Translations under genes and position numbers: made by a program
Notes under the pieces: generated by a model
What the model was told of the DNA's origin: nothing
The model's database searches: none
What the model saw: the letters and a program-made list of their open reading frames with translations, nothing else
NCBI GenBank assembly: GCA_020854835.1
Contig: JAHKLX010000007.1
Coordinates: 36,044 to 100,043 of the forward strand
Origin: Candidatus Micrarchaeota archaeon
GTDB taxonomy: Archaea; Micrarchaeota; Micrarchaeia; Anstonellales; JAGGVH01
Length of the DNA: 64,000 bases
Reading direction: 5' to 3'
In this document: one piece after another, positions 1-64,000 of the stretch
Layout: every line of letters starts with the position of its first letter
How positions within the stretch are numbered: position 1 is the first letter of the stretch

Positions 1-218
1 CCATAAGTTAAAACTATTTCGATACCTGCAGTCTCATAATTTATAAGACCTTTTTTGTATTTGTTTATGATTTTGTGCAAATTTTCCAGTTCTCGTTTAT
101 CAAATAAACCTCTTTTAGCTAAAAATTCAGGGAACTTCAATATATAAAATCCTTTAGAAAGAGTTCCATCAACATCCGACAGTAATACAGGCTTATTTAA
201 AGATTTGGGTGTAACCAT
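1..218 (-). CDS. HAD-superfamily phosphatase, N-terminal part (runs off window start)
   Basis: Not in ORF track; manual translation from ATG at 218: MVTPKSLNKPVLLSDVDGTLSKGFY..., with HAD motif I DxDGT. Confidence 0.75.
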   Translation of the reverse strand, partial: MVTPKSLNKPVLLSDVDGTLSKGFYILKFPEFLAKRGLFDKRELENLHKIINKYKKGLINYETAGIEIVLTY

Positions 219-250
219 AAATTTATATATAATACCAAATATTTTTAAAC

Positions 251-877
251 TTATTGTGTTGTTTGGTTCATATCTGTCATACCATCTATAAAATCCGTTG
301 TCAGATTGGAATCATTTGTTGTGTTTAAAGTTTCATTTAAAACATTGAACAGGGAATCCGGTTCTTCCTGATCATCAGTTTGAGGTAGGTTAAATATTCC
401 AAAACCCTCTGATTCTGAAGCATCTTTAGACACTGTAGGCATTATATCTAAATCTCTATATGTTCCTGGATCTTCAAAACTTTCTTGAACAAACATAGTT
501 GGTTCTGAAGAAGACAGTGTCATTTGAGATATGAAGCCTATAAATAAAAACAATCCTAAAACTGCAAATATAATTGTACTTAAAACAATGACAACTCTTT
601 TAACATTGCGAGAGTCTTGGTCTTCACCAACCAGCCTATGGCCGTGTTTAGTTAAAGAATAATATTTCCATTTACCCCTATCTATATCCTTAACTAATTC
701 TGATTTAACCAACAAATCCATATGTTCTTTAACTGTTGATTTTGAAAGATTCAAATGTTTAGATATTTCAGATAGATTATAATCTCTTTTGCGAAGCAGT
801 TTTAAAATACTTATTCTTGTGTCTGATGCTAAAAGTTTGAAAGTTTCCTTATCCATAACTATCGCATCATCCATCAT
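251..877 (-). CDS. ArsR-family winged-helix regulator with C-terminal transmembrane anchor
   Basis: LASDTRISILKLL...SEISKHLNLSKSTVKEHMDLL HTH, then hydrophobic VVIVLSTIIFAVLGLFLFIGFI and acidic tail. Confidence 0.8.
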   Translation of the reverse strand: MMDDAIVMDKETFKLLASDTRISILKLLRKRDYNLSEISKHLNLSKSTVKEHMDLLVKSELVKDIDRGKWKYYSLTKHGHRLVGEDQDSRNVKRVVIVLSTIIFAVLGLFLFIGFISQMTLSSSEPTMFVQESFEDPGTYRDLDIMPTVSKDASESEGFGIFNLPQTDDQEEPDSLFNVLNETLNTTNDSNLTTDFIDGMTDMNQTTQ

Positions 878-910
878 AACACTTCTTTTAGATAAATTAG
901 TATATAAATA

Positions 911-2143
911 TTATATTTCTTGTTCGGTTTCTTCCGAACTGTCAATATTTAAGAATTTTGAATCCAATAAATAGACCATAAGGGAAGGAAATATGTTTGT
1001 TACTAAAATCACCATAAAAACGATTTCCTCTAGATACATTATCATAACATCTCCGCCTACATAAGTTACAAGAACTGCTGCTGCCAGACCTCGGGGGATC
1101 ATACTATTTAGAATTATTTTTTCTTTGGAATCGCAATCTTTGAATATTATAAAACTTCCAATACTTCTCGCGACCACTGCAATTGCCAAAACCAACAAAC
1201 TGAAATAAATTGTTATGAAATTGACATATTTTACGCTCAAAAGCAAACCAATGTAAACAAAAAAGAAAGTGCGTACAAAAAATGTGACTTCATCTTGAAA
1301 CAATAAAAACTTTTTATCCACCTTTCGATCATTATCAAAATTTATAAGGGCATTTATTTCTTCCATATGGCCCATCAAAAGACCAAAAACAAAAACTGCA
1401 ATTGCACCGTTGCCCCCATTATATTCAGTTATGGAATATAAGAAAAACAAAATGGCTAATGTAAGCATATAGAAAAATGAATTTTTTGGCATTTTTGATA
1501 AGATAAAAATCCATATTGCTCCTGCTGCAATTCCCAAAACAATAGAAACTGAAAATGTTGAAACAAAAAATGTTGTTATACTGTTTACAGCAAAATCAGT
1601 TCCTCCCCCTATGATAATTTTAAGTATTAAAACACTAGTCAAAACACATAAAACATCTGTTAATGTTGATTCGAGAATTAAAGAATCTTTAACTTTTGCA
1701 GATACGGGGAGCTTATCAACCAAAGATATAACAATTGGGGAACTTATACCCCCAACAATAGCGCCCAAAAGAAGACCAGATAAAATATTCATCCCTGCAA
1801 TATACTTCAAAAAAAATCCTAATGAAAAAACAGTTACTACAAATACAAAAATAGTAAATGCTGTTGACTTTGGTGCTGTTTTAATTAAACGAATTACATT
1901 TGTTTTTGTACCTGCATCAAATAATATTAAAATGAATGCCAAAGCACCCACAATTGGATAAATTTCTTTTATAATTTCTCCCTCTGAAACATCAACTATG
2001 CCTAAGAGAGGACCTATTAAAAAACCTAAAAACATTAATAAGATCACACTAGATATCTTAAATTTACTGAACACTATATCTGCTATGAAACCCATGAATA
2101 TAATGGCACCGATAACAAGAAATATTTCTTCGATGCCAGTCAT
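911..2143 (-). CDS. Cation:proton antiporter (CPA1/NhaP type)
   Basis: About 12-13 hydrophobic segments, LESTLTD and PRGLAAAVL motifs. Confidence 0.9.
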   Translation of the reverse strand: MTGIEEIFLVIGAIIFMGFIADIVFSKFKISSVILLMFLGFLIGPLLGIVDVSEGEIIKEIYPIVGALAFILILFDAGTKTNVIRLIKTAPKSTAFTIFVFVVTVFSLGFFLKYIAGMNILSGLLLGAIVGGISSPIVISLVDKLPVSAKVKDSLILESTLTDVLCVLTSVLILKIIIGGGTDFAVNSITTFFVSTFSVSIVLGIAAGAIWIFILSKMPKNSFFYMLTLAILFFLYSITEYNGGNGAIAVFVFGLLMGHMEEINALINFDNDRKVDKKFLLFQDEVTFFVRTFFFVYIGLLLSVKYVNFITIYFSLLVLAIAVVARSIGSFIIFKDCDSKEKIILNSMIPRGLAAAVLVTYVGGDVMIMYLEEIVFMVILVTNIFPSLMVYLLDSKFLNIDSSEETEQEI

Positions 2144-2147
2144 TCAT

Positions 2148-2450
2148 TCACCCAAAAAGATTGCCAAAACCTTCGCTTGCTCGATCTTTTTCTTGTTTTA
2201 TTGATAAAGCTATTTCATTTGTTTTATCCTCGGCCAGTTTCTTAACAAGATCGCCGAATTGTTCTTCTGCCCATTTAATAAAATCTTCATCTGCTTCCAG
2301 GTATATAATCCAACCCTCAACACCATATGTTTTTCCATCTTTGAAATCATAACCTTGTCTCGCAAAGGAAATTTTTTCAGTGGTATCTTTTTGAAGGATT
2401 GATTCAACTTTACCTTTTAAATCAGTAGAACATGAATAAACTACTTTCAT
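2148..2450 (-). CDS. Hypothetical protein
   Basis: 100-aa ORF preceded by AGGTGA SD, packed into an operon with its neighbours. Confidence 0.75.
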   Translation of the reverse strand: MKVVYSCSTDLKGKVESILQKDTTEKISFARQGYDFKDGKTYGVEGWIIYLEADEDFIKWAEEQFGDLVKKLAEDKTNEIALSIKQEKDRASEGFGNLFG

Positions 2451-2463
2451 CTTAAATCACCCT

Positions 2464-2739
2464 TTAGTCCTTAACGCTTTTCATTACAAATATGAATCCT
2501 ACTCCTATTAATATTAGCGACAGTGCAGAGGGTATATCAAGAACAAAACCTGTGTAATTAATATAGACTAATAGCCCCAATCCAACGGTGATTGCTAACA
2601 ATCCGAACACTAGATTGTCTTCTCCCTCAATTCCTTGTAATCTCTCTAAAGTTTTTTTGTCTACTGTTTTGATTCTCTTTTTAGATACAGCTTTTCTCTT
2701 CTTATTTTTAGTCTTTCTTTTGGCTACCATACCCAACAA
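2464..2739 (-). CDS. Small membrane protein with basic N-terminus
   Basis: Lys-rich N-terminus plus two hydrophobic segments. Confidence 0.65.
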   Translation of the reverse strand: MLGMVAKRKTKNKKRKAVSKKRIKTVDKKTLERLQGIEGEDNLVFGLLAITVGLGLLVYINYTGFVLDIPSALSLILIGVGFIFVMKSVKD

Positions 2740-2784
2740 TACAAATGTAATATTTAAAAATCTTTATATTAAAACTAATAGATT

Positions 2785-2955
2785 ATGTCAGTTAAAAAAG
2801 TTGGATATAAAATGCCTCGCTCAATGGCGGGTGTTATGGGCTCAGGAGAAACAGAAACAGGCGGAATACCTATCGATCCAAAATGGTTCTTAATAGTTGT
2901 TCTTGGATTAATAATATTGATAAATATAGTAAATCTATATATCTCATATTTCTGA
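2785..2955 (+). CDS. secG: Preprotein translocase subunit Sec61beta
   Basis: Missed by ORF track; MSVKKVGYKMPRSMAGVMGSGETETGGIPIDPKWFLIVVLGLIILINIVNLYISYF (56 aa) fits the P-x-S-x-AG...I.IDP plus single TM pattern. Confidence 0.8.
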   Translation: MSVKKVGYKMPRSMAGVMGSGETETGGIPIDPKWFLIVVLGLIILINIVNLYISYF

Positions 2956-2956
2956 T

Positions 2957-5308
2957 TTACATTGTTGCTTTTTTTAACATTGTTTCTTTTCTTATCTGAT
3001 TAATCTGTGATTGCAAAGTCAGATAGCTACTGCGGTCAATAAGACCCCCTGTAACAAATCCATTTGTAAAATCAAGAATATTGTCCAATACGCGATGGAA
3101 TTCTACATCTTTTAGATTATCCGATGACAAAATATATTCATATTCATTGTTTTTTACTTTTAATCCTATTTGCAACATATTGTTTTGGCCATCATAATTT
3201 ATGGAAAAATTATTTTTAGATGCCCATAAATTTTTGACAAATTCATCGGCGTTGAAATTTTTAGTGGGAATTAAATCTTGTGTTTCAGGTTCAATTCCTT
3301 CTAATGTATCTGTTTCTTTTACATTTTGTAAGGGTTTTTGTTGAGTTGTATCAGGTCGTGGAGGAGGAGGGGGTACTCTGTACCCTTCGGGAGGGGGCGG
3401 AGGAGGAACTTCACCTATTTCCACTTTGGGCCTTTCCCCTAAAAATTCATCAGGTTGGAATTTTTTAGTTGTAGAAGTTGCAGGAATTTTTTCAGTTTGT
3501 TTAACAACCTGCTGCTGACCTATGTAAAGTGGGGGAGTGTAACCTAAAAATCTTTCAAAATCAACTAACGCCCTCTCACATTCTTCAATATTTAATGTTG
3601 TTGAAGACCAGTATCTTAAATAATCATGAAAACTATCAAGAGTGTCCTTTAGATTTTCTTTTCTCATCACGTCTAAACCTGCAAACATTTTGATATCTTC
3701 AAAATCAAAAACATGATTTATTCCGTTTAAATCAGTTATAGTTAAAGTATGTGTTTCTTGGTTAAAATTAAATGGAAAAATACCAGATTCTATTGCGTCC
3801 TGTGCATAACCTAACGCAGTTTCAAAATCATATAACCTTTGGTGTACATCAGTTGTTTTTTTTCTTGCTGTGATTTGTCGAACATTACTGATTAATTTTT
3901 GTCTTTCAGTTTCTGGAAGTCTTCCTTTTAATATATTGAAAAGTTTAGTGATTTCCTCATTGGAAAGTGATGAAATCGTTTCATCGTTTATTGTGAATTC
4001 TCTTGTTGAATTTATTGCTGCCCCTGGAGAATATGATAATCTCAAAACGGGATATCCCTGGTCATTATAGAAAATTTCGGTCGATTTCTTTCCAGATGCA
4101 CTTATTCTATCTTGAAGATACATAACCCTGTAAACTTCATCTATATTCTTGTCCGATAAAATATTCTGTTTGAGTATATTGGTTGGCGATAAAGTAGCAG
4201 ACGCGGCCGAAGGACCTGCAGTTTGTGTTTGGGGAAAGGGGAGATGCGATTTTATTTTGTTGATAAACGCAGAATCCAATGAATATCCCAAAACAGTTTC
4301 TAATTCTGATAAATTTTCTAAAAGTTTTTGAGCACCGAACGAATTCAAAGTTTTTTGATCAATAATATAATCATAAACTGTAAGGTTTGCATCACCTTTG
4401 CGAGTAGGTGGTTGGGGCACGTGAATATGCAACCAGCCATTAGAATCATAATTTATCGAAACCTCGCCCCGATTATATTCCCTTGAGCTTTTTATATCAA
4501 ATAACATGAGCTCAAAATGTCGCGTATTTGTAACCGAATTTAATAGATACAATGTCTCAGTTTTTTGCTTAGGTTCTGGAGTTTCCTTGGGAGCTTCGGT
4601 CCAATATAATTGAGGGAGATCTTCTTCAGTTATTTTTGGTTTAATAGTATCGGGAGAAGCAACCCATTCTTGATTTAATGAAGAGGGTCTTTCTTGGGAT
4701 ATATTTGAATTACCGTTTGTTGCGTGATATAAAGTTCCATCTTCTTCAGGAGCATGGAATAATTGTTCAGCAACAAACTCTGGAGATATTGATTCTGTGG
4801 AATTTGTTGAATCTTTTTTTTGTGTATTATCTATATATGCGGGTGTGGCCGACAATTCCTGTTTTATTTCAGTTGCATGTTCTTCAAGCTTTTGATTCGA
4901 CCAGGTAGAATAAAATGCATAAACATTCGGGGAATTTTGCAAAGCTTGGTCCATAGTTCCCCCATCAAGAAGAACTTTTATTGTTTGATCAACTTTGGTT
5001 TTCCCAATCGCATACCCATAATAATACCACTCCAAGGTAAGAGCAGTTTTAACTTTTTCTTGTTCTGTAGTTGTTAAACCTACAAACTCAGGAATTGTAC
5101 TCATTAAAGTGCATGCTCGAACGTATGATTCTGTTAATTTTGTTGTTATGTTTTCGGGTGTTGACTTGGAAAACACTCTTGAATGAAAAGAATCATTTGA
5201 TAAAAAATTCTGAAGACTTTGAATGAAATTTTTGTTTTGTTCAAATTCATTTACATTTAAATTTTTAAGTTGGTTTTCCCAATAATTTTCTATCTTAAAA
5301 TTTCCCAT
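2957..5308 (-). CDS. Large orphan protein with internal repeated modules and polyproline tract
   Basis: 783-aa ORF with AGGTGA SD; PPPPPPEGYRVPPPPPRP; no recognised family. Confidence 0.75.
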   Translation of the reverse strand: MGNFKIENYWENQLKNLNVNEFEQNKNFIQSLQNFLSNDSFHSRVFSKSTPENITTKLTESYVRACTLMSTIPEFVGLTTTEQEKVKTALTLEWYYYGYAIGKTKVDQTIKVLLDGGTMDQALQNSPNVYAFYSTWSNQKLEEHATEIKQELSATPAYIDNTQKKDSTNSTESISPEFVAEQLFHAPEEDGTLYHATNGNSNISQERPSSLNQEWVASPDTIKPKITEEDLPQLYWTEAPKETPEPKQKTETLYLLNSVTNTRHFELMLFDIKSSREYNRGEVSINYDSNGWLHIHVPQPPTRKGDANLTVYDYIIDQKTLNSFGAQKLLENLSELETVLGYSLDSAFINKIKSHLPFPQTQTAGPSAASATLSPTNILKQNILSDKNIDEVYRVMYLQDRISASGKKSTEIFYNDQGYPVLRLSYSPGAAINSTREFTINDETISSLSNEEITKLFNILKGRLPETERQKLISNVRQITARKKTTDVHQRLYDFETALGYAQDAIESGIFPFNFNQETHTLTITDLNGINHVFDFEDIKMFAGLDVMRKENLKDTLDSFHDYLRYWSSTTLNIEECERALVDFERFLGYTPPLYIGQQQVVKQTEKIPATSTTKKFQPDEFLGERPKVEIGEVPPPPPPEGYRVPPPPPRPDTTQQKPLQNVKETDTLEGIEPETQDLIPTKNFNADEFVKNLWASKNNFSINYDGQNNMLQIGLKVKNNEYEYILSSDNLKDVEFHRVLDNILDFTNGFVTGGLIDRSSYLTLQSQINQIRKETMLKKATM

Positions 5309-5338
5309 ATGATCACCTATTAATATTAAATGTTATAA

Positions 5339-5351
5339 GAAAGTTTATAAA
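5339..5351 (+). promoter_or_regulatory. BRE-TATA promoter for trmI (probably leaderless)
   Basis: GAAAG-TTTATAAA ending 22 nt before the trmI ATG. Confidence 0.55.
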
Positions 5352-5373
5352 TCTATTTTGATGTCTTTAAACC

Positions 5374-5967
5374 ATGGGAAAAAACGATATTCTTGTAAGA
5401 CTTAATCCAAATCTTAAAAAACTTAAGCGAGGGCCGTATGGCGGACCGCAAATCATACTGCCAAAAGATATTGGTGTTGTTTTTGGATACACAGATTTAG
5501 GAAGAAACAGTAAAATTGTTGAAGCAGGAAGTGGTGCAGGATTTTTCACAGTGTCATTAGCAAATATCTGCAAAACTGTTTATTCTTACGAAGTCAGAGA
5601 AGATTTTTATATTGCTGCAAAAAAAAATATTGAAAAAATGGGTATGAAAAATGCGAAACTCAAAAATAAGGATATTTCGAAAGGAATAAAAGAAAAAAAC
5701 GTTGATGCTGTTTTTTTGGATATGCCAAAATCTGACCTAATTGTTCCACTGGCTTTCAAGGCAGTAAAAGAAAATGGGTGGATAATTGGCTATTTACCAA
5801 ATGTTGAACAAGTTAAAGAATTTTATATAGCATGTGAAAAAGCTGGATTCAAAGATTTGTTTGTAATTGAATCAATAAACAGAGAATGGGTTGTGAGAGA
5901 ACATGGGGTTAGACCACAACATAAAGGACTTGTTCACACGGCGTTTATTGTTTTTGGAAGGAGATGA
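5374..5967 (+). CDS. trmI: tRNA (adenine57/58-N1)-methyltransferase
   Basis: PQIILPKDIG, VEAGSGAG, YEVREDF, FLDMP, VRP...HTAFIVFGR motifs. Confidence 0.9.
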   Translation: MGKNDILVRLNPNLKKLKRGPYGGPQIILPKDIGVVFGYTDLGRNSKIVEAGSGAGFFTVSLANICKTVYSYEVREDFYIAAKKNIEKMGMKNAKLKNKDISKGIKEKNVDAVFLDMPKSDLIVPLAFKAVKENGWIIGYLPNVEQVKEFYIACEKAGFKDLFVIESINREWVVREHGVRPQHKGLVHTAFIVFGRR

Positions 5968-5970
5968 AAA

Positions 5971-6528
5971 ATGAAAGTTTTTGGGAATATGTATGTCATG
6001 GCATCAAGATTTCTTTTTTTAATTGCACTTATTTTTTTGTTTGTCGGCATATTGTTTATTTCAATAAATATGGACCTATCTAATTTTGTCAAGTTAGGTC
6101 TTCTTATTTTAGCAATGATAATACCACTTATACTTTTTCCATTACAGATGATTACAGGAATTAAATGGGATCAGGCAGAAATTGATTATTATGGAATAAA
6201 GATTTCAAATTTGTTGAAAAAAGAATATATAAGGTTTGAAAATATTGAACACATTGAATGCACATTTGATTTACCCAGTGTTAAATTTAAAGGAAAGGAT
6301 CAAAAATATTTTCATACAAAAAGAAATTTTTTACCATCTCTAGTAGTGCATACTGCTGAAAAAAGTTATGTTGTTACGGGCAGAATGCTAGGTAAAGAAA
6401 AGTTCAAAAATATTTCTGAAAAAATTGCTCAGTCAGTACCTGACCACATAAAAGTAACGTATGCTGATGTTTCTTTTTTTGGATTGAAAAAAGGTGAAAC
6501 AATAGTTCTGAAAAAAGGAGAAGAATGA
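5971..6528 (+). CDS. Membrane protein (2 TM plus soluble, possibly PH-like domain)
   Basis: Two N-terminal hydrophobic helices followed by a beta-rich region. Confidence 0.65.
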   Translation: MKVFGNMYVMASRFLFLIALIFLFVGILFISINMDLSNFVKLGLLILAMIIPLILFPLQMITGIKWDQAEIDYYGIKISNLLKKEYIRFENIEHIECTFDLPSVKFKGKDQKYFHTKRNFLPSLVVHTAEKSYVVTGRMLGKEKFKNISEKIAQSVPDHIKVTYADVSFFGLKKGETIVLKKGEE

Positions 6529-8130
6529 TCATTTTCTTTTTAAGCAAGCTCTAACAAAACCAAAGAATAAAGGAGCGGGTTTTTCAAATCTTGATTTTAA
6601 CTCAGGATGTGCTTGTGTTGCAACAAAATAAGGATGATCTTTCAACTCTATAAATTCAACCAATTTTTTGTTCGGGCTCAACCCAGAAAATATTAAACCA
6701 TTTTTCTTTAAAGTTTCATGATATTCTGGATTAACTTCATATCTATGCCTATGTCTCTCTTGAACAACATCACTGTTGTATAAATTGTAAACTTTTGTAC
6801 CTTTATCTAAGTTTGCAGGATAAGCACCTAATCTCATTGTTCCGCCTTTTGTCGTAATATCTTTTTGCTCAGGTAAGATATCTATAACTGGATTTTCAGT
6901 TTCAGGATTTATTTCTTTTGAACTCGCATCCTTCAAACCACAAACATTCCTAGCAAATTCAATAACCGCCAACTGCATACCATAACATAAACCCAAATAA
7001 GGAACATCATTTTCGCGAGCGTGTTGTATTACTTTTATTTTGCCCTCAACACCCCGAGAACCAAACCCGCCTGGAACAAGAATTCCATCTGCATTTCCAA
7101 TCGCATCCTGAATAGATAGAACTCCCGATTCAATATCTGTTGTTTCAACCCATTTTATCTCGATTTCCGTTCTTAGATGCGCACCTGCATGTTTTAAAGC
7201 CTCAACCACACTGGCATAAGAATCGTGAAGATCTGTATATTTTCCGCAGATTGCAATTGTGAGTTTGTTGGTTGGATTTTTCATATTGTTTAAAACTTCC
7301 TCCCATTTTGAGAGATCCACGTCTATTTTTTCATGTAAAACATCTGATAAAGAATCCACCATACCATTTTCATAAAACATTAGAGGAATCTCATATATAT
7401 TATTCATATCAATTGCAGAAATTATTTGTTTTGGATTTAAATTCAATTCATTGAATTTGTGTTTTATTCTTTCTGGAAGAACATAATGACTTCTTGCAAT
7501 TACCAGATCAGGATTTATTCCCATTGAACGCAACAAAGCTATATCTCTTTTGGCAGGTTTTGTCTTAAGTTCGCCAGTATTATACAACATAGGAAGATAT
7601 GTTAAATGAATATATGCAATATTATCAATTCCTATATTGTGTGAAAGCCGGTGGGCTGCCTCAATGAACCAAAAATTTTCATTGTCCCCTATAGTACCAC
7701 CTATTTCAATAAGCATATAATCTGGTTTGTGTTTCTCAGCAAGCTCAATCCACCAATCAATAACTTCATTCACTGCATGAGGAACAATTTGAATTGTTTT
7801 TCCTAAGAACTTTCCTTCTCTTTCCTTATCTATTAATCTTAAAAATAACTTTCCAGATGTTATATTCCAATCTCCTTCTCCCTCTGTTCCAATGAATCGT
7901 TCATAATGTCCGAAATCCATATCAACTTCAGTACCGTCATTCAATACAAAAACTTCGCCGTGTTCAATAGGATTCATTGTTCCAGGATCTACATTCAAAT
8001 AACCGTCACATTTAACAACTATTATTTTTTTATCGCCGTGATTTTTTAGAAGACGTCCGATAGAGGCAGTTGCAATACCTTTTCCAATTCCAGATAAAAC
8101 TCCCCCTGTAATAAATATAAATTTTGACAT
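6529..8130 (-). CDS. pyrG: CTP synthase
   Basis: KFIFITGGVLSGIGKG, GLCYGMQ, ERHRHRYEVN, HPE triad. Confidence 0.98.
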   Translation of the reverse strand: MSKFIFITGGVLSGIGKGIATASIGRLLKNHGDKKIIVVKCDGYLNVDPGTMNPIEHGEVFVLNDGTEVDMDFGHYERFIGTEGEGDWNITSGKLFLRLIDKEREGKFLGKTIQIVPHAVNEVIDWWIELAEKHKPDYMLIEIGGTIGDNENFWFIEAAHRLSHNIGIDNIAYIHLTYLPMLYNTGELKTKPAKRDIALLRSMGINPDLVIARSHYVLPERIKHKFNELNLNPKQIISAIDMNNIYEIPLMFYENGMVDSLSDVLHEKIDVDLSKWEEVLNNMKNPTNKLTIAICGKYTDLHDSYASVVEALKHAGAHLRTEIEIKWVETTDIESGVLSIQDAIGNADGILVPGGFGSRGVEGKIKVIQHARENDVPYLGLCYGMQLAVIEFARNVCGLKDASSKEINPETENPVIDILPEQKDITTKGGTMRLGAYPANLDKGTKVYNLYNSDVVQERHRHRYEVNPEYHETLKKNGLIFSGLSPNKKLVEFIELKDHPYFVATQAHPELKSRFEKPAPLFFGFVRACLKRK

Positions 8131-8195
8131 TGTGCTTATATAAAATCAAAAAATTTAAATAGGTGTGGGATTAGACTAAAACTATAGGAGATAAA

Positions 8196-8579
8196 ATGAA
8201 ATTTAATATTACGACAAAAGGAAAATATGATATTGTAGATATAACTTCTAGTGTAAAAAATCTTGTAAATATCAACGAAGGCATATGTGTTGTTTGTGTC
8301 CTACATACAACTGCAGGATTAGTTGTAAATGAATTTGAACCGAATATTGCAGAGGATTATATTGAATTTTTTAAAAACCTCGCCCCAGATAAAAACTGGA
8401 AACACAATAAAATTGATGCAAACGCAGAAGCCCATTTACTTTCTACAATAACTGGATCTTCAAAAACATTTATTGTTAAAAATAATAAATTAATTTTGGG
8501 AACATGGCAAAGAATACTTTTATGCGAATTTGACGGACCAAGAAACAGAGAAGTGATTGTTTATTCAAAATCAGAATAA
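8196..8579 (+). CDS. yjbQ: YjbQ/UPF0047 family protein
   Basis: HTTAGL.VNE, NAEAHL, LGTWQ...EFDGPR. Confidence 0.93.
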   Translation: MKFNITTKGKYDIVDITSSVKNLVNINEGICVVCVLHTTAGLVVNEFEPNIAEDYIEFFKNLAPDKNWKHNKIDANAEAHLLSTITGSSKTFIVKNNKLILGTWQRILLCEFDGPRNREVIVYSKSE

Positions 8580-9007
8580 AATTGTTTGTTTAAATAATTT
8601 TTAACCACTATTTCACTTGGAAAAAACATAGGATGGGGTAAATTGTTTATATCAAACCAAGACCATTCAGTTATTTTATTTGGTTCCGTTACTTTTGGTT
8701 CTCCGTCAAATTCTTCAACCAACAAACCAATAGTAACAAAATGCGCCCCTTTTGTTTTATCATTTGAAACACATATAATTTTTGGGTTTTTGATTTTGAT
8801 TCCTGTTTCTTCCAACGTTTCTCTACAAGCACATTCCTTGAACGATTCTCCAAAATCAAGTTTTCCGCCGGGCATAGTCCAAGAGCCTTGTCCACTTAAA
8901 AGAGACGAAGCTTTCAAAGGATCGGTGTGTCTTTTTCCCAGAAGTATTTTACCCTCTTTAATAACCATAACTCCGACTCCGACACCCACTCTTTTCCAAT
9001 CATCCAT
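8561..9007 (-). CDS. NUDIX hydrolase
   Basis: Nudix box GGKLDFGESFKECACRETLEETG. Confidence 0.93.
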   Translation of the reverse strand: MDDWKRVGVGVGVMVIKEGKILLGKRHTDPLKASSLLSGQGSWTMPGGKLDFGESFKECACRETLEETGIKIKNPKIICVSNDKTKGAHFVTIGLLVEEFDGEPKVTEPNKITEWSWFDINNLPHPMFFPSEIVVKNYLNKQFYSDFE

Positions 9008-9025
9008 TTTTTCACCTATAAAAAA

Positions 9026-9099
9026 CGGGTCCGAAGGGATTTGAACCCTTGGCCTACTGGTTAAAAGCCAGCCGCTCTACCAAGCTGAGCTACGGACCC
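9026..9099 (-). tRNA. tRNA-Lys(UUU), intron-less, no encoded CCA
   Basis: Reverse complement GGGTCCGTAGCTCAG...GCTGG CT TTT AA CCAGT...GGTTCAAATCC...CGGACCCG folds as a cloverleaf. Confidence 0.97.
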
Positions 9100-9195
9100 A
9101 CAAAAAAAGACAATAAATGTTTTAGTTTGGTTAAATAATTAAGGAATATATTTAAAAAGCTCACCGTTGATTTTATGTAAAATGATTATAGAGGG

Positions 9196-10023
9196 ATGTT
9201 TATGTTAATTCTACCAAAACAAAGAGAAGCATATTGGATAGCAGTAGGAATTGGTGGATTTGGAGTAATTGTAGGACTTGTAGGAGGAGGACAAATATTG
9301 TCATTCATAGGGCTGCTTGCTGCAGGTTTAGGTGCGGTATTATCCCTATTAATTTATCAATACGGGTATTTGATTGTTCCTATTTTTACTAAATTTTCAA
9401 GAATTGTAGTTGTAACTCCAGATAAAGAATATGAGATACCTCCTTCACAAGATGTTATTATTAAAAAAACAGGAGATTCATACTACGCAACAAAATTTTT
9501 GGGAGTTCAGATTTTTGAATCCGCAGCTGAAAAAAGCACCGAGGAAAATGTAACTTACATGCTCGCTTTTGAACGTGCAATTTCATCTGTAAAACATGTA
9601 ACAAAGTTTTCAATGATGGTTTATGTTTTAGATATAACAGAAAAAAAGAGAGATATTGAAACAAGAAAATATGAAGCACAACTCAAGCTGGCAAAACAAA
9701 GAGAAAAAGGTCAAGATATGGATGTGCTTTTAATTGATAAATACGAACATGAAATATCAATGTGGGAAAAAGAACTTGAAAAAATCTCAAGAGGTGAAAA
9801 ACCTATGGCAGTTGTGGCGTATATTATGACAACTGCAATCGGGGTTTCAAAAGAAGCTGCCATGGCCGCTGCAAATGGACAAGCAAACGAAATACGTGCA
9901 TCAGTTTCTAATGCACTTAATGCAAAAATAGAAATCATGAAAGCAGATGATATGCTTAGGTGCTTCCAGTGGGAATATCTTCTCCCAGTGTCATATGCAG
10001 AATGGAAACAGCAGGTTGATTAA
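9196..10023 (+). CDS. Membrane protein with coiled coil, possible VirB3/VirB4-N-terminal-like partner of the ATPase
   Basis: Two Gly-rich TM helices, alpha/beta region, charged coiled coil; 2 nt upstream of the ATPase gene. Confidence 0.6.
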   Translation: MFMLILPKQREAYWIAVGIGGFGVIVGLVGGGQILSFIGLLAAGLGAVLSLLIYQYGYLIVPIFTKFSRIVVVTPDKEYEIPPSQDVIIKKTGDSYYATKFLGVQIFESAAEKSTEENVTYMLAFERAISSVKHVTKFSMMVYVLDITEKKRDIETRKYEAQLKLAKQREKGQDMDVLLIDKYEHEISMWEKELEKISRGEKPMAVVAYIMTTAIGVSKEAAMAAANGQANEIRASVSNALNAKIEIMKADDMLRCFQWEYLLPVSYAEWKQQVD

Positions 10024-10025
10024 AT

Positions 10026-11600
10026 ATGGGATGGTTAAAAATACGAGATATATCTAATATTACTCTCGCAAGAAGAAATATTCTAGTTAGACCTCCTGAA
10101 CCCCCTCCAGAAATGCTCTGGTCCGATCCCAGTAATTCCATATTCACTGGAAAAACTAAAATATTTAACATACCCTTTTATTGGAATTATAATGAATTAA
10201 CAAATCCTCATCTGGCAATAGTCGGAATAACAGGTTCAGGTAAATCATATTTCATTAAAACTTTTTTAACCCGTGCAGCTTTGGTTTGGGACAGCAATGC
10301 ATTTATTATTGACTGGGCAGGAGAATACCGAGAATGGGTTAAATCTGCAGGAGGAACAGTTATCTCACTTGGAAAAGGATCTTATATTAATTTGTTGGAT
10401 ACTGGAGGAATGACTCCAAATAATAGAATCAAACAAATAATAAGAACTCTTGAAATATTGACAGATATAAATCAATATCCTGAACAAAAAAGATTAACTG
10501 AATTGGCAATAGAAGAAGCTTATAAAAAAGCTAATTTCAAAATGGATTCTATAGTTCAAAAAGACAGTTCTGGAACTGAATTGATTGCCCCAACATTGAA
10601 AGATGTTGTTGAAAATTTAGAAAAAACTTACAAAAGGGGAGGATATGAATATCCTGCCGAACTGCAAAATTCTATTTACAGATTGAAACAATACACAAAA
10701 ACAGGTCAAGATTTTTTTGCACAACAAAGCACTCTTGATTTAGATAAATTAACAAATTCGGGTTTAGTATCACTGGATTTGTCAGGTTTGCCAGATGAAA
10801 TATTTAGAGCGTTGGCTGCCCTTTCAATGCTCCAATTCATTAAAGAAAAAATGAGGGCAGCAGGCTGGAAAAAGAGAAAAGGAATTCAACTATTTGTTGT
10901 GTTGGATGAAGCTTGGAAAATTGCAGGAGATGAAAACAGTGATGCAGTTATGATAGTTAGAGAAGGTCGTAAATATAATTTTAGTTTGATTGTTGCGAGC
11001 CAGAACCCAACAGATATTAATGAGGCAATATTTTCAAACGTAGGAACCACATTCGTATTTAAAGTTAAATTTGAAAGATATTTGAATTATATACAAGGAA
11101 CTTTAAACTTCAGTGATTTCATTCGAGAAGAAATTTCAAAATTGGGTGTTGGACAATGCGCAGTCAATATGGCTTTTACCACGAGTGCGAATTATCCATC
11201 AACTTTTCTAGTTCAGAAAATTGAAGGTGAAGAACCTTTGGTAGAATACTTCCTTGATGTTGGCAGTGTGCTCACTGAGGAAGAAAGGAGGGATGTAAGA
11301 GTGGCAAGAAGTGTAGCAATTGAAAGAGAAGAGATGAGGAAGAGGCTTAGAATGTATGGTCTCAATGAATCTCAGCTTGAAGAAATTTCATCTCTTTTTG
11401 ATAAGAAAAATAAACATATTGACATAGTTTCATTTGTAATTCTTTTACAGAGATATGGATTAGCACGAAACAAAATAACAGCATTGTTAAAAGATTTTGG
11501 TGTTGCAGATTCAACAATCATCAACATCTTTATTAAAGCTGACTTTAAAGTTCATTCGGCGACAAGCCAGGATATTATGGATATTATTTTAGAGGAATAG
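10026..11600 (+). CDS. VirB4/HerA/FtsK-superfamily ATPase (DUF87-like)
   Basis: NPHLAIVGITGSGKS Walker A, IIDWAGEY, VVLDEAW Walker B, REGRKY..LIVASQNP. Confidence 0.9.
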   Translation: MGWLKIRDISNITLARRNILVRPPEPPPEMLWSDPSNSIFTGKTKIFNIPFYWNYNELTNPHLAIVGITGSGKSYFIKTFLTRAALVWDSNAFIIDWAGEYREWVKSAGGTVISLGKGSYINLLDTGGMTPNNRIKQIIRTLEILTDINQYPEQKRLTELAIEEAYKKANFKMDSIVQKDSSGTELIAPTLKDVVENLEKTYKRGGYEYPAELQNSIYRLKQYTKTGQDFFAQQSTLDLDKLTNSGLVSLDLSGLPDEIFRALAALSMLQFIKEKMRAAGWKKRKGIQLFVVLDEAWKIAGDENSDAVMIVREGRKYNFSLIVASQNPTDINEAIFSNVGTTFVFKVKFERYLNYIQGTLNFSDFIREEISKLGVGQCAVNMAFTTSANYPSTFLVQKIEGEEPLVEYFLDVGSVLTEEERRDVRVARSVAIEREEMRKRLRMYGLNESQLEEISSLFDKKNKHIDIVSFVILLQRYGLARNKITALLKDFGVADSTIINIFIKADFKVHSATSQDIMDIILEE

Positions 11601-12143
11601 GTGGTTCATATGGATTTGTTTAAATTGTTTAAAGGAAAAGAAAAAAAAGAAAAGACATTTGAAAATTTTGATGTTAAAAATTCAAATGTTTGTATGGAAT
11701 GTGGAAAAATAGTTATTCCATCTAAAGCTGTACCAGTAAAGGATGACTTTGTGTTGAATGTTATCAAATCCATAAAACAAAAAACAAAAACAATAAAAAA
11801 CAACAAATTATTTATATGTCCAAGTTGCTGGCCAGAATATGAAAAAAACAGAAAAAGATTTGTAAATGGAGTATTTTTCTGGAGTGTTTTGCTAGGGGTT
11901 TTTTTAGTAGTGTTATTGGTAACTCCTTTGTTAACTCAGAATTCATATCCGCTACTTAATGTTGTTTTTCTGTTGTTGGGAATTTTTGCATTTTGGGTGC
12001 TTTTAATGATCATGCAAATTTATTCTTCATATAGGCCCGGAACTGAATTTGATATTAAAAACCTTAAAGAATACACTCCTAGCAAGAAAAAAAATATTGT
12101 GGCAAAAGCTAAAAAATCAAAGAAAAAGAGGGTGAAAAAATGA
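11601..12143 (+). CDS. Zinc-binding membrane protein
   Basis: CMECG...CPSC pair, two TM helices, basic tail. Confidence 0.7.
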   Translation: MVHMDLFKLFKGKEKKEKTFENFDVKNSNVCMECGKIVIPSKAVPVKDDFVLNVIKSIKQKTKTIKNNKLFICPSCWPEYEKNRKRFVNGVFFWSVLLGVFLVVLLVTPLLTQNSYPLLNVVFLLLGIFAFWVLLMIMQIYSSYRPGTEFDIKNLKEYTPSKKKNIVAKAKKSKKKRVKK

Positions 12144-12916
12144 GTGGTCTGCCATTCCCAGGAAAACCTCAGCAAAAACAAGATAAAAAAAAGGTTAAAG
12201 ATGAAGTTAAAGAACCCCTTGTAGAGGGGTTTGAAATACCTGGAAAAAGATTGGGTTCCTCACAAGATATATTGCAGTCTTTATCACAAGTCTCATACAT
12301 TCAAACAATTGTTGATAAAGAAGATTATGTGATATTGAACGTTGAAAGCAGAGACCTAACCAATAAACCATATCTATTTTCAATAATTCACTTAAAACCA
12401 GATACTATTCAGGTTCTTTACACTGTAACCCCTGGAATGAGTCCTAGGAAAAGAAGAGTAGATATATTAAGATATTTTTTTACGGTTTTATCCATGGTTA
12501 GTGAATATTACGAAATCAGAATGGCAGTGGTTTATCAGCTTTTTGAAGATTCTATAGATAAAATTAGTGAATATGTGACGTTAGATTATGAAGAAATGTA
12601 CGCCAGATATGACTCCATAAAATCAGAAAATGAAAGATTGAAATCAGACATTGCAAAAATAAGTGAAACTAGCCGAGAAATATCAAAAGAAAATTACGAT
12701 CTTAAAACTAAAATTGACGATCTTAAAATAAAGCTCGATAGGTTGAGCAAACACAGTGACGATTCACTTAAAGTAAGATTAATGGAATGGATAAATGAGC
12801 ATCAGGGAGAAATAAATGTTCCTGAAGTTGCAAGAATGTATTCAGTGCCTGATGCAAAAATAGAAGAACTCCTTAATGAATTAATGAGAGAAGGATATTT
12901 GAAATCTATAAGTTAA
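12140..12916 (+). CDS. Coiled-coil protein with C-terminal winged-helix-like domain
   Basis: Heptad region followed by GEINVPEVARMYSVPDAKIEELLNELMREGYL. Confidence 0.7.
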   Translation: MSGLPFPGKPQQKQDKKKVKDEVKEPLVEGFEIPGKRLGSSQDILQSLSQVSYIQTIVDKEDYVILNVESRDLTNKPYLFSIIHLKPDTIQVLYTVTPGMSPRKRRVDILRYFFTVLSMVSEYYEIRMAVVYQLFEDSIDKISEYVTLDYEEMYARYDSIKSENERLKSDIAKISETSREISKENYDLKTKIDDLKIKLDRLSKHSDDSLKVRLMEWINEHQGEINVPEVARMYSVPDAKIEELLNELMREGYLKSIS

Positions 12917-12930
12917 CTGAGGGATAATAA

Positions 12931-15321
12931 TTGAAAATAAAAATCAAAAAACAAACATATAAATTTCAGATGAAAAAACCTTTTAGTTATCGTAAAAGAT
13001 TTACAAAAATTAAAGATTTTGTTAAAACTCCGATGGAGATTATAAAAGAAAAGATATCTGGAATAACTCCAAAAACGATTGTGATGTCAGGCATATTCCA
13101 GATACTTGTTTTGTTGATCGGATTTATATATATTGTCATAGGTGCAGCACCTTTTTTTACACCTTCCGAAACATTGTCCTCAAGCTCACCACCCTATTCA
13201 CTCGAGCAGTGGATAGGCCATGAAAAAATAATTAATGATTTAACCTATATGGAAACTATTTCATATCTTGGAAGTTCAAATGATATCAAACATACTTTTG
13301 CTTTGTATGGTCCTAGCAACTATACAATACGGACATCGAAAAATGGGGTCCCTTCAGTTATCTATTTTTTAGAAGTTCCTAATCAGAGATATTCATCTGG
13401 GATGCTTTCTGGAAAAGACTTATTCAAAGAATTACTAAAAGTCAAATTAAAAAACAATGGATACACCCTCATATCAATCGGTATCGAGGATATGCAAAGA
13501 TTAAAAAACGATGATGTAGTCGTCGCACCCACAGGATATTTTCCTGTTGAGTTCGCAAATAATTTAAAAACTACTATGATATTTATTGGTTCTGATATAA
13601 GGGGAGTAGATATTGATATTGAAGAAAAAGGCGCCCAGAGTGGAATAAGATCATCTAAATTAAACATATATAATGCCAGATATCTGATACGATCACCAAC
13701 AAAAAAAACATATGGGGATGTTATCGATATGTTTGAATATGATGAAGGCAAAATTGTTACAGTTCCGGGAGAATTTGAAAACGGAAGAAATTGGAATTCA
13801 ATTGATGATGCAGTTGACGATGTTGTTAAAATAATTACAGAATCACCTTGGGATGAAGTGTATGGAAATAGATATATAACTGAGGGAGTGTTGGGATTTG
13901 GCTCGGAATTTAGTGGTGACGAAGCTTATTTTTTAATTAAAAATGACGAAGGAAAGATTATAAGCTCGGGAAAAGGAGTAAGTAAAAATAGTTTGAGAGT
14001 GTATACGGCTACAAAAAACATCCCGCCCTATGGAATACATCGAAGCAGAGATGAGATATTTATTAAACCTGAAAAAATGTTTTTATCGAATGAAGAAGTT
14101 GGGAGGTATAGGGGAGAAGTTTATACTGCTCCACCTGTTGAATCCTCGCCAGTAAAAATTGCATCGATAACTACTTCAGAAATTGTTGTGGAAAACCGAA
14201 GAGAACCCTTTTTCGGACCAGGGAATTATTTGTTGGTAATATCAGATGGCCCAGTAACTGCGGGCAAGATTGGCACAATACACGGATTTACGGTTGTCGA
14301 ACCAATTATAAGCATCAACCCCAATCCTGAAACAAATACCCATATAATAACTATAGCGTGCGGAGATAGATGTGATGTTTTTGATTATGATTCAGTTGTT
14401 GTTTATATAGATGAAAAACAAGTTGGAAAATTCCAGAACAATGAAAAAACAATAACCTTGAGAGATCTTAAAATAAATCCTGAAAATCATGTGTTGACAT
14501 TAGGATTTGTTAGAGCAGATGGGAGAGAATATAGAGTTTCCAAAGAATTTTATGTTCAAAGTGTTGGACTCGACCAGTATCTAAATAATCCGATATATCT
14601 CGTTGTTGGATCAATTTTGGTGATTGTAGTTGCAGCTGCAATACAACTCAGAAGAAAGGATAAAATTGTTTATAATTTAGATATTCCTGATTTCCCACCC
14701 CTTTCTAGAATAACTGTACCATTGAAAAAAAGTACAGTAATTTCTTTGTTTGACAAGATAAACAAAGAATATGGTTGGCATTATTTGCCAATATCAAGCG
14801 AGGAATTCCAAAGTGCATTGATGAGGCTTTCTTATAGGGGAAGACCAATAAGCGCCAGCATAAATAATATTGAAAGAATATTGGATTTGTTGTGTTCAGA
14901 GGGTTATGCAAAAGTGTATAATGAGTATTACGGACTAAGCAGATGGGAAGAAGAATTAGGTATAAGTATTAAACACCTATCAATATTAAGAAAACTAAGA
15001 GATTTGTTTATAAACAATGTTCTGAGATTCGAGCCTTTTGGAACAATAAAACATTCTGATACAAAAATATACATATCTGGAAATGAATATTATGTTATTT
15101 TATTCAAAAATGCCAAAGACACCATACTGAATTCTATTGGTCCCCTATCTGAAGAAAATGTGATTATAATATTTGAAAGTACATATCAAAAAGATGAATT
15201 TCTTGAAACGCTTTATTCCAAAGACAATGAAGTTTTGGCATTCAAATTAGAATTGAATTCGCATAGAATAAAAACTTTCACAATTGAAGAGTTTGAGAGC
15301 TTTGTTAAAAGTGAGAAATAG
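12931..15321 (+). CDS. Large membrane protein (2 TM, big extracellular region, ~220-aa cytoplasmic tail)
   Basis: Hydrophobic segments near residues 55-75 and 555-573; last gene of the five-gene run. Confidence 0.7.
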   Translation: MKIKIKKQTYKFQMKKPFSYRKRFTKIKDFVKTPMEIIKEKISGITPKTIVMSGIFQILVLLIGFIYIVIGAAPFFTPSETLSSSSPPYSLEQWIGHEKIINDLTYMETISYLGSSNDIKHTFALYGPSNYTIRTSKNGVPSVIYFLEVPNQRYSSGMLSGKDLFKELLKVKLKNNGYTLISIGIEDMQRLKNDDVVVAPTGYFPVEFANNLKTTMIFIGSDIRGVDIDIEEKGAQSGIRSSKLNIYNARYLIRSPTKKTYGDVIDMFEYDEGKIVTVPGEFENGRNWNSIDDAVDDVVKIITESPWDEVYGNRYITEGVLGFGSEFSGDEAYFLIKNDEGKIISSGKGVSKNSLRVYTATKNIPPYGIHRSRDEIFIKPEKMFLSNEEVGRYRGEVYTAPPVESSPVKIASITTSEIVVENRREPFFGPGNYLLVISDGPVTAGKIGTIHGFTVVEPIISINPNPETNTHIITIACGDRCDVFDYDSVVVYIDEKQVGKFQNNEKTITLRDLKINPENHVLTLGFVRADGREYRVSKEFYVQSVGLDQYLNNPIYLVVGSILVIVVAAAIQLRRKDKIVYNLDIPDFPPLSRITVPLKKSTVISLFDKINKEYGWHYLPISSEEFQSALMRLSYRGRPISASINNIERILDLLCSEGYAKVYNEYYGLSRWEEELGISIKHLSILRKLRDLFINNVLRFEPFGTIKHSDTKIYISGNEYYVILFKNAKDTILNSIGPLSEENVIIIFESTYQKDEFLETLYSKDNEVLAFKLELNSHRIKTFTIEEFESFVKSEK

Positions 15322-15322
15322 A

Positions 15323-15901
15323 TTATAGTTTTGAAACATTCTCAGTAAATATATCTAGACGTTTAAAAATTCTGTTTAAAAGAATGTTTGAAGATTCAAC
15401 AACATATCTTCCATATTTTTCATCTATTAAAATTTCATTTTGATCAACTACTGGAACTGATATTCCTTCTGTCCCAAATATTTCTAAAAAAGGGTATTCT
15501 TTGAAATAAAAAATACCTCCCCTTTTAATACCTGATTTTCTAGTTATTTCTAAAAACTTTTGTGCACTTTCCAAATCTTTTGCGTAAATATGGAAAATGA
15601 ATGGCTCTGCACGAAACCACAATTTTTCAGATTTGTCATAATCTTGAATTGCTTTCCACACCTCATTGAAATCAACTGTTCTGTGCCATTTATGATAAAA
15701 AGAAGAATCTTTTTTTCCTTTGTTGAATTTCAGCAACATTATTCTTCCAGAACAAGAAGATGTGGTCACGTAATTAGGTTTGGAATTCACCTCATTGATC
15801 AAAGGTATGGCTTTTTCATCAACCAAACCTGCATCAAAAGCTTTTTTATAAGCATTTAGCTTATTTTGCTTTAATAATTCCCAGGGCACCATTAAAATCA
15901 A
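15323..15901 (-). CDS. taw3: tRNA wyosine methyltransferase Taw3/Tyw3
   Basis: VDEKAIPLINEVN...TTSSCSGRI...KWH signature. Confidence 0.92.
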   Translation of the reverse strand: MILMVPWELLKQNKLNAYKKAFDAGLVDEKAIPLINEVNSKPNYVTTSSCSGRIMLLKFNKGKKDSSFYHKWHRTVDFNEVWKAIQDYDKSEKLWFRAEPFIFHIYAKDLESAQKFLEITRKSGIKRGGIFYFKEYPFLEIFGTEGISVPVVDQNEILIDEKYGRYVVESSNILLNRIFKRLDIFTENVSKL

Positions 15902-15995
15902 CCAACATCTAAAAGCTGTTTTAGTAACCTATCCAAAATCAATAGTTTAAAGTAATTATAACAAAAACTTATAAACTTAATCGCAATAATTTAAA

Positions 15996-16814
15996 TTGGT
16001 GAATTTGATGGAAAAAAAAACAATTTTTATAATATTGTTCATTTTGGTTAGTTTTGTTTATCCTGCTAACACTATTGAAGTGATTGCCCCAATGGAAACC
16101 ACAGTTTCTGAAGGGGATATGTTGTATCTGGGCACAATAGGTCCTGGTCAAACAATTTATGTAGATTTTGATCCAAAAGTCGACGGTGGAAGAGCTTGGT
16201 GGGATTTTGCCAAAGTTACTGGTTTACCAGAGGGGTGGAATGCTCGTGAAAGCAAATTATACGAAGACCCTCTCCATGTTAGAATAACTACATCAAAACA
16301 CGCTCAAGAAGGAGATTATACTTTTAAAATAACAATTGAAGATGAGGGTGATGTGAGCGAATTAGGAACGATAACAATAACATGTAAAGTTACTATCAAA
16401 CACGACATAATGGATATGGAAGTTACACCAACAAAAAAAAGTGTTGGTGCAGGCCAACCAGCAAGATTTGATATAACTATAAAAAATTTAGGAAACACCG
16501 AAGATGAGTTTGTTGTTAGATCAGAAGGAATAAAGGAATGGGCTTTTAGAAAAAATGTGTATATCCCTGCTCAAAGCGAAAAAACAATTGTTTATGAAAT
16601 TGTGAGATATGAGGAAGAAAATTCAGAGGTTAAAATAATTGCAGAATCCTATAATTCTCCAGAGATAATAAAAGAAGAAACAACTGTTTTTGTGGAGTTT
16701 AAACCTGATTTGATATCAGATATGAAAGCCACTAACAATGGACTTATTTTGTTTCCAATAATCAACACTCCGATGCACGCATTATTAGGACTTTTCTCAA
16801 ACTTGTTTCAATAG
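15996..16814 (+). CDS. Secreted/surface protein with Ig-like (NEW3/CARDB-like) domains
   Basis: Signal peptide, LPEGW...A.EGDYTFKITI and ITIKNLGNTED motifs, hydrophobic C-tail. Confidence 0.65.
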   Translation: MVNLMEKKTIFIILFILVSFVYPANTIEVIAPMETTVSEGDMLYLGTIGPGQTIYVDFDPKVDGGRAWWDFAKVTGLPEGWNARESKLYEDPLHVRITTSKHAQEGDYTFKITIEDEGDVSELGTITITCKVTIKHDIMDMEVTPTKKSVGAGQPARFDITIKNLGNTEDEFVVRSEGIKEWAFRKNVYIPAQSEKTIVYEIVRYEEENSEVKIIAESYNSPEIIKEETTVFVEFKPDLISDMKATNNGLILFPIINTPMHALLGLFSNLFQ

Positions 16815-16817
16815 ATA

Positions 16818-18407
16818 GTGATTAACTTGGATAAAATTGCTAGAGAGATAGCTGATAAATTAATAGAAGAGTATGATAAAAATAAATTCAAAGGTTATAC
16901 TCCAAAAGAAATTCTAAAAATTGTTGATAAACTGAAAAAAGAAGTCGCTGGAAAATACGGAGTACAGGTGGTAAAAAACTCTCAGATTAGTAAACATATT
17001 GAAAACAAAAATTTGAAAAGACATCTTATAAAAGTTCCATCAAGAACCATATCTGGAGTGACGCCTGTTGCAATTATGAGTGTCAGCAGTTGTCCACATG
17101 GAAAATGTTTATACTGCCCGAAAGGAAAATGCGCACCACAAAGTTATACTGGTGAAGAACCTGCAAGTCTAAGAGCAAGACAAAATATGTTTGACCCCTA
17201 TATGCAGGTTAAAGCAAGACTTCGCCAGTATAAAGAAATAGGTCACCCCACTGATAAAATTGAATTGATTGTTATGGGGGGAACTTTTTTAGCTCAAAAT
17301 TCTAGATACAAAAAAGAGTTTATTTTGAAATTATATGAGGCATTAAACGGGACAAGATGTGAAACTTTAGAAGATGCCAAAAAAATAAATGAGACTGCGC
17401 TACATAGAGTAGTTGGGTTAACTATTGAAACAAGACCTGATTGGTCCAAAAAAACACATATAAACGAAATGCTCAATTATGGCTCAACTAGAGTTGAACT
17501 TGGAGTCCAGACATTAAGTGATTCGGTTTATAAAAAAGTTAAACGTGGACATGAAATTAAAGATGTTGTTGAATCAACACAACTTCTTAAAGATTCGGCT
17601 TTTAAAATTGTTTATCATATGATGCCAGGACTTTTTTGCTCTCCTGAAGAAGATATTCAGCATATTAAATCATTATTTGTTGACCCAAATTTTCAACCCG
17701 ACATGCTGAAAATTTATCCGACTTTGGTTTTGAAAAACACAGAATTGTATGATATGTGGGAAAGGGGAGAATACAAACCTTATGATTCTGAAAATGCTGC
17801 AGAAGTAATATCTGAAGCCTTGAGATATGTTCCAAAATATGTAAGAGTAATGAGAATCCAGAGAGATATACCTTCACCTTTAGTCGTGGCAGGAGTTAAA
17901 CACTCAAATTTGAGGCAAATTGTTGAACAAAAAATGAAGGAAAAAAATATACAATTAAAAGAGATTAGATCGCGAGAGATCGGAGTTGCAGTTAACACTT
18001 ATAAACGAAAACTAGAGTTATCAAAACTAGAACAAACTATTACTGAATATAAGGCAAGTAATGGAAAAGAGTATTTTATTGCATATGAAGATTTGGATGA
18101 TGATGTTATTCTTGGTTTTGTTAGATTGAGAATTCCCTACGCACCTTTTAGACCTGAAATTGATAAACAAACTGGTTTAATTAGAGAACTTCATGTATAT
18201 GGCTCTGAAGTAGGAATTGGGGGATTGCCTGAAAGTTTCCAAACCCAACACCGAGGCCTTGGAAAAAATTTGCTTGAAAAAGCTGAAGAAATTGCCAAAC
18301 AAAATGGCATGGAAAAAATGATTGTTATAGCAGGTTCAGGAGTGAGGCCATATTACTATAAACAAGGTTATTCATTAAATAAAAATTATGTTGGCAAAAA
18401 AATATAA
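16818..18407 (+). CDS. elp3: Elp3 tRNA uridine(34) acetyltransferase (radical SAM + GNAT)
   Basis: CPHGKCLYCP, TIETRPD, RELHVYG, QHRGLGK. Confidence 0.97.
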   Translation: MINLDKIAREIADKLIEEYDKNKFKGYTPKEILKIVDKLKKEVAGKYGVQVVKNSQISKHIENKNLKRHLIKVPSRTISGVTPVAIMSVSSCPHGKCLYCPKGKCAPQSYTGEEPASLRARQNMFDPYMQVKARLRQYKEIGHPTDKIELIVMGGTFLAQNSRYKKEFILKLYEALNGTRCETLEDAKKINETALHRVVGLTIETRPDWSKKTHINEMLNYGSTRVELGVQTLSDSVYKKVKRGHEIKDVVESTQLLKDSAFKIVYHMMPGLFCSPEEDIQHIKSLFVDPNFQPDMLKIYPTLVLKNTELYDMWERGEYKPYDSENAAEVISEALRYVPKYVRVMRIQRDIPSPLVVAGVKHSNLRQIVEQKMKEKNIQLKEIRSREIGVAVNTYKRKLELSKLEQTITEYKASNGKEYFIAYEDLDDDVILGFVRLRIPYAPFRPEIDKQTGLIRELHVYGSEVGIGGLPESFQTQHRGLGKNLLEKAEEIAKQNGMEKMIVIAGSGVRPYYYKQGYSLNKNYVGKKI

Positions 18408-18415
18408 GTGATGTT

Positions 18416-18955
18416 ATGGAACATGAGATTCGAGCAGTTTTAACAAAAGAAAAATATGATGAGTTAAACAAACTGTTTAATGATAAGTACAATAAAATAT
18501 TGGATGATAAAAGCATAACTGAAAAATTTAGAATGGATGCTGTTGGAAAAGATATTCGTATTAGATATTCAGAAAATATAAGCGAAATGGTTATCAAAAG
18601 CAATGATCCTACTAATGTATCAAGACTTGAAACCAGCATTTATCTTAAGTCTGCCGAGGACTGTAAAAAAATGATTGAATTCTTGGGAGAAGCAGGATTG
18701 AAACAAGATCCTCCTTGGCTGAAAACTAAACAAGAATTTGAAATGATATATAATGGGAAAAAATATGTTCTTTCACTCCAACATATTGAGAAATTTGCTT
18801 ATATTCTAGAAGTGGAATTGCAGACAGAAAACTTTACAGAGGAACACCTATATGAAATGAATCAAATTCTCAGAATGTTTGGGTGCTCGAGAGTGGATGC
18901 AAATTTATTTAAAAAAATGATAAAAGAGTATATTAATACTCATCAAAAATCTTAG
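18416..18955 (+). CDS. CYTH-domain protein
   Basis: N-terminal EHEIR (ExExK-like), IRIR, LEVE motifs. Confidence 0.75.
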   Translation: MEHEIRAVLTKEKYDELNKLFNDKYNKILDDKSITEKFRMDAVGKDIRIRYSENISEMVIKSNDPTNVSRLETSIYLKSAEDCKKMIEFLGEAGLKQDPPWLKTKQEFEMIYNGKKYVLSLQHIEKFAYILEVELQTENFTEEHLYEMNQILRMFGCSRVDANLFKKMIKEYINTHQKS

Positions 18956-20207
18956 GCCCTTTTGAATTGTAACCCAATATTTCTAATTCTTTTGAGAATT
19001 CTTCTGTGTTCTCTCCATGAACAACAAAAATATTTTCAGGTTTGATTAGACGGTATAATTTAATTAAATCGGTTTTATCAGGATGTGCTGAAAAAGAATG
19101 CTGCCTTATACTTGCAGAAACTTTAGTTTCAATTCCATCAACAGTTATTGTTTCGCTACCATCAATTAATTTCCTACCATTTGAACCTTCAACACAATAT
19201 CCAGTAAATATAATTGTGTCTTGAGAAAACAAACGATTTGCATACCAAAGAAAAGGTCCCCCTTCACCCATTCCTGCAGTTGTTATTATAATGTTGTTAC
19301 CCGATATTGCCTTTTTACGGTTAGGTCCTGTAGCAATTTGAGAAGCTTGTTTTAAATTTTGAAAAAGATTTTCTGATTTTTTAACGTCACAAGAATTAAA
19401 TGAAAGCTTTGTTGCTTTTATACCCATGCCATCAACATAAATTTTTTGTTTGTTTGGGAAATGTTTTAGTAAAACTCTAAGTATCTCTGCTGTTCTCTCA
19501 ATTGCAAAGGAAGGTAAAACCACACAACCCGTTTCCAATCCTGCTTTAACACTTTCAATAAATTTTCGCTCCAGAGTGTCCCGAGATTGGTGAAATGCGT
19601 TTGAATAAGTTGATTCAGTGATTAAATGTGAAATGGGTATGTCTATATTTTGAAATGCTGACAAATCAGCAGGTTCCATTAATAATCTATTTTCATTCAA
19701 ACAAAAATCTCCAGTGTATATTATTCTTTCATCTTGGAATCTAATATCAACCATCGCAGATCCAGGGATATGTCCTGCTGAAAAAAATGAAAAAGTTGTT
19801 TCTCCTATTCGAATAGTTTTGTTTAGAGAAATTGGCATTAAATTATCCTTAACAATATCAACAATTGGCTGTATCATACACTCGGAACCTCCAATTTTAA
19901 CAGAATCATCAAGAAGAAGAGTCGTTAATTTTTTAGTTGTTAGAGTCGAGTATATGGGAATGTCCAGGGCATTCGAAGTTTTGCTGAAAAGATACGGCAG
20001 TCCGCCAACGTGATCTAAATGTGCATGAGACAATATAACTGCATCAACTTTTTCATCAGGAACTTCAGGAAATATAAGCTGTCTCTCGCCTGGAATTTGT
20101 TTGGCCCCAAAATCCAACAAAATATTTCTATCAGTTTTGACTAGTATTGCATTTCTGCCAACCTCGCCAGTCCCCCCGTAGAATTTAATTTTTGTTTTTA
20201 GTGTCAT
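18933..20207 (-). CDS. Beta-CASP metallo-beta-lactamase ribonuclease
   Basis: GGTGEVGRN, SHAHLDH, AGHIPGS, YTGD, ESTY, FSAH, VHGE. Confidence 0.92.
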   Translation of the reverse strand: MTLKTKIKFYGGTGEVGRNAILVKTDRNILLDFGAKQIPGERQLIFPEVPDEKVDAVILSHAHLDHVGGLPYLFSKTSNALDIPIYSTLTTKKLTTLLLDDSVKIGGSECMIQPIVDIVKDNLMPISLNKTIRIGETTFSFFSAGHIPGSAMVDIRFQDERIIYTGDFCLNENRLLMEPADLSAFQNIDIPISHLITESTYSNAFHQSRDTLERKFIESVKAGLETGCVVLPSFAIERTAEILRVLLKHFPNKQKIYVDGMGIKATKLSFNSCDVKKSENLFQNLKQASQIATGPNRKKAISGNNIIITTAGMGEGGPFLWYANRLFSQDTIIFTGYCVEGSNGRKLIDGSETITVDGIETKVSASIRQHSFSAHPDKTDLIKLYRLIKPENIFVVHGENTEEFSKELEILGYNSKGPKIFDEY

Positions 20208-20310
20208 AATATAATTAAATATGGAGATTGGTTTTTAAAGGTAGTCTATTTGAACTTTAACGAATGCTTTTTATATTTAACTTCTCCAATACTTAATAGG
20301 TGATTAACAT

Positions 20311-20703
20311 ATGTTAAAAAAAATAAGTTTAGTTGTTGTAGTTATGATGCTCATGTTTTATGGGCTTGCGTTTGCTCAAGATGTTTTGGCACAAACATTA
20401 GTGGGCCTATGCGATGATTTGATGGGTTTGGTAGGGCCCTTAGCATATTTATTAGTTGTTTTCGCTGCATTGGTTTATTTGGCAGGCCAATTTGGTGATG
20501 CCCAAATGAGAGCTAAAAGCAGTGTTTGGGCACAGTCTTGTATATTTGGTGCAATTATAGGTTGGGCAATAATCACAATAATTCCTTATATTTTAGCTGC
20601 CTTGTTAAAAGCAAGCGGAGTTAGTATGGGAACTGCCTGTTCAGGGATTGGTACTGCCGGACGCCCTTGTAGTGATATAATACAAAATCAATTCTGTAAT
20701 TAA
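20311..20703 (+). CDS. VirB2/TrbC-like pilin
   Basis: Sec-type signal ending AFA, two hydrophobic helices separated by GDAQMRAKS; no class III signal peptide. Confidence 0.65.
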   Translation: MLKKISLVVVVMMLMFYGLAFAQDVLAQTLVGLCDDLMGLVGPLAYLLVVFAALVYLAGQFGDAQMRAKSSVWAQSCIFGAIIGWAIITIIPYILAALLKASGVSMGTACSGIGTAGRPCSDIIQNQFCN

Positions 20704-20712
20704 GGTGATTAA

Positions 20713-22086
20713 TTGGGGTTGGGATGGCATATTGAAAAAACTGGAGAATATAAAATCAACCTGCCCATTTTAAGCGATGACGAAATTGAAGCTATAAAGC
20801 ACATGGCAAACATGTTCAAAGAAGTTACCAAATACAAAGAACTTGACAATCCTGACAAAGCAAAAAAAGAACTTAAAAATCTTTTGATTAAATTCTGCGA
20901 CAAGGAAGGAATTGTAATTGACAAAGAACAAGAGAATTATTTAACACAAATGGCTTTTTATAATATTTATGGGTTTGCAGGCATGGAAGAAATACTCAAG
21001 GACGAAGAAATAGAAGAAATTGGAATAATTGGTTTGGGCAAGCCAGTTTATGTTTTTGTTAGAAAACAAGGGTGGAAAAAAACAAATTTATATTATGATG
21101 AATTAGATTTTACAATTAACTTGATTAATAAAATGTCAAGAAGCATTGGGAGAAGGATAACTTATAAAAATCCTAGATTGAATGCTGTTCTTCCTGACGG
21201 TTCAAGAATGCACGCATCTATTCCCCCAATATCCAATGTGGAAGTGACAATCAGAAAATTCAAAGAAAATCCAATGACTGTGTTTGATTTGTTGAATTAT
21301 CACACAATTTCTGAAGAAGCAATGGCCTTATTATGGTTTTTAATGCAGGCAGATATATCTATTTTGATAACAGGAAACACTGCAAGCGGAAAAACAACCA
21401 CAATGAATTCTATTTTCTCATTTGTTCCTTTAAATGAAAGAATTTTAATAACAGAAGAAACTCCTGAAATAAACATACCTCACAAACATGTCGTTAAACT
21501 TGTAGCAAATCAGGAACTTGATATAAGTTTGTCTCCTTTGGTTGCAGATTCGCTTAGGATGAGACCTGACAGAGTTATTGTTGGAGAAGTTAGAAATACT
21601 GAAGAGGTTCATGCATTAATGGATACTATATTGAGTGGACAAGCAAGAGGAAGTTATGCAACTTTTCACGCACAGTCATCAAAAGAAACCTTGTCTAGAT
21701 TAAGATCCTTGGGAGTTTTGGAAATTGATCTGCCTTCGATTGATATAATTGTAATCCAAAGAAGAATGATGAAATATAATGTTAAAACAAGAAAATCCGA
21801 AGAGATTAGAAGAATTGTTGAAATAGTAGAAGTTGATAAAAACAATCCTGGAAAAACAACTCCCCTTTTCATATATGATTATGAAAAAGACAGTTGGAAA
21901 GCAGATTATCAAAATTCAGAGATTTTGAAAAGATTGTCTCTTTCACTAGGAGTTCCGCAAAAAGAAATGGAAAACGAAATAAAAACACGAACAGAATTCT
22001 TAAAGAAAAATATAAAAAAGAAATGGAATTTTGAAACTGCTGTAAACGAAATTCAAAAGTTTGCCTACGGGCTTTCGTTAGATTAG
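20713..22086 (+). CDS. Type II/IV secretion ATPase (TadA/CpaF/VirB11 family)
   Basis: LPDGSR, TIRKF, GNTASGKTT, EETPE, LRMRPDRVIVGEVR, TFHA. Confidence 0.95.
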   Translation: MGLGWHIEKTGEYKINLPILSDDEIEAIKHMANMFKEVTKYKELDNPDKAKKELKNLLIKFCDKEGIVIDKEQENYLTQMAFYNIYGFAGMEEILKDEEIEEIGIIGLGKPVYVFVRKQGWKKTNLYYDELDFTINLINKMSRSIGRRITYKNPRLNAVLPDGSRMHASIPPISNVEVTIRKFKENPMTVFDLLNYHTISEEAMALLWFLMQADISILITGNTASGKTTTMNSIFSFVPLNERILITEETPEINIPHKHVVKLVANQELDISLSPLVADSLRMRPDRVIVGEVRNTEEVHALMDTILSGQARGSYATFHAQSSKETLSRLRSLGVLEIDLPSIDIIVIQRRMMKYNVKTRKSEEIRRIVEIVEVDKNNPGKTTPLFIYDYEKDSWKADYQNSEILKRLSLSLGVPQKEMENEIKTRTEFLKKNIKKKWNFETAVNEIQKFAYGLSLD

Positions 22087-22094
22087 GTGAACTG

Positions 22095-23855
22095 ATGAAA
22101 GAATGGGTTGTGAAAATATCAAATAGATTCGGAAAAGGAATAGGAAATGCCTTTTCAAAAGAAGCAAGAACTAAAATAAACAAAAATCTTGAAACTGCAA
22201 ATATGAATGTTTCAGCAGAAAAATATCTTTCTTTTGGAATACTGCTTGCTTTTATTTCTGCAGTTTATTTTGGAACTATATCTTTTTTTATTTTGAATGA
22301 TTTTGTTTGGACAATAATAATTGTTCTTTTATCTTTTGTTTTGATTTATGTTGCAGTGAAATTTTATCCAGGTTTTGAGGCAAAGAGAAGAGGAAAACAA
22401 ATTGAAGCAGAACTTCCCACAGTTTTAAGAATGGTGGGAATACAGTTGGATATTAATATTCAGTTTGAAAAAATTATTGAAAATTTGGCAAACGAAGATT
22501 ATGAGGTTTCAAAAGAATTTGGCATTGTGTTCAGAGAGATTGGTTCAGGTGTTTCAATACCTCTTTCTCTCCAGCACATGACAGACAGGGTTGAATCTGA
22601 AATATTTAGCAGAACTGTAAACCAATTAGTTATGAATTATGAAAAAGGAGGAAAAGGCGGCGAACTTAAAAGAGTTGCAAATCAATTAGCAGAAATGCAA
22701 GTATCTGAACTTAAAGCTTTTGAATCAAAAATGGCTTTTACAGGACTTATATTTATTGCAGTTTCATGCTTGATGCCTGCTTTTTTCCAAATATTTATAG
22801 CAATAGGTGGAATTTTGGGAAATGTATCTGTAAGTTCATTACATATTTGGATAATCTTTGTTTTTGTGTTTCCAGTAATCAGCCTTATTGCTTTGCTTTT
22901 CATAAATATTTCAACTCCACCGATTGCAACTATGCACAAATCAACGTTTGAAAAAGATTTGATAATTATCCAAAGGTTTATGAAAGAGAAAAAGTGGATT
23001 ACGATAACAGATGAAAACGATGCTTCGCCAGTTAAAAAACTCGGAATCAAATTTACTATAGGGGCAGGAATAATTGCAGTTATTTTTCTTATAGGTGGAT
23101 TGATGTTCCATGATGCATTTTATGTATTGTTTTTTGTTTCTTTGGTATCCCCTTTCGTATCATATTTTTATTTCCTATTTTTGGCAGAGGACAGAATACT
23201 TAAAATGGAAAAAAAGCTTCCTGAAGCACTTACACACGCAGCAATGCTTCAAAAAGGAATGAGCACCGAACAAATTATTGGTGAAATGAGCAAACAAAAA
23301 GGACCGCTCGGAAATGAATTTAAAATTGCTTACAGACAAATCTCAGCAGGAGCAGATGTTGAAAGTTCACTTATGGCAATAGCAGAACGAAATAATTCAC
23401 TCCTTATCAAAAGGGCTGTTAAATTGATAATACATGGATACTATGCTGGAGCAGATATGTATTCTGCATTGAGGGAAACGGCAGAGGATATATACTCTTT
23501 ATTTATATTGATATCACAACGAAAATCTGTTCTTGCTTTGCAAAAATATACTCTTCTTTTGGGGGGAGCTATATTGGTGCCTTTAATTTTGGGGAGTATT
23601 CTGCAAGTGGTTGGTTCATTGAATACACACGGATTGGTGTCTGTTTTAACAGATAAAGAAATAACAGACACAGCAGATATATTAGAGACCATTAAGTCTG
23701 CAACATTTGTATATCTAATGATATTTAGTATTATATCTGGGATTATGATTGCACAACAAGAGGGAGAATCAAAAAAAGCAATAGTTTATGCAGTAATTAT
23801 TGTTATTTGTGCAGCAGTGTTATACACATTGGCGCTTAGCTCAAAAATAATTTGA
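22095..23855 (+). CDS. T2SSF-family platform protein (TadB/TadC/ArlJ-like, two GspF domains)
   Basis: Two repeats (IEAELP...SKEF and MEKKLP...GNEF) each flanked by TM helices; follows the ATPase. Confidence 0.88.
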   Translation: MKEWVVKISNRFGKGIGNAFSKEARTKINKNLETANMNVSAEKYLSFGILLAFISAVYFGTISFFILNDFVWTIIIVLLSFVLIYVAVKFYPGFEAKRRGKQIEAELPTVLRMVGIQLDINIQFEKIIENLANEDYEVSKEFGIVFREIGSGVSIPLSLQHMTDRVESEIFSRTVNQLVMNYEKGGKGGELKRVANQLAEMQVSELKAFESKMAFTGLIFIAVSCLMPAFFQIFIAIGGILGNVSVSSLHIWIIFVFVFPVISLIALLFINISTPPIATMHKSTFEKDLIIIQRFMKEKKWITITDENDASPVKKLGIKFTIGAGIIAVIFLIGGLMFHDAFYVLFFVSLVSPFVSYFYFLFLAEDRILKMEKKLPEALTHAAMLQKGMSTEQIIGEMSKQKGPLGNEFKIAYRQISAGADVESSLMAIAERNNSLLIKRAVKLIIHGYYAGADMYSALRETAEDIYSLFILISQRKSVLALQKYTLLLGGAILVPLILGSILQVVGSLNTHGLVSVLTDKEITDTADILETIKSATFVYLMIFSIISGIMIAQQEGESKKAIVYAVIIVICAAVLYTLALSSKII

Positions 23856-24400
23856 TGATTAAGATGGAAAACATAAAAAAACTTCTGATATTACAATTTA
23901 AAAAAGATGGGATAAATAAAAAAGAATATTTGGAATTAAACGAAAAAGAAAAGCGTTTTCTGGAAATTAAAAAATCAAAATATTATGTTAAAGAAAAATA
24001 TAGAAAAAAAATAAAAGTGGTTATGACTGGAGGAGTTTTTGATATACTCCATTACGGGCACATAAAAATGCTTGAAAAAGCTAAAAAATGTGGGGATTTG
24101 TTGGTTGTTGTTTTGGCTAATGATAAAAATGTTAAAAAATACAAGAACATTACTCCATTCCACAATGAAAAACAAAGATGCAGTATACTTGAATGTTTAA
24201 ATCTTGTCGATGTTGTTATTGTAGGTAAAGATAACAGAGAAGACTCTTTAAAAAGAATAAATCCAGATGTTTTGGTTTATGGATATGATCAAAAAACATT
24301 TATCACGCATACTAAAACAGTTAAGTTCAAATGTAAAGAAAAAGGCTTTAATTCATCACAGATGAGGGATGCGATTAATAATAAAGAATATAAATGTTAA
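23852..24400 (+). CDS. ribL: Cytidylyltransferase family, FAD synthase-like
   Basis: GGVFDILHYGH, LVVVLAND, PDVLVYGYDQ. Confidence 0.75.
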   Translation: MMIKMENIKKLLILQFKKDGINKKEYLELNEKEKRFLEIKKSKYYVKEKYRKKIKVVMTGGVFDILHYGHIKMLEKAKKCGDLLVVVLANDKNVKKYKNITPFHNEKQRCSILECLNLVDVVIVGKDNREDSLKRINPDVLVYGYDQKTFITHTKTVKFKCKEKGFNSSQMRDAINNKEYKC

Positions 24401-24418
24401 CATTGAGTTTAGTTAAAG

Positions 24419-25171
24419 GTGTTGGTTATGGTCGGGAAAAAAATAGAAATAAGAATGATTAAAAAAATAAAGCCAAAAAAAGGAGCAACATTTATTGAAG
24501 GCCTTCCAGGAATAGGTCTTGTGGGCACAATCGCCGCATCATATGTAAAACAAAAAATGGATATGGAATTGGTGGGCTACGTATATTCATACAACTTCCC
24601 TCCAATCATAGCAATTCATAAATTCAAACCTTCGTACCCTATGAGGTTATATTATTCACAGAAAGAAAATTTGTTTGTTTTGGTATCAGAATTTGTCGTA
24701 CCAACACCCTTAGTTGTTGAATTATCTGAATTGATATTTGATTTTGTGAAGAAATATAAAATTTCAAAAATTGTTTCGCTGGGCAGTATAACTATCAAAG
24801 GAGAACAGGACACAGTTTATGCCATAGCAACACATGATAAAGATTTGAGAATGCTTTCAAAAATAAAAACTGTGGAGCTTATTAAAGAAGGAGCGACGAC
24901 AGGCGTGACAGCAATGCTCCTCGCAAGAGGAATCGCATCAAACACTGAAGTTGTTTCCCTTTTAGCAGAAGCGAGAGAAGAGTATATTGATCCAGGAGCT
25001 GCAGCAATGGTAATTAAAGTGTTGAATGATGTAATAGTTCCAAATATAGATACCGACACTCTAGAACAAGAAGCCAAAGATATAGAAAAAGAAATGAAAG
25101 ATGTTGTTTCAAAAGTAAAAAATGAGAATTCTAGATACAAGAAGATGGAATCATTTGGATTCTATGGATAA
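24419..25171 (+). CDS. Proteasome assembly chaperone (PAC2 family)
   Basis: IEGLPGIGLVGTIAA, P..PMRLY, DPGAAA. Confidence 0.9.
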   Translation: MLVMVGKKIEIRMIKKIKPKKGATFIEGLPGIGLVGTIAASYVKQKMDMELVGYVYSYNFPPIIAIHKFKPSYPMRLYYSQKENLFVLVSEFVVPTPLVVELSELIFDFVKKYKISKIVSLGSITIKGEQDTVYAIATHDKDLRMLSKIKTVELIKEGATTGVTAMLLARGIASNTEVVSLLAEAREEYIDPGAAAMVIKVLNDVIVPNIDTDTLEQEAKDIEKEMKDVVSKVKNENSRYKKMESFGFYG

Positions 25172-25281
25172 GAATCTATTAACTGGAAAATAGGTGTTAG
25201 AAAAACAAATTATGCCCAATTTTGATAATGCTAAAATTATCACAGTTAGATTTATATTCTTAAGTTACCACAATAAATAAC

Positions 25282-26019
25282 ATGATGCTCAAATCCAATA
25301 CTAGAAAAATTATAGCTACAAGCAATGAATTTAATTTAGTTCAACAAACAAATGCCCGTGGAAGCTCTTTATGTCTTCTTGGACCAGGCGGAAAACTAAT
25401 TGGGGCAAATGATGTGCCAACAGAATTATTTCAATATATTGCAACAGGATGTGATTCAATAGTCTATAAATTTGGAGAAACCGCAGTGAAAGTTTATTGG
25501 CAGGCAGAATGGATAAAGGAACGCAGAGGGATAGACTGCAAAGAATCTGTGGAAAAACTTAAACAATATCAGACAATACTGAAAAAGATGGCGACGGTGA
25601 CAAAAAATAAGGTACTTTTGAAAAATACGGCATATGGCAATGTAAAAGTAGAAATAGTCCCAATTGATTCAATTTGTGAGGAGATTGACGCTGAATTGGC
25701 CACAGTATTGAAAACACTTAGTTATGAATGTCAATATCTGCCCTCTTGCATCAGAACGATGTCATTTGCAGGGATGCCGGTTTGCACACAAGAATATGCA
25801 ACTGGCAAACATACGGCCTGGGAGTTCACTGAGTGCCATCCCTTGATTGAACAATTGGAACATTTTATCCGTCACCAAATAAGAAAACATGATGAAAAAG
25901 GTACTTTTGAAAAAATCTATCCAATAAATTTGTGCAATGTGAGGGCAGTTCAAACTCAAAACGAGATGACTTTTGTTGTTACAGACCCGCTCACTGTTGT
26001 TTTGGATATGCCATCCTGA
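25282..26019 (+). CDS. Orphan protein with protein-kinase-like N-lobe
   Basis: IATGCDSIVYKFGETAVKVY resembles a Gly loop plus VAIK; NV...VVTD near the C-terminus. Confidence 0.55.
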   Translation: MMLKSNTRKIIATSNEFNLVQQTNARGSSLCLLGPGGKLIGANDVPTELFQYIATGCDSIVYKFGETAVKVYWQAEWIKERRGIDCKESVEKLKQYQTILKKMATVTKNKVLLKNTAYGNVKVEIVPIDSICEEIDAELATVLKTLSYECQYLPSCIRTMSFAGMPVCTQEYATGKHTAWEFTECHPLIEQLEHFIRHQIRKHDEKGTFEKIYPINLCNVRAVQTQNEMTFVVTDPLTVVLDMPS

Positions 26020-26045
26020 TTTTTTTATTATAAAAATATATCTAA

Positions 26046-26486
26046 TTACCAACCATACATCTGTTCAATGGCTTTAGATAATAAGATCCTAAGTAAAATT
26101 CCCTCCCCTTTAGAAATATTTACATTGACTGCTTTCAAACCCTCATTTGTTTGCTGACTAACTCTTACAGAAAAACCCATACTAGAAGATGAAAAATTCA
26201 CAACTGCATTCTTAACGCTTTCAGCGGTTTTATATTCTCCTTTAGAAGGTTGATGAAAAAGTTTAACTTCACTAGTACAACCTTCTAAAACCTCCAAAAT
26301 CCTGCCCATATCAGATGCTGAAAGTTTGACAGTTATTTTATTGTCCCAGTCAAATCTATCCTCAGATTTCTGGTTAGCGCATTCCATAAAAACTGATTGT
26401 TTTAGTTTGTTGAAATCTACCTGTAAAGCAGATCCATTGATGTTTTTATTTGCTTTGTATATTGCAAAAGACTTACTTCTTTCCAT
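26046..26486 (-). CDS. Whirly-like single-stranded nucleic-acid-binding protein
   Basis: FAIYK...SAL, FDWDNK...LS..DMG, LFHQPSKG and terminal GW align by eye with the plant Whirly domain. Confidence 0.75.
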   Translation of the reverse strand: MERSKSFAIYKANKNINGSALQVDFNKLKQSVFMECANQKSEDRFDWDNKITVKLSASDMGRILEVLEGCTSEVKLFHQPSKGEYKTAESVKNAVVNFSSSSMGFSVRVSQQTNEGLKAVNVNISKGEGILLRILLSKAIEQMYGW

Positions 26487-26538
26487 AAAAATTTAGAAAA
26501 CAAAGTTGTTTAAAAAGCTTTTTATAGTAGATTTCCAG

Positions 26539-28038
26539 TTAAGATTTTTTGGGAGGGTTTTCTCCGAAAGCAATTTTACATGCTGCCAAGATGTTTTTAT
26601 TCCACATGCTCAACACATTATCATAAACTTTAGCATCCACTTCTTCAAGCCTTTTAACTCCGATTGTCCCACTGTTTATTTCAACTGCCAAAAGAAATAT
26701 CCCAATTTGAGGAACATAAACAGGCGTAAAATCAACAGAACCAAATTTTAAATTCATGGTTGAAGGACACAGATATTCTTTTTTTCCTTTGTTTGAAGTG
26801 TTTATGTCTTTTGACTTATCAAGCAAAGTCTGAAAAATCATTGCTGATTGTTTTTCCATGTTTTTAATTTCTTTTTCAGCTACTTCCATAATTTTGTTGT
26901 CAGGAACATACGGCCAAATCTTCTTTAGTATGGATTGTAAAACATCCATGCTGTTTGCAGGATTGCCAGATAAAGATAGGTTTGCAACGAAATCTGAATC
27001 GCCTACTTTTGAATAATTTGCAGTACTTTTAAATTTTCCATTGACTTCTTGGACAACAAATCTAAATTCAATTTTTGTAGGCATTGAGGAGAGATGATAT
27101 TCTTCTTCTAAGAGAAAATTTGTCTCGCCCCCTAAAACTTTGTGAAAATATGGAAAATAAGTTTTCAATAAAACTCTTTTAACCATCTGTTTGTGCGTTT
27201 CTTTTTTCTTGGGGACAAAATAAAGAATTTTTTCATTTTTGGAATCGGGTTTTCCACCGTGTTTTTTCAATAATTTTTGTAATCTGTCATCGCTCGTTTG
27301 AATAAAAAACTTTTTTTCTTTGATACCGATTTTAACTACTCCCATGCCACAGCCAGTATGAAGAACTGGTTTTAGATAAGATGCCTTTCCTAGATCTGCA
27401 TTGCGATAAAAAAAATCCAAGAACTTTGCGCTTTCTTCTTTTGCTTCGATTAAAGGATAGTCAGCAGGATCAATTAATGTCGAATTGTTTTTGGCACCGT
27501 GATATAAACGTGTTTTGACATTTGGAACATTTATATCCCTAACAGTAGTGTTGAAGTGATAAAGAACTTGACTTAAAACACTTTTTTGTAAAATTTCATT
27601 TATTGGTTTTGTAGGAGGTATTAATTCGCCCACCCCATCAATAATTCTTTCTATAAAGGGAACATACCTAACTGAAACGTTGGGCATTGTTAAGTTATAA
27701 TCAGAGAGAATGCTTTGAGTGAAGGATTTGTTGTCAAAATAACGTGGCAAACTTGTTGTAACGGGAAGAAGTTCTCCTTTTTTATAATAATCCCAATGTG
27801 CCTGCTCTTGAAGCCAAAACTCTGTTACAGCAACCTGTTTGGGATCAACAAGATAAACTTTTTCTTTTTCATCTTGCACTTTCCATTTATTTTGGCAGAG
27901 AATAGTTTCCCACTCTTCCCTCTCGCCTGCAAGAGTGTAAACAGGGTATTTTCTAAGTTCATCTTTCACATTTGTGAATGTTCGAATTAAAACTATTCTT
28001 TTATCTTTTGGAATTTCCTTCAATTTTTCTCCCTTCAT
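26539..28038 (-). CDS. ATP-grasp domain protein (YheC/YheD-like)
   Basis: LKPVLHTGCGMGV, EFRFVVQ, VANLSLSG, GSVDF, VEINSG motifs. Confidence 0.65.
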   Translation of the reverse strand: MKGEKLKEIPKDKRIVLIRTFTNVKDELRKYPVYTLAGEREEWETILCQNKWKVQDEKEKVYLVDPKQVAVTEFWLQEQAHWDYYKKGELLPVTTSLPRYFDNKSFTQSILSDYNLTMPNVSVRYVPFIERIIDGVGELIPPTKPINEILQKSVLSQVLYHFNTTVRDINVPNVKTRLYHGAKNNSTLIDPADYPLIEAKEESAKFLDFFYRNADLGKASYLKPVLHTGCGMGVVKIGIKEKKFFIQTSDDRLQKLLKKHGGKPDSKNEKILYFVPKKKETHKQMVKRVLLKTYFPYFHKVLGGETNFLLEEEYHLSSMPTKIEFRFVVQEVNGKFKSTANYSKVGDSDFVANLSLSGNPANSMDVLQSILKKIWPYVPDNKIMEVAEKEIKNMEKQSAMIFQTLLDKSKDINTSNKGKKEYLCPSTMNLKFGSVDFTPVYVPQIGIFLLAVEINSGTIGVKRLEEVDAKVYDNVLSMWNKNILAACKIAFGENPPKKS

Positions 28039-28098
28039 AATACATAAATTAGAATAAAAAGTTTTAAACCTTAGGATTTGGCAGATATTGTTTTAAAA

Positions 28099-28422
28099 TT
28101 AGAAAAGAACCAATTCGTCTCCGTTTTTAACATCACTTTTTTTGATTCCTTCCAAAACCAATGCGGCTTTATCCCTTTTATTGATAACTTCGGCATTTTT
28201 GTGGTTGACCTCTATTTTAATTATTCTGACATTTTTACCAGATATGTTGGTTCTAGAATTGAGATTTATTGAACCTGATAAAACTTCTCCTGTAATAATT
28301 GGTCCCCTTCCTGTAATATTGAAAACATCATGAACTTTGAAAACTCCTTCGCCTTTGCTTTCGACAGAAGTAGGCTTTTCAATTGTCTCAGATTTTCCAA
28401 CAAGTTTATCCCAAAATCCCAT
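28099..28422 (-). CDS. Stand-alone EF-Tu domain-2-like beta-barrel protein
   Basis: FKVHDVFNITGRGPIITGEVLSG...IEVNHK...GDEL. Confidence 0.85.
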   Translation of the reverse strand: MGFWDKLVGKSETIEKPTSVESKGEGVFKVHDVFNITGRGPIITGEVLSGSINLNSRTNISGKNVRIIKIEVNHKNAEVINKRDKAALVLEGIKKSDVKNGDELVLF

Positions 28423-28457
28423 ATAATCACCCTTGATAACATTCTAGTTTCGAAAAT

Positions 28458-28766
28458 TCAAACCCCTTCAAAATATTTGTTGAAAATGTCAAAAAACTCA
28501 TCAATAACTTTGGCTTTACCATACACTATAAAAATCCAGTATTTCTCCCCACGGAAAATATTGACATCAAGACCTTTAGAACTTAACTCAGTATAGCCAA
28601 AAATACCTGACTTAGAAAGCTTAAATTTCTCACCAAGTTCCTTCCTGAAACGCAGATAGTTTCTACGAATTGACGAGTCAACCTTTACCCGAACATAAGC
28701 CTTACGCAAAGATTTAGACAGGTTTTCCAACTTTTGATTGTGTATGTCCATCACTTTTCCTTTCAC
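28458..28766 (-). CDS. Hypothetical protein
   Basis: 102-aa ORF with AGGTGA SD just downstream of tRNA-Thr. Confidence 0.6.
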   Translation of the reverse strand: MKGKVMDIHNQKLENLSKSLRKAYVRVKVDSSIRRNYLRFRKELGEKFKLSKSGIFGYTELSSKGLDVNIFRGEKYWIFIVYGKAKVIDEFFDIFNKYFEGV

Positions 28767-28783
28767 AACATCACCTTGATGAA

Positions 28784-28905
28784 AGCCTCAGAGGGGAATT
28801 GAGCCCCCGACCTCATCCTTTTCATGACCTTTTCTTTTGGTGAAGCTTTTCTTCTTAAGAAAAGGTTCTACCAAGGATGCGCTCTACCGACTGAGCTACT
28901 GAGGC
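28784..28905 (-). tRNA. tRNA-Thr(GGU) with 49-nt intron at 37/38 (28820-28868)
   Basis: GCCTCAG acceptor, CATCC TT GGT A|intron|A GGATG; intron hairpin ACCTTTTCTT/AAGAAAAGGT; 73-nt mature length. Confidence 0.92.
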
Positions 28906-28964
28906 ATTAACAAAATTAATGCTAGATACAATTGAATTATTAAGAAGCAAATCATTTTTAAAGT

Positions 28965-29759
28965 TTAGTCCTCTGCCATAAGCCTCGAATATATCTTATA
29001 AAACAGTTCTCCATAAACTTTTTTAATATCTTCAGAAAGAATAAATTCATCTGTTGAATAGATTATACCGTTTCCATTTGAAACAGGATTGTAGAAAACT
29101 CCCTGAAAATCTTCAATAGAAACCCTAGTTGGAACGAACCCCGCTATATCTAAAGGGGCTTTTTCAAAAGGAACAAAAATCCCTTCTTTTCCTAAATTCT
29201 CAAATTGAGGTGTTTTGTTGATATTGCGATTAGAAGGAGAGAATTTTATTGGGTTGAAATATTTAGCTAAACCTTTGTCTATTTGTTCGGGTATAATATC
29301 TAATGACGACATAAAAATACATGCTTCCATGCCCTCTCCAAAATCTTGGATATGGGGTATGATGCCCATTGGTTTCAGCCCTACAGAATAAAGTAAGTGT
29401 TGTGTTTTGGGATTTTTTGCTCTTGCTACTGTTGACATAATACCTTTTCTTTGTTTTATAAATTCCGCTCTAACTTCAACCAATGCTCTGCCAATTCCCT
29501 GACCTTGATACTCTTTAACAACAAAATTATTCCCGAGGAAATGTATATCTACACCTTTAAAACTCCCATTTATTCCAGTCATTCCACTGCCCACTATCAT
29601 ACCATCTGCTTCTGCAACAAAAACTGTGAAGTCTTTAATATGTTTTTCTTTTGCTTCAGGTGAATAAGCTGATACATATGCTGGCTCACATGCCTTTTTG
29701 AAAGCTTCAAAAATTTGGTTTCCCTCGCCTTGGCGAGCAATACGAATCCTATACGCCAT
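28965..29759 (-). CDS. GNAT-family acetyltransferase
   Basis: FVVKEYQGQGIGRAL acetyl-CoA motif A. Confidence 0.85.
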   Translation of the reverse strand: MAYRIRIARQGEGNQIFEAFKKACEPAYVSAYSPEAKEKHIKDFTVFVAEADGMIVGSGMTGINGSFKGVDIHFLGNNFVVKEYQGQGIGRALVEVRAEFIKQRKGIMSTVARAKNPKTQHLLYSVGLKPMGIIPHIQDFGEGMEACIFMSSLDIIPEQIDKGLAKYFNPIKFSPSNRNINKTPQFENLGKEGIFVPFEKAPLDIAGFVPTRVSIEDFQGVFYNPVSNGNGIIYSTDEFILSEDIKKVYGELFYKIYSRLMAED

Positions 29760-29966
29760 GGATTATATTATGGTAAAATGTGTTTTTAGACATTTTAGAA
29801 TAAAAATTGTTAAAAAAAGGAAAAAATGGGTAATTTTCTTGTTTAGATTGAATTATTTTACCTTCCCAAAATAATAATGTCCAAATTATTAAATCAATGT
29901 TTTATGTTGCTCGATAGAGATAATTAAACAAATACATTTAAATTGATTATCTTAGAATATATCCCT

Positions 29967-31478
29967 ATGGATGAAAAATTATATGACAAAATACTTGAAA
30001 TATCCCTAAAACGGTCGATATTTATTCCTGGCGCAGAAATATATAATTCTGTGGCAGGATTTTATGATTACGGCCCCATAGGAAAATTGATAAAAAACAA
30101 GATTGAAAATACTTGGAGAAAAATGTTTGTTAAAAAACACGGTTTTCATGAGATAGAATCTTCAACAATCTATCCAGAAATTGTTTTTAAGGCAAGCGGA
30201 CATGCAGAGCATTTTGCAGATCCTATTGCAACCTGTAAAAAATGTAAAGCAAAACATAGTGCAGACAAACTTCTTGCCGAAAACATAGGCGGAAATTATG
30301 AGGGGGTGCCCGAAGAAGAATTAACAAAATTAATAAAAGCAAATAATATCAAATGCTCCTTATGTAAAGGAGAACTTACTGATGTTGCAAAATTTGCTTT
30401 GATGTTTCAAACAACATACGGTGGCGATTCTTCGAATATTGCATATCTAAGGCCTGAAACTGCCCAAGGAATGTTCTTGAATTTTCCGAGAGTATTTGGA
30501 ACATATCAAAATAAGCTGCCGTTGGGGATAGCTCAAATTGGAAAAGCATATAGAAATGAAATCGCACCCCGTAGACTCTTAATAAGGCTCAGAGAGTTTA
30601 ATCAAATGGAACTTGAGTATTTTTTCAATCCTGAGATAGATAAAACAATTGAAGGGTATGAACAAATAAAAGACGAAAAGATTGAAATAATGGGTGCAGA
30701 CAAAACAAACATTGAAAAACTATCAGTGGAACAAGCAGTAGAGAAAAAATATATAACTAACAAAATTCATGGTTATCTTGTATTTTTAACAAAACAATTC
30801 TATGAAAAAATGGGAGTTAAAAATTATAGATTTAGACAGCTTAACGATAAAGAAAAAGCCCATTACGCAGTCGGGGCAGTGGATCTGGAAGTTGAAACAT
30901 CATTTGGGTGGACTGAATGTGTAAGTTTGGCAAATAGGGGGAATTATGATATAACATCTCACTCCAACACTAGTAAAAAAGATTTGAGCGTTTTTGATGA
31001 TAGAAATGGAAAAAAGATAGTCCCCCATGTCATTGAACCTTCTTTTGGTTTTGACAGGCTTTTTTGGTGTATTCTTGAATCAAGCTATAGACCTGCAAGC
31101 GATGAAAAAAAATGGGAATGGTTTGATTTGCCCATGTTTATCTCACCTTATCATGCTGCAATTTACCCTTTAGTTAAAAAAGAGCTTTTACAAAATATGG
31201 GAAAAACACTCTTGGAAGAATTAAGAGAAAAAGGATTAGATGTAATATATAAGGAAAGTGGCTCTATAGGGAGACGATATGCAAGAGCTGATGAGATAGG
31301 TGTTGCCTATTGTATAACAATTGATTTTGATTCAATTGAAAACAAAACAGTTACAATACGATTTAGAAATGATGGAGGGCAAATTCGAGTGCCATTAGAT
31401 AAAATTTATGATATGGTTTGTAAATTCACTGATAATGATGTTAGAACACTTGAAGATTTTGAAAAATGCCCCAGGTGA
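29967..31478 (+). CDS. glyS: Glycyl-tRNA synthetase (alpha2 type)
   Basis: GFYDYGP, LRPETAQG, GKAYRNEI, IEPSFG.DR, SIGRRYARADEIG; start set at MDEK. Confidence 0.97.
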   Translation: MDEKLYDKILEISLKRSIFIPGAEIYNSVAGFYDYGPIGKLIKNKIENTWRKMFVKKHGFHEIESSTIYPEIVFKASGHAEHFADPIATCKKCKAKHSADKLLAENIGGNYEGVPEEELTKLIKANNIKCSLCKGELTDVAKFALMFQTTYGGDSSNIAYLRPETAQGMFLNFPRVFGTYQNKLPLGIAQIGKAYRNEIAPRRLLIRLREFNQMELEYFFNPEIDKTIEGYEQIKDEKIEIMGADKTNIEKLSVEQAVEKKYITNKIHGYLVFLTKQFYEKMGVKNYRFRQLNDKEKAHYAVGAVDLEVETSFGWTECVSLANRGNYDITSHSNTSKKDLSVFDDRNGKKIVPHVIEPSFGFDRLFWCILESSYRPASDEKKWEWFDLPMFISPYHAAIYPLVKKELLQNMGKTLLEELREKGLDVIYKESGSIGRRYARADEIGVAYCITIDFDSIENKTVTIRFRNDGGQIRVPLDKIYDMVCKFTDNDVRTLEDFEKCPR

Positions 31479-31484
31479 GGTAAA

Positions 31485-32195
31485 ATGGATTTTAACATAA
31501 GAAAGATGGTTGAATATCCCTCATGGAAAGAAATGCTTTTAGATTTAGTTACAAAACAGGAGCTCAATCCCTGGGATATAGATATCAATGCTTTATCTGA
31601 GAGTTTTGTTGAAGAAATAAAAAAAATGCAAAGAATTGATTTTCATATGCCTGCAAATTTAATTTTGGCAGCATCCATACTACTTAGGTTTAAATCATAC
31701 AGACTTGAATTTGAACCAGATATAATTGCCGAAGATGAAGTCTATATTGAGGATGACGGTCCGGTTGAAGTCACTATGTTAGAGCTCCACAAGCGCCTTC
31801 CTAGAAAAAGGCCTGTAACACTTAATGAGTTGCTGGTAGCAATGGATCAAGTTTTCAAAAAAGAAGAGGAAAGAGCAGTGATACTCGCTGAACGAAGAGC
31901 TCGCGAAGCAAGCAAAAAACCATATAAAAAAATGGTTGTTCAGGTTTCAAAATATGATATTGAAAAAGAACAAGAAAGAACACTTGAACTTATTAAACAA
32001 AATGTTGATGATAAAAAACTCATTACGTTTTCTCATCTTAAAGAATTGAGAAAAGATGACTCAGCAGTTTATACACTTCTTCCTTTATTATACATATATC
32101 AAAAAGGTATGATTGATATTAAACAAAAAACAATGTTTAATGAGATAATAATACAGCATACGGGTGATTTAAATGGAAAAATTAGCAATACTTGA
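31485..32195 (+). CDS. scpA: Segregation/condensation kleisin ScpA
   Basis: LNPWDIDI, AASILLRFKS, VTLNELL. Confidence 0.9.
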   Translation: MDFNIRKMVEYPSWKEMLLDLVTKQELNPWDIDINALSESFVEEIKKMQRIDFHMPANLILAASILLRFKSYRLEFEPDIIAEDEVYIEDDGPVEVTMLELHKRLPRKRPVTLNELLVAMDQVFKKEEERAVILAERRAREASKKPYKKMVVQVSKYDIEKEQERTLELIKQNVDDKKLITFSHLKELRKDDSAVYTLLPLLYIYQKGMIDIKQKTMFNEIIIQHTGDLNGKISNT

Positions 32196-32631
32196 AGCCA
32201 TGCTTTTTATGTCCCCAAACCCTGTTTCAAACAGAAAACTTATGAAAGCAGTTGGAGAGCATAACAGCAATAAAATAAAATCAATGGTTGAAGAACTCAA
32301 TAAAATATATGAAGAAAGAAACAGCCCAATTAGAATATTTGAAAAAGAAGATGGCTATATTATGAATATTTTTCCAAAATATGCTGAATATGTTAAATCT
32401 TTTGCTTTGGAAACTGAAATAACAAAAGGTGAAACTCGGGTTTTAGGATATATTGCAAAACATAAAGGAATATTGAAATCAACCGTAGTTAAGAGGCTTG
32501 GCCCAGTTTATGAAAAAATAAAATCCTTGGAAGAAAAAGGTTTTGTAAAAGAAGAGCCAGATGGTAGAAGCTCAAAATTATTCACAACAAAAAAATTCAA
32601 AGATTATTTTGGGGATATGAAAGATTTGTGA
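32173..32631 (+). CDS. scpB: SMC-Scp complex subunit ScpB
   Basis: LEAMLFMS..PV, LGYIA, TTKKFKDYFG; follows scpA. Confidence 0.9.
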   Translation: MEKLAILEAMLFMSPNPVSNRKLMKAVGEHNSNKIKSMVEELNKIYEERNSPIRIFEKEDGYIMNIFPKYAEYVKSFALETEITKGETRVLGYIAKHKGILKSTVVKRLGPVYEKIKSLEEKGFVKEEPDGRSSKLFTTKKFKDYFGDMKDL

Positions 32632-32861
32632 TATTCGCATATTAAATTCTGATTGTGTTTAGTGTAAAAAAAATTAACAAACAAATTAGTATCTAATATT
32701 AATAAATAAAGTGAGTATATTGGAAGTGTTTAAATCCTGCAATATAACTAGTGTAAATATTTGCCAAAAATTTATTCTTTTTTAGTAAGATATTTATAAT
32801 TAATGCTCACGCTAATTAAAAAATTTATAAAAAATAAAAAAAAGAAAAAAAGAGAGAAAAT

Positions 32862-35675
32862 TTAATTCTCTACTAATTGGCTTATGAAATCATTTGCAGC
32901 TTGGAGTGTATCTGCAGCTTCTTTACCAGCGACAACTATGCTACTTGTGCCTTCAACTTCCATGATTACTGGTGCTTTGTCGAAGTCATAAGTTACGCCA
33001 GTTAAGAGTTGTTGGGTTACAGTATTGACTACTGGACCACCAACTGAGATAACACTTGCAGAGCCTGCGTTTGAATCCATGACAATCAAATTGTTTGGAT
33101 TGACTGCACCTGGAACAGCTTGTTTAACGGTTAAAGTTGATTGTCCGTTAATTGTAGCAACTGCATCATTTTGGAATACACAGTTTGCTGCACCGCCAGT
33201 TCCTACGCCGCATGATGTTAAGATTTGGTCAATTTCAACAACTTCGATTGTAACGCCGCCTTTGACTGTGCTTTCTCCTTCTCTCAAAGTTTCTTGTGTT
33301 GAGTGAGGATCAGCTGCGCCTTCTAATGTTGAGAAACTGAATTGCATCATACCGACACGTTTTGCAATGTCGAAAACAACATCAGAACCAGTTCTTGTAA
33401 AGGTTTTTATTTCAGAGCCTCTGTCAGTGATTAATTCACCTTGGCCGAATGATCCTTCATTAACTGTTCTTGCTGCTAATGGTGCTACGCCATCATCGTT
33501 GTGTACTGCATAGTAGATTATTTCATCATCATCAATGTCGTCCCATGTTGGGCCGAATTCTTCATCAGAAACATTGAAAGCAAATGATAAAATATCCATT
33601 GCATTGTCGTTGATAACTTTACCAGCGTTTTCAGTTACGTTGATGAGTACGTAATCCATTGGATCAGTGACATCTCCGCCACTCAATTCAAAATCATCGA
33701 ATGCCAATGTGATCATTCCATCAGAGCCTGCAGTTTTGTAGGGAATTTCAACTACTACATCTGTATCAGTGTGATTTTCACCAGGTGAGTAATATCTCCA
33801 GCAACTTTGTGAGCTGGTTTCATACCACATGTAGATTTCACCGATACGGCCTGCGTTTTCAGTTGATTCGAGATTTGCATCTGTAATGTTTTCTCCACCA
33901 GTAACTACAAAGATTTTGTTTGTTGCGGTTGTTGCACCATTGCTTAAATGGCCTGTATATTCATCAACTGCAACTTTTCCTAATAGTCTCTGACTGGATG
34001 TTCCAGATTCAATGTAGAAACCTGAAACTGTTTTGGCATTTGGTCTACTGTCGTCACAGAAATTGAATGATCTAACATTGCTTTTGTAAGAGAATGTTAA
34101 TGGTTCATAGTCATCAGCAGTTAAGTCTAATCCATGGTAGGTCAAAGCATATACTTGGTTTTTGTCCTCATAAAGAAGAGGTACTGTGTCACCTTCATAC
34201 AACTCAATATCGTTTCTACCATATTTAGTTGAATAGAAGATAATGCTTCTCAATGAATCAGGATCAGATCTGTCTTCTGTTGCGTCTTTGTTTTTCCAAA
34301 TAAGTGCAGCTGTCCATTCTTTGTTGTCATTTGTAGTATGCAATATTTTGTTATCTTGTAATTTCCATAATTCTGCTAAAATGGAAACTTCTGCCCATCT
34401 TTGGAACAATTCATAACCATAGGTTGTATGATAGACTTTTACTCTGGTTGTATCATCAGTACCAGGAACGTCCCATTCTTCAATGCCATCAAAACAACCA
34501 ACACAATCGCTTGGGCCATCACAATCGCTTGGGAAGATTTTCTTGATGTTTGCATCTTGGTATTCGAGAGGTTCGCCTGTTGTTGAGTCAACAATATCAA
34601 ACAAAGCTGCATGGCAGTTACCTGCTGTTTCAGCAACACCGATATCTGTCAATTTAAGTTCATAACCTGCACTTAAACCGATTGTGTCGCCTAATTGCAT
34701 GATTTTTCTGTCTGATTCTTTTGCCAAAGTAACTGAACCGCCAGAGCATCTAAATTCATTTTGTGTTAGATTGCATTGGGCGATTGAAGAGCCGACTTCA
34801 GGAGCAACCATTTTTGTGATTATCCATTCTTCACCTAAAACTTCAATTTTAACTCTTTTTTCTCCAGTTTTGTCTTTGCCAGCAGGACAGCCAGTCCAGT
34901 CGTCATTAACAGGATTTGCTGCACAAACAGGGATACCATAATCAGTACCATAGAAATGTACACCATATGCCAAAGAATCTATCACAGTGATTAATTCATA
35001 TTCAGATGTGTCGAATTCTGTGCTTCCCACAACATATGCTGCAGTTTTTTGTGTGTAAGTCTTTGATGCTCTTGATGCAGGATAGGAAATTGTATAATCT
35101 CTGAATGGAGAGAATGCAACACCATCAATTCTCAAGATAGCTTCTTCATCTAAATGATTGTTGCTAACAAATGTGTCACTTCCATCTGTCCAAGGATTTG
35201 CATATTCCCATCTCTCATCGCCATCTTCAAAATCGAACATATCTTCTGTTTGATTGTCAACTCTGTTAGTTAAATAGTTGTCTAAATAATCGTGGATATT
35301 TGCTTCAAATTCATACGCTCCTGACAAGCCTGGGGCTGTAAATTTCAATGTTACCCATTTGTCAATTACGTCGCACTCACCGCCGACTGCTTCGCCTTCG
35401 CCTGCTGCAGCACATGTTCCGCCAGAGACTGTTGGTGTATAAGTCTTGGTTTGATATGTTGCGCTTGCGATTCTTGCTGCGATTCTTGCAGCTGCTACGC
35501 CGTCAGATGCTGCTGCATTTGTACCAACAACAACACTTACTCTTGGTGCTCCTGTATCATCTACTAATGGAGTAGTACCAAAAGTCAATGCTGCCATAGC
35601 TACGCCAGATACTGCTAACAATGCAGCGCCGGCAACAGCAGCGATTTTTTTTACATTCATGCTTTTCACATACAT
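32862..35675 (-). CDS. S-layer protein
   Basis: KKIAAVAG signal, VVVGTNAAASDGVAAARIA N-domain, SVGGPVVN...VVAGKEAADT C-domain, acidic; start ATG 35675 or GTG 35669 after AGGTGA. Confidence 0.9.
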   Translation of the reverse strand: MYVKSMNVKKIAAVAGAALLAVSGVAMAALTFGTTPLVDDTGAPRVSVVVGTNAAASDGVAAARIAARIASATYQTKTYTPTVSGGTCAAAGEGEAVGGECDVIDKWVTLKFTAPGLSGAYEFEANIHDYLDNYLTNRVDNQTEDMFDFEDGDERWEYANPWTDGSDTFVSNNHLDEEAILRIDGVAFSPFRDYTISYPASRASKTYTQKTAAYVVGSTEFDTSEYELITVIDSLAYGVHFYGTDYGIPVCAANPVNDDWTGCPAGKDKTGEKRVKIEVLGEEWIITKMVAPEVGSSIAQCNLTQNEFRCSGGSVTLAKESDRKIMQLGDTIGLSAGYELKLTDIGVAETAGNCHAALFDIVDSTTGEPLEYQDANIKKIFPSDCDGPSDCVGCFDGIEEWDVPGTDDTTRVKVYHTTYGYELFQRWAEVSILAELWKLQDNKILHTTNDNKEWTAALIWKNKDATEDRSDPDSLRSIIFYSTKYGRNDIELYEGDTVPLLYEDKNQVYALTYHGLDLTADDYEPLTFSYKSNVRSFNFCDDSRPNAKTVSGFYIESGTSSQRLLGKVAVDEYTGHLSNGATTATNKIFVVTGGENITDANLESTENAGRIGEIYMWYETSSQSCWRYYSPGENHTDTDVVVEIPYKTAGSDGMITLAFDDFELSGGDVTDPMDYVLINVTENAGKVINDNAMDILSFAFNVSDEEFGPTWDDIDDDEIIYYAVHNDDGVAPLAARTVNEGSFGQGELITDRGSEIKTFTRTGSDVVFDIAKRVGMMQFSFSTLEGAADPHSTQETLREGESTVKGGVTIEVVEIDQILTSCGVGTGGAANCVFQNDAVATINGQSTLTVKQAVPGAVNPNNLIVMDSNAGSASVISVGGPVVNTVTQQLLTGVTYDFDKAPVIMEVEGTSSIVVAGKEAADTLQAANDFISQLVEN

Positions 35676-35784
35676 CACCTCAAATCTTTGCCCCCTATGA
35701 AGCATAATAGGCTAAAGGGGGGCTCTTCTTTTATATTCAAACAGATGATTAAATCCGTTTGTTAATGGGACTTCTTGCGTAAGA

Positions 35785-35836
35785 TTTATAAACTTTTCCA
35801 AGTTTGTTAAACTTTTGTTTATAAATAAAAGTTTAA
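35785..35836 (-). promoter_or_regulatory. S-layer promoter (GAAAAG-TTTATAAA) with upstream 30-bp palindrome
   Basis: BRE/TATA on minus strand at 35785-35798; TTAAACTTTT-G-TTTATAAA-T-AAAAGTTTAA at 35807-35836. Confidence 0.55.
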
Positions 35837-35950
35837 ATTTCGTCAATTCCACACATACTGTTTTGAATTGTTTGAAGTATGCCATAATACTCCATTTATT
35901 ACAATTAATAGTATTATTTATAATTTGATTCACCATATAACATCTTTCCT

Positions 35951-37105
35951 TCAGCTTACGATTTCAGCATATCCCTTACACATTAGATATAATCCATAAC
36001 AAATAGGAAGCTCTGCTTCCCCCATATTTAATTCATCATAGTTAGTTCCTTTTATATTAAATACAGGAACCTTTTTAAGTATATTTACTTTAACGTTTTC
36101 GCTGTCAGTGAACGCTACTGCGTGTATTAACGGATCGAACTTGTCAATAAACTTATAATCAAACTCCTTAGCACACAAAGAACTGCCACTGTGAATGGTG
36201 TCAGGAATTCGTAAAACCTTGGTTGTGTCAATTGTAACATTGACATCAGTTGGCTCGCCAACCATGACTGCACTATAATTAACAAGATCTTTCCAAACCT
36301 CTTCTTTTTTAGCAACCTTTACTTTGTCCCAATGACCTTCTTCAACACCCTGTTTAAATTTTTCAAGCTTTGGTTTTGACCTTAATTCCTTGGGCAGTAT
36401 ATCTGATTTGTGATCCTGCTTCATTAAAATACGAGCTATTCTTCCTGCCCATCCAAAATCATCAGGCCGAGGACCTTTAGAAATTATTGTTATTGGACGG
36501 CCCAACTCATGGATTTGTTTTTGTTGGATTTCAAAGAAATTTTCAAATTTCAATCCTCTGCCTGCTATATAATCAACAATCTCACGTCGTTCCTTAGAAG
36601 AAAGATTTTTAACCGAATTGTCATAAACTCTTATGTGGTATCCTCGGTTTCCAGAAAAGTTTATTGAAATATTATCTTTGTTGAATCCAAAATCAGGTAT
36701 TAGAAAGTCATCTACCAATTTCAATGCGATTTCTTTAACCTTTTCAAAAGCAAGCGGATGCATTAAGCTATGATATTCTTTGTACTGGTTTTTTGGATCC
36801 CATTCTTCAGGATGGAGATCCAAATCAAAAACCAGATCTGCACCCTGCCAAACCTTGCTGGCCATAGGTCTTGCGTCCGGTTTGTCATAATATGCAGATG
36901 ATGCAGAAACATAAAACGGAACTGTGTTCCTTAAAAAATCATTGAATTCTTGATTGTTTTTAAACCCTAGATGTCTTACTGCTATTTTCTGCTCTAAAGT
37001 TCCATATCCTACTTCTCTGGCACCAATATCTCGAGGATTAACACTAACTGAATCATAATATTGTTTTATCATATGCTTTAAATATTGCTGTGATTTTTCA
37101 TTCAT
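35951..37105 (-). CDS. priS: DNA primase catalytic subunit
   Basis: GADLVFDLD, FSGNRGYH, D..VTID...LRIP..IH. Confidence 0.95.
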   Translation of the reverse strand: MNEKSQQYLKHMIKQYYDSVSVNPRDIGAREVGYGTLEQKIAVRHLGFKNNQEFNDFLRNTVPFYVSASSAYYDKPDARPMASKVWQGADLVFDLDLHPEEWDPKNQYKEYHSLMHPLAFEKVKEIALKLVDDFLIPDFGFNKDNISINFSGNRGYHIRVYDNSVKNLSSKERREIVDYIAGRGLKFENFFEIQQKQIHELGRPITIISKGPRPDDFGWAGRIARILMKQDHKSDILPKELRSKPKLEKFKQGVEEGHWDKVKVAKKEEVWKDLVNYSAVMVGEPTDVNVTIDTTKVLRIPDTIHSGSSLCAKEFDYKFIDKFDPLIHAVAFTDSENVKVNILKKVPVFNIKGTNYDELNMGEAELPICYGLYLMCKGYAEIVS

Positions 37106-37986
37106 TTTTTCTTACCCCTATAACTCACAGGAGATTTAATTCTGCAATCGGCAACGCATATCCCTTGGGATTTTAAAGATTCACAAGATGGAACTGAATA
37201 ATTTTTTTCTATCATGTAATTAATATGATAAGTAGTAAGCTTTGGCTCAAAATTAGGAGTGCGAGAGAATAGAGATATGAGTGCATCTTCAGACCATCCT
37301 GCTTTGTTTAAATAAACAGCTATGGTCCATCTTGCCATATGTGGAACATTCTCTCCTTTATTTAGTTTATCTATTATCTCCTGCATGCACGGAGCCATAT
37401 CAGTTATTTTTGAAACTTTGAATTCTGATTTCATAGGTATGCTCGCCATAACAGTTTCAGCTGCTTTTTTTGCTTTATCGTTTTTGATTTTTGGAAGCGT
37501 TTCAATAAAAGTTCTTTCAAGATGTTTTTGAATAACATCCCAAATATCTTGTTCAGATAAATAAACAACACCTTGCTGCACAGGTTTGTTTACAAGTTTG
37601 TGATCATAGGGCAAATCTGCGAGATAATCCGCAACTGCCATTTTATTGTCTTTTATTTTGAGATTTAAAAGCTGTATTGCTTTTTCTACGTCGCTTTCTT
37701 GTTTAAGTGTTGAAACCCACAATTTGGAAAAAGTTCGAGATATCCTATTAGAGAAACTGTAATTCATTTGGGAGGTTATAAGCCTTATGACAGGGTAAAG
37801 AATAAGATCTTCTCTTGCCTGAATGTCTGATATATATTTTATAGTTGAAGGCTCTCGCATTAATAAATAAATTAATTTTTCCTGTGCTTTGTGAAGGAGC
37901 TCGTCTGAAAATTGAGGATTGATCTCTTTTATAGTATTTTTAGCCTCATCAGTATAAGGATGTTTTGCCAACCATTCAAAATCCAT
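37102..37986 (-). CDS. priL: DNA primase large subunit
   Basis: APCM...GENVPHMAR...PSCESL...C..C Fe-S domain; overlaps priS start. Confidence 0.92.
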   Translation of the reverse strand: MDFEWLAKHPYTDEAKNTIKEINPQFSDELLHKAQEKLIYLLMREPSTIKYISDIQAREDLILYPVIRLITSQMNYSFSNRISRTFSKLWVSTLKQESDVEKAIQLLNLKIKDNKMAVADYLADLPYDHKLVNKPVQQGVVYLSEQDIWDVIQKHLERTFIETLPKIKNDKAKKAAETVMASIPMKSEFKVSKITDMAPCMQEIIDKLNKGENVPHMARWTIAVYLNKAGWSEDALISLFSRTPNFEPKLTTYHINYMIEKNYSVPSCESLKSQGICVADCRIKSPVSYRGKKK

Positions 37987-38023
37987 AAAGTATTGTTAAT
38001 AAGGGATACTTTAAAATATTTAT

Positions 38024-38087
38024 TATTGTATAAAAAAGGAGATTCAATGGAAAACTATTGTATAAAAAAGGAGATTCAATGGAAAAC
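38024..38087 (+). repeat. Perfect 32-bp tandem duplication over the flippase RBS/start
   Basis: TATTGTATAAAAAAGGAGATTCAATGGAAAAC at 38024-38055 and 38056-38087. Confidence 0.95.
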
Positions 38088-39983
38088 TTAACAAAAGATT
38101 TAACTATACTCTCAATTTTGATTTTGTTTTTTATATGTTCATCTCAATTTTTAACATCTGAAGAATTGCTTGCTCCCTTTTTAATTTTGGCAGTAGTTTT
38201 CTTTTGTTTGAAAGTTGATCCAAGATTTTTTGGAGTTTTAGCAATTGTATTGTTGGTGTTTTCTGCATTTAATCTGGCTTTGGTAGAAGATAAAGAATTT
38301 TCAAATTATCTGGCAATCGGCGCATATTATTCTCTGTGCGCTACAGTTGTGATGTTGCTGGCAAATGAAGTATTGAAAAGGAAAAACAGTTTGGAATTGG
38401 AAGAGATGATCCCTAAGCTTGATTTGAAACCAGAAAGAGAAACTAAATCTAAAAAAACAACCCATCCTCTCCAAATAGAAAATATGAAAACCAGGATTTT
38501 AAAATCAAAAAATTATGAACTTCTTAAGAAAATAAGCAATGAATATTTGGTCCCTTTGATAATCATAACAGGAATTTTGGGTTTGGGCTTTGCTTATTTT
38601 TATACCCTTAATCTGAAAAACCCTTATATTTACCCGGGAGCTGCCATAAAAATACTTTTTATTTTACTGCCTTTCATATGTGTAACCAGTGTTTTGTTCT
38701 CTGTTAGAATTTTTGAGTTGATTTCAAAGTCACTCAATAAAAAAATGTGGTCCAATGTATTTATTTTTTCGATATTAAGTCTTTTAGGGAATGTGTTCGT
38801 TTATTTTTATCATTTGATGGCTGCGAGAGAACTTTCGCCAACAGATTATGGTATATTGAATGCAGTTATGTTTGTTTTTATGCTCATTATGATGCTTTCT
38901 TCATCAATGGGGAAACTAGTTACTAAAGTGATTAGTGAGTTTCATGCTAAAAACCAAAAACAGCATATGAAACAAGTGTTGGTCTTGTTGTCTATTGTTA
39001 AAATAATTGTTGCTTTGTTTTTTGCAGTTATTTTGATTTTGGGGAAACAGTATATTCTTGATTATTTGCATATCGAATCTGATATAATAATTTGGTTTTT
39101 GGCAGCTGCCACAATATTTTCTGCTCTTTTAAACATACTGTCAACATACCTGCAAGGTGTTAAGTCATTTGTAAAAGCAGGGATTGGAACCTTTTTCAGT
39201 ACAGGGGGAAGATTCTTGTTTTTGATTTTAACACTTTATTTTGTAACTGCCACTATAGAAAATGTTTTTATATCGACTGTGCTTGCCTTAATATCTGGAA
39301 TGGTTATACTAGGAGTTATATCCTTTAAAGAAATAAAAGAGATTTTGAGTGTGAAGATTGAAAAGAAATTAGATATTGATTATAAAAAATACTTTGCTTC
39401 TTTTGTTTCTATTTTGATGCTTGCTTTTGGAAGTTATTTGCTTTTTGGACCAGAGGTAACTATTCTGACACATAGATTTGTTGGTGAGGAAATGGGGTTC
39501 TATTCAGTTGCTTCCAATCTTTCCAGGATTATAATTTACATTCTCTTGCCCGTAACTGCAGTTTTCTTTTCTTATTTCGCAAGCCAAAAAGATAAAGATG
39601 ATTTAAATTTAATTAAAAAATCTCTTTTAGCCATAGGTGGTTTTGGGTTTTTGATGTTTTTAGGATACGCACTTTTCCCAGAATTAATTATCTCAATTAT
39701 GTTCACAACAAAATATCTTGAAGCTCAAACTTATTTGCTTTTCTTGAGTGCCGCTGCAGTCATATACACACTAAATATATTATTGGTTAATTATCTGATA
39801 ACTAGAAACAATGTAATTGGGAGCTTCATTTTGGTTTTGAGCGGTGTTGGTTTAATGATTGAAATGAACTTTGTAACAGATATATATATGGGCAGTTTTT
39901 TTGTTTTGTTGAATAATATACTTTGTTTGATTGCTATTAGTGCGGTTGTGATAATAGAAATAATGAAAAAACAATTACCCTAA
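38079..39983 (+). CDS. Oligosaccharide flippase (Wzx/MOP family) with extra N-terminal membrane domain
   Basis: ARELSPTDYG, EEMGFYSVA motifs, many TM helices; start at second GGAG-ATG copy. Confidence 0.85.
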   Translation: MENLTKDLTILSILILFFICSSQFLTSEELLAPFLILAVVFFCLKVDPRFFGVLAIVLLVFSAFNLALVEDKEFSNYLAIGAYYSLCATVVMLLANEVLKRKNSLELEEMIPKLDLKPERETKSKKTTHPLQIENMKTRILKSKNYELLKKISNEYLVPLIIITGILGLGFAYFYTLNLKNPYIYPGAAIKILFILLPFICVTSVLFSVRIFELISKSLNKKMWSNVFIFSILSLLGNVFVYFYHLMAARELSPTDYGILNAVMFVFMLIMMLSSSMGKLVTKVISEFHAKNQKQHMKQVLVLLSIVKIIVALFFAVILILGKQYILDYLHIESDIIIWFLAAATIFSALLNILSTYLQGVKSFVKAGIGTFFSTGGRFLFLILTLYFVTATIENVFISTVLALISGMVILGVISFKEIKEILSVKIEKKLDIDYKKYFASFVSILMLAFGSYLLFGPEVTILTHRFVGEEMGFYSVASNLSRIIIYILLPVTAVFFSYFASQKDKDDLNLIKKSLLAIGGFGFLMFLGYALFPELIISIMFTTKYLEAQTYLLFLSAAAVIYTLNILLVNYLITRNNVIGSFILVLSGVGLMIEMNFVTDIYMGSFFVLLNNILCLIAISAVVIIEIMKKQLP

Positions 39984-40149
39984 TTCAGTGGAGAACAATA
40001 CTTTTCTGCAGGTGCAATAATTCCCCAAATGGCAAACGGCAAGTTTAGAAGCAACAAAATCAATGTTTACCTCTTGGTTTTCTATTTTCGATATTCCTAG
40101 AGTTATATGCAGGTATAACTACTGAAACTTTGATCTTTTCATCTCCCAC
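39980..40149 (-). pseudogene. Remnant of a GT2 glycosyltransferase gene
   Basis: 40149-40060 reads VGDEKIKVSVVIPAYNS...stop; SVVIPAYN is the GT2 N-terminal signature. Confidence 0.6.
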
Positions 40150-40219
40150 GCCAGTATAAACACTGTTAATGCTTAAAAATGTTGTGAATGAATATACTCA
40201 AAATAAAAAGGTGATTTAT

Positions 40220-41380
40220 ATGTCTTCAAAGAAATATTATTTTACTTCAGAATCTGTAACCGAAGGTCATCCTGACAAAGTGTGTGATCAAATCTCAGAC
40301 GCCATTTTAGATGAGCTTTTAAAACAAGATCCAAAAACAAGATGCGCTGTTGAAACAGCAGTAACAACAGGCTTGGTAGTTGTTATGGGAGAAATAACAA
40401 CTAAAGGATATGCAGAATTTCAACAAATCGCAAGAAACACGATAAAAGAAATAGGTTATACAAAACCCGAATATCTTTTTGATTATCAATCATGTGGGGT
40501 TTTATCCTCTATTCATGAACAGTCTCCAGATATTTCAGAAATGGTTACTGAAGAGGGAGAGCATGAACAGGGTGCAGGAGACCAAGGAATTATGTTTGGG
40601 TTTGCAACAAATGAAACTCCCGAATTAATGCCATTGCCAATTGTTTTGGCACACAAACTTGCAATGAAATTAACAGAAGTCAGAAAAAACAATACATTGA
40701 AATATTTAAGACCAGATGGAAAAACACAGGTAACAATAGAATATGAAGGTGCGAAACCATTAAGGTGCCACACTGTTGTGGTTGGTGCACAGCACGATCC
40801 AGATGTTTCAGCTGAAAAAATTAGAAACGATATAATAGAACATGTTGTAAAACCAATCTGCGGAAAATGGTTTGATGAAAAAACATTAGTTTATGTGAAT
40901 GGGACTGGAAAATTTGTTTTGGGCGGACCTGCAGCAGATTCTGGAGTAACTGGAAGAAAAATCATAGTTGATACTTACGGAGGAAGAGGACATCATGGAG
41001 GGGGCGCATTCTCTGGAAAAGATCCTTCAAAAGTTGACCGTTCAGGATCATATATGGCGAGATATGTTGCAAAAAATATTGTTGCAGCAGGTTTAGCAGA
41101 ACAGTGTGAAGTTCAAATTTCCTACGTTATAGGTGTAGCAAAACCATTATCTGTTTTTGTTGATACAAGAGAAACAAACAAAATACCTGTTGAAAAGATT
41201 GAGGAATTGATTGAAAAAAACTTTTCTTTCAAGCCAAAAGACATAATAAAAAAACTAGATCTTTTAAGACCCATTTACAGAAAGACTTCTTCATATGGCC
41301 ATTTCGGAAGAAATGATGCTGATTTCACATGGGAAAACACAGATATGGCAGAGGAATTGAAAAAACAAGCAGGAATATAA
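40220..41380 (+). CDS. metK: S-adenosylmethionine synthetase, bacterial/eukaryotic type
   Basis: [35 protein letters not shown]; ATG after AGGTGA. Confidence 0.97.
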
Positions 41381-41482
41381 ATTAGGAATATTCCCTTTTT
41401 TTATTTTTATGAATAGTATTTCCAAATCTACCCCTCTCCCACAAACTTAAGTTATTTTTAACTTTGGAAGGGTTTAAACGTA

Positions 41483-42778
41483 TTATTTTATTTTCCTGCA
41501 TTCTAGATAAAATCTTTTTTCTTCTGCTTCGCCCATTGAAAATGTTTTTCTTGGAAGTGCACCATCTAATATGACCGTTTTAAATAAATCGGATTTTTTC
41601 ATTGAAGGTAAATAAAATCCACAATTTCCTTGTTTTGCGCCAAGATCACAAGTGGGTTTTGAACCATGCACATAATCAATCTTTTCAGCATGTTCTTTTA
41701 CAAACTTGTCTAAGAATTCCTGAAGTGTTCCAACTGCTAAATTATTCGCAGGGTTTGTTATTTTTATCATTCCAAATTCTCCTGATTCTATAAACCCAAT
41801 CAAATGATCTGCAGAGCCTTTTTCAACCATTTGAATCATATGTTCTTTTGAACATTTTTCATAATGAAAATCATCTCCAAAATATTCTTTCATTTCCTCT
41901 AAAATAGGTTTTTGGATATTGAAAACAACTCTATGGATTGGCTCAAATTCCAGTGCTTCGTCATGAACATTAACCAGTTCAACTAACGCATACCTCTCCA
42001 AACCATCGGTTTTTCCTTGTTTTTTAGCTTCTTCCCATATTGCCTTGGCAGTAGCTAAAGAATGATTGCCATCTCCCATTGCAAAAAGAAGAACCTCAAC
42101 TGATTTTTCAAGTGAGTATTTTTCTGTGAAGGTTCCTTTGTCAGCTAGTGAAAATAATGCATCAATTATCTGTTCGCCATCAACAGCATAACCTTTCAAA
42201 TCTCCGCCACCCATCATCAATTCAAAATCATAGATCTTTTCCTTTTTTTTATCAGATAGGGGTTCGATAACTGTTCTTTCAGGATCATCTATCAAGACCA
42301 TGATGTGTGGAAGTTCTAAAGGCGCATCTTTTCTCACTTCAATTCTTGGCGGAAGTCTTTCCAAAACAGTTCCTTCTGTTGCTCTAATTAAACTTTGGCT
42401 TCCTTTGTTGTAATCATATCTTTCCAAATCAATACAAACCATCAATCCTTTTCTTGTTTTTCCATTAACAGTTCTTTCCAAATAAACAAAACCTTGCTTT
42501 TCTTCAAGAACATTTTCCAAGTAATTTTTCATGTTTTTGTTTATGTTTTCGATTCTTTCCTGTTTTTTATTTTCGTTTTCTTCAAGATAAACTTCAGGAT
42601 ATATTATATTAAATGTTGAAGGCAAATCGCCCACAAAATCTTTAACCTTTTCCCAATATTCTGGCTCAGATGTGTATTGATCGCATGCAACAACAGACCA
42701 TTTTTTCAAATCAATTTCTTTTTTTGGCAAAAGAATTTTTGGTATCCTTACACCTATGCTTTCAAGTTTTTCATCCAT
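41483..42778 (-). CDS. DUF1015 family protein
   Basis: WSVVACDQYTS, IRATEGTV, AMGDGNHSLATAK, LPRKTFSMG. Confidence 0.88.
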   Translation of the reverse strand: MDEKLESIGVRIPKILLPKKEIDLKKWSVVACDQYTSEPEYWEKVKDFVGDLPSTFNIIYPEVYLEENENKKQERIENINKNMKNYLENVLEEKQGFVYLERTVNGKTRKGLMVCIDLERYDYNKGSQSLIRATEGTVLERLPPRIEVRKDAPLELPHIMVLIDDPERTVIEPLSDKKKEKIYDFELMMGGGDLKGYAVDGEQIIDALFSLADKGTFTEKYSLEKSVEVLLFAMGDGNHSLATAKAIWEEAKKQGKTDGLERYALVELVNVHDEALEFEPIHRVVFNIQKPILEEMKEYFGDDFHYEKCSKEHMIQMVEKGSADHLIGFIESGEFGMIKITNPANNLAVGTLQEFLDKFVKEHAEKIDYVHGSKPTCDLGAKQGNCGFYLPSMKKSDLFKTVILDGALPRKTFSMGEAEEKRFYLECRKIK

Positions 42779-42852
42779 AAAAATCACCTTTTTCACTTAT
42801 GATAAACTAAATTATACAAATATATTTAAACGTATCTCTTGAAAAACAATTT

Positions 42853-43953
42853 ATGGACATTGAAAGTAAAATTGATTTAGTTAAAAGAGAACCAATGCAG
42901 GAAATTGTTACGGATGAGGATTTAAAACAAGTTTTTGAAAATTACTCAAACCCAAAACATTATATCGGTTTTGAAATTTCTGGCAAGGTTCATTTGGGTT
43001 CAGGTTTGCTAACTGCTTTGAAAATTCAGGATTTTTTGAAAGCAGGTGTAAAACCAATTATAGTTTTAGCAGATTATCACACATGGTTAAATAAAAAAAT
43101 GGGTGATGATTTAGATCTTATACGTGATATTGCTGGAAACTATTTCAAACACGCCTTTATTTCTATGGGATTAACAGAAGACAAGGTCGAATATATTTTA
43201 CTAAGTGATATTTATGATAAAGATTACTGGGAAACAGTTATTCAAATATCAAAAAACACTTCAATAAAAAGAATGCTTAGATGCACTACAGTTATGGGGA
43301 GAAAGGAAGGTGAAGGAAACGACTGCTCGTTTATAATGTATCCTGCAATGCAGGCAGCAGACATTTTCAAATTGGATGTGCAGTTCGCTCATGCAGGCAT
43401 GGATCAAAGAAATGTCCATATGCTGGCAAGAGAAGTAGCACCAAAGATAAACAAACAAAAGCCAGTTGCTTTACACCATAAAATCTTGTTTGGTCTTCAA
43501 GGTCCTGGTACTAGAATGGAGCAATATGTTACTGCAACAGACAAGGCAAAAATATTGGAAGGACAAATAGACATGAAAATGTCAAAAAGCAAACCCGACA
43601 CATGTATTTTTGTTCATGATTCTCCTGAAGAAATTAAAAGAAAAATCAAAAAAGCATACGCCCCAGAAAAGATCACGGAAAACAATCCTATTTTCCAATA
43701 TGCAGAAATGGCAGTTATCCGCGAAGGAAAATTCAAAATTGAAAGACCTGAGAAGTTTGGCGGAGATCTGGAAATTGGAAGTGCGGAAGAACTGAAAAAA
43801 ATGTACGAAAGTGCAGAGCTTTTCCCATTGGATTTGAAAAATGCTGTTGCTGATTGGTTGATAAAAACTTTGGAACCTAGTAGAACTTATTTTGAAAAAA
43901 AGGAAAACCAAAAATATATCGATCAAATACAAAAGATAATTGAAACTAGATAA
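42853..43953 (+). CDS. tyrS: Tyrosyl-tRNA synthetase (archaeal type)
   Basis: YIGFEISGKVHLG, YPAMQAAD, GMDQR, KMSKS. Confidence 0.96.
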   Translation: MDIESKIDLVKREPMQEIVTDEDLKQVFENYSNPKHYIGFEISGKVHLGSGLLTALKIQDFLKAGVKPIIVLADYHTWLNKKMGDDLDLIRDIAGNYFKHAFISMGLTEDKVEYILLSDIYDKDYWETVIQISKNTSIKRMLRCTTVMGRKEGEGNDCSFIMYPAMQAADIFKLDVQFAHAGMDQRNVHMLAREVAPKINKQKPVALHHKILFGLQGPGTRMEQYVTATDKAKILEGQIDMKMSKSKPDTCIFVHDSPEEIKRKIKKAYAPEKITENNPIFQYAEMAVIREGKFKIERPEKFGGDLEIGSAEELKKMYESAELFPLDLKNAVADWLIKTLEPSRTYFEKKENQKYIDQIQKIIETR

Positions 43954-43987
43954 AAATTAAAAATTGTAAAAAAATACTAATTCGGAA

Positions 43988-46120
43988 TTAGTTGGTATTT
44001 GCATCTATTTTTTTTCTTATAGAAGGTTTTAACAAGGAATAGGGTATCAGTAATCTATCATTGGGTTTATACATAGTAAATATGTTTGATGTTAATTGAA
44101 TTGTTTGCATATTCTCTCTTGATGCTCCACCAATACAAAATTCTTCTAAAGCCGTTATTGTTTTTTCGCGTGTGTTGTCAGATATTATTATTTCGCCCAA
44201 TTCTGGACCATTGAATCTAACATAATCAACAGGAACCCAAAAAACTTGTGCAGTTTTCATTGGATCTTTTGAATCGCGGTCCCCAGTACTTGTAAGAGTT
44301 TCTATATTGTTGAAAGTCTCTATATCTCCAACTAAATTTTCATTAGATTCTTTCAAAACAGGAGTTAGTGAAAATACAGGGGTTGCCCATTGGGGATAAG
44401 AAAAAGTGTAAAACTCTACAACATCTCCTTTTTCATAACCTTGGATATCACTTTTTGCTCGGTTTGATTGAACAATTAAATTTCTTTTCGTCCCCAACCT
44501 ACATTCAAAAGATATATCTTCTTTTGGTTTTTCTTTAGAAGATTTTTCTAGCTCTAATTCAACAACCTCTTTTTTTTCTCTTTTGAACAAGCGGGTAAAA
44601 AAATTGTCAATTTTATCGCCCAGCGCAGGCAAAGAAAAAACATCCGGAGAAGAATTTGATGACACCAATTCTTCTTCAATTTGCCATCGCGAAACTATTT
44701 CTCCAACATTCATTGATGTTCTTGCGTGCTCATCTGCACCGCTCCTAAGCCTATCTATAAATTTATCTGTAAGCGCATCCAAACTAATTGTGTTTATTGA
44801 ATTGGGGAAATTTTTGTTGTTTTCTCTTAAGGGCAAATAACCTTCCAACACTCTTTGAAAACAAGTTCGGGGGTATTTCTCCCCTAAATGATGAAACGCT
44901 GCTGTCATTGCTGAAACAAATTTGAATCTTTCTGCCTCTGAAGCTTTTGAAAAAAGAGACACGAAAAAAAAGCTTCTTTCTGTCATATTGTCTTCGTTCA
45001 TATAAATGTTCATAAACTTTTTGAAATTATACAATGCGAGATAATAACTAAATAAAATTTGATCTTTTGGATTAACACATTCCTTGAATTCTGAAGGCAG
45101 TTGTAAATAGTTTTTTTGTTCATCAGTTAAAGATAAAAAAACACTTCTGTCAAAAAAATTAAAAAATTTGGATATTGAATTGCGCGTCATATCAACAAAC
45201 TTGGGTGTTTTTGCACCATCATAGCCAATAAGTCCTTCGTAGGTTGCTTTAATTGCTTGTGTGTGTCCAAAACTAATTTCCTTATCATAAATCGCAAAAC
45301 AAGTATAGGGATTATACCCTGCAGTGAGCATAAGCTCAAACATTTTGGCCCTTACTAAATCTGTGGGTATTCTTTTTTCTTCTTTTCTATTTCTTTGTCC
45401 GCTTATGATATTATCGGGATTTTTAGGCAGAATAATTGTTTTTGTTCCTTTTGGACTAGTTTCTTGACAACTTATACCAATTAAAGTTGCAGCATTTACA
45501 TAATTAAAAGGTGAGGGAATAACAACACTGTCAAATCCATTTAAAGAATATGTTTTATCTGAAAAATCCACTATTCCCAAATCCTGAACATAAGATATGA
45601 TTTCGTGAGTTTCTTCATAATAAGATGATAAATTATAAGTTGGGTATTCTACAACATCCATGTTTTCTTTTATACTATCTATTGTCTTTTTATCAGAAAC
45701 TAATCTTTTTTTTCGGTTGAACAGAAAATCAGGTTGCAAATATGTTATATACTCATCATTTGGGGAAATTCCGTAAATCTCAATAAATGATATGCAGATA
45801 TCTAAGTTTACTCTTTGTTCGTCCGTAAGATTAAGTGTATTGGGATCTTTGTATAAAAACTCTCCAACCTCATCATATATTGCTTTTATATTGTTTAAAT
45901 CTAATCCCTGTAATAAATTGACAATTTGTTGTTCTGATAAATTTGGATTGTAAATAATCGGCTCAATTTTATAATACATTGAAAATCTAGGAAAATCAAC
46001 TTTTTCACCAGTCTTGGTTATTCTAATTATGCCCATATCCTTTAGAGTGGATGATATATTGTCATTTTGATTCACGATATCCAACACATGTGTTTCTGCT
46101 CTGGTTTTAGTCTGGGCCAT
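43988..46120 (-). CDS. Large orphan protein, possible divergent lytic transglycosylase plus LysM-like domains
   Basis: 710-aa ORF; LIGISCQET, SFGHTQ...TY, NPKDQI...YL, AAFHHLG; C-terminal ...PNDRLLIP. Confidence 0.5.
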   Translation of the reverse strand: MAQTKTRAETHVLDIVNQNDNISSTLKDMGIIRITKTGEKVDFPRFSMYYKIEPIIYNPNLSEQQIVNLLQGLDLNNIKAIYDEVGEFLYKDPNTLNLTDEQRVNLDICISFIEIYGISPNDEYITYLQPDFLFNRKKRLVSDKKTIDSIKENMDVVEYPTYNLSSYYEETHEIISYVQDLGIVDFSDKTYSLNGFDSVVIPSPFNYVNAATLIGISCQETSPKGTKTIILPKNPDNIISGQRNRKEEKRIPTDLVRAKMFELMLTAGYNPYTCFAIYDKEISFGHTQAIKATYEGLIGYDGAKTPKFVDMTRNSISKFFNFFDRSVFLSLTDEQKNYLQLPSEFKECVNPKDQILFSYYLALYNFKKFMNIYMNEDNMTERSFFFVSLFSKASEAERFKFVSAMTAAFHHLGEKYPRTCFQRVLEGYLPLRENNKNFPNSINTISLDALTDKFIDRLRSGADEHARTSMNVGEIVSRWQIEEELVSSNSSPDVFSLPALGDKIDNFFTRLFKREKKEVVELELEKSSKEKPKEDISFECRLGTKRNLIVQSNRAKSDIQGYEKGDVVEFYTFSYPQWATPVFSLTPVLKESNENLVGDIETFNNIETLTSTGDRDSKDPMKTAQVFWVPVDYVRFNGPELGEIIISDNTREKTITALEEFCIGGASRENMQTIQLTSNIFTMYKPNDRLLIPYSLLKPSIRKKIDANTN

Positions 46121-46228
46121 ATAATATTTTTCAAGTTAAATATTAAAAATACTTGTATTAGTTTGCGAAACAAAGAACGATTTGCAAAAAGAGAATGTTT
46201 TTTAAATTAACAGATATTATAAATCCTA

Positions 46229-47266
46229 ATGAAATTGTTTGAGCCTTTGTATCAACTTAAAATACAACCCACAGAAGTAGAATGTAAAATTATCAATTCT
46301 TATTGGTTTCAAAGATTGAAATACATTCATCACGCAGGAGTGGATTTTACACACACATACAAAACACATACTAGATACCAGCACTCTATTGGAGTTTATG
46401 CTCTAGCAACAAAATTCTATAAAGAAAACCATATGATGAGAGTTGCGGCACTTCTTCACGACGTAGGTCACCTTCCTTTTTCACATGCGGTTGAAGATGC
46501 TTATGGATATAAAAACAACAAATCAATACATCACGAATTTACAAAACATATTATATTGAAAACAGAAATATCAGATATTCTTAGATATGAAGCTCTCCCT
46601 CCTCGATTGATTCTGGATTTTATTGAAGGGAAATTCAAAAGCCCAATAAAACCCTTGACGAATATATTGGGTTTGGATTTGTTTGATTGTTTTATTAGAG
46701 ATACATTTTATAGCGGAACCTTGAAAATTAAACCTTCTAAACTAATCAATCAAATAAACGCAATAGATGATGGAATAACTTGTGATGCAAAAACTGCAAT
46801 GAAAATCCATAGAGTAATATTAAAAGACCACGAACAAGTTTTCAGCAGTTATGCTTTGATTAGAAATGGCCTTGTCCAAAGGTTGTTTAAATTGGTAGTT
46901 GACAAAATAGGAACAAGTGAAAAAATATATGAATATACAGAATATGAAATTATGGCTGAGATTTTCAATATTGCAAAACACGATAAAAAAATTAAGGATA
47001 TATTAAATCACTTGTTGTATGTCAATGATTACAAAGTTTCATTTAAACCAAAAATATTTGAAGAGGATGTTCTGGACCAAGATATCATAAAATATTCAGT
47101 TAAAAAAGTATACCCCAAAACAGTTTTTGTTGACGGCAGACCTTATTCAGATATCAATGAAAAAGTAAAATCGCAGCTTAAAAGTCTAGATAAATATATT
47201 GGAACTTACTATATATCTGAAAATCAAAACGAAGGTAAGATTTTTAAATGTATTAATAAAAAGTGA
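46229..47266 (+). CDS. HD-domain phosphohydrolase (SAMHD1/dNTPase-like)
   Basis: FQRLKYI, HTRYQHSIGV, ALLHDVGHLPFSHAVE, D.FIRD. Confidence 0.9.
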   Translation: MKLFEPLYQLKIQPTEVECKIINSYWFQRLKYIHHAGVDFTHTYKTHTRYQHSIGVYALATKFYKENHMMRVAALLHDVGHLPFSHAVEDAYGYKNNKSIHHEFTKHIILKTEISDILRYEALPPRLILDFIEGKFKSPIKPLTNILGLDLFDCFIRDTFYSGTLKIKPSKLINQINAIDDGITCDAKTAMKIHRVILKDHEQVFSSYALIRNGLVQRLFKLVVDKIGTSEKIYEYTEYEIMAEIFNIAKHDKKIKDILNHLLYVNDYKVSFKPKIFEEDVLDQDIIKYSVKKVYPKTVFVDGRPYSDINEKVKSQLKSLDKYIGTYYISENQNEGKIFKCINKK

Positions 47267-47270
47267 GGAT

Positions 47271-47981
47271 ATGGCAGAAGAGAGGAAGATTATAAAAACA
47301 GGAACTCCAGGTCTTGATGAAATACTGGGTGGCGGGATTGAAGAAAAAAGCATAACTGCCTTAACTGGGGGACCAGGTTCTGGAAAAACAACTTTTGTTT
47401 TGCAGTATTTATATTTTGGAGCAAAAAAATACAAAGATCCTGGAATGTTTATATCTTTTGAAGAAACAAAAGAAGATATTTATTTTCATTATTTAAAATT
47501 TGGTTGGGATTTGGAAAAGCTAGAAGAAGAAAATCTCTTCACAATACTAACCTACAAACCTTATGAAATTAAAAAATTGTTTGAAAGGGGGGGAAGTATG
47601 CTCAGGGATGTTATAACCTCCATGGATGTAAAAAGAATAGGTATAGACTCAATAACCACATATTCTCTGCTTTTTGAAAACATTTATGAAGCTAGAAACG
47701 GCCTCATAAGCATGTTTGAGAATTTTAAAAAATGGGAATGCACTACACTAGTTACATCTGAAAGGGACAGCGTATTGGATGAAAAATCAAGAATCGGAAT
47801 AGAATACATGGTTGACGGATTGGTTAATATTTATTATAGAAGGCAGAAAAAGGGCAGAACCCGGGCTATTGAAATTGTTAAAATGAGGGGCCTGGAGCAC
47901 AAAGAAGATATATATACTTTTAAAATCACAAAAACAGGTATCGCAGTAGATACTGAAAAAAACATATTCTTTGAAGTTTAA
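47271..47981 (+). CDS. KaiC-like (RecA-superfamily) ATPase, single domain
   Basis: TGTPGLDEILGGG, GGPGSGKT, ISFEE, IDSIT, IVKMRG. Confidence 0.92.
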   Translation: MAEERKIIKTGTPGLDEILGGGIEEKSITALTGGPGSGKTTFVLQYLYFGAKKYKDPGMFISFEETKEDIYFHYLKFGWDLEKLEEENLFTILTYKPYEIKKLFERGGSMLRDVITSMDVKRIGIDSITTYSLLFENIYEARNGLISMFENFKKWECTTLVTSERDSVLDEKSRIGIEYMVDGLVNIYYRRQKKGRTRAIEIVKMRGLEHKEDIYTFKITKTGIAVDTEKNIFFEV

Positions 47982-48074
47982 AATTGAAAAACTTGATAAA
48001 AATATTTAACTTGTACTTGATTAATATTTTATAAATAAAATTAAAGAAAAAGAAAAAAACGCGCATTTAATAAT

Positions 48075-48548
48075 TTATGCGCATTTACCAACTAAAGCTT
48101 TTTCTCCACGTTGAGTGTTGCCAGTGATATCATTTGTATTGTATAAAAATGATACATACATTTCAAATGAATCGCCTGAAGAGCATGATGGTGCGTTATC
48201 TATTTCTAGTGTAACAGTGTTTCCTGAACCTACAGATCCGCTGCTGGATGGTGTCCAAACAACCGGTGTTCCGCCAGGTCCCGGCGTGAGAGTTACATTC
48301 GCAATTTCAAGAGATTCTGTTCTTGAATTTCGTACAACCAATGTCAAATCAGTTCCAGAATATCTGAAATCTGTTATCTGAAAAGGACTGGCTGTACCTG
48401 CCCAATATGCTCTAGATTGTGTTTCTTTGGCATCACTGCTAAGTCCTGGGAAAAAACCCAATAGTGCGATAGCAACTAAAGCTACTATCAATACTACACC
48501 CAATAGTACTAAATATTCTGTTGCCCCTTGTCCTTTCACATAAATCAC
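48075..48548 (-). CDS. Archaeal type IV pilin (class III signal peptide)
   Basis: KG/QGATEYLVLLGVVLIVALVAIALL cleavage motif. Confidence 0.9.
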   Translation of the reverse strand: MIYVKGQGATEYLVLLGVVLIVALVAIALLGFFPGLSSDAKETQSRAYWAGTASPFQITDFRYSGTDLTLVVRNSRTESLEIANVTLTPGPGGTPVVWTPSSSGSVGSGNTVTLEIDNAPSCSSGDSFEMYVSFLYNTNDITGNTQRGEKALVGKCA

Positions 48549-48610
48549 CGATTAACAATATAAAGATTAAATTTATAAATAGTGATGTTGGGTTCTCCCT
48601 CATTAAAAAA

Positions 48611-49903
48611 TTATTTTTTGCGTGATTTTGTGAAAGCATTTATCAATATAAATAAAATTGGGAATAGCAATATCCACCAATATTTTGACATTTCTCCGAC
48701 AATGAACTCGTCATTATTGAAAATGACGGGGTGATTATTAACTTCGAAATTTCCATTGTATTCGAACCCGAACATATTTAGATTATAAGGGACTTTATAA
48801 TTGCCTTGATTTAATTCCATTATATCTGCTTTTCGCAATAAAACCTTTTTTTCATACGGCGCAAGAACAGTTATTCCTTTCTGATGCCCCCCTACCTCAA
48901 TTGGCAAAACCAAAGTGGTGGGAATAAAATAAAATTTGTTTTCTTGGTTTTCCAAAAGAATTTTTATTTCAAAATAAGAATCATATTTTGTAACATCGTG
49001 TGAAACTACAAAATAAATTTTTCGGTCATTTGTTTTGATCTTTTCTATATTAACTGAAGATGTAAAACTTATATCAAAATCACCATATCCTTCTGCCGAA
49101 ACAGAATCTGTGAAAGCATCATCTTGTTCGTCAGACGATGAAAGAATTATTCTGTTGCCGGACAAATAAATATATTCACCAAAAGTGGGATCAACAGGGA
49201 GCCAGCCATATTCTAGATTATAATACTCCGTCCATGCATGAAACTCCCATGTGTTATTTGAGAAAACATAGCCTTTTACAAATCGCGAAGGTATTCCAAT
49301 AGAACGAAACATTGCAATTGACAAATGCGAGAATTCATCACAAGTTCCTTTTTTATTATGAAAAACATATGTTGCTGGCATTTTGTGTTCTGTATATTCT
49401 TCATCGTATTCAACATTCTTATACACCCATTCAGTTATTGCAACAGTGCTTGAAAAAACATTTTCTTGATCAAAAGTTTGTGAAAATTGTTTTATTTCTT
49501 GGTTAGGGACTGCTAAAGCACCAGATCTTTCTGCATCCAAATCTTCATAATCTTTTTTGAGGATTGGGTGTTTTATATCCCAATTATCATAATCAGTTTT
49601 GATATTTGCTATCATCTTAATTTTTTCGGTTGAAGAAGGATCTGTCACCCGGATAATATAAAATCCATCCTCAATGAAATACGGTCTGTTAAAATCAACT
49701 TCGACTTTTTGAACATTGTTAGAAGGTATTTCAGCTACCTTCAATACAATCGTGTGGACCTGACTTGCATTCTCTGTTTGGAGAGTCCATTCTTTTTCAA
49801 AAACAAATTCTCCCCCAGATATAGAGTTATGGGCATAAGAATAAGATAATACTAGAAAAACAAACAAAAACCAAAACTTCATGTTTAGAATTATCATAAC
49901 CAT
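48611..49903 (-). CDS. Secreted, membrane-anchored transglutaminase-like protein
   Basis: GTCDEFS, GIPSRFVKG, HAWTEYY, WLPVDPT triad; signal peptide and C-terminal TM. Confidence 0.9.
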   Translation of the reverse strand: MVMIILNMKFWFLFVFLVLSYSYAHNSISGGEFVFEKEWTLQTENASQVHTIVLKVAEIPSNNVQKVEVDFNRPYFIEDGFYIIRVTDPSSTEKIKMIANIKTDYDNWDIKHPILKKDYEDLDAERSGALAVPNQEIKQFSQTFDQENVFSSTVAITEWVYKNVEYDEEYTEHKMPATYVFHNKKGTCDEFSHLSIAMFRSIGIPSRFVKGYVFSNNTWEFHAWTEYYNLEYGWLPVDPTFGEYIYLSGNRIILSSSDEQDDAFTDSVSAEGYGDFDISFTSSVNIEKIKTNDRKIYFVVSHDVTKYDSYFEIKILLENQENKFYFIPTTLVLPIEVGGHQKGITVLAPYEKKVLLRKADIMELNQGNYKVPYNLNMFGFEYNGNFEVNNHPVIFNNDEFIVGEMSKYWWILLFPILFILINAFTKSRKK

Positions 49904-49937
49904 ATTTTAAAAATCTTTTGAGATTAATATACAACTT

Positions 49938-50393
49938 ATGAATACTGATGGTTATTGGTTGTTTACACATTTATTCAATAAAACAGTCAAAAATAAAGAT
50001 GAAGATGAAGGTGTGGATGGGACAGAAGAAGGGACAGAATTTATTCAAATCATTAAATCTGCACCCAGCTACAATGTATTGGAATTTGAAAGAATAGTTT
50101 CATCTTCCTGGAACAAAAAAATTAATCCAGTCATAACTAAAGTCATATTAGATATAGTAACGGAGAAAATTGAAAAAATTGAAAAAAAGAAATTTCATCA
50201 TCAATCTATTCAAGAGGATTTTGATTTTGTCATGGATATTTCAACCCTCATACCAAATCCTTATTCACACTCCCCCCTCCTTGGAAAAGATATTGCAAAA
50301 ATAACAAATTTAAAATATAAAATAAACAAGCTGATAGATGACGCAGAAATGGAAAACAAAATAGAAAATTCAATGTTTGATAATGAATTTTGA
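49938..50393 (+). CDS. Hypothetical protein
   Basis: 151-aa ORF filling the gap between divergent/convergent genes. Confidence 0.55.
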   Translation: MNTDGYWLFTHLFNKTVKNKDEDEGVDGTEEGTEFIQIIKSAPSYNVLEFERIVSSSWNKKINPVITKVILDIVTEKIEKIEKKKFHHQSIQEDFDFVMDISTLIPNPYSHSPLLGKDIAKITNLKYKINKLIDDAEMENKIENSMFDNEF

Positions 50394-50636
50394 ATCGTAA
50401 TACTCTTCATTTGTTTTTGATATTAAGATTTTGTTTGTTCTTATTGGCAGGGGTGCCGAATAAATTTTATCTATAAATTCTGAAAGATTTTGTTCGTTTA
50501 AATCGCCAATAATACGCACGGTTCCATCAGACATGTTTTCAACATATCCTCTGACGTCCATTTTGATTGCGATATCTTTGACATAGGCCCTAAAAAATAC
50601 TCCTTGAACTCTTCCCTCAATTATTAATTCGTACAT
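50370..50636 (-). CDS. acyP: Acylphosphatase
   Basis: GRVQGVFFR, GYVENMSDGTV. Confidence 0.93.
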   Translation of the reverse strand: MYELIIEGRVQGVFFRAYVKDIAIKMDVRGYVENMSDGTVRIIGDLNEQNLSEFIDKIYSAPLPIRTNKILISKTNEEYYDSKFIIKH

Positions 50637-50637
50637 G

Positions 50638-51390
50638 CTACCAAACCCCCCGTTGATAGTCTCTCATTATTATTTTTGCAGCTTCATCAATATTGTATTC
50701 TCCACCTTTGAGTTTTAGATTTCTTTTTTTGGCAACATGCTCAAGAAGATCCTCAACAATTAATTCTATATCAGATTCTTTGGTTTTGAAACTGTAATAT
50801 TCCAATCTTGATATTTCATCTTTTTTTAATAATCTCTTGATTATTTTAACAATAACCGGAACTGCGTCTGCGATCTGTTCTGGGGAAATCGCCCCTTTAA
50901 TTGCTAAAGAAGTTAATGAATCTTTATCAAATACGCCAGGGGTATCAACCAAAAGAATCTCTTCACTGAGGCGTATAAACTGCTGTCCCCTCGTGGTGTT
51001 GGCAATAGGAGATACTCTTGCTTTCTTAGATCCTGAAAGATAGTTAATTAAGGAGGACTTTCCAACATCAGGATACCCAACTATGGCAACATAAATTCTT
51101 TTGTTCCTCACACGGCTTTGCAATAATTCTAAAAGCTCTTCTTTTCCGAACCTTTTTTTAGATGAAACAGTAATTATGCCTGAATTTCTCAGTATTTTTT
51201 GCTGTTCTTCAGAAATTAAATCGCTTTTGGTTGCAACAGTTATCAAATATCTCCTCATTTTTTTTGTTAGATTTATTAATTGGGGTAAACGAGTTTCATC
51301 AGGCATTCTGCTATCAACCAACATAATTACTACATCGCATGTTTTCATAACTTTTTTAACTCTTTTTTCGAAACGTTGCATTTTAATCAC
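50638..51390 (-). CDS. Circularly permuted ribosome-biogenesis GTPase (YlqF/RbgA family)
   Basis: TKSD (G4) precedes GYPDVGKS (G1) and DTPG (G3). Confidence 0.9.
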   Translation of the reverse strand: MIKMQRFEKRVKKVMKTCDVVIMLVDSRMPDETRLPQLINLTKKMRRYLITVATKSDLISEEQQKILRNSGIITVSSKKRFGKEELLELLQSRVRNKRIYVAIVGYPDVGKSSLINYLSGSKKARVSPIANTTRGQQFIRLSEEILLVDTPGVFDKDSLTSLAIKGAISPEQIADAVPVIVKIIKRLLKKDEISRLEYYSFKTKESDIELIVEDLLEHVAKKRNLKLKGGEYNIDEAAKIIMRDYQRGVW

Positions 51391-52249
51391 TCTTGAGTAT
51401 TGAATCTTCAGTTTCCTTTAAAATATCCATAGCAACTTCATAAGAATCAGAATTTTTTAGTTTTTGAATTATATTGTTTAGTTGAGGAATAAATGCATCT
51501 TGGTTTTTTTGATAAATAAAAGGCATTAATTTTTTTAATTTCCATATAACATTCTTTTTTTCTGTATCGCTTAAAGAAGGCATGGACTCTGAAACTTCCA
51601 TACTTATAGACAACAATATATTGTTGAAAAGATCTGTTTTTTTCTTCTCGTTCGCAGCATTAACTAAAGACTTGCATACGGTTTTAAATTCGTATATATT
51701 TTTTGAATTGAAAACTCTTTTTAAACTATTTTTAACTAATCTTTCATATTGTTTATCAGAAACAGTGCATTCGGTCAATGGTTCTAAAAGCAAAGAATTT
51801 GTTTGGTTAACAAATTCAGTTTCTCCGATTGAAATAATCAAAGGGTGTTTTTTGTCCATTCTTAGAAGTAGTCTTTGGAGAATCAAATTTCCTAATTTTA
51901 ATTTTTTTTTCAGGTCATGCTGCATATTGTTTTGCAGATGATTTGGCAAATCTGGAGAATCAATTGGATTAAAAAATTGAACATCATCTATCTGGTATAA
52001 ATACTCAATTTTGATAAGAAGTCCTTTTATTTCAAATTTTATATTATAACCTTTATCTTGTAATTCTCTGAGTGCAGGTTCCATATACTTTACAGCTTCT
52101 TTTAAATCATAATTTGTATTGTAGGTTATCAAAACAAATGCTTTTTTTGAATCGAGAAAATCTATAACTTTTCTTTTTTCATCTTTCCCCACTTTAAACT
52201 TGGTGAGAATTTTTTCAACTTCAGTTTTTTGAGTATCGCCCAATTTCAT
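51383..52249 (-). CDS. Hypothetical protein
   Basis: 288-aa ORF overlapping the GTPase start. Confidence 0.65.
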   Translation of the reverse strand: MKLGDTQKTEVEKILTKFKVGKDEKRKVIDFLDSKKAFVLITYNTNYDLKEAVKYMEPALRELQDKGYNIKFEIKGLLIKIEYLYQIDDVQFFNPIDSPDLPNHLQNNMQHDLKKKLKLGNLILQRLLLRMDKKHPLIISIGETEFVNQTNSLLLEPLTECTVSDKQYERLVKNSLKRVFNSKNIYEFKTVCKSLVNAANEKKKTDLFNNILLSISMEVSESMPSLSDTEKKNVIWKLKKLMPFIYQKNQDAFIPQLNNIIQKLKNSDSYEVAMDILKETEDSILKSD

Positions 52250-52301
52250 AACACATCAATCTCAAGAAAGATTTATAAAAGTAAAAGGTCTCTAGAAGAA
52301 C

Positions 52302-52649
52302 ATGATATTGGAGTTGGGAGATGTTGAAAATATAATATACTACGGATTCATATTATTAAATTTACTTTATGGTTTGTATTTGGTTTATTGGTTTATAAAA
52401 AGAATGAATGCAAATGATAAAATCTCTCTCAATTATTCGTATTATTTATTTGCTTTAACAATGGTTTTGGTTGTTTTTATACCAGTTCTTGAACTATTCC
52501 AGGCTTTACCTGGATGGCCATGGCACATCATTAAAATGATAAGTTTGTTTTTGTTTTTGATCAGTCTGAAATTTGTAATGGGGCAGGTGGATTCCACTAT
52601 AACTGCTTATGAACATCTAAAAAAACCAAAATATAAAAGAGAAGGTTAG
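52302..52649 (+). CDS. Small membrane protein (3 TM)
   Basis: Three hydrophobic segments. Confidence 0.65.
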   Translation: MILELGDVENIIYYGFILLNLLYGLYLVYWFIKRMNANDKISLNYSYYLFALTMVLVVFIPVLELFQALPGWPWHIIKMISLFLFLISLKFVMGQVDSTITAYEHLKKPKYKREG

Positions 52650-52674
52650 ATCTTAATTAAAAAGGGGAATTGGA

Positions 52675-53220
52675 ATGGAAATTATTTATTTGGTTACCTC
52701 TAATAAAAATAAAGTTAATGAGGTTAAAAAAATATTTGATAGAAAAATAGAAACTGCAGATCTGGAAATTAGGGAAATTCAATCACTTGAGGTTGAGGAA
52801 GTTGTTAAAGAAAAGGCCAAACAAGCTTTTGAAATTTTAAAAAAAACAGTAATAACTGAAGACACCGGATTATATTTAGATGAATTGAATGGTTTTCCAG
52901 GTGCATTGATTAAATGGGTTTTGCAAACTAGCGGAAGACAGGGAATTTGCAACCTTATTAAAGATAATAGAACAGCTGTGGCAAAATGTAGCATATGTTT
53001 TTATGATGGCAAAGAAATGAAAGTTTTCACAGGAAAAGTAAAAGGTAAAATAACTGAAAAACCAAGAGGAGAAAGCAGCTTTGGCTGGGATCCTGTTTTT
53101 CAACCTGAAGGATATGATAAAACGTTTGCTGAAATGAGCATGGAAGAAAAAAACAAGATATCTCATAGGAAAAAAGCATTGGAAAAATTAAAGATATATC
53201 TAAAAAGAAATGATTTTTGA
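52675..53220 (+). CDS. rdgB: Non-canonical purine NTP pyrophosphatase (HAM1/ITPase)
   Basis: TSNKNK, EDTGL, GFPG, FGWDPVF, KISHR. Confidence 0.95.
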   Translation: MEIIYLVTSNKNKVNEVKKIFDRKIETADLEIREIQSLEVEEVVKEKAKQAFEILKKTVITEDTGLYLDELNGFPGALIKWVLQTSGRQGICNLIKDNRTAVAKCSICFYDGKEMKVFTGKVKGKITEKPRGESSFGWDPVFQPEGYDKTFAEMSMEEKNKISHRKKALEKLKIYLKRNDF

Positions 53221-53230
53221 TAAATAGGAA

Positions 53231-53347
53231 TGTTAGCAGCAGTACGTCTTCCCGCCTAAGAAGGCAGTACAAACAATACCGTGCACGAGCTTAACTTCCG
53301 TGTTCGAGAAGGGAACGGGTGTTTCCTCGCGCCTATGGCCGCTAACA
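53231..53347 (-). rRNA. rrf: 5S rRNA (unlinked from 16S/23S)
   Basis: Reverse complement TGTTAGCGGCCATAG...CACCCGTTCCCTTCTCGAACACGGAAGTTAAG...GCTGCTAACA, 117 nt with paired ends. Confidence 0.95.
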
Positions 53348-53402
53348 AAGAATATTAAAGATTAGAAATGTTTAAAAACATATCTTTACCAAACAAATTA
53401 AG

Positions 53403-53507
53403 TTGAATATAGGGCTTCCGCATGGAAGTGTGGTTTTATAGTTCTCATGACCACACAGCTGGAAACAGCAGCAAAGAGGACGCTTATTGCAAAGATCCTA
53501 TATACAA
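53403..53507 (+). ncRNA. Candidate structured non-coding RNA of unknown class
   Basis: Closing stem 53403-53414/53496-53507; hairpins CTTCC/GGAAG, GTGTGGT/ACCACAC, GCTG-GAAA-CAGC; GC-richer than flanks. Confidence 0.55.
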
Positions 53508-53520
53508 TATATTAATCTGC

Positions 53521-53667
53521 GCCGGGGTGGCGGAATCTGGTAACGCGCACGCCTGGAAATTTTTGTGTTGAACACAAATTAAAAACAGGCAGCGTGTGCT
53601 CGAAAGGGCTTAAGGGTTCAAAACATTTTCTTTTAAATGGGAAAATGGGAGTATCCCTTCCCCGGCG
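53521..53667 (+). tRNA. tRNA-Ser(GGA) with two introns (37/38: 53559-53590; T-loop 59/60: 53623-53653)
   Basis: GCCGGGG/CCCCGGC acceptor, CACGC CT GGA A|..|A GCGTG, long variable arm; removing both introns gives an 84-nt tRNA with TTCAAAT loop. Confidence 0.92.
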
Positions 53668-53691
53668 TTTAAATACTGAGGTGAAAATAAT

Positions 53692-54309
53692 ATGGCAAAA
53701 GCTAAAAAAGGTGGAAAGCAAGCAGCAAGCAAAAAGAAAAAAGGTACAAGCAAACCTAAAAAGAAAACTGAGAAAAAAGAAAAAAAAGATAGACAACCTA
53801 AAGTTAAAGAAATAAGAAAAATTACAACTGAAGAAGCCAAAGGTATTATTCGTGTATGTGGGAAAGAAGTTAATGGTGTACATCCGATATGCAGAGCGTT
53901 AACAGATATTGAAGGTATCGGAGAACAATATGCAAGTGCAATATCATATGCAATTGAAAAGGAAATGGGTGTTGATCCATGGACAAAACCTTTGGGAGAA
54001 TTGGACGAAGCAGATATTGAAAGAGTTGAAGAAATTGTTAATAATCCCTTAAAATATAATGTTCCCGAATGGATGATTAATAGAAGACGCGATGTTGAAA
54101 CAAACCAAAACAAACATCTTGTTGGAAATGAATTGAGATACAGTATTAGAAGTGATATTGAAAGAGAAAGATCCTCAAGAAGCTGGGTTGGTTTCAGACA
54201 TTCCTATGGAAAAAGGAAAGTTAGGGGGCAAAAAACCAGATCTAGAGGTAGACGCGGAGGCGTAGTCGGTGTCGTAAAAAAGAAAGGCGATAAAGGCGGA
54301 AAGAAATAG
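53692..54309 (+). CDS. rps13: 30S ribosomal protein S13
   Basis: ALTDIEGIG, PEWMINRRRD, RKVRGQKTRS. Confidence 0.96.
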   Translation: MAKAKKGGKQAASKKKKGTSKPKKKTEKKEKKDRQPKVKEIRKITTEEAKGIIRVCGKEVNGVHPICRALTDIEGIGEQYASAISYAIEKEMGVDPWTKPLGELDEADIERVEEIVNNPLKYNVPEWMINRRRDVETNQNKHLVGNELRYSIRSDIERERSSRSWVGFRHSYGKRKVRGQKTRSRGRRGGVVGVVKKKGDKGGKK

Positions 54310-54319
54310 GTGATTTATT

Positions 54320-54904
54320 ATGGGTGATCCAAGAAAATTGAAAAAAAGATATGAAAGGCCAAAAATGCTTTGGGACAAATCCAGAATAGATGAAGAAAAA
54401 GGTTTAATCAATGAATACGGTCTTAAAAATATGAGGGAATTATGGAAAGCAAATACTCAGCTTAGAAAAATTAGAAGACAGGTTCGAGGATTCCTTGTTC
54501 TTGGCGAAGGAGCACAAGAACATGCATCTGAACTAATGAAAAGGTTGAAAAAACTTGGAATTATTAAAGAAGATGCAACGATTGATGACGTTCTGGGTTT
54601 GGATGTTAAGGATATGTTAGATAGAAGATTGCAAACGATAGTATACAAAAAAGGAATGGCGATGACAATGAAACAATCCAGACAGTTAATAACTCATGGA
54701 TTCATTAAAATTAATGGCAGCATTGTTAAATCCCCAGGATACATGATCGGGATTAAAGAAGAAGTTGACATTAACTACACCAAACCTATAAATATAAAGG
54801 CAGGAATTAAAACTAAAGATATTCCTGAAGAATTGAAACAGCCTGAAACCAAAGTTGTTGGAGAAGCTGAAAAAATAGAGGAGGGTGATGAAAATGAAGA
54901 GTAA
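54320..54904 (+). CDS. rps4: 30S ribosomal protein S4
   Basis: [30 protein letters not shown]. Confidence 0.96.
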
Positions 54905-55280
54905 TGTGGCTATTTTGAATGTTTATTCTTCTAAAAATAATACAAAAATAATCGCAACAGACATTACAGGTGCTGAAACACTTGCAAAAGCAACAGGTGG
55001 AATGATTGTTAAATCTGCCAGAGAAGAAGGAAAACCTTATGCAGCAATGCAAGCAGCTTTACAAATTGCAGATGCACTGAAGTTAAAAGGCTTTGACAAA
55101 GTTATTGTGAAAATACGCGCTCCGGGAGGGCATAAAGCCAAAAGTCCTGGATCTGGAGCCCAAGCAGCAATAAGACAGCTTGCAAGATCTGGCATTAAGA
55201 TTCAAAGAATTGAAGATGTAACTCCAATCCCGACAGACACTACAAGAAGACCTGGTGGAAGAAGAGGAAGGAGGGTGTAA
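54885..55280 (+). CDS. rps11: 30S ribosomal protein S11
   Basis: [26 protein letters not shown]; true start may be 54894. Confidence 0.96.
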
Positions 55281-55282
55281 TC

Positions 55283-55864
55283 ATGGAAACTAAAATCATT
55301 AAAGATGATGAAGAATTTTTTGTTTTCAAATTAAACAAAGGAGAAGTTTGGTTAACAAATCTATTGCGAAGACATATACTGGGACAAGTATCTGCTTTGG
55401 CAATCGATAAAGTAACTTTTTATGAAAACAACTCCTATATGTTTGATGAATATCTTGCCCACAGGATAGGTATGGTGCCAATATTAACTCCAAAAGATGT
55501 TAAACCAAGTGAAGAAATATTTTTCACTTTGGATGTTCAAGGCCCTGGAGAAGCAGTTTCAGGAGATCTTAAATCAAAATCAAAAGATATTAAAACTGTT
55601 TATGACAACATGCCATTAATCCAACTAAGAGAAAAACAATCTATAAGATTGGAATGTGTTGCTAAAATGGGAATACCAAAAATACATCAAAAATTCCAGG
55701 CAGGGTTGGTATCATATGATTACAGCAACTCTTCATCAATATTGTTCACAGTTGAATCATATAAAAATTATCCAATGGCGCATGATATTGTGAAAAACGC
55801 ATCAGAGAATATTAAAACTAAAATTGAATATTATTTGAGTGAATTAGATAAAATAGAGGTGTAG
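55283..55864 (+). CDS. rpoD: RNA polymerase subunit Rpo3 (D)
   Basis: NLLRR, AIDKV.FYEN, DEYLAHRIGMVP, H.KFQ. Confidence 0.93.
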   Translation: METKIIKDDEEFFVFKLNKGEVWLTNLLRRHILGQVSALAIDKVTFYENNSYMFDEYLAHRIGMVPILTPKDVKPSEEIFFTLDVQGPGEAVSGDLKSKSKDIKTVYDNMPLIQLREKQSIRLECVAKMGIPKIHQKFQAGLVSYDYSNSSSILFTVESYKNYPMAHDIVKNASENIKTKIEYYLSELDKIEV

Positions 55865-55867
55865 AAT

Positions 55868-56230
55868 ATGAAAAGATCATTTGAAAACCCCAATATGTTG
55901 GAAACTTTGAATCGTTTAAGGAAAAATAAAAAACCATTATGGAAAAGAGTTAGAGAAATTTTGGCTTCTCCAACGAGAAAAAGAATTTCAATTAATGTAA
56001 GCAGGCTCAGCAAACTTTCAAAAAAACACAAAGATGTTGTTTTTGTAGTGCCTGGAAAAATACTTGGTTCTGGCGCAATAAAAAACAAATTCGATGTTTT
56101 GAGTTTTTCAGTTTCAGATTCTGCAGTTCAAAAAATGAAACAAGCAGGATGCAAACATTATGATTTAAAAGAAAGTGTTGACCAGAAAGGACAAATTAGT
56201 GTCAAAGGAAATTTTATGATTTTGAGGTGA
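55868..56230 (+). CDS. rpl18e: 50S ribosomal protein L18e
   Basis: W.RV...L..PTR....INVSRL, VVPGKILGSG. Confidence 0.93.
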   Translation: MKRSFENPNMLETLNRLRKNKKPLWKRVREILASPTRKRISINVSRLSKLSKKHKDVVFVVPGKILGSGAIKNKFDVLSFSVSDSAVQKMKQAGCKHYDLKESVDQKGQISVKGNFMILR

Positions 56231-56235
56231 TATAT

Positions 56236-56670
56236 ATGAAAATATACAACGGCGAAGGATATATACTTGGAAGATTTGCCTCAATCGTGGCAAAGGAATT
56301 GCTTAAAGGAGAAAAAGTTATTGTCTATAATTCTGAAAAATTATTTATAACTGGAACAAAAAGCAACATACTGGAAAAATATGTAAAAAGAAGAGCAGTG
56401 AAATCTCATCAAAACCCCGAACACTCTCCAAAATGGCCCAGAAGACCAGACCTTTTAGTTAAAAGAATCATAAGAGGTATGCTTCCTTGGAGCAAACCTA
56501 GAGGAAGACTGGTTTTTAAAAACTTGAAAGTATATATGGGAAAACCTGAATTAGTAGATAAATTTGCTGATAAAGAAATAACACTTGAAAAAGCACAAAT
56601 AAAAGAAGGCCAAAACGGCATAACTATAGAAAAACTTTGTAGCTCATTGGGGTACCATATTAAAGGGTGA
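56236..56670 (+). CDS. rpl13: 50S ribosomal protein L13
   Basis: ILGRFAS.VAK.LL, PRRPD...KRIIRGMLP. Confidence 0.95.
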   Translation: MKIYNGEGYILGRFASIVAKELLKGEKVIVYNSEKLFITGTKSNILEKYVKRRAVKSHQNPEHSPKWPRRPDLLVKRIIRGMLPWSKPRGRLVFKNLKVYMGKPELVDKFADKEITLEKAQIKEGQNGITIEKLCSSLGYHIKG

Positions 56671-56675
56671 TTTTT

Positions 56676-57299
56676 ATGACAGAAAAAGACGATAAAAAAA
56701 TTGAAGATAAAAAAACTGAGGTTGAAAAAGAAGACAAAAAACCTAAAACAGAGAAAAAAGAAAGTCCTAAAAAAGTTAAAGACGACACTAAAAACGAACA
56801 AAAAAAAGAAGTTAAAAAAGCAAAAAAACCAAAAAAAGAAGCTTCGGAAAAACCTAAAACAACTTCTCCTAAGAAAAAACGTTCTGCCCCTAAAAGCAAG
56901 AAAAAAGTTGCTATGCAGAGAGGAAAACGTAAAAAAGCAATTGCAAGAGCAGTTGTCAAAGAAGGAAAAGGCAATTTTAGAATAAACAAATCAAATATTG
57001 AAACCATAACAAACACATATTTGAAAGAAATAATGTATGAACCCCTTAAAATAGTTCCAGATATAGCATCAAAAGTAGATATATCTGTAAGTGTCAAGGG
57101 AGGAGGGCCTGTGGGGCAAGCACAGGCAGTTCGTTCATCAGTTGCTAGGGCAATATATGAATACACAGGAGATGAATCAATAAAAAATATGTTTATTGAA
57201 AGAGACAGATTTATGTTTGTTGAAGACTCACGAAGAATTGAACCTAAAAAATGTATGGGTCCGAAAGCAAGGGCAAGAAAACAAAAATCATACAGGTGA
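56676..57299 (+). CDS. rps9: 30S ribosomal protein S9 with Lys/Glu-rich N-terminal extension
   Basis: GKRKKAIARA, GGGPVGQAQA, ARARKQKSYR. Confidence 0.95.
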   Translation: MTEKDDKKIEDKKTEVEKEDKKPKTEKKESPKKVKDDTKNEQKKEVKKAKKPKKEASEKPKTTSPKKKRSAPKSKKKVAMQRGKRKKAIARAVVKEGKGNFRINKSNIETITNTYLKEIMYEPLKIVPDIASKVDISVSVKGGGPVGQAQAVRSSVARAIYEYTGDESIKNMFIERDRFMFVEDSRRIEPKKCMGPKARARKQKSYR

Positions 57300-57304
57300 T
57301 TGGA

Positions 57305-57502
57305 ATGGAATTTCCTATTAGATGTTTTACATGTGGTCGTCCCATTGCACAGGATTATCATGAATATGAAAAAATGCTTAAAGAAGGTAAAACTCAAAAA
57401 GAAGCGCTTGATGCACTTGGAGTTAAAAGATACTGCTGTAGGAGAATGTTTATTTCATATGTTGATCTAACAGAATTAGTATCAAAATACAAACGCACTT
57501 GA
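57305..57502 (+). CDS. rpoN: RNA polymerase subunit Rpo10 (N)
   Basis: PIRCFTCG...RYCCRRM; ATG after AGGTGA. Confidence 0.95.
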   Translation: MEFPIRCFTCGRPIAQDYHEYEKMLKEGKTQKEALDALGVKRYCCRRMFISYVDLTELVSKYKRT

Positions 57503-57506
57503 GTAT

Positions 57507-57602
57507 GGGGCCGTAGTGTAACCTGGTCATCATGCCAGCTTGGGGATGTTTTTTAAAAACAACAAAATGCTGGTGATTTGGGTTCAAATCCCAGCGGCCC
57601 CA
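57507..57602 (+). tRNA. tRNA-Pro(GGG) with 22-nt intron at 37/38 (57546-57567)
   Basis: GGGGCCG/CGGCCCC acceptor, CCAGC TT GGG G|intron|T GCTGG, GGTTCAAATCC. Confidence 0.93.
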
Positions 57603-57648
57603 TATTTACGGGGTCAAGTATTTGGCCACTCGAACATGAGGTGAAAAC

Positions 57649-58443
57649 ATGACAGAAAAAGAAATTGAAGAAACCGACAACGCTGGAAATGAAACAAAAT
57701 CAAACCTGCTTCTCCCTCAGGAGAAATATCTTGAAGCAGGATGCCATATAGGAACAAAATTTAAAAATGGCAGTATGAAAGAATTCATTTACAGAAGAAG
57801 AAGAGATAGATTATTTGTTATGGATATATCTAAAATTGATGAACAGCTTAGAAAAGCTGCAGAAAAACTTGCAGAATATGAACCTAAAGATATTGTTGTT
57901 ACTGCAGTTAGGGCATATGCAAACGCAGCATCTTCCAAAATGAGTTTGATTTTGGGAACGAAAGTTATTTCAAAAAGATTTATCCCTGGAAGTTTCACAA
58001 ATACTCAGATCAAGTATTTTGTAGAACCGGAAATTCTTTTAGTTTGCGATCCAAAAGCCGAAGCCGAAGCTATTCGCGAAGCAAATATAATGAAGGTACC
58101 TGTAATTTCATTGGCAGACACTGAGAACGATACCAAAGGTATTGATGTTGTTATTCCTTGCAATAATAAAGGAAAAAGATCGCTTGCTCTTGTATTCTAC
58201 ATATTAACAAGAGAATATATGATGAAAAAAGGTATGATTAAAACATATTCTGACTTTAAATACAAACCAAGAGATTTTGAGGATTTAGATGCAGTTTCAG
58301 AATATGAACAATTTGTACAGGATGAAGAAACTGTTGAAACCCCTCCCGAAGAGGAAAAAAAGGTTGAAGAACCAGAACAAAAACCTGAAGCTCCTAAAGA
58401 GGAAAAAATAGTTAAAAAACGACAAACCAAAAAAAGAGATTAA
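57649..58443 (+). CDS. rps2: 30S ribosomal protein S2
   Basis: YLEAGCHIGTK, RFIPGSFTN, IPCNNKG. Confidence 0.96.
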   Translation: MTEKEIEETDNAGNETKSNLLLPQEKYLEAGCHIGTKFKNGSMKEFIYRRRRDRLFVMDISKIDEQLRKAAEKLAEYEPKDIVVTAVRAYANAASSKMSLILGTKVISKRFIPGSFTNTQIKYFVEPEILLVCDPKAEAEAIREANIMKVPVISLADTENDTKGIDVVIPCNNKGKRSLALVFYILTREYMMKKGMIKTYSDFKYKPRDFEDLDAVSEYEQFVQDEETVETPPEEEKKVEEPEQKPEAPKEEKIVKKRQTKKRD

Positions 58444-59531
58444 CCAAACATCTCTTTATTTTTCTTTTTCTCCCCTATTTTGTATTTGTTAGTACTGATT
58501 ACTGCCAATTTTCTTTTGTATGCTATTTCCATTAAAGGGTCAAGAGAAATTGCATGTTCATAAAGTTTTAGGGCTTCGTCAAATTTGTGCATATGTGATA
58601 AAATATCTCCTTTTCTAATGTGATAATGAGGATTTAAAGGATTGTGTTTTATTGCATTATCAATTTGCTTTAACGCATCCTTTGTTTTTCTAAGAATTAG
58701 CAAATACATGGATAAATCATAATAATAGTTTGGTTGTTTATTTAGTTTGATTGCTTGCTCACACAATTTAACTGCTTCATCAGGTTTTTGTATTGAATTT
58801 GCGAACTTGGCTTTTATCCATAAAAAACCTGCTTTTTCTTTGTCGGAATCAGAAAGTTGAATTGCTTTTGTTATTGTTTTGTATCCCTCTTCATAATTTT
58901 CAAGCTCCCAATAACATCTTGTTAAATAGTCGTAAAGCTCTGTGGATTCCTTGAATTTTTGAGCTTCTTTTAATATATCCAATGCACTTCTTGGTTCTTT
59001 GTTTTTTAGATGTTTTGATGCCGAATCCAAAAGAAATTTCAAAGGATCGATGACATCAGAGATAACCTCCGCAATTGACTTTCTTTTTTTAATCAATTGG
59101 GGGTGGCCAGGCATAATTTTTAAACCCTCCTCCACAACGTCCATTGCTTTTTTATAATCTCCCATAGCAATATGTATATTTGCCAAAACATCAAAAAGTT
59201 TTACATCGTTCGGAGATATTTTTTTTGCAGTTTCAACTGCTTCAATTGCTTCTTGGAATCTTTTTAAACGCACTAAAGCGAATGCTTTATTCGAATAAAA
59301 AAAGTGGGGAGTTGGTTTGTTGAATTTTTTGGATTCTTCAATAGCGGAACTATACATTTTTTCAGCAACTTCAGGGTTGTTTAAATTCATATAAACAATT
59401 CCTTTCATATTGTATATTTCAGGATCGTTTAAACCACATTCGTTCAAGAATTTTAAAGCTTCTTTAAATTCTTTTTTATCAAGATACGTATTAATCTGTT
59501 TCAAAACTTCTTTAACATCCATAAAACTCAC
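58440..59531 (-). CDS. Tetratricopeptide-repeat protein
   Basis: Multiple 34-aa TPR-like units (e.g. YHIRKGDILSHMHKFDEALKLYEHAISLDP). Confidence 0.9.
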   Translation of the reverse strand: MSFMDVKEVLKQINTYLDKKEFKEALKFLNECGLNDPEIYNMKGIVYMNLNNPEVAEKMYSSAIEESKKFNKPTPHFFYSNKAFALVRLKRFQEAIEAVETAKKISPNDVKLFDVLANIHIAMGDYKKAMDVVEEGLKIMPGHPQLIKKRKSIAEVISDVIDPLKFLLDSASKHLKNKEPRSALDILKEAQKFKESTELYDYLTRCYWELENYEEGYKTITKAIQLSDSDKEKAGFLWIKAKFANSIQKPDEAVKLCEQAIKLNKQPNYYYDLSMYLLILRKTKDALKQIDNAIKHNPLNPHYHIRKGDILSHMHKFDEALKLYEHAISLDPLMEIAYKRKLAVISTNKYKIGEKKKNKEMFG

Positions 59532-59536
59532 CCAAA

Positions 59537-60538
59537 TTATTCAAAAAATGAATAACACGATCTTTTCGAACTGTCAGAGCTTATTTTCGCGCAGTAGGTA
59601 TTATCGTTTTCCTGTTGAGATGCTTTTATATAACACTGGTCCCTCCAAGAATAATCTAGAATATTGTCACAATCTTCTACATCAATTTTTTCAGAAGTGT
59701 GAAGAACATAATTATAACAATTTAGTCTTTTTGAGGTAATTACATTATCACAGTATGACATTCTTCCAAATTTTACTGCAGGATTATAGTAACATGTAAA
59801 AGAATTTATATCTTTTATAAATAATTTATCGCATATGGATATATCTCCTGTTGCATCAACAAAACTTAGATAACATTCATCTTTATCTCCTGATTTAAGT
59901 GTTCTTTCACAATATTTAACATCCTTGGCGTTGATTGCCGAATAGGAATAACAATCAATTCTTAAACTTTTAATTTCTTTTATCATGTCACAGTATGCGT
60001 AATTGTTTGTGTAAAGCACAAAATGGTAGTAACACCTATCAGATACTCTATCAAAATTCGTATCCTCGCACACTAAACCATTATTATTTGCAATTGCTTT
60101 ACAGGATAAGCTTTGATATTCTAATGAAAACATATCACAAACGGTGTTGTCTCTAAAAGTTTTTGCATATTCTAAAACACATTCAAAATCATCTTTGCAA
60201 TAGGATACATCCTTTGTTTCTTTCATCATACAAATATCATATTCCGAATCTGTATATATATCACAAACATGAATATCAATAGGTTCTTCTTCATCTATTG
60301 TTTCGTTTACAAAATCGTCAACTTCAATATCATCATCTGCTATATCCTCATCAACTGTATTGTTGATAAGGGGATTTGTGGTGCCAAATCTAATATCCAT
60401 TTCTTCAGAGAATAATACTCCGACAATTAATAAAACTGCTAAAAATGCGACGGCAAGAACTACAAACGCACCTATGAAAAGTGGCCCTTTACCCAGGTTA
60501 TATTTGGCTCTTTGAACAGATTTTTTAACTTGCTTCAT
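59537..60538 (-). CDS. Membrane-anchored cysteine-rich repeat surface protein
   Basis: One TM, acidic linker, then ~26-aa repeats D.CY...A....D...C; start moved to MKQV to avoid overlap with the next gene. Confidence 0.75.
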   Translation of the reverse strand: MKQVKKSVQRAKYNLGKGPLFIGAFVVLAVAFLAVLLIVGVLFSEEMDIRFGTTNPLINNTVDEDIADDDIEVDDFVNETIDEEEPIDIHVCDIYTDSEYDICMMKETKDVSYCKDDFECVLEYAKTFRDNTVCDMFSLEYQSLSCKAIANNNGLVCEDTNFDRVSDRCYYHFVLYTNNYAYCDMIKEIKSLRIDCYSYSAINAKDVKYCERTLKSGDKDECYLSFVDATGDISICDKLFIKDINSFTCYYNPAVKFGRMSYCDNVITSKRLNCYNYVLHTSEKIDVEDCDNILDYSWRDQCYIKASQQENDNTYCAKISSDSSKRSCYSFFE

Positions 60539-60617
60539 GTTTCTAATCTCATAAGTAAAATTTAAAAATCTATCCTGTGTTAGAACAAATACATAAATAC
60601 TCATATGAGGTGGTAAA

Positions 60618-61148
60618 ATGGATATAGTCGGAACAATAAAAGAGGGTTTTGACAGATCTATCAAAGATATTGTAAAAACAATAGTAATGTTTGTAGGAAT
60701 GTATATCCCTTTGGTTAATTTTTGGGCAATGGGGTATATGTTAGATGTTGTTCAAACAACCAAGAAAAAGACAATGCCAGATTTTAACTGGGTCCATCAA
60801 TTCATTGAAGGAATAAAAACCACAGTGATATTGTTGATCTATATAGTCATTGGTGTTGTTTTAACTATGGTTCTCGGTATTGTGGGAGCAATGTTAGATC
60901 CTATGATTGGAATGGTTTTAGGTTTAATTGGTATGGTTTTATCAATCCTCCTGACATTAATGGGTTTTGTAGGAGTTATGAAATATGCTATGTCAAGAAA
61001 ATTCGGGGATGGATTTGCTATCATGGCAATCATAAAAAGAATCATAAGTGTTGATTTCATTGTTACATTAATAATCAGCATTTTAGGAATGATTCCAATA
61101 ATCGGTCCTGTTATGACAGCAACATTCTGGGGCAAATTAGATTATTAA
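60618..61148 (+). CDS. DUF4013-like membrane protein
   Basis: IPLVNFWAMGY...MPDF.W...FIEG pattern, several TM helices. Confidence 0.75.
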   Translation: MDIVGTIKEGFDRSIKDIVKTIVMFVGMYIPLVNFWAMGYMLDVVQTTKKKTMPDFNWVHQFIEGIKTTVILLIYIVIGVVLTMVLGIVGAMLDPMIGMVLGLIGMVLSILLTLMGFVGVMKYAMSRKFGDGFAIMAIIKRIISVDFIVTLIISILGMIPIIGPVMTATFWGKLDY

Positions 61149-61230
61149 TTTCCCTTTTTTATTTTTTTATTTTTTAATTGGAAAACTACTCTTGTTAGTT
61201 ATTTAAATTAAACTATTTTTTAATTTTTTT

Positions 61231-62235
61231 ATGCATAAAGCTGTAAATTTGCCCTTACATCCTGGAAAAGCACCAAGATGGTTGTTAACACGAATGGTTG
61301 AATTGTCAACTGTAATAACCAAATATATTGTTGATGAAAAAGGAACAGAAGAGTTTTTGAAAAGACTATCTGATCCAAACTGGTTTCAAGCCTTGGGGTG
61401 TGTTTTGGGATTTGATTGGCATTCTTCTGGATTAACGACTACAACAACTGGAGCTTTGAAAGAAGCTTTAAAAAAAATAAATCAAAAAGGAAATATTGGT
61501 TTGTGGTGCGCAGGAGGAAAAGGAAGAAATTCTATAAAAACCCCTGAGGATATAGCAAGTTTTTGTAAAAACACAAATTTGGATACGGAACAATTGATAG
61601 GTGCAAGCAAATTGATAGCAAAAATAGATAATTCTTGTATTCAAGACGGTTTTTCCTTATATCATCACTGCTTTTTCTTCAATGAGCAGGGTAAATACTC
61701 TATTGTCCAACAGGGAATGGGTGGCAAATGGGCACGAAGATACCATTGGTTTTGTCCCCCAGAGTGGTTCAACGAACAAGAAAAAGTTTCATGCGATAAA
61801 AAAATAGAAAATGTGTTGAATCTTGTTTCAACAAAGAGCAAAATAAATAGGGAAAATGGATTGATTATCGTTAGGGAATTACCCGAACACCATATGATTT
61901 TAAAAAAGTTTCTCAAAGATAAAGAAATTAATTTATTGAAGAGCCTGTATGAAATACAACCTGAGAAATATGAGGAATTGCTCATGTTTAGGGGTTTTGG
62001 ACCAAAAAAAATCAGAGCTTTGGCTTTGACATCAAAAATAATCTTTGGGGCTGAAGCAGACTGGCAAGACCCTGTGAAATATGCGTTCGCCCATGGTGGA
62101 AAAGACGGAATACCTTTTCCAGTTGAAAGAGGCATATACGATGACAATATATCCCTAATAAAAGAAGCTCTTGAAAAAAAGAATAGGGGAAATGAAACTA
62201 TACACCGAGCTTTGATAAAGTTGGGAAAGTTGTAA
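61231..62235 (+). CDS. DUF763 family protein
   Basis: LPLH.GKAPRWL, GFDWHSSG.TT, QDGF.LYHH, FAHGGKDG.PFPV. Confidence 0.9.
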   Translation: MHKAVNLPLHPGKAPRWLLTRMVELSTVITKYIVDEKGTEEFLKRLSDPNWFQALGCVLGFDWHSSGLTTTTTGALKEALKKINQKGNIGLWCAGGKGRNSIKTPEDIASFCKNTNLDTEQLIGASKLIAKIDNSCIQDGFSLYHHCFFFNEQGKYSIVQQGMGGKWARRYHWFCPPEWFNEQEKVSCDKKIENVLNLVSTKSKINRENGLIIVRELPEHHMILKKFLKDKEINLLKSLYEIQPEKYEELLMFRGFGPKKIRALALTSKIIFGAEADWQDPVKYAFAHGGKDGIPFPVERGIYDDNISLIKEALEKKNRGNETIHRALIKLGKL

Positions 62236-62304
62236 TAATGTGTACAAAGGTTTATAAACATAAATACACATTAATTAACATAGTATAACATAAAGGTGAC
62301 ACCC

Positions 62305-63357
62305 ATGAAAATGCAAAGATTAATAAAATATCCATTCGGCGAAAAGCCAAATTCAAAAAGCATTAGGTGCAGCCCTCCCGATGATATCTCTGTTAAACCT
62401 GGCAGTATTGTAAAAAATTATGTCGATAATGAAAAAAGCATTGCTGGAGAAATTAGAAATTTAAAAGAAAATGAGAGAAAGTTTAGTAAAGACCATACTG
62501 TGCTTGCCAATTTAGAAATTGATTCACCAGAAATTCAAAGAATAATGGGCGAATTTAAAGAAGGTATTGAAAATAATGAAAATAGGGTCGAAAGATTAAG
62601 AGAGATTATTGGTTCAAATATTGAAATAGCGATGAATGCACTTTATGATAAGAGGATGGAATTGTGGAAAAAAGAAGCACAAAGGGAATTTATTGTTCCG
62701 TTTTTTGGAAAAGAAGGCAGAGTCCCATATCCTTTCAACACTATATTTCCAACAAGTTGCATTAGTGAACATACAATCGCTTTCTTAGATGTTGATTACT
62801 TGAAAAAAATTAATGATCAGAAAGGTCACATATATGCAGATATGGTTTTAAGACAAATATATAAAACAATTAATTTAGTTGCCAAAGAATATGATGGAAT
62901 GGCATTTAGATATGGTGGTGACGAAGTTATTGTTTGGTTTATGTGTGACGTAGAAAAAGCTGAAAAAGCAATTGTTGAAATGAGGAGAAGAATAGCAGAA
63001 ATTGAGGTAGATAAATACTTTTTAGATTGTGGCACAAATAGAACATATATCACCTTATCTGCAGGATTAACAAAAATTAATGGAACTTTTGAAAGAACTT
63101 TGGATATTGCCGATAAATTATTATACAGATCAAAAGACGGCAATGAAGATGTCGCAGGCAGAGATTGTATAACCATAAACAATATAAAAATTGATAATCT
63201 AACTGAAGAAGATATGGAAAGATGGACACCTGTGAAATTTAAGGAATATATTGATTACCAAAACCTGGAAAGAAAATATGCGGTTGTAATGAAAGATGAA
63301 AAACCTGTTTTAATAGATAAAGAAACAAATGAGGTTTTGGATATTTTAGAAGATTAA
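62305..63357 (+). CDS. GGDEF-domain (diguanylate cyclase-like) protein
   Basis: FLDVDYLKKINDQKGHIYAD, FRYGGDEV, TLSAG, ADKLLY.SK...GRD; TTTATAAA at 62251 and AGGTGA SD. Confidence 0.88.
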   Translation: MKMQRLIKYPFGEKPNSKSIRCSPPDDISVKPGSIVKNYVDNEKSIAGEIRNLKENERKFSKDHTVLANLEIDSPEIQRIMGEFKEGIENNENRVERLREIIGSNIEIAMNALYDKRMELWKKEAQREFIVPFFGKEGRVPYPFNTIFPTSCISEHTIAFLDVDYLKKINDQKGHIYADMVLRQIYKTINLVAKEYDGMAFRYGGDEVIVWFMCDVEKAEKAIVEMRRRIAEIEVDKYFLDCGTNRTYITLSAGLTKINGTFERTLDIADKLLYRSKDGNEDVAGRDCITINNIKIDNLTEEDMERWTPVKFKEYIDYQNLERKYAVVMKDEKPVLIDKETNEVLDILED

Positions 63358-63825
63358 TCATTTTTTGCTTGCAGAATATGAAGCATAAACTTCTTTCATA
63401 TTGTCAAAAATACTGTCCAAATTTGAATCTATCTTTTTTCTTAAAGATTGAATAGGATCATTGGTCAAATTTCCTTTTATCCAGGTATATTGTCTTTTTT
63501 TACGTTCAATTAAACCTATTTTTAAAAGACGAGTGAGATGATACCTGGTTGCTTTATCAATTTTTTTTATTTCGTCTTTGGCTTTTGCTTTTTGAATTTT
63601 ACAAACATCTTCAACAATCTGCTCAGATGTAAATGGGAAATCCATATTTTTTAAAATTGATTCCAGAACATCTAAAACTAATGTCCTTGACTCGCCTGGA
63701 GAAATCAAACCCAAACTTAAAGCCAACCAACGAATTTGTTTTTGTTTTGAAAGCTTGACATCAGGAGGTAGAACTAAATCCCGTATTAAAATTTCGCTTT
63801 TAACTAGTTCAGATTCAGGAATCAT
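63358..63825 (-). CDS. Winged-helix domain protein
   Basis: WLALSLGL..., TSEQI..., TRYHLTRLLKIGLIER. Confidence 0.7.
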   Translation of the reverse strand: MIPESELVKSEILIRDLVLPPDVKLSKQKQIRWLALSLGLISPGESRTLVLDVLESILKNMDFPFTSEQIVEDVCKIQKAKAKDEIKKIDKATRYHLTRLLKIGLIERKKRQYTWIKGNLTNDPIQSLRKKIDSNLDSIFDNMKEVYASYSASKK

Positions 63826-63865
63826 AAGCTTATTTTAAAAATAATGTTTAAAAACATATCTAAAA

Positions 63866-64000
63866 CTATTTTAGAATTTTACCGGTTTCCATATACCACA
63901 AATACAAATCTAATTCTGCTAAATTCAAACCTGTTGCTTTCGCAAGTTTCCTTAAAACATCTTCAATTTCTAAATATTTTTTCTTGTTTAGATTTTTTGG
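63866..64000 (-). CDS. ogg: 8-oxoguanine DNA glycosylase/AP lyase (Ogg2 type), C-terminal end
   Basis: Manual translation ...KKYLEIE...LAELDLYLWYMETGKILK-stop, the characteristic Ogg2 C-terminus. Confidence 0.85.
   Translation of the reverse strand, partial: PKNLNKKKYLEIEDVLRKLAKATGLNLAELDLYLWYMETGKILK

What the first reader, a model, noticed from the sequence alone, without database searches (positions are those of the whole stretch)
9196..15321. Five-gene membrane operon around a VirB4/HerA-type ATPase: candidate DPANN secretion or DNA-transfer machine
Seen: five co-oriented genes with gaps of 2, 0, -4 and 14 nt. They encode a 2-TM coiled-coil protein, a VirB4/HerA-type ATPase with an extra ~110-aa C-terminal domain, a CxxC/CxxC 2-TM protein, a coiled-coil/winged-helix protein and a 796-aa 2-TM protein with large outer and inner domains. 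No relaxase, integrase or nurA/mre11/rad50 is nearby, and the flanks are housekeeping genes. Known: VirB4-family ATPases power T4SS and the crenarchaeal Ced DNA-import system (CedB). Inference: a chromosomal, domesticated translocation or host-contact apparatus whose four accessory subunits match no family I recognise.
Basis: partly seen in the sequence, partly recalled or inferred. Interest (0 to 1): 0.85.

Follow-up and report, generated by a model that had tools for sequence, protein, structure and literature searches.

The report
Split VirB4/CedB secretion-like machine in Micrarchaeia
This five-gene operon encodes a membrane motor related to the engines of bacterial conjugation and archaeal DNA uptake, split into two genes and kept almost unchanged in nearly all relatives of this tiny symbiotic archaeon, so it is probably central to how these cells exchange material with other cells.

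Summary
Five co-oriented genes at 9196-15321 have gaps of 2, 0, -4 and 14 nt and the described architectures.

The organism is a Micrarchaeia (DPANN) archaeon, going by the source names of close homologues.

All five genes lie in the same order in 34 of 34 loci fetched from several orders. Gene 1 was missed in one of them. The ATPase is found in 134 of 151 genomes of the phylum. It is more conserved (58-67% identity) than CTP synthase (46-51%).

The new result concerns gene 1. Its soluble domain has the fold of the VirB4 N-terminal domain (TrwK 218-383, Z 12.6 and 9.6). Thaumarchaeal relatives carry gene 1 and gene 2 fused in one protein, which the CedB model covers end to end. Genes 1 and 2 are therefore a split VirB4/CedB motor, not a repair HerA.

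Sister orders and a paralogous locus add polytopic membrane proteins and two-helix pilin-like genes. No relaxase or integrase lies nearby.

Best reading: a domesticated, Ced/Ted-like, T4SS-derived translocon. The substrate, DNA or protein, is inferred.

The parts
9131..9195 (+). Putative promoter and leader. It holds an AT-rich TATA-like stretch (about 9147-9158) and a GAGGG just before the ATG.
   Evidence: Read directly from the sequence. The function is inferred. It lies in the 95-nt gap after the divergent tRNA-Lys at 9025-9100.
9196..10023 (+). g1: membrane anchor and N-terminal half of a split VirB4/CedB. It has a two-helix TM hairpin followed by an alpha/beta domain with the VirB4 N-terminal-domain fold.
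   Evidence: AF2 model, pLDDT 87.7. The top 9 Foldseek hits are all TrwK/VirB4, with E from 1.4e-3 to 1.8e-2. VIA-align: residues 75-275 match TrwK 219-383, Z 12.6, rmsd 2.9, 153 aligned. It is rank 1 of 48,161 chains, Z 9.6, 164 aligned. A g1 profile hits the N-termini of 8 of 8 fused ATPases.
10026..11252 (+). g2 core: FtsK/HerA-superfamily P-loop ATPase of the VirB4/CedB type. This is the motor.
   Evidence: DUF87, AAA_10 and TraG P-loop. CedB 75.8 bits, CedD 73.7, VirB4 70.6, HerA 51.7, all far below their cut-offs. Walker A and B are invariant. It is found in 41 of 41 relatives.
11253..11600 (+). g2 C-terminal helical domain of about 115 aa. In other lineages it also occurs as a stand-alone ORF of 98-109 aa right after the ATPase.
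   Evidence: Stand-alone copies occur in 11 of 34 loci and were aligned. No significant solved-structure match by sequence. Function unknown.
11601..12143 (+). g3: cytoplasmic CxxC...CxxC zinc-ribbon-like head followed by a two-helix TM hairpin and a Lys-rich tail.
   Evidence: It is present between g2 and g4 in 34 of 34 loci. No family reaches its cut-off.
12140..12916 (+). g4: soluble alpha/beta N-domain, coiled coil and C-terminal winged helix.
   Evidence: HTH_IclR 6.9e-5. A profile hit to the winged helix of archaeal ESCRT-III (2xvc), E 2.2e-4. It is also conserved in the paralogous g1'-g2'-g4' triad, in 14 of 15 loci.
12931..15321 (+). g5: two-TM protein. Its fast-evolving part between the helices holds a flavodoxin/GATase-like domain and two Ig/FN3-like sandwiches. 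Its conserved cytoplasmic part holds a winged helix and an alpha/beta domain.
   Evidence: AF2 model, pLDDT 76.2, with over 90 in residues 600-796. FN3/Ig hits at E about 1e-5. Residues 141-308 give Z about 10 to GH42/ThuA-like domains. Across the order only residues about 545-794 stay alignable. No sequence family for the cytoplasmic part.
20311..20703 (+). Possible in-trans part: a small secreted two-helix protein with VirB2/TedC-like pilin topology.
   Evidence: PF18895 T4SS_pilin, E 1.6e-4, 22.1 bits, below the 26.6 cut-off. The sequence shows a signal peptide and two hydrophobic helices. The family is multi-copy in 41 of 41 relatives. Its link to the operon is inferred.

Best explanation
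The operon encodes the core of a domesticated, chromosomal, relaxase-less machine derived from type IV secretion systems. It is of the same kind as the archaeal Ced and Ted DNA-exchange systems.

Shown:
- g1 and g2 together are one VirB4/CedB-type ATPase cut in two. g1 supplies a two-helix membrane hairpin and the VirB4-type N-terminal domain. g2 supplies the P-loop motor.
- The five genes form a fixed unit in nearly all Micrarchaeia sampled and are under very strong constraint.

Inferred:
- g2 forms a ring at the inner face of the membrane, held there by g1.
- g3 (zinc ribbon plus TM hairpin), g4 (coiled coil plus winged helix) and the cytoplasmic domain of g5 sit around it.
- The Ig/FN3-bearing outer part of g5 reaches the cell surface and contacts a partner cell.
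- Polytopic membrane proteins and small two-helix pilin-like proteins provide the channel and a filament. They are encoded in the same operon in sister orders and next to the paralogous motor, and elsewhere in this genome.
- ATP hydrolysis then drives a polymer across the membrane, most likely DNA taken up from a host or neighbour cell, as in Ced.

My odds: T4SS-derived membrane translocation machine, about 0.8. DNA as the substrate, about 0.4 to 0.45. The confidence given for this explanation (0.45) is for the whole statement, DNA included.
For: Fold of g1:
- The soluble domain matches only VirB4 over its full length. Foldseek ranks 1-9 are all TrwK.
- VIA-align gives Z 12.6, rmsd 2.9, 153 aligned to TrwK 219-383.
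- In the exhaustive search it is rank 1 of 48,161 chains, Z 9.6, 164 aligned. All other top rows cover only a 58-residue hairpin.

Fused relatives:
- In 8 of 8 relatives where the ATPase starts near residue 240-300, the first ~255 residues match a g1 profile, E 1.5e-13 to 1e-5.
- The CedB model aligns to positions 51-587 and 75-587 of its 590 in two of them, at 126 and 144 bits.
- CedB is the top curated profile in 10 of 10 family members tested.

Conservation:
- Each of g1 to g5 is found in 41 of 41 genomes of the order.
- 34 of 40 relatives have all five on one contig in order. The other 6 are cut by contig ends (my reading of the coordinates in those calls).
- 34 of 34 fetched loci from several orders keep the order. 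g1 was missed in one, L055.
- The ATPase is in 134 of 151 genomes of the phylum. This count includes one unpublished genome, G060.
- g2 is 58-67% identical across the order, against 46-51% for CTP synthase.
- Inteins sit at Walker A or Walker B in some orthologues.

Extra T4SS-like parts:
- 9 of 14 loci from other orders have one or two polytopic membrane genes directly upstream.
- 9 of 15 paralogous loci have such a gene directly upstream of g1'. In 4 of these an 81-125 aa two-helix hairpin ORF lies upstream of it.
- PF18895 T4SS_pilin hits these small ORFs weakly, E 0.016 in 2 of 4, and hits the window's own small gene at E 1.6e-4.

Not mobile:
- No integrase or relaxase among 19 flanking ORFs.
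- No plasmid relative above 30% identity among 148 matching records.

Context from papers:
- Ced and Ted are VirB4 + VirB6 + VirB2 derivatives that import DNA (PMC9905601, passages read).
- CedB and CedD carry parts of the VirB4 N-terminal domain (PMC11868833, abstract and section 9 read).
Against: - All curated VirB4, CedB and CedD profile scores are far below their cut-offs (75.8 against 700 bits for CedB).
- Against solved structures, the g2 sequence profile scores HerA-type defence ATPases higher (73 bits) than a VirB4 domain (55 bits), although over a shorter stretch.
- No Foldseek hit for g1 reached E<=1e-3. Z 9.6 is only a little above the helical-hairpin rows at Z 8.8.
- g1 covers only TrwK 218-383, not the whole N-terminal domain.
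- The polytopic proteins have no sequence link to VirB6/TrbL: no Pfam hit at E<=1, TrbL and TrbL_3 do not ring on them, and hhalign probability is 0.1 against a TrbL-positive protein of the same assembly. Only weak Atlas leads exist: a CedA1-domain cluster at 0.87 and a TrbL_3 cluster at TM 0.41, both under the bar.
- The pilin assignment is below the Pfam cut-off.
- In this genome the channel and pilin candidates are not in the operon.
- Nothing shows DNA binding. The winged helices may bind protein; the best hit of the g4 one is the ESCRT-III winged helix.
- 17 of 151 genomes, including five whole families, lack a hit at E<=1e-15.
Confidence: 0.45

Rival explanations
1. It is the same T4SS-derived machine, but the substrate is protein or pilin rather than DNA. 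The machine would build a surface filament or adhesive contact, or deliver or extract proteins at the symbiont-host junction. This is what has been proposed for the relaxase-less chromosomal T4SS of Patescibacteria and for nanohaloarchaeal giant proteins carrying a VirB4/TraG-like domain.
For: - The g5 outer part holds Ig/FN3-like domains and diverges fast while its inner domain is kept. This pattern suits partner-specific contact.
- Pilin-like genes are multi-copy in 41 of 41 relatives.
- In this genome and in G001 the paralogous motor sits beside giant proteins: 1486 aa plus a Cys-rich protein here, 1689 aa in G001.
- No relaxase, coupling protein or nuclease is in the operon.
- Papers: the Patescibacteria T4SS lacks a relaxase and is essential for epibiotic growth (PMC12102498, abstract and passages read). 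The nanohaloarchaeal giant proteins run Ig repeats, TM, VirB4/TraG-like ATPase, coiled coil (PMC10266531, passages read).
Against: - The nearest characterised family by profile is CedB, a DNA importer.
- The fused relatives lie in thaumarchaeal MAGs, one beside an integrase, which suggests conjugative ancestry.
- No effector candidates were identified.
- VirB4 is needed for both pilus assembly and transfer in known systems (recalled), so this reading and the best one are not mutually exclusive.
Confidence: 0.3
2. It is an FtsK-like, membrane-anchored DNA pump for chromosome segregation or cell division. g4 would link it to the division apparatus.
For: - Near-universal presence and very strong conservation, as for a housekeeping function.
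- g2 belongs to the FtsK/HerA superfamily: FtsK_SpoIIIE Pfam hit at 27.3 bits on the P-loop region.
- The g4 winged helix resembles that of archaeal ESCRT-III, E 2.2e-4.
Against: - g1 has the VirB4 N-terminal-domain fold, not an FtsK membrane domain.
- The CedB profile covers the fused relatives end to end.
- Polytopic and pilin-like genes are linked in sister and paralogous loci.
- g5 has a large extracellular Ig/FN3 part.
- A second paralogous set exists in most genomes.
- The ESCRT-III hit is weak and covers 43 residues.
Confidence: 0.08
3. It is a HerA-type helicase for double-strand-break repair or anti-phage defence, with membrane neighbours by coincidence.
For: - DUF87 'HerA central domain' is the best Pfam hit, 5.3e-17.
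- HerA-type defence ATPases are the best sequence hits among solved structures.
- Some database sources name orthologues HerA.
Against: - No NurA, Mre11, Rad50 or nuclease gene is nearby.
- HerA models score lower than CedB, CedD and VirB4 models.
- Only about 45 residues precede the ATPase core in g2, and the N-terminal partner has the VirB4 fold.
- The genome has a separate HerA-like gene on another contig, with HerA models on top at 168 bits.
- The fixed operon with three membrane proteins is kept in 34 of 34 loci.
Confidence: 0.03
4. It is the transfer module of an integrated conjugative element or plasmid.
For: - The fused relatives occur in thaumarchaeal MAG contigs, one directly beside a tyrosine-recombinase gene.
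- A tRNA gene lies directly upstream of the operon.
Against: - The operon is present in the same order, in syntenic housekeeping context, across the class.
- No integrase or relaxase is nearby.
- Composition equals that of the flanks.
- It is more conserved than CTP synthase.
- There are no close plasmid relatives.
Confidence: 0.02

Closest known systems
Ced system of Sulfolobales (CedB/CedD ATPases with CedA, CedA1, CedA2)
   Same: - It is chromosomal, has no relaxase and is built on a VirB4-family motor.
- CedB is the best curated profile for g2 and its relatives.
- The motor's N-terminal part has a VirB4 N-terminal-domain fold, as reported for CedB and CedD (PMC11868833, section 9 read).
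- Small two-TM and polytopic membrane partners are present.
   Different: - Scores are far below the CedB equivalog cut-off (75.8 against 700 bits).
- The motor is split into two genes.
- g3, g4 and g5 have no Ced counterpart that I could detect.
- The candidate channel and pilin genes are not in this operon and show no sequence link to CedA or CedA1.
- The lineage is mesophilic DPANN.
- Induction by UV and DNA import are untested.
Ted system of Thermoproteales (TedB VirB4-like, TedA VirB6-like, TedC VirB2-like pilin)
   Same: A minimal pilin, polytopic protein and VirB4 module. The paralogous loci here read small two-helix ORF, polytopic protein, g1', g2', g4'.
   Different: No sequence similarity to Ted parts was tested, because no named references were at hand. 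There are no ParA, HerA or Rad50 neighbours. Extra subunits g3, g4 and g5 are present.
Bacterial VirB3-VirB4 inner-membrane complex (TrwM/TrwK of plasmid R388)
   Same: The g1 soluble domain superposes on TrwK residues 218-383. g2 aligns to VirB4 profile positions from about 420 onward. A two-helix membrane hairpin precedes the VirB4 part, as VirB3 does; the existence of VirB3-VirB4 fusions is recalled, not tested.
   Different: The first ~217 residues of the VirB4 N-terminal domain have no counterpart. The protein is split at the domain boundary. No VirB6, B8, B10, B11 or D4 homologue was detected by sequence. The system is not on a plasmid.
Chromosomal relaxase-less T4SS of Patescibacteria
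   Same: It is the analogue in ultra-small symbionts: a VirB4 system present in most genomes of the group, without a relaxase, and proposed to have been co-opted for the epibiotic lifestyle (PMC12102498, abstract and passages read).
   Different: That system is bacterial, belongs to the MPF-FATA class and has a full-length VirB4 with recognisable partners. This one is archaeal, CedB-like and split, and its partners have no family.
Nanohaloarchaeal giant 'SPEARE' proteins with a VirB4/TraG-like ATPase domain
   Same: Both are DPANN. The domain order along one polypeptide there (surface Ig repeats, TM, ATPase, coiled coil) mirrors the gene order here at the paralogous locus (giant protein, g1', g2', g4') (PMC10266531, passages read).
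   Different: No sequence comparison was made, because no SPEARE sequence was at hand. Here the parts are separate genes, and the main operon has no giant protein.
HerA-NurA repair helicase
   Same: It has an FtsK/HerA-superfamily P-loop core with a DUF87 hit.
   Different: It has no NurA, Mre11 or Rad50 neighbours. Its front half has the VirB4 fold and is membrane-anchored. HerA profile scores are lower.

Membership tests
VirB4 family (T4SS ATPase) | C-terminal FtsK/HerA-superfamily P-loop ATPase domain with intact Walker A and B | tested here: met
   DUF87, AAA_10 and TraG P-loop hits. G67, G70, G72, K73, S74, D294 and E295 are invariant in 41 sequences.
VirB4 family (T4SS ATPase) | VirB4-type N-terminal domain | tested here: met
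   It is supplied in trans by g1: TrwK 218-383, Z 12.6, rmsd 2.9, 153 aligned, and Z 9.6, 164 aligned, rank 1 of 48,161. Coverage of the domain is partial. PF03135 (CagE_TrbE_VirB) does not ring on it at E<=0.1.
VirB4 family (T4SS ATPase) | Reaches the curated score of a VirB4 model | tested here: not met
   TIGR00929 gives 55.5 bits against a cut-off of 643. NF045975 gives 70.6 against 590. NF045971 gives 67.1 against 325.
VirB4 family (T4SS ATPase) | Encoded with VirB6-like channel and VirB2-like pilin genes | tested here: inconclusive
   Polytopic and two-helix small genes are adjacent in 9 of 14 other-order loci and 9 of 15 paralogous loci. They have no sequence link to TrbL/VirB6. PF18895 hits are only sub-threshold.
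CedB (Ced DNA importer ATPase) | Reaches the equivalog cut-off of NF041017 | tested here: not met
   g2 gives 75.8 bits against 700. The best relative (P0162) gives 143.8 bits. CedB is nonetheless the top profile in 10 of 10 members tested.
CedB (Ced DNA importer ATPase) | Membrane-anchored N-terminal domain and ATPase in one polypeptide | tested here: not met
   It is split into g1 and g2 in all 34 loci. Fused forms exist in Thaumarchaeota.
CedB (Ced DNA importer ATPase) | Imports DNA between cells, induced by DNA damage | not testable with these tools
HerA repair helicase | Operon or neighbourhood with NurA, Mre11 and Rad50 | tested here: not met
   No such hit among 19 flanking ORFs at E<=1e-3.
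HerA repair helicase | Reaches a curated HerA model cut-off | tested here: not met
   NF040937 gives 51.7 bits against 800. NF040819 gives 38.5 against 970.
HerA repair helicase | N-terminal HAS-barrel domain (feature recalled from the literature, not from a call) | not tested
   g2 was not folded. Only about 45 residues precede the first profile-matched position.
Conjugative element T4SS (mobile) | Relaxase, coupling protein or integrase nearby, and patchy distribution | tested here: not met
   None in window 1-26000. Present in 41 of 41 genomes of the order and 134 of 151 of the phylum. All plasmid matches are below 30% identity.

The most novel reading that the evidence does not exclude
This is the core engine of the Micrarchaeia-host junction. 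It would be a class-wide, near-essential nanomachine derived from type IV secretion. Its split VirB4/CedB motor, new cytoplasmic adaptors (g3, g4) and a fast-evolving surface adhesin (g5) would open a conduit through which these genome-reduced symbionts take DNA, and so nucleotides and genes, from their hosts. It would be the archaeal counterpart of the Patescibacteria T4SS, and g5 would set host range.
Probability: 0.25. Interest if true: 0.9.

Novelty: new variant of a known kind. Interest (0 to 1): 0.72.

Why it matters
How DPANN archaea draw on their hosts is an open question, and no dedicated transfer machine has been pinned down for Micrarchaeota. My four full-text searches found no paper describing a T4SS-like system in this phylum. 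The library holds only open-licence papers, so a description elsewhere cannot be excluded.

This work gives a defined gene set that is present in most Micrarchaeia, is more conserved than a core metabolic enzyme, and is tied by fold and by fused relatives to the VirB4/CedB motors that move DNA. That makes the question testable in the existing Micrarchaeum and Mancarchaeum co-cultures: localise the proteins, deplete them, and follow DNA or protein transfer.

It also extends domesticated archaeal T4SS derivatives (Ced, Ted) from thermophilic Thermoproteota to a mesophilic DPANN class. It shows a VirB4 split exactly at the boundary between the N-terminal domain and the ATPase. It adds three conserved subunits of no known family as targets for structural work.

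Tried and rejected
- Complex prediction of g2 with g4: no verdict (score 0.00, mark 0.32). It says nothing either way.
- Sequencing runs: no RNA holder listed, only DNA runs of sludge metagenomes.
- ESM Atlas for g5: no usable hit and no model.
- g5 cytoplasmic domain by profile against solved structures and Pfam: nothing significant. In the fold searches the Ig/FN3 and flavodoxin-like domains filled the lists, so the cytoplasmic domain is barely tested.
- g2 C-terminal domain against solved structures: only weak helix-loop-helix look-alikes, best E 7e-4 to a designed protein. Rejected.
- Polytopic family against TrbL_3 and TrbL in the whole genome and by hhalign against the TrbL-positive 701-aa protein of contig C121 (probability 0.1): no link.
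- PF27251 (CedA1) is not in the local Pfam.
- Two NCBIfam accessions that I guessed might be CedA models (NF041016, NF041015) turned out to be unrelated families.
- g3, g4 and g5 profiles against the 291 collected proteins and against the thaumarchaeal loci: no hits. The C-terminal ~250 residues of the fused forms are not detectably g4.
- Named reference sequences for a CedB/VirB4/HerA/FtsK tree could not be obtained: control genomes give no loci and plasmid hits are distant. No tree was built.
- Makarova et al. 2014 on archaeal 'dark matter' (PMC4158269, passages read) describes new secretion loci built on other ATPases, not this one.
- Supplementary files of papers were not consulted. The VirB4 lists in the supplements of PMC12102498 and PMC11868833 might include Micrarchaeota sequences.

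Full report
**1. What is in the sequence**

Five ORFs lie on the + strand:
- g1, 9196-10023 (275 aa)
- g2, 10026-11600 (524 aa)
- g3, 11601-12143 (180 aa)
- g4, 12140-12916 (258 aa)
- g5, 12931-15321 (796 aa)

The gaps are 2, 0, -4 and 14 nt. A tRNA-Lys gene on the other strand ends 95 nt upstream. That gap holds an AT-rich TATA-like stretch and a GAGGG before the ATG (the promoter role is inferred). The operon ends against a convergent TYW3 gene. G+C is level with the flanks.

Among 19 flanking ORFs in window 1-26000 there is no relaxase, integrase, NurA, Mre11 or Rad50 hit at E<=1e-3. The neighbours are housekeeping genes.

**2. Whose genome**

Orthologues of g2 at 63-68% identity carry source names such as Micrarchaeota, Micrarchaeia, Anstonellales, Gugararchaeum and Bilamarchaeum. 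The window lies on contig C30 of a 2.04-Mb, 145-contig assembly rated 87% complete and 5.6% contaminated.

**3. Conservation**

Within the order:
- Each of the five proteins is found in 41 of 41 genomes of the order, G000 included. They span 12 families and 26 genera.
- From the coordinates in those calls, 34 of 40 relatives have all five complete on one contig in the order g1 to g5. In G004 and G014, g5 is adjacent but inverted.
- In the other six (G002, G005, G006, G012, G016, G029) contig ends cut the cluster, and the pieces found fit the same order.

Across orders:
- I fetched 34 loci, 20 from the same order and 14 from other orders of the class. I searched their ORFs with the five window proteins.
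- g2, g3, g4 and g5 are present in 34 of 34 loci and g1 in 33 of 34 (not found in L055), always in the same order.

Across the phylum:
- 134 of 151 sampled genomes have the ATPase at E<=1e-15. Five families have no hit in 10 genomes, and a sixth has hits in only 2 of 8.
- This tally includes one unpublished genome, G060. Without it the count is 133 of 150.

Degree of constraint:
- The ATPase is 58-67% identical across most of the order (52% in G039, 84% within the genus).
- CTP synthase from the same window is 46-51% identical across most of the order and was found in 37 of 41 genomes.
- Some orthologues carry inteins (Intein_splicing plus LAGLIDADG). They sit right after Walker A in L049 and P0123, and right after Walker B in P0124.

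Rates differ along the operon. Within the genus, g2 is 84% identical, g1 72%, g4 71%, g3 44% and g5 43%. Across the order only the last ~250 residues of g5 stay alignable.

**4. The ATPase and gene 1**

g2 has DUF87, AAA_10 and TraG P-loop hits. Its weak best curated hits are CedB (75.8 bits), CedD (73.7), a VirB4 model (70.6) and HerA (51.7). All are far below their cut-offs and all match only the C-terminal ATPase part of those models. Sequence alone does not decide the family. Against solved structures, HerA-type defence ATPases score above a VirB4 domain, 73 against 55 bits, though over a shorter stretch.

I therefore asked whether g1 is the missing front half. An AlphaFold2 model built from 45 sequences (pLDDT 87.7) shows two TM helices and an alpha/beta domain at 72-275.
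- Foldseek's first nine hits are all TrwK/VirB4 of plasmid R388, with E from 1.4e-3 to 1.8e-2. None reaches 1e-3.
- VIA-align places residues 75-275 on TrwK 219-383, with Z 12.6, rmsd 2.9 and 153 aligned.
- In an exhaustive comparison with 48,161 chains, TrwK is rank 1 with Z 9.6 and 164 aligned. Every other top row aligns only a 58-residue helical hairpin.

Independent support comes from fused relatives. In a library of 1.84 billion representatives, 2206 proteins match g2 at E<=1e-3.
- In 8 of them the ATPase domain starts at residue ~240-300. A g1 profile hits the N-terminal ~255 residues of all 8, with E from 1.5e-13 to 1e-5.
- For two of these, the CedB model aligns over positions 51-587 and 75-587 of its 590, at 126 and 144 bits.
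- CedB is the top curated profile in 10 of 10 members of this family tested.
- Three other ATPases of the same assembly have other top hits: a CD1110-family VirB4 at 1037 bits, a VirB4-like protein at 293 bits, and a HerA-like protein at 168 bits.

The fused forms lie in Nitrosopumilales and Thaumarchaeota MAG contigs. One sits directly beside a tyrosine-recombinase gene.

So g1 and g2 are one VirB4/CedB-type protein, split at the boundary between the N-terminal domain and the ATPase. Wu et al. report that the N-terminal domains of CedB and CedD superpose on different parts of the VirB4 N-terminal domain (PMC11868833, abstract and section 9 read). g1 likewise covers only part of it.

**5. The other subunits**

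- g3 has a CxxC...CxxC head, a TM hairpin and a Lys-rich tail. The four Cys are kept in 32, 25, 27 and 18 of 35 sequences. No family was found.
- g4 has an alpha/beta N-domain, a coiled coil and a winged helix. The winged helix hits HTH_IclR at 6.9e-5 and the archaeal ESCRT-III winged helix 2xvc at 2.2e-4.
- g5 (model pLDDT 76.2) has a basic N-terminus, then a TM helix. The part between the two helices holds a flavodoxin/GATase-like domain (residues 141-308, Z about 10) and two Ig/FN3-like sandwiches (352-545, Foldseek E about 1e-5). After the second TM helix comes a confidently modelled cytoplasmic winged helix plus alpha/beta domain of no detectable family.
- The last ~115 residues of g2 form a helical domain. 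It also exists as a stand-alone ORF after the ATPase in 11 of 34 loci. Its fold family is unknown.

**6. Parts outside the five genes**

- In 9 of the 14 loci from other orders, one or two polytopic membrane proteins are encoded directly upstream on the same strand. They run 226-541 aa, with at least 4-8 hydrophobic segments. This occurs in 0 of the 20 loci of the same order.
- In 11 of 34 loci g1 is tandemly duplicated.
- This genome has tandem arrays of the polytopic family on contigs C117 and C5.
- Most genomes also have a paralogous triad g1'-g2'-g4'. In this genome it is on contig C22, where g2' is 47% identical to g2.
- Among 15 such loci, 9 have a polytopic-family gene directly upstream of g1'. 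In 4 of those, an 81-125 aa ORF with two hydrophobic helices joined by a short charged loop lies just upstream of it. This is the order pilin, VirB6-like, VirB4 described for Ted (PMC9905601, passages read).
- PF18895 (T4SS_pilin) hits 2 of these 4 small ORFs at E 0.016. It hits a small signal-peptide protein in the window (20311-20703) at 1.6e-4. All are below the cut-off. That family is multi-copy in 41 of 41 relatives.

The assignment of the polytopic proteins as VirB6/CedA-like rests on position and topology, plus two sub-threshold Atlas leads. Every sequence test failed.

**7. Reading**

Shown:
- a split VirB4/CedB motor with a membrane anchor;
- a fixed five-gene unit under strong constraint across a class;
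- chromosomal, non-mobile context.

Inferred:
- a ring motor at the membrane with g3, g4 and the inner domain of g5 around it;
- the outer domains of g5 at the cell surface;
- a channel and a filament made of the polytopic and pilin-like proteins;
- transfer of a polymer.

I favour DNA uptake as the function, at about 0.4-0.45. The nearest characterised family imports DNA, the fused relatives look like conjugative-element genes, and two subunits carry winged helices. None of this shows DNA handling. A role in protein or pilin handling for host contact is nearly as likely (0.3), by analogy with the relaxase-less T4SS of Patescibacteria (PMC12102498) and the nanohaloarchaeal giant proteins (PMC10266531). 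FtsK-like segregation, HerA-type repair and a mobile element are unlikely for the reasons given under the rival explanations.

**8. Novelty**

My four literature searches found no description of a T4SS-like system in Micrarchaeota. The library is limited to open-licence papers and preprints, and supplements were closed.

The kind of system is known: a domesticated archaeal T4SS derivative. New here are the split motor, the three conserved subunits of no known family, the second paralogous set, and the near-universal presence in a DPANN class. I rate it a new variant of a known kind.

Noticed in passing
L049:7485-10628 (-); proteins P0123, P0124: Orthologous ATPases of 1026-1196 aa carry inteins (Intein_splicing plus LAGLIDADG) at two different sites: right after Walker A and right after Walker B.
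   Followed up: yes
G000 contig C22, locus L008:7054-14706 (-): A paralogous g1'-g2'-g4' triad (ATPase 47% identical) is preceded on the same strand by a 1486-aa protein and a Cys-rich protein of at least 440 aa. G001 has a 1689-aa protein at the same place. The order recalls that of the nanohaloarchaeal giant ATPase proteins.
   Followed up: partly
G000 contigs C117 (L064:7274-18011 +) and C5 (L065:7025-14176 -): Two tandem arrays of six to seven paralogous polytopic membrane proteins with no Pfam family. They are homologous to the genes that sit upstream of the operon in sister orders.
   Followed up: partly
window 20311-23855 (+): A pilin-like small gene is followed by a T2SSE-family ATPase (2e-37) and a T2SSF-family membrane protein (1.5e-13), 5 kb downstream of the operon. 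This recalls the pairing of Ups pili with Ced. The linkage is not kept in relatives, where the pilin orthologues lie on other contigs.
   Followed up: partly
G000 contigs C119, C102, C121 (L009-L011): These contigs carry bacterial-type T4SS genes: PrgI, a CD1110-family VirB4 at 1037 bits, lysozyme/CHAP, a TrbL hit, an M23 peptidase and BREX genes. The assembly is 2.04 Mb against 1.0-1.2 Mb for the two genomes of the same genus. It may be a mixed bin or hold a foreign element.
   Followed up: partly
L066:6992-11212 and L067:6986-9727: Thaumarchaeal fused g1-g2 proteins have an extra C-terminal ~250 residues with no Pfam family. One gene lies beside a Phage_integrase gene.
   Followed up: partly
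G000:C31:26546-27385 and similar places in relatives: The conserved cytoplasmic domain of g5 recurs in other proteins of about 560-730 aa elsewhere in these genomes. Some have an in-frame TGA.
   Followed up: no
window 57506-57603 (+): ARAGORN calls a 98-nt tRNA of undetermined type with a four-base anticodon, 'gggg'. It may be a tRNA with an intron.
   Followed up: no
window 2957-5308 (-): A 783-aa ORF with no Pfam family at E<=1e-3.
   Followed up: no
relatives G011, G019, G024, G039: CTP synthase was not found with the window's protein at E<=1e-30 in these four genomes, which are 88-98% complete.
   Followed up: no

Follow-up and report, generated by a model that had tools for sequence, protein, structure and literature searches.

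Chromosomal systems derived from type IV secretion systems (T4SSs) represent the closest described relatives of the genes reported here. In archaea, these are the Ted system of Thermoproteales with the pilin TedC and the Ced system of Sulfolobales with the pilin CedA1. Both they and our locus have a VirB2-like pilin with two helices together with a VirB4-like ATPase. As described in PMC9905601, the signal peptide of TedC is cleavable, TedC forms a pilus, and the Ced system cooperates with Ups type IV pili. In bacteria, the T4SSs of Patescibacteria (CPR) resemble ours in the pilin families PF18895 and PF04956 and in arrays of at least two divergent pilin genes, as given in PMC12102498 and 10.1101/2025.01.22.634366. 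According to PMC12102498, they are also similar in a near-universal chromosomal VirB4, an ultrasmall, presumably episymbiotic lineage and no obvious relaxase context. The same preprint (PMC12102498) reports the pilin near virB4 in 1,135 of the 1,948 CPR assemblies having both. VirB4/TraG-like ATPases were described for nanohaloarchaea in a paper in whose main text the word 'pilin' does not occur (PMC10266531). Our full-text literature searches found no description of VirB2-like pilins in DPANN archaea.

We analysed one stretch of 64,000 nucleotides, called the window, from a small-genome, DPANN-like archaeon. In this window, the gene of a VirB2-like pilin was located directly before the genes of a type IV pilus (T4P)-type ATPase and its platform protein, and a VirB4-like operon was found upstream. 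Our results suggested, with fair though not high confidence, that the pilin is a VirB2-like subunit displaced from a T4SS-derived system of the Ced/Ted type and probably co-transcribed here with a pilus motor. Operon and pilins together were present in 133 of 151 genomes of one class, which would carry the idea of a domesticated conjugation machinery, as in Ced and Ted, well past Crenarchaeota. It also suggested a parallel between the near-universal chromosomal T4SS with VirB2-like arrays in CPR and the small-genome, DPANN-like archaea.

The pilin, ATPase and platform genes

The features of the locus are given in Table 1. According to the ORF list of the window, the pilin and ATPase genes were separated by 9 nt and the ATPase and platform genes by 8 nt. 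The TATA-like octamer was located 34-41 nt 5' of the pilin ATG, inside a 103-nt intergenic region. The same Shine-Dalgarno-like hexamer was found 6-7 nt 5' of both the pilin ATG and the ATPase TTG. The sequence between the pilin and ATPase genes was checked, and no T-run of six or more was present. Since the 9-nt gap held the ribosome-binding site only, pilin and motor most likely have a common transcript. The stop-GGTGAT-TTG junction was kept in both other genomes of the genus (loci L069 and L070). The N-terminus of the 457-aa ATPase was conserved in these relatives (G001 and G002), which supported the TTG start.

Table 1. Positions of the pilin locus, its signals and the VirB4-like operon in the window
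Feature	Position	Strand	Remarks
Five-gene VirB4-like operon	9196-15321	+	ORFs, profile searches
TATA-like A/T-rich octamer, putative archaeal promoter of the pilin-ATPase-platform unit	20270-20277	+	
GGTGAT ribosome-binding hexamer, before pilin ATG	20299-20304	+	read from sequence
VirB2/TrbC/T4SS_pilin-like pilin gene	20311-20703	+	ATG, 130 aa; ORF list
Putative pilin leader, codons 1-22	20311-20376	+	
Pilin mature part, two-helix hairpin and Cys-rich tail	20377-20700	+	
GGTGAT hexamer within the 9-nt gap, before ATPase TTG	20704-20709	+	read from sequence
Secretion ATPase, archaeal type IV pilus-type (T2SSE/PilB/FlaI/TadA superfamily)	20713-22086	+	TTG, 457 aa
Polytopic platform protein, two T2SSF domains (aa 111-231, 382-499)	22095-23855	+	ATG, 586 aa
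Cytidylyltransferase-like gene, downstream context	23852-24400	+	missing at this position in G001
PAC2-family gene, downstream context	24419-25171	+	

A previous sequence-only reading had described the first product as a 130-aa protein with a Sec-type signal and a two-helix hairpin and without a class III signal peptide. This description held. The ORF was real, the leader was recognised by eye and the hairpin was seen in an AlphaFold2 model. The N-terminus consisted of a short basic stretch with two Lys, a hydrophobic core and Ala-Phe-Ala followed by Gln-Asp. A small-X-small site thus preceded Gln23, where signal peptidase I may cleave, and a Sec-type leader with such a site is also found in TedC. 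A class III prepilin site, [KR]-[GA] after a short leader, was absent from the 130-aa protein; the pattern was our own FlaFind-like regular expression. The model was obtained with an 80-sequence alignment (pLDDT 88.5, pTM 0.68). It showed a leader helix (residues 2-21), a hairpin made of two helices (23-61, 64-101) and a tail with Cys, and the short basic loop carried an invariant Arg67.

The hairpin is a generic fold, so it did not prove the family membership of the pilin. Fold searches with the model gave generic helical hairpins only. TedC (8dft_A) was found at rank 39 with an E of 3.8, and the VIA list of 50 entries did not include it. When solved pilin structures were searched by sequence with the 130-aa protein, none matched, and in this lack of a detectable match to solved TedC or CedA1 it differed from both. 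The window pilin scored 22.1 bits against PF18895 (E 1.6e-4), under the cut-off of 26.6, and 24.7 bits in another search. Its close orthologues P0002-P0004, which were 56-66% identical to it, had a precomputed PF18895 match. Within the family, PF18895 was matched by 31 of 80 members and PF04956 by 12 of 80 (E<=0.01). Weak matches to unrelated hydrophobic families were also seen, with Yip1 in 16 and Cyt_bd_oxida_II in 13 of the 80. The nearest ESM Atlas clusters were auto-named TrbC/VirB2 (score 0.94; 208 of 256 features common). When the protein was aligned by hhalign to a bona fide PF18895 pilin encoded on contig C7, the probability was only 63%. At the family level, these data point to a TrbC/VirB2/T4SS_pilin-like protein, as had been proposed, with the window copy itself under the cut-off. 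The family was present in all 61 genomes of the order sample and in 134 of the 151 genomes of the class sample, which meant that the gene was more than chance.

The 457-aa ATPase scored 129.2 bits against Pfam T2SSE (PF00437, cut-off 24.9). All four nucleotide-binding motifs, Walker A, Asp box, Walker B and His box, were recognised by eye. Its best solved relatives were GspE2 from Archaeoglobus (2oap, 172 bits), FlaI (4ii7 and 4ihq, 146 bits) and CpaF (8rkd and 9e24, 140 bits). In these matches and motifs, it resembled the archaeal T4P and Tad motors with FlaJ/PilC/TadBC platforms; it differed from them in that no NCBIfam equivalog cut-off was passed and in its usual neighbours, DUF192 and PAC2. 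Judged by these scores, the protein belongs to the archaeal type IV pilus ATPases (similar to GspE2, FlaI and CpaF) and is not VirB11. Its mode of action would be that of a TadA-type ATPase, but archaeal GspE2 and FlaI are nearer to it. The TadA/CpaF equivalog TIGR03819 gave 156.9 bits, under its cut-off of 373.15.

Other identities were tried and rejected. For the archaellum motor FlaI (NF058587), the score was 211.2 bits where the cut-off is 550, and the sole PF01917 match for archaellins in the genome was 13.4 bits, under the cut-off. The VirB11 equivalog TIGR02788 gave 134.3 bits against 249.95. VirB11 chains scored 62-77 bits compared to 140-172 for the T4P-type ATPases, so that VirB11/TrbB traffic ATPases had the T2SSE superfamily in common with the 457-aa protein but far lower scores. 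We know of no VirB11 system with a T2SSF platform partner, unlike this ATPase. The platform protein matched T2SSF (PF00482) in two stretches (51.3 bits, cut-off 25.2), both in one 606-aa open frame. Archaeal FlaJ/PilC-type proteins likewise have two T2SSF domains per chain. The coordinates and these matches bore out the tight spacing to a T4P-type ATPase and then a double-GspF platform.

Co-occurrence of the pilin with the VirB4-like operon

The VirB4-like operon encodes a 275-aa membrane protein, a 524-aa VirB4/CedB-like ATPase, a 180-aa zinc-ribbon membrane protein, a 258-aa coiled-coil/HTH protein and a 796-aa membrane protein. The operon end (15321) was 4,990 nt from the pilin gene, close to the 5 kb noted before, and housekeeping genes were located between them. 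The sequence-only reading had proposed that the pilin and this operon might form one system. This was strongly supported by co-occurrence and by operon fusion in sister families.

The VirB4-like ATPase was found in 134 of the 151 class genomes. Pilin and VirB4-like ATPase were both present in 133 genomes, both absent in 16 and discordant in 2; possibly no more than two independent gains or losses underlie this co-occurrence. The discordant genomes were G168 with the pilin only and G110 with the VirB4-like ATPase only. Accordingly, 17 genomes were without a match for the pilin and 17 for the ATPase, and 16 were common to both lists. In family f17, both genomes of genus g93 had pilin and VirB4-like ATPase, and the other six had neither.

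Gene order gave a similar result. At five loci from three sister families (L136-L140 in G087, G122, G096, G081 and G091), the pilins were the first genes of the VirB4-like operon. One strand carried the pilin(s), the 275-aa homologue(s), the VirB4-like gene and the 180-, 258- and 796-aa homologues. The same order was seen at L141, L152 and L153 with five to six polytopic membrane proteins interposed. At L071, which was chosen on purpose outside the 64 surveyed pilin loci, the pilin closed a paralogous VirB4-like operon. Inside the order, none of the 64 surveyed loci had the pilin within 6 kb of the VirB4-like operon, and in families f13 and f14 such proximity (about 6 kb) was absent at 9 of 9 loci.

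The pilin tracked the VirB4-like ATPase, headed its operon in sister families and adjoined the T4P-type ATPase in one genus only. These results suggested a displaced subunit. The 130-aa protein would be exported by Sec, processed by signal peptidase I and, as a membrane pilin with two helices, be of the VirB2/TrbC/TedC kind. The core of the system would be the five-gene operon, with a VirB3/VirB4-N-like membrane protein, the VirB4-like ATPase and three accessory proteins. Pilin genes stand at the operon head in the sister families and are dispersed in this order. In this genus, one copy would have been placed before the ATPase/platform pair, replacing the DUF192 gene found there elsewhere. Co-transcription with the motor would allow a contact-forming pilus machine and a subunit of a conjugation-like conduit to be made together, in analogy to the Ups pili of Sulfolobales alongside the Ced system. 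The pilin might form a filament powered by the VirB4-like ATPase, and its system might serve to exchange DNA or nutrients with a host.

The comparison with known systems also showed differences. The best NCBIfam matches of the 524-aa ATPase were CedB and CedD; however, the CedB score was 75.8 bits against a cut-off of 700. The 275-, 180-, 258- and 796-aa proteins had no nameable counterpart in Ced or Ted, and a VirB6/CedA/TedA homologue was not found by profiles. In contrast to Ced and Ted, the system here occurs in a small-genome, DPANN-like archaeon, where many dispersed pilin paralogues are found. The CPR systems are bacterial, and unlike in CPR the pilin was almost never near the VirB4-like gene in this archaeal order. 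In addition, the VirB4-like protein here was a short 524-aa form, with a separate 275-aa membrane protein before it.

Pilin genes next to type IV pilus-type genes

The synteny survey found the pilin-ATPase adjacency beyond this genome, in 3 genomes of 61 in the order, all from this genus. G001 and G002 retained the order with gaps of 9 and 8 nt. Outside the genus, the pilin was within 3-4 kb of the orthologous ATPase at 0 of 20 loci. A DUF192 gene was located upstream of the ATPase at 12 of these loci, and PAC2 downstream of the platform at 6. No class III pilin gene was found beside the ATPase/platform pair at the window locus or the 20 orthologous loci. The ATPase orthogroup (E<=1e-70) was present in 72 of the 151 class genomes and in 0 of 45 genomes of f13 and 0 of 25 of f14. 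Pilin and ATPase orthogroup were both present in 59 genomes, with ATPase only in 13, pilin only in 75 and neither in 4.

A neutral rearrangement was considered for this pattern. The pilin would have arrived by chance upstream of the ATPase in the genus ancestor, read-through would be non-adaptive and the systems would be independent. The confinement to one genus was consistent with this, as was the G+C of the pilin gene, which was 0.384 compared to 0.322 and 0.325 for its neighbours. The pilin also evolved faster, with 56-63% identity within the genus compared to 78-80% for the adjoining ATPase, and pilin paralogues were dispersed beside unrelated genes, many at contig ends. However, the junction and ribosome-binding site were kept across three species-level genomes, and several independent arrangements of pilin and T4P-type genes occurred in the order. 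We consider the neutral case unlikely.

These arrangements involved genes with class III signals. At L124, one strand carried an ATPase, an 848-aa protein and two single-T2SSF genes together with a class III pilin and a VirB2-like pilin. A class III-like protein of about 210 aa (p210) was present in 42 genomes, and in at least 14 of them the pilin was followed by p210 within 500 nt. A canonical class III pilin was located directly 3' of p210 at 7 of 11 loci. At L057, one p210-like gene was divergent and adjoined the orthologous ATPase. Contig C6 of the genome that contains the window carried three pilins in tandem, divergent to a class III-signal gene. By a rough estimate, the proximity of pilin and T4P-type genes exceeded the few per cent expected by chance. 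Because pilin genes were repeatedly operonic with class III-signal genes in the order, co-regulation of the T4SS-like pilin and type IV pilus genes is plausible. A picture with VirB4 only leaves these operons unaccounted for. They offer a testable lead on how contact pili might be coordinated with a transfer conduit at host attachment.

It is quite unlikely that the VirB2-like pilins of the order were uncoupled from the ancestral VirB4-like operon and recruited to T4P-type modules. Three candidate modules are seen, namely operons of the pilin with p210 and a class III pilin, one complete T4P operon closed by a VirB2-like pilin and the pilin-ATPase-platform unit of this genus. If recruitment were true, a conjugation-type subunit would be assembled or displayed by a T2SSE/T2SSF motor, with class III pilin-like proteins as helpers. 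This would be a genuine T4P/T4SS chimera serving host contact.

The sequence-only reading had raised a hybrid machine. In such a machine, the T4P-type ATPase and double-T2SSF platform would extract and polymerise the VirB2-like pilin, alone or with class III pilin-like proteins. The tight junction kept across three genomes of the genus, the lack of a neighbouring class III pilin gene at the 20 orthologous loci and the independent operonic ties at L124, the p210 loci, L057 and contig C6 would agree with it. However, the adjacency was limited to one genus, the 13 genomes with the ATPase alone and the 75 with the pilin alone indicated phyletic decoupling, and the pilin followed the VirB4-like ATPase almost perfectly and shared its operon in sister families. 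In addition, we know of no T2SSE/T2SSF machine that handles a Sec-processed two-helix pilin. The hybrid is improbable, and for this claim the outcome was mostly a correction.

Polytopic proteins with a pilin-like N-terminus

At L141, L152, L153 and L143-L151, a family of proteins with 5-7 transmembrane segments (5-7-TM) separated the pilins from the VirB4-like operon; it had homologues at G000:C6:132932-133930 and G000:C5:51024-58175. Nine members were scanned by profile, and neither a VirB6 homologue nor any T4SS-family Pfam match was found among them; the only two matches were at chance level (E about 0.04, well under the cut-off).

The 130-aa protein might instead be a small resident membrane protein, a channel or an assembly component that does not polymerise, for example the free-standing N-terminal two helices of VirB6-like polytopic proteins. 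A 391-aa member of the family in L153 had a pilin-like N-terminus (A2 profile, E 5e-5), as had several matches of 340-600 aa, and the homologue on contig C6 sat after the fifth pilin paralogue. The generic hairpin fold and the homology of the CedA N-terminus to CedA1 given in PMC9905601 would also fit. However, tandem divergent paralogues, as in the CPR VirB2 arrays, and a variable, Cys-rich exposed tail are more typical of surface filament subunits, and TedC, with the same leader-plus-hairpin build, makes a pilus (PMC9905601), so that a protein outside any filament would be surprising. The displaced pilin subunit is the reading we prefer for the window copy.

Pilin paralogues were found scattered beside unrelated genes, including PAC2, an antiporter-like gene and glycosyltransferases. 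Many of them were located at contig ends, which suggested mobile or repetitive loci.

The pilin and the motor proteins

Three open reading frames on the same strand were found at the locus, the pilin gene ending 9 nt before an ATPase gene and the platform gene following next, as the sequence-only reading had claimed. In the pilin, a basic n-region and a hydrophobic core were read by eye, with a small-X-small site preceding Gln23, and inspection of the 130-aa sequence showed no class III signal site. An AlphaFold2 model built on an 80-sequence alignment (pLDDT 88.5) consisted of a leader helix, a hairpin whose two helices span residues 23-61 and 64-101, and a tail that contains Cys.

Its earlier description as a VirB2-like pilin without a class III signal held at the level of the family. 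Against Pfam at E<=0.01, 31 of 80 family members matched T4SS_pilin (PF18895) and 12 matched TrbC/VirB2, and the copy of the window itself scored 22.1 bits (E 1.6e-4), under the 26.6-bit cut-off of PF18895. A PF18895 hit was precomputed for orthologues at 56-66% identity, and TrbC/VirB2 was the automatic name of the nearest ESM Atlas clusters. The same scan gave weak matches to unrelated hydrophobic families (Yip1, 16/80; Cyt_bd_oxida_II, 13/80), and profile hits for short hydrophobic proteins were therefore taken with caution. Alignment with a canonical PF18895 pilin from contig C7 gave a probability of 63% in hhalign. A profile search of 1.84 billion representatives returned 308 relatives at E<=1e-3 and 85 at E<=1e-10, and the family profile had no match at E<=10 among PDB sequences. 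Foldseek of the full-length model against PDB gave nothing at E<=0.001; TedC (8dft_A) ranked 39 with E 3.8, and it was absent from the 50 entries that VIA listed. In the wide VIA-align search and a second look with VIA, everything returned was a helical hairpin of a generic kind, as in ESCRT-III, chemoreceptors and designed bundles (Z about 9). The fold search is uninformative for the modeled pilin, as a predicted helical hairpin is not distinguishable by such means.

The 457-aa protein was a T2SSE ATPase (Pfam, 129 bits) with all four nucleotide motifs present. Its TTG start was supported because the N-termini of the orthologues in two genomes of the same genus, G001 and G002, were conserved. 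Against solved structures it scored 172 bits with Archaeoglobus GspE2, 146 with FlaI and 140 with CpaF, compared with 62-77 bits for VirB11 proteins. The NCBIfam order was FlaI > TadA > VirB11, each under its cut-off, and a VirB11 identity was dropped on both grounds. An archaellum motor was also dropped, because no archaellin above the cut-off was present in the genome. The platform carried two T2SSF domains in a single chain. At the three other T2SSE loci of the window's genome (G000), the platforms were pairs of single-domain genes, and at least one of these loci, on contig C5, had clear class III pilins after it. G000 therefore possesses ordinary type IV pilus loci with ordinary substrates.

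Coordinates of the features (bare numbers, window positions; G000, genome of the window; C, contig; L, fetched locus)
Feature	Location	Strand	Remarks
Pilin ORF	20311-20703	+	130 aa, ATG start
ATPase ORF	20713-22086	+	457 aa, TTG start
Platform ORF	22095-23855	+	586 aa, ATG start
VirB4-like ATPase (search query)	10026-11600		524 aa
PAC2 gene of the window	24419-25171		
PAC2 genes, other loci	L049, L051, L052, L056, L066, L068; L072-L074, L090, L091, L108; L142, L154		
Whirly-family protein	26046-26486	-	146 aa
p210-pilin pair, own genome	G000:C6:39910-40974		
p210-pilin pair, other loci	L075, L079, L081, L085, L089, L103, L117, L119, L122, L126, L127		
Long T2SSE-like ATPases	L075:8442-10784, L085:1011-3548, L089:5360-7669, L098:6281-8617, L114:7828-10104, L134:1977-4349		758-845 aa
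GT-C glycosyltransferase	L079:8580-10046		
Similar neighbors	L078, L098, L118, L119, L122, L127, L128, L132, L134, L135, L136, L141		~480-530 aa
5-7-TM homologue	G000:C6:132932-133930		right behind fifth pilin paralogue
5-7-TM homologues	G000:C5:51024-58175		six-gene tandem array
DUF192 homologue	G000:C5:227137		
T4SS cluster (L024)	G000:C7:2944-8152		monoderm/CPR-style

Conservation of the pilin-motor junction

Each of the 61 sampled genomes of the order carried the pilin family, in most cases with several paralogues and tandem arrays, and one clear orthologue of the ATPase (42-80% identity) was found in 59 of them. Outside the window, the pilin-ATPase pairing occurred only in the two further genomes of the genus, at G001:C14 and G002:C79, with gaps of 9 and 8 nt and an identical stop-GGTGAT-TTG junction. 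The sequence-only reading had named an adjacency unique to this genome as a refuting condition. The adjacency proved to be shared but restricted to the genus, and the pilin profile found no pilin within 3-4 kb at any of 20 orthologous ATPase loci from other families. At these loci, a DUF192 gene lay upstream in 12 of the 20 and a PAC2 gene followed the platform in six; in one, the gene upstream of the ATPase resembled that of p210, a ~210-aa protein with a class III-like start. The DUF192 homologue of the window's genome was located elsewhere.

The GGTGAT hexamer was common to the regions upstream of the pilin and ATPase starts, and no T-run of six or more was present between the two genes. 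The position of the pilin before the motor is best read as a genus-level rearrangement, which, judged from the sequence of the locus, probably causes co-transcription.

The pilin and the VirB4-like operon

The same class sample of 151 genomes was searched with the pilin profile (E<=1e-5), the 524-aa VirB4-like ATPase (E<=1e-40) and the 457-aa ATPase (E<=1e-70). The pilin and the VirB4-like ATPase were each found in 134 genomes, and 16 of the 17 genomes without the one were also without the other. Both were present in 133 genomes, neither in 16, the pilin only in one and the VirB4-like ATPase only in one. Counts from related genomes are not independent, and as few as two independent events may lie behind them. 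In family f17, two genomes of one genus carried both and the remaining six carried neither. The 457-aa ATPase orthologue was found in 72 genomes, 59 with the pilin and 13 without it; the pilin only was found in 75 and neither in four. No orthologue of this ATPase was found in f13 (0/45) or f14 (0/25) at E<=1e-70, a threshold that could miss divergent orthologues, yet pilins were present. It was found in all genomes of f16 (5/5) and f17 (8/8), where the pilin was present in 0/5 and 2/8 (2 of 13 genomes). One unpublished genome of the 151, G080, carried the pilin and the VirB4-like ATPase and lacked the 457-aa ATPase; no conclusion rests on it.

Shared operons were found in sister families. In five genomes of three such families (L136-L140), the genes on one strand ran from the pilin(s) through one or two homologues of the protein of 275 aa to the VirB4-like ATPase, and on to homologues of the proteins of 180, 258 and 796 aa. 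This was exactly the order of the operon at 9196-15321 in the window, headed by pilins. Together with the co-occurrence counts, these operons strongly supported the earlier proposal that the pilin may form one system with the genes at 9196-15321. At L141, L152 and L153, the pilins were separated from the operon by five or six membrane proteins of 5-7 TM, paralogues of one another, and one of the set showed a pilin-like N-terminus. Homologues of this family were also present in G000. Nine loci of f13 and f14 had the operon with four such membrane genes and no pilin within about 6 kb. In Pfam, related members gave at most weak matches under the cut-offs and none to a T4SS family, and by position and topology only these proteins are candidate VirB6-like channel proteins. 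In f13-f15 (L141, L143-L153), the last ~100 residues of the VirB4-like ATPase formed a separate small ORF directly after a ~505-aa gene, and the 275-aa gene was duplicated.

The pilin is best read as a dispersed VirB2/TedC-like subunit of a Ced/Ted-like system, with the operon 5 kb upstream as its core. A paper on Ced/Ted describes a cleavable signal peptide in TedC and the operation of Ced together with Ups pili, which form a precedent for this reading (PMC9905601). A CPR study supplies a bacterial parallel (PMC12102498).

Pilin neighborhoods and genome setting

Within the order, 64 pilin loci of 44 genomes were surveyed; each genome contributed one to three, chosen non-randomly among the 150 best-scoring of 210 matches. 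The gene lists left out ORFs of less than 60 aa and those with over half of their length inside a longer ORF, and L086, one of the fetched loci, lacked a pilin at E<=1e-3. No VirB4-like gene lay within 6 kb of the pilin at any of the 64 loci; at L071, fetched on purpose outside this set, a paralogous VirB4-like operon ended in a pilin. A T2SSE gene was within 6 kb of the pilin at seven of the 64 loci, PAC2 was next to it at six, and p210 was directly beside it at ten.

p210 was single-copy in 42 of the 61 order genomes and was nearly confined to the order (44/151 in the class sample, with just two weak hits outside). It had conserved cysteines and a class III-like [KR]-G-[YF]-x-S-F motif at its start, and formed a conserved gene pair with the pilin. 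By coordinate comparison, at least 14 genomes had the two within 500 nt and 18 had them within 2.5 kb, with two further cases in the class-sample matches. In 7 of 11 loci, the gene directly 3' of p210 encoded a protein of ~105-130 aa that carried a canonical class III signal. Pfam gave no family above the cut-off for p210, one copy of which had a weak match below it, or for the small class III-like proteins. At L124, a VirB2-like pilin came after the class III pilin that closed a full type IV pilus operon. The p210, class III and L124 links are not explained by a picture with the VirB4-like system only, and co-regulation with type IV pilus genes, suggested by these gene arrangements, stays alive.

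Other genes also recurred near pilins. At six loci, a long, very divergent T2SSE-like ATPase with a Cys-rich N-terminus lay 4 nt to 5.3 kb from pilin genes. Of two copies run against Pfam, one had no match and the other reached 19.4 bits with T2SSE, short of the cut-off. No T2SSE frame of this length was found in G000. GT-C glycosyltransferases recurred beside pilin genes; PMT_2 was confirmed by Pfam (47 bits) for one gene, and the others were judged by N-terminal sequence likeness only. These neighbors hint at pilin glycosylation. The PAC2-family (proteasome assembly chaperone-like) gene stood after the ATPase-platform pair in some families and after pilin arrays in others. In a nanohaloarchaeal study, too, a gene for a proteasome activator is placed immediately downstream of VirB4-like genes (PMC10266531). 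Of 60 fetched pilin loci (L076-L131), about 25 had the end of their contig only a few hundred bases away. Assemblies thus seem to break at pilin arrays, and pilin copy numbers and neighborhoods are therefore lower bounds.

The window (~33% G+C) sits on contig C30 of an assembly of 2.04 Mb in 145 contigs, 87% complete with 5.6% contamination. Genome sizes among relatives were 0.5-1.5 Mb, and the two genomes of the same genus measured 1.0 and 1.2 Mb. The assembly is probably a mixture of more than one organism, because many short contigs of 41-51% G+C occurred beside long ones of ~33%. Long VirB4-like genes were also present on contigs C102, C119 and C121. On C7, the cluster L024 encoded an M23 peptidase, a 604-aa VirB4, two proteins of 205 and 167 aa, a polytopic protein of 433 aa whose N-terminus was pilin-like, and a PF18895 pilin of 124 aa (43 and 42 bits). 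It adjoined a type I restriction-modification system, and either a mobile element or contamination by a foreign contig could account for it.

The nearest ESM Atlas protein clusters were labeled Archaea, most commonly Microcaldota (Micrarchaeota of DPANN), which was treated as a lead and not as a placement. The eight sequencing runs listed for 20200-24000 were all of DNA, seven labeled sludge and one landfill. Archaeal housekeeping genes surrounded the pilin-motor locus (Pfam: TYW3, an Elp3-like radical-SAM acetyltransferase, a beta-CASP nuclease and PAC2). A further protein of the window matched PF08536 (E 4.6e-12, 46.4 bits), the Whirly family of single-stranded-DNA-binding transcription factors, known for the most part from plants.

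Follow-up and report, generated by a model that had tools for sequence, protein, structure and literature searches.

A minimal Whirly-family protein encoded in a Micrarchaeota genome

A protein of 146 amino acids encoded in a Micrarchaeota (DPANN) genome truly belongs to the Whirly family, and its likeness to the family goes far beyond chance. It adds an unremarkable though genuine member to a known family, in an unexpected host, and does not represent a new kind of system. The role that we favour, and hold to be reasonably likely, is that of a minimal chromosomal Whirly that serves Micrarchaeota as an accessory genome-maintenance factor, binding single-stranded DNA (ssDNA) beside the replicative single-stranded DNA-binding protein (SSB). 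The gene occupies positions 26046..26486 on the reverse strand of the 64,000-nucleotide stretch of DNA that was analysed (the window), starts with ATG and runs over 146 codons. It is the sole open reading frame (ORF) in the ORF listing for this interval and strand, and it is annotated here from a PF08536 match, an AlphaFold2 (AF2) model and matches to plant Whirly proteins in the PDB.

Family membership and predicted fold

The original prediction, made from the DNA letters, had placed a plant-type Whirly domain in an archaeon and had proposed hmmscan against Pfam Whirly as a check. PF08536 (Whirly) matches the protein well above its cut-off: the score is 46.4 bits (E 4.6e-12) where the gathering score is 23, and the alignment runs over residues 31-133 of the protein and over positions 32-134 of the 136 in the profile. 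A six-frame search of the whole genome with PF08536 gives one match, at 45.9 bits. Three other Pfam families are listed for the protein, all of them under their cut-offs; MRP (PF09387), the family of trypanosome proteins that bind guide RNA, is absent from the Pfam matches at E <= 1, and the OB-fold domains (PF00436, PF21473, PF01336 and RPA) are not among the Pfam matches. NCBIfam gives no match for the protein, which fits the name ‘hypothetical protein’ carried by two NCBI-named relatives.

A phmmer search against all PDB chain sequences at E <= 1 returns six sequences, and all six are plant Whirlies. The strongest are AtWHY2 (4kop, E 1.1e-3), StWhy2 (3n1h, 1.9e-3) and 3r9y (2e-3), followed by the weaker p24 (1l3a, 0.061), AtWHY3 (0.075) and AtWHY1 (0.21). 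In the HMMER alignments with AtWHY2 and StWhy2, FDWDNK is paired with YDWEKK and FHQPS with FHDPS, while MGW stands opposite the C-terminal YGW, and the core Whirly motifs (Y/F-D-W..K, F-H-x-P-S and a C-terminal helix ending in G-W) are present in order. The strings on which the original prediction was built, FAIYK...SAL, RFDWDNKITVKLSASDMGRIL, KLFHQPSKG and ISKGE...MYGW, are all four found in the translated ORF, which encodes a stand-alone protein with a predicted mass of 16.3 kDa and a predicted pI of 9.08. This protein is a bare Whirly domain, with neither a transit peptide nor a C-terminal tail.

Six further database proteins are 51-69% identical to the Whirly protein across 99-100% of its length. 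Fifteen columns are invariant among 11 Micrarchaeota Whirly sequences. All of 122 diverse relatives have H78, and in the same set W47 is conserved at 90% or more. For the plant KGKAAL segment the protein has no more than an approximation, IYKANKNINGSAL, that is, a longer YKANKN..GSAL in which Y10, K14, G18 and A20 are invariant in the 11 Micrarchaeota sequences. This segment falls outside the HMMER alignments, which begin at residue 31 for Pfam and at residue 21 or 40 for the PDB sequences, and no lysine in it can be equated with the second lysine of KGKAAL, K67 of StWhy2, which is described as needed for 24-mers and cooperative binding (PMC3245945).

The AF2 model, built from an 11-sequence alignment, has a mean pLDDT of 87.9 and a pTM of 0.82. 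Its predicted elements follow the order E-E-E-E-H-E-(short H)-E-E-E-H with a long last helix, in two beta-beta-beta-beta-alpha repeats, the tandem arrangement of a type I PC4-like domain. In a Foldseek search of the PDB the first ten places are all taken by plant Whirly chains (E 2.2e-8 to 2.1e-7, TMq 0.71-0.73), after which come trypanosome MRP1/MRP2. With VIA-align the predicted model reaches a Z of 17.6 to AtWHY2 (4kop_C; rmsd 2.1 A across 129 residues), 17.4 to AtWHY1 (4koo), 17.1 to StWhy2 (3n1h) and 16.8 to p24 (1l3a), and the six plant Whirly entries together span Z 16.5-17.6 at an rmsd of 2.1-3.0 A over 129-136 residues. MRP1/MRP2 reach Z 16.1-16.5, compared with 16.4-17.6 for plant Whirlies, and, as rows within 1 Z count as tied, structure alone cannot separate them from the plant Whirlies. 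The next tier lies far below, with SsgB at Z 8.0 and Pur-alpha at 6.4-7.8. The predicted fold of the 146-aa protein is that of Whirly, and we assign the protein to Whirly over MRP because of the sequence searches, in which MRP is missing at E <= 1. The plant-type domain that had been proposed for an archaeon is therefore confirmed by the PF08536 match, the plant-only PDB sequence matches and the plant Whirly fold matches; the tie to plants is one of HMM and structure scores, and the tree described below contains no plant sequences.

Locus, inheritance and wider family

The genome bin comprises 2.04 Mb in 145 contigs and is 87.1% complete with 5.59% contamination. It includes a RadA/Rad51 gene. 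The bin is mixed in composition, with 1.12 Mb at 32-34% GC and about 0.9 Mb spread across 36-52%, and same-genus genomes measure 1.0-1.2 Mb. This mixture, together with the genus-restricted occurrence of both flanking ORFs and the existence of Whirly homologues in phages, speaks for a foreign passenger, either a phage or mobile-element gene or a gene on a mis-binned contig, that has no function in the host. We find such an origin hardly credible. The Whirly contig (C30, 103 kb) has a GC content of 32.7%, like the 1.12-Mb main part, and GC is flat around the gene (0.28-0.37 over 20-32 kb). The window carries an archaeal PAC2 gene, a 5S rRNA and over-length tRNA matches that are probably intron-bearing, and in both same-genus genomes the PAC2 gene directly adjoins the Whirly orthologue. 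In addition, tblastn of the host Whirly protein returns nothing from 50,697 phage records, and the gene tree follows taxonomy, as detailed below.

Upstream, and on the same strand as the Whirly gene, lies a 499-aa ORF. The 52-nt gap between its stop and the Whirly ATG contains TATAAAAA, a TATA-like box read from the sequence at 26519..26526 on the reverse strand, 32 nt before the ATG, which we regard as a candidate promoter because it stands at the usual archaeal TATA-box position. On the other side, 10 nt past the Whirly stop and within an A/T-rich stretch, a TTTTT run (26032..26036, reverse strand) is a candidate archaeal oligo-T terminator. The Whirly gene is here probably transcribed separately, with a nearly leaderless transcript and a TATA box of its own. 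Downstream, a convergent 245-aa ORF is placed between the Whirly and PAC2 genes.

A functional link to the flanking genes was considered and rejected, given that both flanks are genus-restricted and have their homologues on non-Whirly contigs. Homologues of the 499-aa ORF are found only in two same-genus genomes, on contigs other than their Whirly ones, and for the 245-aa ORF G002 alone gave a homologue, likewise on a different contig. The 499-aa ORF has no Pfam or NCBIfam match and, by BLASTP, no similarity to the DHH nuclease discussed below; its AF2 model, built from three sequences, has a pLDDT of 55.8, which is too low for a fold search. In the ESM Atlas it retrieves YheC/D-like ATP-grasp ligases (scores 0.93-0.94, 127-140 shared features), which we note as a lead only. 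Six DNA runs labelled sludge metagenome contain positions 25200-28100 of the window, and no RNA run is listed as containing them.

All seven relatives in a species-genome collection (7/7) come from Candidatus Micrarchaeota or Micrarchaeia. A PF08536 gene is present in 9 of 61 close relatives and in 40 of 401 sampled phylum genomes (23/155 genera; 17/188 high-quality genomes). The distribution is patchy by family: three families are rich in the gene (f17, 15/21 genomes; f20, 6/8; f16, 4/7) and four are empty (f13, 0/94; f14, 0/82; f8, 0/76; f9, 0/17). As 361 of the 401 sampled Micrarchaeota do without Whirly, the gene is dispensable.

To place these sequences, a quick maximum-likelihood tree with 170 rows and 145 columns, its root not fixed, was made from representatives P0001-P0156 and 25 genome-derived Micrarchaeota sequences, minus 11 rows (L045 included) in which the match covered too little of the profile. 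A single clade with an SH-aLRT of 99 holds 23 of 24 genome-derived Micrarchaeota sequences along with 19 representatives, and the divergent L015 sequence, which falls outside it, is the sole exception among the 24. When 11 family labels are mapped on the tree, 10 changes are needed, which is the minimum, while 200 shuffles averaged 16.1 and went no lower than 14. Since the Micrarchaeota clade tracks taxonomy, vertical inheritance with repeated loss is the simplest reading, and the tree suggests that the Micrarchaeota Whirly was passed on in this way. A phylogeny of homologues had been put forward with the original prediction; it yields this well-supported clade following taxonomy but does not resolve the deep forks.

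The family extends far beyond this clade. A profile of 11 Micrarchaeota sequences, searched against 1.84 billion representative proteins, retrieves 921 clusters with E <= 1e-3, of which 303 reach <= 1e-10 and 15 reach <= 1e-30; this puts the Whirly family at no fewer than 921 clusters at 50% identity. Most proteins listed from this search measure 140-190 aa. PF08536 is found individually in 69 of 122 diverse representatives and Pfam MRP (PF09387) in 2 of the 122, both at E <= 1e-3. Organism names were obtained for 3 of 20 representatives looked up, and three longer representatives, from Thecamonas trahens, Arcella intermedia and Amoeba proteus, are eukaryotic by source name. These three carry an N-terminal extension of ~90-140 residues before the domain and sit in a 12-row clade with an SH-aLRT of 96. 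By hhalign, their profile can be matched to that of the Micrarchaeota along the entire domain (probability 99.7, E 2.6e-26), and a profile search started from five eukaryote-like relatives returned three proteins.

Bacterial and viral relatives are found as well. The nearest clusters in the ESM Atlas include a bacterial one, with Verrucomicrobiota commonest, which is auto-named ‘Whirly transcription factor domain-containing protein’, and several of Uroviricota. The best structure match in BFVD is ‘Whirly transcription factor [uncultured Caudovirales phage]’ (E 3.1e-7). An IMG/VR scan with alignment A1 gives one relative, 28% identical, on a 131-kb contig, where it is located one gene after an exonuclease (phrog_284). 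IMG/VR scans with P0070 and P0102 found no relatives, and tblastn of P0001, P0070, P0102 and P0059 against 50,697 GenBank phage records returned nothing. Taken together, archaea, bacteria, phages and non-plant eukaryotes all have members of the Whirly family. The further suggestion that the gene is relevant to the origin of the family holds only weakly: the family is large and widely spread and, with its deep branching not resolved, the gene says little about the source of the plant family.

Proposed role and alternatives

By analogy with plant Whirlies, the archaeal protein would form a homotetramer (a ‘whirligig’), and this tetramer would bind ssDNA of any sequence at its beta-sheet edges; plant WHY2 is described as binding and melting DNA as a tetramer (PMC7549692). 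Bound Whirly may then shield or organise ssDNA at resected ends, gaps and stalled forks, in repair or fork restart, and it would work beside the replicative SSB, not instead of it. The basic nature of the protein (pI 9.08) was counted for this reading; together with the DNA-enzyme neighbours of relatives, it is an indirect hint of ssDNA binding. The link to DNA-end processing is drawn because relatives in other orders have an upstream co-oriented DHH gene, in one case together with an HhH-GPD gene. The exonuclease gene close to the IMG/VR relative was also counted as DNA-processing context.

The neighbourhoods were compared over 25 distinct loci (the window plus 7 plus 20, minus the duplicates L044 and L046 and minus L038, a locus whose Whirly gene exists although it was left out of this comparison). 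In 11 of the 25 loci a co-oriented DHH gene is found upstream of Whirly, at most two genes away, nine of them with c3 and two with c55. The c3 gene (378-471 aa) is the immediate upstream neighbour in six loci, separated from Whirly by -17 to +38 nt. At L031 a c55 gene (DHH+DHHA1) is the immediate neighbour with a gap of 21 nt, and at L041 the gene order is DHH (DHH+DHHA1), HhH-GPD glycosylase, Whirly. The c3 representative has a Pfam DHH domain. In NCBIfam it scores best with HAN_nuclease (86 bits) and recJ (46 bits), well short of the cut-off in either case, and c3 is taken to belong to the RecJ family of nucleases, its subtype being uncertain. Synteny (TFIIB, Trm1, DHH, Whirly) is common to the nine c3 loci, which hence stand for about one evolutionary event, with c55 perhaps a second. 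All 11 paired loci come from other orders, and the pairing occurs in none of the eight loci of the window's own order; the host's c3 DHH orthologue is on another contig (C6:70905-71861). As the pairing recurs in related lineages, the RecJ-family nuclease is a testable partner for Whirly.

The fold and the neighbourhoods also bear on a role with RNA, in which a Whirly-fold tetramer would mainly bind ssRNA as a chaperone, matchmaker or mRNA handler, as trypanosome MRP1/MRP2 and ChmC, a protein of jumbo phages, do; plant WHIRLY1 has been described as a DNA-or-RNA binder. The model ties MRP1/MRP2 (Z 16.1-16.5) with the plant Whirlies, and two of the 122 relatives match the MRP family. The ChmC homotetramer is reported to bind ssRNA with a Kd of 58 nM, tighter than ssDNA at 184 nM (PMC11077065). 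Conserved neighbours in other orders include the Trm1 tRNA methyltransferase and ribosomal protein S3Ae, but these are on the opposite strand, whereas the co-oriented close neighbours are DNA enzymes, namely the RecJ-family DHH nuclease and the HhH-GPD glycosylase. As the sequence also matches Whirly and not MRP at E <= 1, we consider a predominantly RNA-binding role unlikely.

The original prediction had cast the protein as an alternative SSB. Read as a replacement, Whirly would do the essential coating of ssDNA in place of an OB-fold SSB/RPA that has been lost, the part played by ThermoDBP in some Thermoproteales. In keeping with such a loss, a search of the host genome for the RPA C-terminal domain (PF08646) gave no match, and the genome's bacterial-type SSB matches (PF00436) are, in three of three cases, on contigs of foreign composition (C70, 50.0%; C46, 41.3%; C11, 42.7% GC; main part 32-34%), for which reason they were discounted. 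Two of these three PF00436 proteins have an acidic ..IPF tail, which we take to be typical of bacterial SSBs. However, contig C17 (32.2% GC) carries the gene for an Ssb-like OB-fold protein of 94 aa, which scores 36 bits with PF21473 (cut-off 24). Of the 401 phylum genomes, 341 have PF21473, a total that includes two genomes flagged as unpublished (G080 and G213, neither of them Whirly-bearing). Among the 40 Whirly-bearing genomes, 39 have PF21473, the host included, and the lone exception, G002, is 84% complete and in 210 contigs. Families that often lack PF21473 have no Whirly (f8, PF21473 in 41/76 and Whirly in 0/76; f9, 4/17 and 0/17). This co-occurrence indicates that Whirly was added to an OB-fold SSB and is no substitute for it. 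The replacement reading is thereby largely refuted and in our view very improbable, and the claim of an alternative SSB, in the sense of a replacement, did not hold up.

Another role that has to be weighed is that of an abundant, non-specific DNA compactor like plastid WHIRLY1, possibly offsetting missing histones. No histone-fold gene (PF00808) was found in the host genome, and there is no histone match in eight Whirly-bearing genomes of the window's order (G000, G001, G002, G006, G008, G011, G016 and G019). Relatives in family f7 have P/Q/S-rich N-terminal tails of ~130-210 residues that could drive condensation, and in the literature WHIRLY1 figures as an architect of nucleoids that has a 24-mer form (PMC9070903, PMC3245945). 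Against this, 32 of the 40 Whirly-bearing genomes have histone genes, and most histone-less genomes are without Whirly (f8, histones 5/76 and Whirly 0/76; f9, 0/17 for both). Alba is present in the host genome, and the second KGKAAL lysine, which plant 24-mers require, cannot be placed with confidence. A nucleoid architect is in our judgement quite improbable. Histone genes are found in 298 of 401 phylum genomes, a total that again counts G080 and G213, and histone replacement by Whirly as a general rule was rejected, as the phylum shows no complementarity between the two.

An accessory ssDNA-binding factor beside the replicative SSB thus remains the role that we favour. A more ambitious joint reading would make Whirly an old, vertically inherited part of Micrarchaeota genome maintenance and one half of a two-part ssDNA module with a RecJ/HAN-like exonuclease, in which the Whirly tetramer presents or holds the strand and the nuclease trims it. 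It would further make the prokaryotic stock, close to the presequence-bearing Thecamonas and Amoebozoa Whirlies, the source of the eukaryotic organelle Whirlies, those of plants included. We regard this combination as doubtful.

Comparison with known systems

Among the known systems that share the Whirly fold, MRP1/MRP2 differ in that a Pfam MRP match is absent for the archaeal protein; they form a heterotetramer that is described as binding the RNA backbone on the face of the sheet (PMC7549692). ChmC is similar in being small, part of the prokaryote world and of Whirly fold, and is presented as a proven homotetramer that binds single-stranded nucleic acids (PMC11077065). It differs in its beta3-alpha repeats, its reported lack of detectable sequence similarity to known proteins and its preference for RNA (PMC11077065), whereas the archaeal protein is a Whirly at the sequence level and a host gene. 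PC4-like proteins, Pur-alpha and YdbC, as well as the sPC4/Whirly sensors of Shedu and Menshen, are placed in the same broad class of sheet-plus-helix folds that bind single strands (PMC7549692, bioRxiv 10.1101/2023.08.10.552793, PMC12065111). Pur-alpha is a much weaker structural match (Z 6.4-7.8) and gives no Pfam match, and the Shedu and Menshen sensor domains are fused to nucleases or ATPases, in contrast to the stand-alone archaeal Whirly. ThermoDBP is described as an archaeal ssDNA binder without an OB fold in some Thermoproteales (PMC4041433). It stands in for the classical SSB, whereas Whirly genomes retain the OB-fold Ssb-like gene in 39 of 40 cases, and the two folds are unrelated.

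Plant papers call Whirlies plant-specific or unique to plants (PMC9070903, PMC11712025, PMC11359715), and another source places them ‘mainly in the plant kingdom’ (PMC4758235). At the level of the fold, reviews describe Whirly/Pur-alpha or PC4-like domains in all domains of life (PMC13392464, PMC7549692), and the text of PMC7549692 holds no occurrence of ‘archaea’. A full-text search of the literature found no paper describing archaeal Whirly-family proteins and none pairing ‘Whirly’ with ‘Micrarchaeota’. The Shedu preprint names both Whirly and DPANN, and its Whirly passages cover sPC4/Whirly-fold sensor domains only. Automatic annotation already tags such proteins with PF08536.

With the plant Whirlies (StWhy1 = PBF-2 p24, StWhy2 and AtWHY1/2/3; 1l3a, 3n1h, 4koo, 4kop, 4koq) the archaeal protein has in common PF08536, the order of the motifs and the tandem beta4-alpha fold. 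It differs from them in being 16-21% identical, in being chromosomal, in having neither transit peptide nor tail and in the replacement of KGKAAL. As the archaeal Whirly is minimal, with 146 aa and no targeting peptide, it could suit the study of the Whirly core by itself. The gene is a concrete and well-supported counter-example to the claim that Whirlies are plant-specific, and the family takes in an inherited DPANN clade together with named homologues from Apusomonadida and Amoebozoa.

Gene neighbourhood of Whirly and composition of the genome bin

Immediately upstream of the Whirly gene (26046..26486, minus strand) lies an open reading frame of 499 aa (26539..28038, minus strand), for which searches of Pfam and NCBIfam give no match and whose homologues, at 46–50% identity, are found only in two genomes of the same genus. 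ESM Atlas offers a YheC/D-like ATP-grasp ligase, which we treat as a lead only, and the AF2 model (pLDDT 55.8) is too low in confidence for use. On the other side, a 245-aa open reading frame (25282..26019, plus strand) separates Whirly from the PAC2 gene. Its sole other occurrence found is in genome G002, on a different contig and at 33% identity, and Whirly directly adjoins PAC2 in both same-genus genomes.

At nine Whirly loci of other orders (within the range L027–L043) we observe a conserved protein of 465–599 aa, cluster c4, encoded convergently to Whirly, for example at 7029..8741 of locus L029. It has no match in Pfam, and its gene adjoins one for a TrmB-family regulator.

The window also carries a 5S rRNA gene (53231..53346, minus strand) and two tRNA matches of 122 nt (28784..28905, minus strand) and 96 nt (57507..57602, plus strand). 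Both exceed the standard tRNA size and probably contain introns; ARAGORN makes no call for the first and assigns an odd four-base anticodon to the second.

The genome bin from which the window comes (G000, in which the window belongs to contig C30) is mixed by GC content, with 32–34% over 1.12 Mb and 36–52% over another ~0.9 Mb; genomes of the same genus span 1.0–1.2 Mb. Contigs C70, C46 and C11, which are foreign, carry its bacterial-type SSB genes, and gene-content claims for this bin should be restricted to the low-GC contigs.

Histone-fold and Ssb-like OB genes across the phylum

Histone-fold genes are not detected in several families of the window's order. They occur in 5 of the 76 genomes of family f8 and were found in no genome of f9 (0/17), f1 (0/2), f7 (0/3) or f10 (0/2), and the Ssb-like OB gene is present in only 41/76 f8 and 4/17 f9 genomes. 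Outside this order, both genes are found in nearly all genomes.

Whirly relatives in eukaryotes and viruses

Whirly homologues are present in Thecamonas trahens, Arcella intermedia and Amoeba proteus (proteins P0040, P0150 and P0148), with N-terminal extensions of approximately 90–140 residues. Given that Thecamonas and two amoebae have homologues, the family is not plant-specific, even among eukaryotes. In a quick maximum-likelihood tree of 170 rows, the three proteins, with which we group P0053 and P0120, belong to one 12-row clade (SH-aLRT 96), and the domain start YK/R..N....G.A.QF is common to the non-plant eukaryotic and archaeal proteins.

A Whirly relative with 28% identity is encoded on a 131-kb IMG/VR viral contig (locus L048, region 2392..4459). 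Its gene sits one position downstream of that for phrog_284, an exonuclease of the DNA-repair type. In this single viral case the gene order resembles the nuclease-Whirly pairing of Micrarchaeota, in which a RecJ/HAN-like DHH gene lies upstream of Whirly at loci of orders other than the window's.

Extended Whirly proteins in Micrarchaeota

In some Micrarchaeota Whirly proteins the domain is preceded by a low-complexity N-terminal extension of ~90–210 residues that is rich in P, Q and S. These include the 349-aa and 271-aa proteins of family f7 (L013, 5395..6444, and L014, 5626..6441) and relatives such as P0008 and P0011. Condensates of the phage protein ChmC are described as being driven by disordered regions (PMC11077065), of which these N-terminal extensions are reminiscent.
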